From Gemmatimonadota bacterium (GTDB taxonomy: Bacteria; Gemmatimonadota; Gemmatimonadetes; Gemmatimonadales; GWC2-71-9): 22,840 nt of DNA. The stretch is from NCBI GenBank assembly GCA_039586365.1, contig JBDHKN010000084.1, positions 1 through 22,840 on the forward strand. The letters run 5' to 3'. The notes beneath the pieces were generated by a model. The model had not been told where the DNA came from and searched no databases. It saw only the letters and a list, made by a program, of their open reading frames with translations. Positions 1 through 22,840 of this stretch are shown here, one piece after another. A program made the translations under genes and the position numbers. Each line of letters opens with the position of its first letter. Positions within the stretch are counted from its first letter, which is position 1.

Positions 1-1566
1 GAAGTGGGCTTCGCGCTGAGCTACGCGCATTCGCGGGGCATCATCCACCGCGACATCAAGCCTGACAACATTCTGTTGGAGGAAGCCAGCGGCCGGGCGC
101 TGGTGGCCGACTTCGGGATCGCCGGCGTCGTGGACGAGTCCCAGGCAATCGAAGAAAGCGAGGTCGTCGGCACGGTAGAGTTCATGAGCCCCGAACAGGC
201 AGCTGGAGGACGCGTCGACGCCCGCAGCGACCTCTACGCCCTTGGCATGGTGGCGTACTACGCGCTGTCGGGTAACCTGCCTTTCATATCAGACAGCCTT
301 GCCACCACCCTGGAGCACGTCCGGTCCACACCAGTACCGTCGGTCTCGCTGGTCGCCACCCAGGCGCCCCGCCGCCTCACGCGAATAATCGATACCTGTC
401 TCAGGAAGGATCCCGCCGAACGGTTCGATTCTGCCATAACATTCGCAGAAGCACTCGACGCGGTGACCACAGCTCGGAAACAGATACCAGTCGCCGTGCG
501 CACGTTCCTGTACGATCCAATCGACCTCGGCGGTGATGCACCCGCCTATGCGACCATCGCCACACTCGCTGCACTTCCGATGGTCGTGGCCACGATACAG
601 CTGCCCAGTCTCGGAGTCATGCTCGGTGGTTACGCGGCGGTCGTTCTGGGCATCCCCACCGTGCTGGTCCCACCGCGCATCCGGCGTCTGATGTCGTCCG
701 GCAACTCGATCGCAGACCTGGAGCTGGGCCTGCGTCAGGACCTGGAGCAGCGCAAAGAGGAATCACCGCGACAACATCAGAGCAAGTTTGGCCGCATTCG
801 TTCTCTGCTGCGCAAGGCGTCGCTCGTGGGAATGGGTGGTTCCTGGGGCTTGTTCTGGGTAAGCGTGTTGATAGGCCAGGTACTGGGGTCGCCAACAGGG
901 TACGACTTGGGCTTCCTCCTCATGCTCTCGATCGGTAGTGCGTCCGCGGTGGGATACGTCTTGGGATCGGTGGCGGCGTCTGAAGACCAGGAGCTACGCG
1001 CCCTCAAGAAGGCCGCCAGACGGCTGAAGTTTTGGCAGAGCCGATTGGGAAAGGCGATATTCAAGATCAGCGGCGTTGGACTCCACAAGCGGATCACCGA
1101 AGTGCGTGCCACGCATCGCCCGACCGAGTTGCAGTTAGGCATGGCGGCGGAAGCGTTGTTCGAGTCCTTGCCCAAAACGACTCGGAAGCTGTTGGGTGAT
1201 GTGCCGACCACCATCACCAAACTGGAAGCGGACGCGCATAAAATCCGAGAGTACATCAACATGCTGACCGAAGCTGAAGCGGCGGGCCTGCCGCGCAAAG
1301 TCCCCTTCCCGTCCGACCTCCGGGAGACACGAGAGCAAGCTGAAAAGCACTTGTCGGAGGTCGTGGCAGCGCTCGAGACCATCCGTCTCGAGTTGTTGCG
1401 GCTAACCGCCGGGGTCGGCAGCGTCGATGGTCTCACCACCAATCTGTTGGCGGCCGGTCGGATCCGCAGTGACGTCGCCCACTTGATCGAGGGTATGGAA
1501 GAGGTGGAGGCGGTATTCAAGACGGCGGTCAAGCAGCAGCAGACGGACCCGCCGGGCGGGGGCTAA
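1..1566 (+). CDS. Hanks-type Ser/Thr protein kinase with several TM helices and a C-terminal helical domain (5'-truncated by the window edge)
   Basis: Frame is open from base 1. Motifs HRDIKPDN (catalytic loop), DFG, GTVEFMSPEQ and DLYALG; several hydrophobic segments follow the kinase domain; stop TAA at 1564-1566. The N-lobe lies outside the window. Confidence 0.93.
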   Translation, partial: EVGFALSYAHSRGIIHRDIKPDNILLEEASGRALVADFGIAGVVDESQAIEESEVVGTVEFMSPEQAAGGRVDARSDLYALGMVAYYALSGNLPFISDSLATTLEHVRSTPVPSVSLVATQAPRRLTRIIDTCLRKDPAERFDSAITFAEALDAVTTARKQIPVAVRTFLYDPIDLGGDAPAYATIATLAALPMVVATIQLPSLGVMLGGYAAVVLGIPTVLVPPRIRRLMSSGNSIADLELGLRQDLEQRKEESPRQHQSKFGRIRSLLRKASLVGMGGSWGLFWVSVLIGQVLGSPTGYDLGFLLMLSIGSASAVGYVLGSVAASEDQELRALKKAARRLKFWQSRLGKAIFKISGVGLHKRITEVRATHRPTELQLGMAAEALFESLPKTTRKLLGDVPTTITKLEADAHKIREYINMLTEAEAAGLPRKVPFPSDLRETREQAEKHLSEVVAALETIRLELLRLTAGVGSVDGLTTNLLAAGRIRSDVAHLIEGMEEVEAVFKTAVKQQQTDPPGGG

Positions 1567-1750
1567 GTTCCCCGCTTGCAGCAACCGGTTCGTGATTGGG
1601 GACCGTGCCCAACCCGAGCCCCCAGAAAGAGCCAGCTCCAGACGAATCTGACTTAGGGCCGCTCTGACCCGGTTCAACCGGCGAATATCAGTAGGATCAT
1701 CGTCGAAGCCATCTTCAGGTCCTCCTCAGCTTGACGCGAGCCCTTTCATA

Positions 1751-4537
1751 TCATTCCGACCGCAACGCCCTCACCGGGTCGATGCGACTCGCCCGGCGGG
1801 CAGGAACGTAAGAGGCAAGCAGCGCCACCCCTCCCAACAACACCGGAACCGCCACGAATGTGAGCAGATCAAACGCACCCACACCGAACAGCATGTGATT
1901 GAGTGCCCGGGTCAGGAGCAGTGCGAGTGCCAGGCCTATCAAGCCACCGACTGCCACCAACCTGAGGCCGCTGCCGGCGAGCATCCGCATCACGGCCCCA
2001 GCGTCGGCACCCAGCGACATGCGGATTCCCATTTCGTGCGTGCGCTGCGACACGGAGTAACTCACGATACCGTAGAGGCCTACAGCGGCGAGGGTGAGTG
2101 CCAGGACCGCGAAGACCGACAACAGCAGTGCGGACAGCCGGGCCGGCAGCAGCACGATTCCCAAGTGGCGCGCCATCGTCTTCGCCTCCCACACCCATGC
2201 GTCCGGATCCAGCTCACGCACCGCCGCCAACAGCTGCGTTGCCGTCCATTCCGGCGACAACGACGTCCTCGCTATGACCGTCATGAACGACGTGTATGCC
2301 TGACTGTACGGCAGGTACACAAATGACACCGGAGCCTCACCCAGCGAATTGACCTTGGCATCGCTGGCGACACCGATAACAGTCATGTCCACGCCGTCCG
2401 GCTGGTGGTGTAGCGTGCGACCGACGGCCTCCTGGCCCGGCCAAAATCGCCGCGCCATCGCTTCGCTGACGATGGCGACCCTGGGCGCGTCCTCTCGGTC
2501 GATGTCGCTGAAATTCCTGCCCCGGAGGATGCGGATACCCGACGCATCAAAGAAGCCGGCGTCTACCTCCGCTCGGTCTATGTCATGGCCGGGGCGGTCC
2601 GGTGGCGGCTCCACACCGTCGACGTTGACTCGGATACTCTGACTGTTCAGCGTGTTCAGATGAATGTTGCTGGTCAGCCCCACCGCCTCGACACCGGGAA
2701 TCTGGCCAAACCGCTCAAACAGTCCACGAACGAAGACACGGCCCTCTTCGGGTGAGTAGCGATTGGCGGGCACGGCCATAGTGAGCAGTGCCGCGGGGTC
2801 ACGGCCGAACCCCGGGTCGGCCGCCTGGGTCGCCAGGAAACTCCGCAGAAAGAGACCCGCCCCGACCAACAACATGAACGACATCGCTACCTGGACGATC
2901 ACCAGGCTGTTCCGCATCCGCTGTCTGCCGGCATGGCCGGCTCCAGCAGTCTCGTCCCTCAGTGTGGCGGCGACGTCAGGCCTGGTGGCCTGCAGGGCCG
3001 GCGCCAAACCGAACAGGATGCCCGCGGCGAGCGAGACGAGGACACTGTAAAGGAGCACTGTCGTGTTGAGACCCAAGTCGAGGTCAATCGGCACGGGTAG
3101 TGGTAGCTCGGCTGCCAGCAGCAGTCTCAGTAGCGAAACGCCAAGTACGACTCCGGCGGCACCGCCCAGGATCCCTAGCAGGATCGTCTCGGTGAGGAGT
3201 TGTCCCACCAAGGTCTTCCGGGTAGCACCGAGCGCGAGCCGCACCGCGATCTCCTTGCGGCGGTCGGTGGCTTTCGCCAACAGGAAGCCGGCCAGGTTGG
3301 CACAGGCCATGAGCAACACCAATCCGACCACCACCGAGAGTAACAGGGCTGCGGCGCGCACGAACCGGTCAAATGGGGGATAGACGATCACGTCCTCAGC
3401 GGGGACGAGAACCATATCGTCCCCGGTACTCCAGCTGTCCGGGTAGGTTGCCTTGAGTCGTGCCGCAACTGCCGATACGGCGACGCGAGCCTGCTCCAGC
3501 GTTGCGCCCGGCTTGAGTCTGGCTCTCACGAATACAGAGTGGCTCCCCCTCTGCTCGAGTTCGTCAGATTCACCCGACTGAACTTCGTTGACCATCATCC
3601 GCGGTAGGAAGAAGGCGGGGACAATGCCGCGGAACTTGCCGGCATAGTCTTCCGGAGCCACACCCACGATCGTGTAGAGTCGGCCCGTCAACCTGATCTG
3701 GGAACCGACCACGTCCATGCTGCCACCGAATGCGCGTTGCCAATAGGAATGCCCTAGCACGGCAACCGGGTGTGCGCCGGGAGCCACGTCATCCTCGGGC
3801 AGAAAAGTGCGGCCGAACCTGGCACTCACACCGATGAGTGAGAAGTAGTTGCCGGTCACCAGCTCCGCGGGCTGCATGTCGATTGCGCCGTCACGTTCGA
3901 CCTGCAACATCGAGAGTTGGCTCGAGGCGATACCCTCGAACACGTCACTCGTACCCGCCACCAAGTCGTCGAAGTCCGGGTACGAGAAGACGCCGTACGG
4001 GAAATTCGCGGTGGCTCGGTATACGTCGACCAGCCGTGCGGGATCCTTGAGCGGTGGCCGCTCGAGCAGCACCGCGTCGACAATGCTGAACACTGCGGTG
4101 TTGGCTCCGATTCCCAGAGCCAGCGAGAGGACCGCCGTCGCAGTGAACGCGGGACTCTGCATCAAGCGACGTACTGCATAGGAGAGGTTGCGCCACAACC
4201 TGAAGACGAGCGGATCACCCCGGGTCCATAACTGCTCGACCTTGTGCCCCGGAGAAGCCGGCGGGTGCGTGGCGTGGGCCACTAGTCGTCCCGCGACCTC
4301 GCTGTCGCCGAAGGACTCGAGCAGCTCGGCAGCGCTCCGGCCCGCCGCCAAGCCGTCTTCGAAATGAGCCACCAACTCACGCACGAGGTCGAGTCGCCTC
4401 TCTCCTGTGAGGCCGCTCGACTGCACTACCGCCAGGATGCGTTCGCACACCGCGTGAGGGAGTCGCGATGCCGCCGCCAGGCGATCGACGTCGAACGACT
4501 CGTGGCTCTCTATGTATGGACCCGCTTGTCGCTTCAT
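1751..4537 (-). CDS. Duplicated MacB_PCD/FtsX ABC-type permease (ADOP-like orphan permease) with an N-terminal helical prefix domain
   Basis: 928 aa. Signatures SLALGIGANTAVFS, LLMACANLAGFLLA..RRKEIAVRLALGA and GLYGIVSYSVSQRTHEMGIRMSLGA, ending PARRASRIDPVRALRSE. GGGAG SD upstream. Starts 4 nt downstream of the PadR gene; no ATPase gene in the window. Confidence 0.93.
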   Translation of the reverse strand: MKRQAGPYIESHESFDVDRLAAASRLPHAVCERILAVVQSSGLTGERRLDLVRELVAHFEDGLAAGRSAAELLESFGDSEVAGRLVAHATHPPASPGHKVEQLWTRGDPLVFRLWRNLSYAVRRLMQSPAFTATAVLSLALGIGANTAVFSIVDAVLLERPPLKDPARLVDVYRATANFPYGVFSYPDFDDLVAGTSDVFEGIASSQLSMLQVERDGAIDMQPAELVTGNYFSLIGVSARFGRTFLPEDDVAPGAHPVAVLGHSYWQRAFGGSMDVVGSQIRLTGRLYTIVGVAPEDYAGKFRGIVPAFFLPRMMVNEVQSGESDELEQRGSHSVFVRARLKPGATLEQARVAVSAVAARLKATYPDSWSTGDDMVLVPAEDVIVYPPFDRFVRAAALLLSVVVGLVLLMACANLAGFLLAKATDRRKEIAVRLALGATRKTLVGQLLTETILLGILGGAAGVVLGVSLLRLLLAAELPLPVPIDLDLGLNTTVLLYSVLVSLAAGILFGLAPALQATRPDVAATLRDETAGAGHAGRQRMRNSLVIVQVAMSFMLLVGAGLFLRSFLATQAADPGFGRDPAALLTMAVPANRYSPEEGRVFVRGLFERFGQIPGVEAVGLTSNIHLNTLNSQSIRVNVDGVEPPPDRPGHDIDRAEVDAGFFDASGIRILRGRNFSDIDREDAPRVAIVSEAMARRFWPGQEAVGRTLHHQPDGVDMTVIGVASDAKVNSLGEAPVSFVYLPYSQAYTSFMTVIARTSLSPEWTATQLLAAVRELDPDAWVWEAKTMARHLGIVLLPARLSALLLSVFAVLALTLAAVGLYGIVSYSVSQRTHEMGIRMSLGADAGAVMRMLAGSGLRLVAVGGLIGLALALLLTRALNHMLFGVGAFDLLTFVAVPVLLGGVALLASYVPARRASRIDPVRALRSE

Positions 4538-4541
4538 CGCT

Positions 4542-4889
4542 TCAACTCCCGCGCGTATCGGACTCCATCAACCCGATGCCCTGCATGGCGCCAACCAGTC
4601 CGCGCCACTGTTTGCGGTACGAGTGCAACTGCGCAATGCCCTTTCTCGTGAGCGCGTAGTACTTCCTGTACCGGCCCGACGCGGCTTCCCGCCACTTGGT
4701 GCGGACCAGGCCCTTGCTCTCGAGGTTGTACAGTAGGGGGTACAGAGTCGACTGCCCCATGGCCAGCACACCCTCCGTCCGGCGCGACAGCGCCTCGACC
4801 AGTTCGTAGCCATACATCTCCCGTTGCTCGAGCAACTGCAGCACGGCAACGGGGCCGGCGCCTCGCATCAGCTCACGTTCTATTCGCAT
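4542..4889 (-). CDS. PadR family transcriptional regulator
   Basis: 115 aa with EMYGYEL, STLYPLLYNLESKGLV and RKYYALTRKG (winged-helix PadR motifs). AAGGGG SD before the ATG. Confidence 0.95.
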   Translation of the reverse strand: MRIERELMRGAGPVAVLQLLEQREMYGYELVEALSRRTEGVLAMGQSTLYPLLYNLESKGLVRTKWREAASGRYRKYYALTRKGIAQLHSYRKQWRGLVGAMQGIGLMESDTRGS

Positions 4890-4945
4890 TGATTCCCCTT
4901 CCCTGGCCTTACGGGGTCCGACGTGGAAAGGTTACACTTTCACAC

Positions 4946-4966
4946 ATACTATGTATCACAGGGTAT
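4946..4966. promoter_or_regulatory. Putative PadR operator (imperfect palindrome)
   Basis: ATACTATGT-ATC-ACAGGGTAT, 7 of 9 arm positions symmetric. AT-rich, about 57 nt upstream of the padR start, overlapping minus-strand -10-like hexamers (TAGTAT/CATAGT). Confidence 0.55.
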
Positions 4967-5071
4967 AGGGCTGTGCGAGCAGGATGGGCGGCGTGCACGC
5001 CAGCCTGGGACGGGCTGGGAGTGTCCCGCCGCGGCTCAGTTGGATTTGGGGAAAGCGCTGTGCGGCGAAGG

Positions 5072-6160
5072 CTACAGGGGCAGCTCAGCCGCCGCCGTCA
5101 CGGCCGCCTGGTACACCGGTTGCTCGAACACATTCTGCACGAAATAGAGCGCGAAATAACTGATCGCCGCCGCGATAACCGGAGTCGCCACCCATCCCAA
5201 GGCGATGTTGCGGAGCACGGTCCAATTGATCTGCCGAGCACCTTTGAACCCATGAGCGAGCGCGAGTCCGCACACCGCACCTACCACAGCCTGGGAACTC
5301 GACACGGGTACCAGTGGCAGCGGCGGTAGACCGATACGCACCAGGAACGCCTCGAGGGATTGAGAGGAAAACACGAACAGCACCAGCGACTGCGCCATCA
5401 CGACGATCCACCCGCCGACGGGCCCCACGGTGACTATGCTCTTACCCACGGTCATCATCACACGCTTCGAGAAGAAGGTGCCGACCCCGATGGCGAGTGC
5501 TCCCAATAGGAACAGTCGCTGTTGTCCCGTAAAGGTGAAGACACCCAACGAGAGGTCCTCCAGGGGAGAGGCCGGGATGAAAACGCCGACCACGTTGGCG
5601 ATGTTGTTGGCGCCCAGGCTGTAGGCACCTAGCGCTCCTGCAACCAGCAGACCGATCCGGGTCCACTGGTCCAGCCACAGAATGTGCGGCTTGGTCTGGT
5701 GGATCAGTCGTCGGGTTACCCAATACAACAGGAGCGCGAACAGTGCGCCCAGGATCGGAGCCGCGACCCAGGTGCCTACGATCTTCGTGAGCGCGGTGAG
5801 GTCCGTCGCTGTGTGGCTGAACAGGTTCCAGCCAACGATGCCGCCAACCACGGCCTGGGTGGTGGAAACCGGCAGGCCGAGCTTGGTCATGCTGTACACG
5901 GTTAGCGCCGCAGCGAGAGCCACGGTGAACGAACCACCCAGCGCGTTTACCGCCCCCAGCTCGCCGAGGCCGTGCGAGGCGCCGGCGCCGCTCAAGACCG
6001 CACCGAGCACCACGAAGATCGCGCACACGGTGGCGGCAGTCGAAAACCGCAGCATGCGGCTCCCCACGGCCGTACCGAACACGTTGGCCGCGTCGTTGGC
6101 ACCCAGCGACCACCCGAGGAACAGACCGCTGGAGAGAAATACGAAGAAGGTGAGGCCCAT
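5072..6160 (-). CDS. pit: Inorganic phosphate transporter, PiT family
   Basis: 362-aa hydrophobic protein with both PiT signature halves: GANDAAN / PVSTTQAVVG and GANNIAN / PVSSSQAVVG. Directly downstream of DUF47. Confidence 0.95.
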   Translation of the reverse strand: MGLTFFVFLSSGLFLGWSLGANDAANVFGTAVGSRMLRFSTAATVCAIFVVLGAVLSGAGASHGLGELGAVNALGGSFTVALAAALTVYSMTKLGLPVSTTQAVVGGIVGWNLFSHTATDLTALTKIVGTWVAAPILGALFALLLYWVTRRLIHQTKPHILWLDQWTRIGLLVAGALGAYSLGANNIANVVGVFIPASPLEDLSLGVFTFTGQQRLFLLGALAIGVGTFFSKRVMMTVGKSIVTVGPVGGWIVVMAQSLVLFVFSSQSLEAFLVRIGLPPLPLVPVSSSQAVVGAVCGLALAHGFKGARQINWTVLRNIALGWVATPVIAAAISYFALYFVQNVFEQPVYQAAVTAAAELPL

Positions 6161-6181
6161 GGCGCCGGCTCGGTCGGTTGC

Positions 6182-6841
6182 CTAGACCGACCGCTTCACC
6201 GCATAGATGGCCAGCGCATCCCCCGCGTCGTCCGCCAGGTCGGCGATACGGTCGATCAGCCAGACTTGGCCCCGGAGCAGCAGCTTACGATCCAGCGACA
6301 GCTCGGACTGGAACAGCTGTTCCATGATCCTGAGTGCAATCTCTTCCGTCTCGGTCTCGAGAAAGTGGATCTTGTGGATGTGGTCCCGAGTCGTCCTGGG
6401 ATCTCGGAAATAGCTGCGCGCAGCTACGACGACTTGCTCCACGGTGTCCACCGCCAGCCCCACACACTCGATCCAGATCTCATTGAACTCGGCAGGGATC
6501 TTGGGACGCTCGATCCGTACCACCATGAAGCCGTGCTTCATCTCGTCGAGCAACCTGTCCAAGAAACCCAGCAACCCCAGCACGTCACCCGAGGTGTCGG
6601 GCAGCAGCATTTCGGTGTAAAGCGCCTGCCCGATCGCGCCGCGCAGCGTGTCGCCCCGATCCTCGAAGGCACTCAACTGCTGGAACTTCTGCTCCGCAGC
6701 ATCATCCCAACCGTGCCGGATGTAGTGCAGGATTCCATGCTTGTAGGTGAGCGCTCCCTGGGACACCACGTCCAACATCTCATCGATCTGTGATTTGAGT
6801 ACCTGTGTCCTGCGAAACGGAGAGATCTTGAGTTCAGCCAT
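6182..6841 (-). CDS. DUF47 family (PhoU-like) phosphate transport accessory protein
   Basis: Helical protein of about 219 aa with EDRGDTLR, LYTEMLLP and IADLADDAGD patterns, in the usual DUF47-pit operon order. Start chosen at ATG 6841 behind a G-rich SD. Confidence 0.88.
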   Translation of the reverse strand: MAELKISPFRRTQVLKSQIDEMLDVVSQGALTYKHGILHYIRHGWDDAAEQKFQQLSAFEDRGDTLRGAIGQALYTEMLLPDTSGDVLGLLGFLDRLLDEMKHGFMVVRIERPKIPAEFNEIWIECVGLAVDTVEQVVVAARSYFRDPRTTRDHIHKIHFLETETEEIALRIMEQLFQSELSLDRKLLLRGQVWLIDRIADLADDAGDALAIYAVKRSV

Positions 6842-7125
6842 GCACGCCCCCGTCAGGTTGAGCCGCAACACCTGCGTGAACCAAATGTGGCGCCCGCTGG
6901 CGACGAGCTGGCATTATCGCCGCTACCGGTAGCAGTGCACGAGCGCGCTCCAATTCTGCCCCGCTCTGCCGCATCAAGCAAGTATTGGTTGCGTCACCGT
7001 ATCCGAGTCACGGCAGCAACAAGCTGTGAGGTGCTAGTCGCTGTTAACGGGTAAGAGCGTGGTGGTGGTGTAGCGTCGCGGATGGTGCGATCGTTTCGGG
7101 GAGGCCTGCCTAGCCAGCTCGTTGG

Positions 7126-7788
7126 TCAGTAAGGGGCAGCCGATCCGATGAAGAGCAACTGCTCGAGGTAGCGCGCCGCCGCACCGCGAATCATCACCGC
7201 TTCGTCCAGCACGTCCACCTCGTTGGGACTCGACTCACTAGTCTCCGGGACACTCCTGAACTGCTCCTTGACCACGACCGCATCGATTGGGAACAGGTTG
7301 TCCCAGAACCACGTGGCGGACTCGATGGGGAAAATGACCATCAGTTCGAGCGGCAGCAGTTCACGGATCTCCAGGTCCCCGCGCGGCACCCATGCCAGGT
7401 CCGGGAAATCCCAGCGATATCCGAACATCCGCACGGAATCGCGCGACGTCTCGGCCCAGCGCATCAGCCCCGCGAACGACGATTCGCTCCGAGCGTGAGT
7501 GTGGGTCAGGCTCAGCCGCCTCTCCAACGCAACCTTGTTGCGCAGCAGTTCACCCATGGAGCCCTGCTCTTCGGCGATCTTGACCTCGCGGGACAACGAG
7601 TGGAAGGGCAGCAGGAGGTGTTTCTTGAACAGGCGGTCCGGAACGGCACCGAGCACCACGGAATAGACCCTGTCGGTCTCCGGATGGTACACGTAGGCGA
7701 TCTCTTCTCTGGTCAATTCCGTGTACCGCTCGGCTCCGTAGAGACCGAGCAGGCCACTCACAGTCAACAGCAAGATCGTCTTGGTCAT
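7126..7788 (-). CDS. Hypothetical protein with an N-terminal signal or anchor
   Basis: About 220 aa from ATG 7788 (MTKTILLLTVSGLLGLYGA). Protein-like composition, co-oriented with neighbours, no family recognised. Confidence 0.7.
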   Translation of the reverse strand: MTKTILLLTVSGLLGLYGAERYTELTREEIAYVYHPETDRVYSVVLGAVPDRLFKKHLLLPFHSLSREVKIAEEQGSMGELLRNKVALERRLSLTHTHARSESSFAGLMRWAETSRDSVRMFGYRWDFPDLAWVPRGDLEIRELLPLELMVIFPIESATWFWDNLFPIDAVVVKEQFRSVPETSESSPNEVDVLDEAVMIRGAAARYLEQLLFIGSAAPY

Positions 7789-7992
7789 TTCCGCCTTCAG
7801 TACCAACTGAGGCGGGAGAAACTACACCTGGGACCGGCCGTCGCAAGGTCCGGCAATGACCGAGCTGGCACTCCACAATTGCGCGGTTCAGCTCGGCCGT
7901 TACCCCGGCTTCACCCTGGCGCCCAAGGCGTTGTCACGGTTGAGCTTGGGAAGCACTCACCGGTGGCCCGCGCCATCCCCGGCCCGCCAATT

Positions 7993-9078
7993 TCACCCTA
8001 GGCTCGCAACCATCTTCCCCCGCTGCACCAGAATCCTGCGCATCCAGTTCAGCCGGTCCTCCAGGTGGCCGCGCATTCGAGGCGTTACAAGGGCCCGCTT
8101 CAAGCCCCCAACTCGCTTGTCGAACAGTACCCGCTCCACACACACCAGGTATGAGCTCGGACCTTCCGGAGTGTCGGGGCCCGCGACCACCCGCAGCGAT
8201 CGCAGCGCGCCCCTCAGATAGTGACTCGCGTACAGCTGTTTCAGTACGATCCACAGCTCGCCAGGTTCGGCCCGGTACATGGTCGACTGCGTCACCGTCG
8301 TGAGCGGCCGCATCCCGAAGTCTTCTATCAGCCAGTAGAACTGGTTCTCGATCTCGGACGGTGTCTCGGCTGGACCTTGCTGCAGGTAGTCATATAGCTC
8401 GGGCGCCTGCTCGGCCAGTACCGTGAAGCGGCTGAGCAGCTCGCGGAACCCGCGCTCCAGCGACTGCGGTTCCTGTTGATCGGCGTATTCCACCAACGCA
8501 GCGTTGCCGCCGGCGAGGTACTGCTGCAGGTATTCGCCCAGCCATCCCACCACGATGCGCGATACCTGAGCCTCATAAAGCTCATCGTCCGAGTCCAGCT
8601 GTGACAGCGCAGCAATCGTGGCGCTTGGCAGTTTCATGTGACACTTGCCCAGCCGACAAGATCGCACGGCTTTCACGTCTTCCTGTCTGACTGCGAGCAA
8701 CTCGAGATCCTGCGGCAAGCTGGCCGAAGCGAACTGTCCCATGCGCGCTACGTGTCTGTTGTTGCTGAACTGCTCGAGCTGCCGAGCAAAGGCGGCAAAG
8801 TCGCTGGGGCGACCCGGTAACTGCACCACACCGAGCAGCACGAGTTCCCAGTTGTCGTGACGGTCGAGGACTCTGGTGACGATCTCGCCCCCAGTGACCT
8901 TGTTCCAGTCACTCGGCTTGATCCCGTACTGTTGGATCAGATTGGCCGCGGCGTTGCTGGGTGCCGCGGCTGAAGTTACCGCCCGCCCCGCGGGCTCGAC
9001 TGTGAGTGTCACTTGAGCCACCGCCCCAGTCGACACGAGCAACAGCGACAGCAGCGAAGTGTGCATGACGGAGTGCAT
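7993..9078 (-). CDS. Uncharacterised exported protein (CxxxxC motif)
   Basis: Strong SD AAGGAGGT just upstream of ATG 9078; signal peptide LLSLLLVSTGAVA-Q; 361 aa. The 544-aa ORF-track call over-extends into the upstream gene. Confidence 0.82.
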   Translation of the reverse strand: MHSVMHTSLLSLLLVSTGAVAQVTLTVEPAGRAVTSAAAPSNAAANLIQQYGIKPSDWNKVTGGEIVTRVLDRHDNWELVLLGVVQLPGRPSDFAAFARQLEQFSNNRHVARMGQFASASLPQDLELLAVRQEDVKAVRSCRLGKCHMKLPSATIAALSQLDSDDELYEAQVSRIVVGWLGEYLQQYLAGGNAALVEYADQQEPQSLERGFRELLSRFTVLAEQAPELYDYLQQGPAETPSEIENQFYWLIEDFGMRPLTTVTQSTMYRAEPGELWIVLKQLYASHYLRGALRSLRVVAGPDTPEGPSSYLVCVERVLFDKRVGGLKRALVTPRMRGHLEDRLNWMRRILVQRGKMVASLG

Positions 9079-9122
9079 GGTTACCTCCTTGCAACACGGT
9101 AATCCAGAGCGGACCCAACCCA

Positions 9123-9815
9123 TCAGACGGTGGAAAGAGCCCGCCTCTGCTTGAGCTGCAGCCGGCGCAGCAGCACCACGGCGACTATGAGCGCCATGGC
9201 TGTCGCCCCGGCAGCGGCGATCTGCCCAGTCGTGAGCGGCAGGGCGCTTCCCAGCGCGGCGATCAAGAAGATCCTCACGAAGCGTCCCATCGCCGTCGCG
9301 CACATGTAGCGAAAGACCGAGTAGCGCGACAACACCGCACACGTGCGCGCGATCCAGAACGGGATCGGTGTGAGCGCTGCAACGGCGACAGTGGCAAACG
9401 GCTGGGCGTTGAACCAGCGTACCACCAACTGTACGATCCCGGCGTCGCGCAGCTTGGTGAGTTTCTCCGAGTGGAGGATCGCGTCGAACACGCTGTAGTT
9501 GAGAAACTCCACCAGGACTATCGCGACGATGCCGATCCCGGCGATCAACAGCGGTGAGTAGAGTTGCCCGAACGCGATCAGCACCGGCTCGGATGCCGCC
9601 GGCAAAAAAGCTGAGGTCGGACCACAACAGATGAGCATCAGCGTGAAGTAGACGGCGAGGTCGCTCACACCCGGGAATAGGAGCGAGACGAGCGTCGCTG
9701 CCACCGCTGCCACCGCACAGGAGCGCAGCAACAGATCCCAGCTCGGCGGGGCGACGGATATTCGCGCAGCGCGAGAGAGCTGTGTGGCCAGACCGCTATG
9801 CGAGAGGGCGCGCAT
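9123..9815 (-). CDS. DedA/VTT (SNARE-associated, YqaA-like) membrane protein
   Basis: 230 aa, multi-pass. Re-entrant-helix patterns FLPAASEPVLIAFG and ALTPIPFWIAR, plus GRFVRIF. GAGGAG SD. Confidence 0.82.
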   Translation of the reverse strand: MRALSHSGLATQLSRAARISVAPPSWDLLLRSCAVAAVAATLVSLLFPGVSDLAVYFTLMLICCGPTSAFLPAASEPVLIAFGQLYSPLLIAGIGIVAIVLVEFLNYSVFDAILHSEKLTKLRDAGIVQLVVRWFNAQPFATVAVAALTPIPFWIARTCAVLSRYSVFRYMCATAMGRFVRIFLIAALGSALPLTTGQIAAAGATAMALIVAVVLLRRLQLKQRRALSTV

Positions 9816-9861
9816 GGAACCGCTCCTCGATTTGAGGTTGAGTGCAACATGCCACGCCTAC

Positions 9862-9909
9862 GTCAAGCAGGGGTCAAGGCAACGCAGGTCATGTCAAGCA
9901 GGAATCAAG
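9862..9909 (-). promoter_or_regulatory. Two tandem 11-bp-period direct-repeat boxes (candidate OmpR/PhoB-family sites)
   Basis: GTCAAGCAGGGGTCAAG at 9862-9878 and GTCAAGCAGGAATCAAG at 9893-9909, 31 bp apart, upstream of the DedA/VTT gene. Confidence 0.55.
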
Positions 9910-10079
9910 AGACACAGGCCACGATTCCTTGCGCGTGGTGGCATCGTGGCCTGCGATTGTTGGCAAAGAACAGTCTTCAGTTCAGTTGCTTCATGGCCTC
10001 ACACTACTCACCCAGTGGTCCAGTGACAGTTGCGCGGGCTTCCGTGTTCTTGCACGATACGCCGAGAAAGAAACGGCTA

Positions 10080-10547
10080 TCAAGCGGACCCGAGCACGCC
10101 TACCTGGAACAGCCGCACAACGAAGAAGCTGATCACGCCACCCTCGAGCAACCAAGCAGCGGGCTGCCGGTAGTAACCCAGGTACATCTCCTTGCCCCAA
10201 TAACCGGTGTCTTTGAACAGGGCCAGCGTGTAGCGCTTCTTGATGAACGGCCACAAGAACGGGATCCCCACCGTGCTGCCGCAATCGGCGATGAAATGCA
10301 GTAGTATCGCGACGAAGGCGAACACCGCGTAGTGCGGCGACCAGATGGCGACCAGCGCGCTCACCACGACAGCGAACCAGATGGTGTGCGTCACGGTGCA
10401 GTGGAACTTCTCACCTGCAATTCCGGACCGCTCTACCAGGGAGTCTGCGTTCGGTAGGAAGTGCATTACCAAACAGAACACTATCGTACGCGGACTCCAG
10501 TCGAACGTCGCAATCGACAGGGCCAGGGGTACGTGACCGGCTTGCAT
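10080..10547 (-). CDS. YdjM-like membrane metal-dependent hydrolase
   Basis: 155 aa with N-terminal GH, LPNAD (family LPDxD), HCTVTHT (family HRxxTHS), HFIAD and GIPFLWPF. GGAGG SD. Confidence 0.85.
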   Translation of the reverse strand: MQAGHVPLALSIATFDWSPRTIVFCLVMHFLPNADSLVERSGIAGEKFHCTVTHTIWFAVVVSALVAIWSPHYAVFAFVAILLHFIADCGSTVGIPFLWPFIKKRYTLALFKDTGYWGKEMYLGYYRQPAAWLLEGGVISFFVVRLFQVGVLGSA

Positions 10548-10594
10548 AGCTGCATCCTCCAGCAGGGGACCTTGCTACCAAGCTACGCGGCCGC

Positions 10595-10611
10595 GTCAAG
10601 CGAGGGTCAAG
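10595..10611 (-). promoter_or_regulatory. Third copy of the GTCAAG-N5-GTCAAG box
   Basis: GTCAAGCGAGGGTCAAG, 47 nt upstream of the YdjM-like start. A minus-strand TAGCTT (-10-like, 10580-10585) lies 9 nt downstream of the box. Confidence 0.5.
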
Positions 10612-10699
10612 TGAGAAGTCAGAGCGGGTGGATGGGCGTCACTCGGTTACTCAATCCAGTTACACATTGACGCTGGCACGACCCTGACTGCTCGACGGG

Positions 10700-10728
10700 T
10701 TGCCATACCCAACCGAAACGCCTACAAT
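10700..10728 (+). promoter_or_regulatory. Sigma70-type promoter
   Basis: TTGCCA (10700-10705), 17-nt spacer, TACAAT (10723-10728): 5/6 and 5/6 consensus with optimal spacing. Predicted TSS near 10735. Confidence 0.7.
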
Positions 10729-10775
10729 GAGTTTGTCCACGCCCGATGTTCCACCCTAACGAAGGAGGTGATCCA

Positions 10776-10838
10776 TTGTCCAGTTATAAACCTGAGCGCA
10801 ACCTGGTTTGGGCAAGCGATCGCCGTATCGGTAGCTGA
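10776..10838 (+). CDS. Putative 20-aa small ORF MSSYKPERNLVWASDRRIGS
   Basis: TTG start directly after the extended SD AAGGAGGTGATCCA; TGA at 10836-10838. Below the ORF-track length cut-off. Confidence 0.45.
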   Translation: MSSYKPERNLVWASDRRIGS

Positions 10839-10913
10839 TCCAGGACCGAACCGCGATCTGCGCCTCTGATCGAGTGCCGCTAGGCGATCGTACCAGGTTG
10901 CGCAGGTCAAGAG

Positions 10914-10956
10914 CCGCGTCGTCGGGTGTTCGGTACCGGCGACGCGGTTTTCTTTG
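10914..10956 (+). terminator. Rho-independent terminator
   Basis: Stem CCGCGTCGTCGG (10914-10925) / CCGGCGACGCGG (10936-10947), 12 bp with one G-U pair, followed by TTTTCTTTG. Confidence 0.8.
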
Positions 10957-10990
10957 TTCACAGCTGATAGCTAACGGCTGACAGCGGACA
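10956..10990. repeat. Degenerate 7-bp tandem repeat (consensus GCTGACA)
   Basis: GTTCACA GCTGATA GCTAACG GCTGACA GCGGACA. Confidence 0.5.
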
Positions 10991-11067
10991 CCTGGATCTC
11001 GGGCACCTCAGTCCCCATTTTGCGGCCTGTATGATTGGACCGAGCCAGCGTTCATGGCAGTTCTGAC

Positions 11068-14217
<3,150 letters not shown>

Positions 14218-14232
14218 GAGTAACTAACTCAA

Positions 14233-15597
14233 TCAGTGAGTCGCACGGCTCCGGGCTTCGCGCGCCTGTCTCATGAACGCCAACAGCTCGTCCACTTCTT
14301 TGGGTGAGGCCGCGGTCAGCACAACGGGCTCTCCCTCGGTCACCAGGATCGTATCCTCGATTCTCACGTGGAGCTGCTTCTCTTTGATCTCGATGATCGG
14401 CTCGACGGCAATCACCATTCCAGGTTCCAGCGGCAGCGCTGCATCGCCCACGTCGTGCACGGACATGCCGACGAAGTGGCCGGCACTGGGAGCTGATTGA
14501 TCCGCGAAGCCGTGCCTGTCGTAGATCTCCCGGGTGATCTCACGGATCCCCGCGCGGGTTGCGCCGGGACGCATTGCTTCAGTGATGGCCTTGAGGGCTT
14601 CCAAGGCACATTCGTACGCACGGAGCTGCAGCTCGTCGAACTCGCCGGACACCGGCCAGGTGCGGGTGATGTCGATGATCATGTAGTCCAGCGACCCGCC
14701 GTAGTCCATCACGATCATTTCGCCCGCCGCCACCTGGCTCCCGTTGTCACGGTAGTGCCAGATGTTGCCGTTCGCCCCTGAACCGACGATGGCACCGTAG
14801 CCGGCCCGCTGCACGCCGTTCCTGACGTGATGGTAGGTCGCCTCCGCCTCGATCTCGTACTCGAAGCGGCCCGGCTCGGTTACGGCAATCGCCCGGTTGA
14901 TGGCCTCAGCTGCGATCCGGCCGTTCAGCTTCAGGATCTCGATCTCCCGCGTCGTCTTGATCATGCGCATGCGATCGATGTGCGGACTGATGTCCTTCAG
15001 CTCATAGAACGGATAGTGGCGCCGCAACAACTCGACCCGGAACGCGTCTTCAGACGGCCGCGCGGACCACAAGTTCATGGACTGGCGGGCGAGGTTGATG
15101 GCCTTGCCGCTCCGACTCTGACTGATCTCGTCCCGTTCGGAAAGCCGTACCCAGAGTGTCGGCGCCGTGTTGTAGTCTCTGCGTCGTGCCAGGAACTCGT
15201 TCAGCGTGTAGAGTGGCGCGATCGCCGCGAAGCCCCATCGCTCGGCGGCTGTGGGATCTTCCAGCCAGTTCGAGCCGTCGGAGCGGATCTCACCCGCGCC
15301 TTGTTTGGGCAGGAACAGATAGGCTGCCCGCGTCGCCACATCCATGACCAGGACGCTGTTCAGGTCTTCGTTGCCGGTCAGGTAGTAGAAGTCGTGGTCC
15401 TGGTGGTTGCGTGCCGCGAGGGCGGGCATGGTGGTGCCGAACAGCAGGACGGTACCGCCCTCCAGCCGCTGGCACAACGCCTCGCGGCGGGCGATGAACT
15501 CCTCCGGCGGATAGCCGAGTCGTTGGGCACGAACCGGCACGACGAGTCCGGCAAACAGAACTAGGGTCTGGATGTAGAGCCACACGTTTCTGATCAT
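14233..15597 (-). CDS. pepP: Xaa-Pro aminopeptidase (M24B) with signal peptide
   Basis: Metal-ligand motifs DYGG..DITRTWP, GHFVGMSVHD, EP and RIED; N-terminal aminopeptidase-P domain (FYYLTG). GGAGG SD before ATG 15597; signal peptide ending VRA-Q. Confidence 0.9.
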   Translation of the reverse strand: MIRNVWLYIQTLVLFAGLVVPVRAQRLGYPPEEFIARREALCQRLEGGTVLLFGTTMPALAARNHQDHDFYYLTGNEDLNSVLVMDVATRAAYLFLPKQGAGEIRSDGSNWLEDPTAAERWGFAAIAPLYTLNEFLARRRDYNTAPTLWVRLSERDEISQSRSGKAINLARQSMNLWSARPSEDAFRVELLRRHYPFYELKDISPHIDRMRMIKTTREIEILKLNGRIAAEAINRAIAVTEPGRFEYEIEAEATYHHVRNGVQRAGYGAIVGSGANGNIWHYRDNGSQVAAGEMIVMDYGGSLDYMIIDITRTWPVSGEFDELQLRAYECALEALKAITEAMRPGATRAGIREITREIYDRHGFADQSAPSAGHFVGMSVHDVGDAALPLEPGMVIAVEPIIEIKEKQLHVRIEDTILVTEGEPVVLTAASPKEVDELLAFMRQAREARSRATH

Positions 15598-15896
15598 GGG
15601 AGGGCCTCCAAGTCTCAAGCCTCCATCGTTGGTCACACTGCTGTGATGATAGCAATGACAGCCTCGTGGGACCGGATGGAGGTAATCGGTGCTTGATAGA
15701 GACGAATACCTGTGGCGACGGCTGTCAGTGTCGAGACTGAACTTATCGTCTCGAGGACAGAGGCAACAAGAGTACCGCGCGATTGCTCGCAGCGGTGCCA
15801 ATATCTAGTGTGGTAGTCGTATTTGGTCGGGGGTCAGGCGGCCGGAGGGTGACAAGCCTAGCGCCAACTTTAGCCGCGCAGGCGTTCGCCAATCCA

Positions 15897-15930
15897 GCAA
15901 GCCGAGGTGAAGCAGTTTACCTCGGCTCGC
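15897..15930. terminator. Strong hairpin downstream of fic (possible terminator or stabilising stem)
   Basis: AGCCGAGGTGAA-GCAG-TTTACCTCGGCT, 11 of 12 Watson-Crick pairs, extendable. No clear U-tract on either strand. Confidence 0.4.
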
Positions 15931-16061
15931 AGTTGCAGTGTTCGAGCAAATCGGCAAGCAAGTTGCACTCCGCCCACACTGGCTGTACTTGACGGTCGGA
16001 TCGGGCGTGCGGGGTAGGTAACGTTATCGCGAGACGCCGAACTGACTCGGTTGTCACTCGT

Positions 16062-17108
16062 TCAGCGACCTGTCGGCACCCACCTTGAGCCGCGGCCCTG
16101 CCCTTGAACCTCCAATCTCCCGGCGTCTCGGTACTGCCTTAGCACGTACCGCACCATCTCCCGGCTCACGCCCGGGCACTCGGGTTCGAGCTCCGCAATC
16201 CCAAACGGCTGAGTGCGGCGTGCAATCGCTCGCTCGACCAATTCCGTCTTCCAGCCGCGGCCCGACCGGATCGTCCCGACGCGGGCTTCGAACTCCATGT
16301 ACGCACGATGCAGCACGACCCAGAAATACGTCATCCACGGTGCGACGTCGTGGGATCCTTCATGCCACCCCTCGGAACTCAACTCCAGCGTGTCGTAGTA
16401 GCGATCCTTGAGCTCCTCGAAGGTTCGCTCGAGACTGATGTACCGACCGACTGTATATCCGAAGTGATACAGCATGAGCAGCGTGAGCAGCCGAGCCATG
16501 CGACCGTTGCCATCGGCGAAGGGGTGGATGCAGAGGAAATCGAGAATCGCCAGGGGAACCACAACTAGCGGCTCCCGGCCGCGTTCGACCGCTGCGGCAT
16601 ACCGCTTTACCAGCTGGTCCATCGCACCAGGTGTCGCAACCGGTGAAACAGGTGTGAACCGCACCCGGACCTTCCCCTCACGGCTGCGCTCGATGATCTC
16701 GTTTTGAGAAGTCTTCCAGCGCCCACCACTACCCGACGTGTAACGGAACAACATAGCGTGTAGCTGGAGAATCACGTTCACGCTGAATGCCATGTCACGG
16801 TGGGACTCGTGAATGAGGTTCAGCGCGTCGCGGTAGCCCGCAATCTCCTGCTCCGACCGGTTCTCGGGCGCGGTCGGCCGCAACACCAACGCCTCGAGCC
16901 GCTCGCGTGGCGCTGTAATACCTTCCAGCCGGTTGGACGACTCTGTTGACTCGATGAGTGCGGCCTGAAGCAGCGCTTCAAGGACCTCCGGCGCTTGCTC
17001 CCTGAATAGCTCTTGTCTTCCCCGAAACTCTCCCAGCACATTGAGGGTCGACCCATCCTCGGCAGTGAGCCTAAGCTGTTGTAGATAAATGGCTTGAAGG
17101 GATTGCAC
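16062..17108 (-). CDS. Fic family protein (class II, N-terminal inhibitory helix) with a C-terminal winged-helix-like tail
   Basis: Canonical HPFADGNGRMAR motif; inhibitory (S/T)xxxEG motif SNRLEG; tail GVSREMVRYVL..GQGRGSRW. GTG start. Confidence 0.93.
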   Translation of the reverse strand: MQSLQAIYLQQLRLTAEDGSTLNVLGEFRGRQELFREQAPEVLEALLQAALIESTESSNRLEGITAPRERLEALVLRPTAPENRSEQEIAGYRDALNLIHESHRDMAFSVNVILQLHAMLFRYTSGSGGRWKTSQNEIIERSREGKVRVRFTPVSPVATPGAMDQLVKRYAAAVERGREPLVVVPLAILDFLCIHPFADGNGRMARLLTLLMLYHFGYTVGRYISLERTFEELKDRYYDTLELSSEGWHEGSHDVAPWMTYFWVVLHRAYMEFEARVGTIRSGRGWKTELVERAIARRTQPFGIAELEPECPGVSREMVRYVLRQYRDAGRLEVQGQGRGSRWVPTGR

Positions 17109-17153
17109 GGCAGCCCAACTCGTTCTCAGAATGCGTAATAGACGGCCAAAAGG

Positions 17154-17190
17154 TGGTAATAATACGGTGTTATTATCATGTTTCTGTCAA
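17154..17190 (-). promoter_or_regulatory. AT-rich palindrome and -35 element upstream of fic
   Basis: TGGTAATAATAC-G-GTGTTATTATCA (17154-17178, 10 of 12 symmetric). Minus-strand TTGACA at 17185-17190. Confidence 0.5.
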
Positions 17191-17459
17191 GGCAATGCCA
17201 CCTTTCCGGGTTCGCACGGCGTGCCCTTGCGGCCTGCTGGCCAACAACAGCTCACCCGTGAGGGCCAGACGTCCAGGTCCCGAAAGACCCAGCGAACTTC
17301 CCCGCGGGGCCACTTCCAGGTGACCAGTGGCAAGGGCCTACTCGACTACTACGCCGCTCGCAGCGGTGAGAATATCAGGTGAGGTCGGGGTGTTGGTTGG
17401 GATATCACGCGGCGAACGGCGTGACCTAATGTGTTAGCGGCCAGCTAGAACGCGCGAGC

Positions 17460-19436
17460 TCAATCACCGTCCCCGTCGGAAGAACTCACAGTCACCTCGG
17501 CGCTGCCTGACGCGCCGCCGGGCGCGGTTGCGGTAATCGTCGCGACACCGTTTGCCACCGCCGTTACCAGCCCCGTAGTGTCAACTAGCGCCACAGCTTC
17601 GTCGCTGGTGCTCCAGGTGAAGGTCACGCCGGCGACTGGGGTGTCGCCTGCGTCTCGCGCCTCCGCCGAGAGCTGGATTGTGCTAGCCAGTGTGGTGAAT
17701 GTATGGGTACCGGGAGTCACCACCACGCTGGCGCCGCGGAGGCCGCGGAAGATCATTCCACTATCGGCAACCACGAAGACACTTGCATTCGGGGTCCCCC
17801 AAAGGCCCCACAGCCAAATGCTGGTCGGGCTACTCATCAGAGACCAAGTGTTGCCGTCATAGTGGAGGACCTCCCCGCCGTCACCCACGCCATACACGTC
17901 GCTCGCTGAGCTGCCCCAGATGTCGTGAACGGTCCCGCCTGCAGGGTGGTTAGCCGCGGACCACGCGTTGCCGTCATACTGTAGAACCGTTGCGCCCGTC
18001 CCACCCGCATACAGGTCGGTTGCGGACGTACCCCAGACCGTCTCCAGGAAATAACTCGTCGGACTGGTCATGGTGCTCCAGGTGCTGCCATCATAGTGCA
18101 GAACCGTGCCGTTCTCACCGACTGCATACACATCACTGGAGGCCGTACCCCAGACATGCCACAGCGGCACGTTAACTGGGCTGCCCATTGTGCTCCATGT
18201 GCTGCCGTCGAATTGGAGAATCACTCCACCAGCACCGACCGCATAGACCGCCCTCGGGGTCGCACCCCAAACAGCCTCCAGGCCACCGGTGGCCGGAGTG
18301 TTCATAGCGGTCCAGGTAACCCCGTCATAGTGGAGGATCGAACCATCGTCGCCAACGGAATAAACGTCGCTTGAAGAAGTGCCCCAGACAGACCGCAGGA
18401 AACCGGCCGTCGGGACGTTCATTGCACTCCATGTGCTACCGTCATAGTGTAGCATCGTCCCGCCTTCGCCGACCGCAAAGACATCGCTCGATGAAGCACC
18501 CCACACAGACCACAGCCAGTTGCTCACCGGACTGCTCATCGTACTCCACAGGTTCACTGTCACCATTCCGGGCGCAGCTACGGTCAACAACCCATAGGCT
18601 ACAGCACCGTCGGCCGTAGCAGCTATCGTCACCTGCCCGCTCCCCACGGCCGTCGCCACACCGGTTACGCCATCTATCGTCGCAACGTTGGTGTTAAGAC
18701 TGGACCAGGTGAACGTCTTGCCGGGGATCAGGTTCCCGGTCGAGTCCCAGGCCGTGGCGGTGAAAGCCTGCGTCCCACCGGCCGTCGCGATGGTCGCGCC
18801 GGCAGGCGTCACGTCAATCGTCGCCGCCAGTTGATTGACGGTTATCTCCGCGTTACCCGCCGCGCCACCTGACGCTGTTGCGGTGATTGTGGCGACACCA
18901 TTTGCCACCGCCGTAACCAGGCCCGTGGTGTCGACCGTCGCCACAGCCTCGTCGCTGCTGCTCCAGGTGAACGTCACGCCGGCGACCGGCGTGTCAGCCG
19001 CGTCTCGCGCCTCCGCCGAGAGCCGTAGCGTGTCGCCCAATGCAGTGAGCGTAGCGACGCCGGGTGTGACCAGCACGCTCCCCCCGCGAATGCCGCGGAG
19101 GATCGTTCCGGAGTGTCCGACGGCAAACACATACGAGTCCGGGCTTGCCCAGACGTCGGATAAGTGCATGGTGGTCGGCCTGCTCATCAAACTCCAAGAT
19201 GTGCCAACATAGTGGAGAATGTCCCCACCCACCGCATACACGTCACTCGAGGATGTGCCCCAGACAGCACTTGCACCCGTCGGACTGGCCATCGCGCTCC
19301 ACGTGTTGCCGTCATAATGGAAGATCGCGTCGCCCACCGCGTACACATCGCTCGGAGAGGTGCCCCAAATAGAACCTAGACTGGTGGCCGGCCTGCTCAC
19401 CACACTCCACGCGCTGCCATTGTATTTGAGGACCAT
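17460..19436 (-). CDS. C-terminal fragment of a giant Ig-like (BIG2) / beta-propeller repeat protein, downstream of the frameshift
   Basis: Begins mid-blade (MVLKYNGSAW). WGxSxxDVYAVG..ILHYDG repeats and TWSSSDEAVATVDTTGLVTAV Ig domains continue the pattern of the upstream ORF. Confidence 0.85.
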   Translation of the reverse strand: MVLKYNGSAWSVVSRPATSLGSIWGTSPSDVYAVGDAIFHYDGNTWSAMASPTGASAVWGTSSSDVYAVGGDILHYVGTSWSLMSRPTTMHLSDVWASPDSYVFAVGHSGTILRGIRGGSVLVTPGVATLTALGDTLRLSAEARDAADTPVAGVTFTWSSSDEAVATVDTTGLVTAVANGVATITATASGGAAGNAEITVNQLAATIDVTPAGATIATAGGTQAFTATAWDSTGNLIPGKTFTWSSLNTNVATIDGVTGVATAVGSGQVTIAATADGAVAYGLLTVAAPGMVTVNLWSTMSSPVSNWLWSVWGASSSDVFAVGEGGTMLHYDGSTWSAMNVPTAGFLRSVWGTSSSDVYSVGDDGSILHYDGVTWTAMNTPATGGLEAVWGATPRAVYAVGAGGVILQFDGSTWSTMGSPVNVPLWHVWGTASSDVYAVGENGTVLHYDGSTWSTMTSPTSYFLETVWGTSATDLYAGGTGATVLQYDGNAWSAANHPAGGTVHDIWGSSASDVYGVGDGGEVLHYDGNTWSLMSSPTSIWLWGLWGTPNASVFVVADSGMIFRGLRGASVVVTPGTHTFTTLASTIQLSAEARDAGDTPVAGVTFTWSTSDEAVALVDTTGLVTAVANGVATITATAPGGASGSAEVTVSSSDGDGD

Positions 19437-22400
19437 CTATGCCTGTGAGAGTTGGGCTACTCATCACGCTCCATGCACTGCCATCGTAGTGGATAATTGT
19501 CCCAACACGTCCGACTGCAAACACGTCGCTAGGAGAACTGCCCCACACACCCTGCACATCATCGTTTGCGGGACTGCTAGTTGCGCTCCAAGCGGTACCG
19601 TCGTAATGGAGCATCGGCCATCCCAACGCATACACGTCGTTCGACGACGAACCCCAGACTGCGTTCAGGAACTCAGCTTCGGGGTTACTCATGAGGCTCC
19701 ATACGTTGCCGTCATAATGGAGGATTACTCCACCATTACCCACTGCATACACGTCGCTCACGGCGGTACCCCAGACACCGTGCAAATCCATACTCGTCGG
19801 ACTCTCCATCACGCTCCACAAGTTGACCGGCACCATGCCGGGTACGGCCACCGTCAGCAACCCGTAGCCCACAGCGCCGTCCGCCGCGGCGACGATCGTC
19901 ACCTGACCGCTGCCGACGGGTGACGCAACGCCGGTGGACGGGTCGATCGCAGCGATGTTCGAATTGAGGGTCGACCAGGTGAATGTCTTGCCGGGAATCA
20001 GGTGCCCGGTCGCATCCCACGCGATGCCAGCGAAAGCCTGTGTGCCGCCTGCTGTAGCGATAGTCGCGCCACCTGGCGTGACTTCAACTGCAGTCGCCAA
20101 TTGATTGACAGTTACCTCGGCACTGCCCGACGCACCGCCCGGCGCTGTTACGGTGATGGTCGCGACACCGCCTGATACGGCAGTAACCAGACCTTCCGTG
20201 TCCACTGTGGCTACGCTGAGATCACTGCTGCTCCACAGGGTGAGTGGCACACCGCTAACTGGGTTACCGCCAGCGTCCTGCGCTTGCGCTGCAAATCGCA
20301 CTGTGTCGCCCAACGCCGTGATCGTGTCGGCTGCAGGAGTGACCACCACGCTGGCACCGCGGTAACCGCGCACGATCGTGCCGCTGTCGCCTACCGCGAA
20401 GACATCCGAGTCCGGGCTTACCCACACGTGCCACACGCTCCCACTGCTTGGCCGGTTCATTGCGATGCTCCACGCGGCGCCGTCGTAATGGAGAATGCTG
20501 CCGTCCGCTGCGTAGACATCGCTAGAGGATGTACCCCACACATCACCCGCACCGTACTGCTCTGGATTGCTCATACTGCTCCAGGCACTGCCGTCGTAAT
20601 GGAGGATTATCGACGGATGACCAACAGCGTAGATATCACTCGCAGATGTACCCCAGATCCCATACAGCTCGCCGGTGGATTGCCTGTTCACCACACTCCA
20701 CGTGTTGCCGCCGTAATGAAGGATCGCTGCATCGGCTCCATCAGCACCCACCGCGTACACTTCATCGGCAGAAAGACCCCACACATCATGTATGCCAGCG
20801 GCTGTAGGGCTATTCATCGTACTCCAGGCAGTGCCGTCGTAATGGAGAATCCACCCAGGGTCACTGACCGCGTACACATCGATCGGAGAGGTGCCCCACA
20901 CACCCTCCCCGCCGGCCGGACTGCTCATGGTGCTCCAGTCACTGCCGTCGTAATGCAGAATCGGGCCCCCCGCCGCATACACGTTGCTCGACGAGGTCCC
21001 CCAGACGGCATGCAGGTTGCCACCATCAGAGTTACTCATTGTGGTCCACGCGCTACCGTCAAAATGCAGAATCGCTCCACCTCCCCCGACTGCAAAGACA
21101 TCGCTCGAAGAAGTACCCCAAACATCCCCCAGCCATACATTCACGGGGGTGTCCATCGTGCTCCACAGGTTCACCGGCTCCGCCACGGGCACCCCCACCG
21201 TCAGCAACCCGTACCCCACAGCACCGTCCGCCGCGGCGACAACCGTCACCTGCCCGCTGCCGACTGGTGACGCGATGCCGGTAGAGGGATCGATGTTCGC
21301 CACGTTCGTGTTGAGGGTCGACCAGGTGAACGTCTTGCCGGGGATCAGGTTCCCGGTTGAGTCCCAGGCCGTCGCAGTGAACAACTGCGTGGCGCCGGAC
21401 GTCGCGATAGTCGCCCCGGCTGGCGTGACTTCAACCGTCGCCGCTGCTTGAGCGATAGTTATCTCGGCACTGCCCGCTGCTCCGCCCGGCGCAGTCGCGC
21501 TGATCGTCGCGACACCGTTTGACACCGCCGTCACCAAGCCTGTGGTGTCCACTGTGGCTACGGCCTCGTCACTACTGTTCCATGAAGTGATCGACACCCC
21601 GCCCACCGGGTTGCCGGCTGCATCTTCGGCCTGTGCAGCAAGTCGTACGGTGTCGCCTAGTGCCGTGAGGGCACCGGCTGCTGATGTGACTACCACGCTG
21701 CCCCCGCGGATGCCGCGGAGGATCGTGCCACTGTCGCCCACGGCATACACATCCGAATTCGGGCTGGCCCACACGAACGCCAACGGGAGAGTGACCGGGC
21801 TGTCCACGGTGCTCCAGGTACTGCCGTCGTAATAGCGAATTGCTCCGCCGTCTCCCACAGCGTAGACATCGCCAGACGAACTGCCCCATACACCGTCTAC
21901 TGACAGATCCGGCCCGGAGCTGATCGTGCTCCACCCACTCCCGTCGTAGTGCAGGATCAATCCGCCAAAACCGACCGCGTAAACATCGTTCGGGGAACTT
22001 CCCCACACGCTCGACAAGAACAGGCTACTTGGGCTGTCCATCGTGCTCCACGCACTGCCGTCATAGTGGAGGATGGTTGCGTTCCAGGTCACGGCATACA
22101 CATCGTCGCTGGAGAAACCCCAGACATCCGCCACGCTCTCGCCCGTAGGGTTGTTCATCGTGCTCCATGAGTTCCCGTCGTAGCGCAGAATCGGTCCCCC
22201 ACCCACCGCAAATACGTCTCTGGGAGAGGTGCCCCAGACACCGTCCCCACCGCCCTCTGGAGCGTTCATGGCGCTCCACACGCTGCCGTCGTAGTGCAGA
22301 ATCGAACTCCCCACTGCATACACGTGACTCGACGAGGTGCCCCAGACAGCATGCAGGTCACCGGCGTCCGGGTTGCTCATCGTGGTCCACGTGCTGCCGT

Positions 22401-22776
22401 CATAGTGCAGAATTGCCCCGCCCCCACCAACTGCAAAGACATCGCTCGAAGAGGTACCCCACACGCCCGGCAACCCCGCTCTCGTCGGGCTGTCCATCAC
22501 GCTCCACAGGTTGACCGGCTCGAGTCCTGGCACCGCCACCGTGAGCACCGCGTACCCCCGAACACCCCCAGCCTCGGCGGCTAGCGTCACCTGACCGTTG
22601 CCCACCGCAGTCGCCTCGCCCGTTGACTCATCGATCGTCGCGACGTTGGGGTTGAGGCTCGCCCAGGTCACAGGCACCGACGTGAGCACCGTGCCCGCCA
22701 CATCGCGCGCCTCGGCCGTGAATGCCTGCATCGCGCCCACACCCGATATCGCCGCTCCACCCGGCGTCACCACCAC
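17487..22776 (-). repeat. Four tandem coding modules of about 1.3 kb (Ig / 7 blades / Ig)
   Basis: Module starts at about 22776, 21435, 20088 and 18818, giving periods of 1341, 1347 and 1270 nt. Each module has 7 W...WG.S..DV.AVG blades ending in RG(I/Y/L)RG. Confidence 0.9.
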
Positions 22777-22839
22777 CTCATCCACCGCACACGTACCACC
22801 CTGGCTGCTTGCCCCCTCTCTCAAGTCCACTGACAAATC
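19312..22839 (-). CDS. Upstream part of the giant Ig-like (BIG2) / beta-propeller repeat protein (5' end outside the window; frameshifted at about 19435)
   Basis: Frame is open to the window end. Repeated Ig + 7-blade modules; after SPTLTGI the translation loses the repeat pattern and stops at 19312. Confidence 0.88.
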   Translation of the reverse strand, partial: DLSVDLREGASSQGGTCAVDEVVVTPGGAAISGVGAMQAFTAEARDVAGTVLTSVPVTWASLNPNVATIDESTGEATAVGNGQVTLAAEAGGVRGYAVLTVAVPGLEPVNLWSVMDSPTRAGLPGVWGTSSSDVFAVGGGGAILHYDGSTWTTMSNPDAGDLHAVWGTSSSHVYAVGSSILHYDGSVWSAMNAPEGGGDGVWGTSPRDVFAVGGGPILRYDGNSWSTMNNPTGESVADVWGFSSDDVYAVTWNATILHYDGSAWSTMDSPSSLFLSSVWGSSPNDVYAVGFGGLILHYDGSGWSTISSGPDLSVDGVWGSSSGDVYAVGDGGAIRYYDGSTWSTVDSPVTLPLAFVWASPNSDVYAVGDSGTILRGIRGGSVVVTSAAGALTALGDTVRLAAQAEDAAGNPVGGVSITSWNSSDEAVATVDTTGLVTAVSNGVATISATAPGGAAGSAEITIAQAAATVEVTPAGATIATSGATQLFTATAWDSTGNLIPGKTFTWSTLNTNVANIDPSTGIASPVGSGQVTVVAAADGAVGYGLLTVGVPVAEPVNLWSTMDTPVNVWLGDVWGTSSSDVFAVGGGGAILHFDGSAWTTMSNSDGGNLHAVWGTSSSNVYAAGGPILHYDGSDWSTMSSPAGGEGVWGTSPIDVYAVSDPGWILHYDGTAWSTMNSPTAAGIHDVWGLSADEVYAVGADGADAAILHYGGNTWSVVNRQSTGELYGIWGTSASDIYAVGHPSIILHYDGSAWSSMSNPEQYGAGDVWGTSSSDVYAADGSILHYDGAAWSIAMNRPSSGSVWHVWVSPDSDVFAVGDSGTIVRGYRGASVVVTPAADTITALGDTVRFAAQAQDAGGNPVSGVPLTLWSSSDLSVATVDTEGLVTAVSGGVATITVTAPGGASGSAEVTVNQLATAVEVTPGGATIATAGGTQAFAGIAWDATGHLIPGKTFTWSTLNSNIAAIDPSTGVASPVGSGQVTIVAAADGAVGYGLLTVAVPGMVPVNLWSVMESPTSMDLHGVWGTAVSDVYAVGNGGVILHYDGNVWSLMSNPEAEFLNAVWGSSSNDVYALGWPMLHYDGTAWSATSSPANDDVQGVWGSSPSDVFAVGRVGTIIHYDGSAWSVMSSPTLTGIDGPQIQWQRVECGEQAGHQSRFYLGHLSERCVRGGRRDLPL

Positions 22840-22840
22840 G

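What the first reader, a model, noticed from the sequence alone, without database searches (positions are those of the whole stretch)
10700..10956. Unannotated self-contained transcript of about 220 nt carrying a 14-nt perfect complement to the 16S rRNA 3' end
Seen: promoter TTGCCA-17-TACAAT; AAGGAGGTGATCCA at 10762-10775; a TTG-started 20-codon ORF; a long interrupted hairpin of about 115 nt (10791-10906); and an intrinsic terminator. Established: bacterial 16S rRNA ends in ...UGGAUCACCUCCUU, so this pairing runs well beyond an ordinary 4-8 nt Shine-Dalgarno. Inference: a dedicated sRNA or micro-peptide gene that loads 30S subunits very tightly in front of a stable hairpin. It could be a ribosome-trapping or ribosome-sensing RNA, or a dual-function RNA. 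I do not recognise it as a named RNA family.
Basis: partly seen in the sequence, partly recalled or inferred. Interest (0 to 1): 0.8.

Follow-up and report, generated by a model that had tools for sequence, protein, structure and literature searches.

The report
Self-masking ribosome-docking mini-mRNA (rre type)
This is a conserved, free-standing gene for a predicted 220-base folded RNA whose start matches 14 bases of the ribosome's 16S RNA tail and carries its own built-in masking strand plus a 20-codon frame whose peptide drifts, so it likely grips small ribosomal subunits and would be unzipped when translated; it is a Gemmatimonadota relative of the published but unexplained 'rre' mini-mRNAs.

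Summary
The promoter, the 14-nt 16S complement (10762-10775), the TTG 20-codon frame, the long stem and the terminator are all present. The organism is Gemmatimonadales. The element is in all 7 same-genus genomes, and its head pattern is in 129 of 251 phylum genomes (control 2), with a conserved promoter and changing neighbours. It is not a new kind: Bradyrhizobium rreB (Hahn, PMC5711450) has the same 14-mer, a non-AUG start, Ser2 and an internal GATCGCC, and Rfam CC2171 shares the head. The frame is kept but the peptide drifts. The invariant block at codons 12-17 can pair back over the SD and start codon (13 bp). Folding predicts masking while the RNA is made (65 of 81 members) and mostly release at full length. 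The long stem and terminator covary; two pseudoknots are only suggested. Similar layouts occur in Planctomycetota, Acidobacteriota and Gammaproteobacteria. Likely action: it grips 30S, is rarely translated, and is then unzipped and degraded. Its purpose is untested; guarding the 16S tail is my lead guess. This scan has found the class before in other Gemmatimonadota DNA.

The parts
10700..10728 (+). sigma-70-type promoter (-35 TTGCCA, 17 nt, -10 TACAAT); start of transcription predicted near 10735
   Evidence: matching site in homologues, score >=7 in 45 of 106 vs 3 of 106 control windows, -10 mostly 32-35 nt before the SD
10741..10744 (+). 5' GCCC, possible partner of GGGC 10810-10813 (pseudoknot; no covariation)
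   Evidence: GCCC (or GCCT) upstream in 81 of 81 class-I members vs 1 of 11 in the 11-codon family, which lacks GGGC; pairs invariant or one-sided
10762..10775 (+). extended Shine-Dalgarno, 14-nt complement of the 16S rRNA 3' tail
   Evidence: 11-18 Watson-Crick pairs across 108 members, mode 13
10776..10838 (+). 20-codon frame, TTG start, TGA stop; peptide MSSYKPERNLVWASDRRIGS, sequence not conserved in codons 4-11
10796..10903 (+). long stem P2 (10796-10807 with 10892-10903), starting about 20 nt after the start codon
   Evidence: 6 of 12 pairs change on both sides in 26 sequences
10810..10824 (+). invariant block GGGCAA-GC-GATCGCC: predicted anti-RBS, pairing 10767-10773 and 10776-10781 (13 bp); alternatively pairs with 10883-10891 (P3) and with the 5' GCCC
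10845..10851 (+). inner loop ACCGAAC, complementary to terminator loop 10928-10934 (possible kissing contact)
   Evidence: 24 of 24 members with this loop have TTCGG in the terminator loop vs 3 of 57 others; one position reads C-G 7, U-A 8, U-G 9
10913..10955 (+). terminal hairpin (10913-10925 with 10936-10948, 10-nt loop) and U-rich tail: predicted intrinsic terminator
   Evidence: 12 of 13 pairs change on both sides

Best explanation
This is a free-standing gene for a predicted 220-nt rre-type mini-mRNA that likely hides its own ribosome-binding site while being made, would then grip the 16S tail of a 30S subunit through 14 base pairs, and is likely unzipped and degraded on the rare occasions it is translated. 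Shown by sequence: own promoter and terminator, 16S-tail complement, non-AUG start, a kept reading frame with a drifting peptide, covarying P2 and terminator stems, and a 13-bp internal complement of the SD and start. Predicted by folding: the SD and start are masked until the 3' strand of P3/P2 is made, then mostly freed. Inferred from rreB: tight 30S binding, weak translation, translation-dependent decay. The RNA would thus sit on idle 30S subunits and build up when initiation is slow. My lead guess for its purpose is covering the free 16S 3' tail against exonucleases such as RNase R. Odds: about 85% for the rre-type identity, about 60% for the mask-dock-unzip cycle, about 30% for the tail-guard purpose.
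For: Same-genus 7 of 7; head pattern 129 of 251 vs control 2; 11 more members among 57 pattern-negative genomes. Promoter conserved, 45 of 106 vs 3 of 106. Downstream gene varies and faces the other way in 11 of 25 identified cases. Start TTG 96, GTG 13, CTG 1 of 110 short-frame heads. Start-to-GGGC distance is 31, 34 or 37 nt in all 81 class-I members; it follows the start codon when the SD spacer is 1 nt shorter (5 cases). In-frame stops 0 of 55, against 11 and 50 of 55 in the other frames; synonymous 100 to non-synonymous 249. SD variants keep G-U pairs with the tail (4 cases). Anti-RBS helix 1035 of 1053 cells paired; head-body duplex beats shuffles at z<-2 in 58 of 81 vs 5 of 124 long-ORF controls. 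SD masked in 65 of 81 partial transcripts, 12 of 81 full-length. rreB has the same 14-mer, GTG-TCT and GGGATCGCC in its frame and shows 30S binding, weak translation and a half-life of 10 vs 37 min without the start codon. An SD oligo protects 16S in 30S from RNase R in vitro (PMC10901742).
Against: No direct transcript, ribosome-binding or translation data for this organism. The anti-RBS helix has no two-sided change and does not beat the column shuffle, so conservation for another reason, such as protein binding or P3 alone, is not excluded. Class-I membership was defined by a pattern that partly enforces that block. The 5' pseudoknot shows no covariation and the kissing helix is nearly invariant. 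The masked state lies within 1 kcal/mol of the best fold in 26 of 81 members (median 3.6; window 5.6), so release is not clear-cut. Hahn et al. found rreB far less abundant than ribosomes and no growth effect at 20-fold excess. HPF is present in 222 of 251 genomes including this one, so the RNA is no stand-in for a lost hibernation factor. About half the phylum lacks the exact head and most sampled negatives gave no model hit. The anti-RBS signal is absent in the Planctomycetota, Acidobacteriota and Gammaproteobacteria look-alikes.
Confidence: 0.6

Rival explanations
1. Translation-gated regulatory RNA: the ribosome only sets the RNA's level or processing, and the folded body (P2, inner loop, terminator loop) or a released fragment acts on a protein or on other RNAs.
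For: Elaborate conserved body with a co-occurring loop-loop pair; rreB yields a 60-nt fragment found off ribosomes; the low ratio to ribosomes suits a regulator better than a bulk guard.
Against: The body differs between families (11-, 14-, 20- and 25-codon types) and phyla, while the head is constant; no conserved single-stranded seed apart from the anti-RBS block.
Confidence: 0.2
2. The peptide is the product (a small protein or nascent-chain sensor), kept scarce by the masked site.
For: Frame and length conserved, MSS start and (R/W)ASDR motif; rreB is weakly translated.
Against: Synonymous 100 to non-synonymous 249; the ASDR codons are fixed at third positions, as expected for RNA pairing; a 1-nt deletion changes that motif's frame in L314 and L315; an alphaproteobacterial motif is read in two frames; synthetic RreB and RreR are unstructured.
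Confidence: 0.1
3. Leader or attenuator of the downstream Ser/Thr kinase gene (11035-14217).
For: Same strand in the window and 14 of 25 identified downstream genes; short frame overlapping alternative stems.
Against: Downstream genes belong to many unrelated families and 11 of 25 face the other way; context is not conserved across alphaproteobacteria either.
Confidence: 0.05
4. Type I toxin mRNA with co-transcriptional SD masking, as in H. pylori aapA3.
For: Predicted transient masking by a sequence inside the ORF resembles PMC6733600 (abstract and section titles seen).
Against: Peptide is polar and drifting; no antisense promoter-like site over the element; one copy per genome in most carriers; overexpressed rreB did not slow growth.
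Confidence: 0.05

Closest known systems
rreB (Bradyrhizobiaceae) and rreR (Rhodobacterales) small mRNAs, Hahn et al., RNA Biol 14:1353, PMC5711450 (seen: abstract, parts 1-4 of 5 of the body covering introduction to discussion, and five rows of supplementary Table S2; figures not seen)
   Same: Own promoter and terminator; identical 14-mer AAGGAGGTGATCCA; same SD-start spacing; non-AUG start followed by a TCN codon; short frame; GATCGCC inside the frame; predicted double-stranded SD; context not conserved across lineages.
   Different: Different phylum; 14 nt rather than 16-17 nt of complement; TTG rather than GTG; 20 codons rather than 14 or 18; about 220 nt rather than 165 nt; different body with P2/P3, a possible 5' pseudoknot and a possible inner-loop/terminator-loop kiss; no peptide similarity.
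Rfam RF01867 CC2171 (Caulobacter sRNA; expression in Methylorubrum shown in bioRxiv 10.1101/2022.01.24.477521, passages seen)
   Same: Consensus begins with the same head and NTG-TC; two alphaproteobacterial loci found by my head pattern pass its gathering score (L064, L126).
   Different: Window scores 18 bits against 75; none of the six Gemmatimonadota loci tested pass; the body does not align.
Type I toxin mRNAs with metastable SD-masking hairpins (H. pylori aapA3, PMC6733600; abstract and outline seen)
   Same: Predicted transient masking of the SD by a sequence inside the ORF during transcription.
   Different: No hydrophobic toxin, no antisense partner found, and the SD here is far stronger than ordinary.

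Membership tests
rre small mRNAs (Hahn et al.) | At least 16 nt complementary to the 16S 3' end (the paper's search criterion) | tested here: not met
   14 Watson-Crick pairs in the window; 4 of 108 members reach 16 or more, 24 of 108 with G-U pairs
rre small mRNAs (Hahn et al.) | Complement runs through the spacer up to a short ORF with a weak start codon | tested here: met
   14-mer directly followed by TTG and 20 codons; same 14-mer as rreB
rre small mRNAs (Hahn et al.) | Stand-alone unit with own promoter and terminator | tested here: met
   (sequence evidence only)
rre small mRNAs (Hahn et al.) | SD region predicted to be double-stranded | tested here: met
rre small mRNAs (Hahn et al.) | Co-sediments with 30S; weakly translated; decay depends on the start codon | not testable with these tools
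   needs bench work; only the open frame is supported
rre small mRNAs (Hahn et al.) | Peptide conserved within the clade | tested here: not met
   codons 4-11 drift; synonymous 100 to non-synonymous 249
Rfam RF01867 CC2171 | Covariance-model score at or above 75 bits | tested here: not met
   18 bits, E 0.12
Type I toxin-antitoxin | Small hydrophobic toxic peptide | tested here: not met
   polar, variable peptide; toxicity itself not tested
Type I toxin-antitoxin | Antisense antitoxin RNA | tested here: inconclusive
   no minus-strand promoter-like site over the element in a simple scan; no stranded reads available
Leader-peptide attenuator | Fixed, co-oriented downstream target operon | tested here: not met

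The most novel reading that the evidence does not exclude
A cross-phylum class of RNA 'caps' for idle small ribosomal subunits (Alphaproteobacteria, Gemmatimonadota, and scattered Planctomycetota, Acidobacteriota, Gammaproteobacteria): a self-masked decoy mRNA with a built-in mimic of the 16S tail that unmasks only when complete, sheathes the anti-SD against RNase R or tail-cutting toxins, and destroys itself once the subunit proves able to initiate, an RNA counterpart of hibernation and quality-control factors.
Probability: 0.2. Interest if true: 0.85.

Novelty: new variant of a known kind. Interest (0 to 1): 0.5.

Why it matters
rre mRNAs were described once, in Alphaproteobacteria, with no known job. 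The same head and the same internal 16S-tail mimic in a distant phylum, with a drifting peptide, point to the act of ribosome binding and translation as the selected feature. That yields direct tests: 30S tail protection, two-state folding and translation-triggered decay. If the RNA guards or audits 30S subunits, it would be an overlooked layer of ribosome upkeep in thousands of species.

Tried and rejected
Rfam at gathering score: nothing in the window; weak hits to rdlD, mir-2058 and scr5239 cover only the terminal hairpin and were taken as chance. Leftover rRNA fragment or tmRNA: the match stops at 14 nt, and a separate tmRNA is in the genome. Phage element: of 120 viral-contig matches, 85 lead frames of 60 codons or more; five look like alphaproteobacterial rre, probably host flanks (inference). 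Stand-in for lost HPF (lead from e1-9285214): HPF is in 222 of 251 genomes and in this one. Leader of the kinase gene, toxin mRNA, functional peptide: see rivals. Expression: one soil metatranscriptome held a small share of the stretch. Five contigs of 155-222 nt lie within 10758-10933, one with only 3 differences over 150 nt, and the immediate flanks have no cover; over 19.9 kb only short kinase-like pieces and one 151-nt piece elsewhere were laid. These are contigs of relatives from one study, chosen by this stretch, without strand or ends, so they are a weak hint only. Formal covariation for the anti-RBS helix and the 5' pseudoknot was not found. A general SD-only duplex test gave weak signals outside Gemmatimonadota. 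Literature: searches found no paper on such an RNA in Gemmatimonadota and no follow-up on rreB; the library lacks most subscription journals. Hahn's figures and supplementary figures were not visible and may show the internal GATCGCC pairing. R-scape and RNAcode were not available.

Full report
Observation. The interval lies between a divergent YdjM-family hydrolase gene (10080-10547, minus strand) and a Ser/Thr kinase gene (11035-14217, plus strand). Close relatives of the hydrolase are named from Gemmatimonadales, and my head pattern returns Gemmatimonadota records of the same element. The 14-mer is unique in the assembly, against about 0.03 expected. The assembly has no 16S gene, but four of five relatives searched, including same-genus G004, give the tail and confirm 14 pairs. 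The 224-nt stretch folds better than all 200 shuffles. Rfam gives no hit at gathering score and a weak hit to CC2171 that aligns over the head only.

Distribution. A DNA search of 61 genomes (60 relatives plus the own) gave 37 matches at E<=0.1. Of the 30 loci returned, 21 including the own carry the head and a short frame; the other nine are chance. All 7 same-genus genomes have it. The pattern AGGAGGTGATCNNNTG matches 129 of 251 phylum genomes, against 2 for the reversed control; some matches are chance. One of the 251 (G185) is unpublished and counts only in this tally and that. A sequence model run on 57 of the 122 pattern-negative genomes found 8 more members at E<1e-4 and 3 weaker ones confirmed by eye. 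The rest gave nothing, so the element is common but not universal. A scan of GTDB contigs with the head plus TC estimated about 9600 stretches from 1 of 64 parts; the 120 seen are mostly Alphaproteobacteria and Gemmatimonadota with 11-27-codon frames. In evenly drawn samples, loci with head and short frame, most with a hairpin and terminator-like end, numbered 18 in 101 Alphaproteobacteria. By eye there were about 10 in 121 Planctomycetota (30 of 35 matches seen), 4 in 101 Acidobacteriota and 3 in 151 Gammaproteobacteria (the locus of unpublished G447 was left out). Group names rest on the record title of each centre genome, and the centre is among the positives in three of these four counts.

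It stands alone. A sigma-70-like site scoring 7 or more of 12 lies 30-49 nt before the SD in 45 of 106 members, against 3 of 106 control windows, mostly at 32-35 nt, with TTG opening the -35 in 40 of 45. Among 37 loci scanned, 25 had an identifiable downstream gene: 14 on the same strand and 11 facing the element, from many unrelated families. The terminal stem changes on both sides in 12 of 13 pairs, and the long stem P2 in 6 of 12, over 26 sequences.

The frame matters, the peptide little. I pooled 115 distinct Gemmatimonadota heads; 110 had frames of 30 codons or fewer. I picked the 60 extra regions with a bias to typical spacers, so this is not an unbiased rate. Two look-alikes (L156, L177) were dropped from later counts. 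Starts were TTG 96, GTG 13, CTG 1. In 81 members with the GGGCAA block (class I) the start-to-block distance is 31, 34 or 37 nt and never off-frame. Where the SD spacer is one base shorter, the frame follows the start codon (5 cases). In 55 distinct indel-free sequences (64 rows after dropping L309, L314, L315) there is no stop in codons 2-16; the other two frames have stops in 11 and 50 of 55, and column shuffles give none in 2.3% of trials. Among close pairs, synonymous to non-synonymous changes are 100 to 249, and second positions change most. Codons 13-16 are almost fixed even at third positions. One genus has a 1-nt deletion inside the block that changes the peptide end. This argues for selection on being translated and on RNA pairing, not on amino acids.

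A built-in mask. The fixed block 10810-10824 is complementary to the SD extension and to the start plus Ser codon: 13 bp around a 2x2 loop, -20.7 kcal/mol, against -24.6 for the SD with the 16S tail. Its GATCGCC half resembles the tail itself. Across 81 members 1035 of 1053 cells pair, and most changes keep G-U pairs. There is no two-sided change and the helix does not beat the column shuffle, though it beats slid registers 98% to 34-51%; the pattern defining class I partly enforces the block. A test that does not use that pattern, head against body versus shuffled body, gives z<-2 in 58 of 81 class-I, 8 of 12 14-codon, 5 of 11 11-codon, 29 of 94 and 8 of 18 mostly alphaproteobacterial members, 0 of 17 in the three other groups, and 5 of 124 long-ORF controls. 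Prefix folding masks the SD with probability 0.99 for transcripts ending 10826-10850 and releases it once the body stems form. Across class I masking is predicted in 65 of 81 prefixes and 12 of 81 full-length RNAs. The masked state costs 5.6 kcal/mol in the window and a median 3.6 overall. Two extra contacts could favour the open state. The 5' GCCC could pair with GGGC: both are present in 81 of 81 class I and are lost together in the 11-codon family, but with no covariation. The inner loop could pair with the terminator loop: they co-occur in 24 of 24 versus 3 of 57, both are lost in L015 and L305, and one position reads C-G, U-A or U-G and never C-A. Kin are not independent, so these are suggestive.

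Comparison with what is known. An earlier scan note pointed me to Hahn et al., which I then read. rreB is a 165-nt RNA with a 17-nt complement and a 14-codon GTG frame. It co-sediments with 30S, is weakly translated, and its half-life rises from 10 to 37 min when the start codon becomes a stop; 20-fold excess did not alter growth; analogues were reported only in Alphaproteobacteria. Its oligo table shows the same 14-mer, GTG-TCT and GGGATCGCC within the frame. So the window element works like rreB and may share ancestry, though convergence on the 16S tail cannot be excluded. It fails the paper's 16-nt criterion and the CC2171 score, so I file it as a new variant, not a member. Searches found no report in Gemmatimonadota.

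How it most likely works. The nascent RNA likely masks its SD and start, which would keep co-transcriptional ribosomes off. The finished RNA would trap the mask in P3/P2 and let the 16S tail pair. A TTG start, an over-long duplex and a stem close downstream would keep initiation rare. A ribosome that does elongate must unzip P2/P3, which by analogy with rreB leads to decay. The RNA would therefore dwell on idle 30S subunits. An SD-complementary oligo protects the 16S of 30S subunits from RNase R in vitro (PMC10901742, passages seen), which makes tail-guarding a testable purpose. Against it stand the low RNA-to-ribosome ratio reported for rreB and the presence of HPF in 222 of 251 genomes. Expression evidence here is only a weak hint from relatives' contigs in one soil metatranscriptome.

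Verdict. Real and conserved; a new variant of a published but unexplained kind; interest 0.5. The scan has recorded this class before: 14 and 19 notes in two word searches, many in Gemmatimonadota, two with a similar masked/open reading. Those are not independent support. My folding tests came before I saw those two notes; searches came after one of them.

Noticed in passing
L037, L041, L050, L057, L059, L139 (Rhodobacterales-like), L046, L051, L054 (Sphingomonadales), L431, L436, L439 (Acidobacteriota): A second SD-like GGAG(G) sits about 8-11 nt before the stop codon, a spacing that could anchor a terminating ribosome; Gemmatimonadota class I lacks it.
   Followed up: no
Gemmatimonadota sample: The strongest HPF (PF02482) matches fall in outer families f9-f12, where the element was not found, while most carriers have weaker matches in frames of about 100-125 aa; G110 and G120 are exceptions with both.
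   Followed up: no
L017, L019, L027, L165, L326: Recurring context in two families: a divergent kdtA (Kdo transferase) upstream, and in L019 and L165 a CPBP/Rce1-like protease downstream; possibly the ancestral locus.
   Followed up: partly
window 10816-10823: GCGATCGC within the fixed block is a perfect palindrome and could allow RNA dimers; its identity with the cyanobacterial HIP1 motif is recalled, not tested.
   Followed up: no
class I members: The stop codon starts 11 nt after the end of the 16S-tail mimic in 61 of 81 members and 14 nt in 12, so the mimic would leave the ribosome near the SD helix at termination.
   Followed up: partly
L458 (G667, 1.6-Mb AT-rich alphaproteobacterium): Even a small AT-rich genome keeps the head, a 24-codon frame and the terminator.
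   Followed up: no
G290 (L087), C5 and C10: Two matches with the same full head in one genome; most Gemmatimonadota carriers show one.
   Followed up: no
L348 (G100:C1:391990-393790): The head pattern here lies among repeated units of about 36 nt that look like a CRISPR array; a chance match, not this element.
   Followed up: no
window 17460-22836, minus strand: Two large ORFs (658 and 1174 aa) made of the same beta-propeller-like and Ig-like repeats, possibly one surface protein split near 19312-19436.
   Followed up: no
window 16062-17108, minus strand: Fic-domain-like gene (HPFADGNGR motif read from the translation; family label recalled).
   Followed up: no
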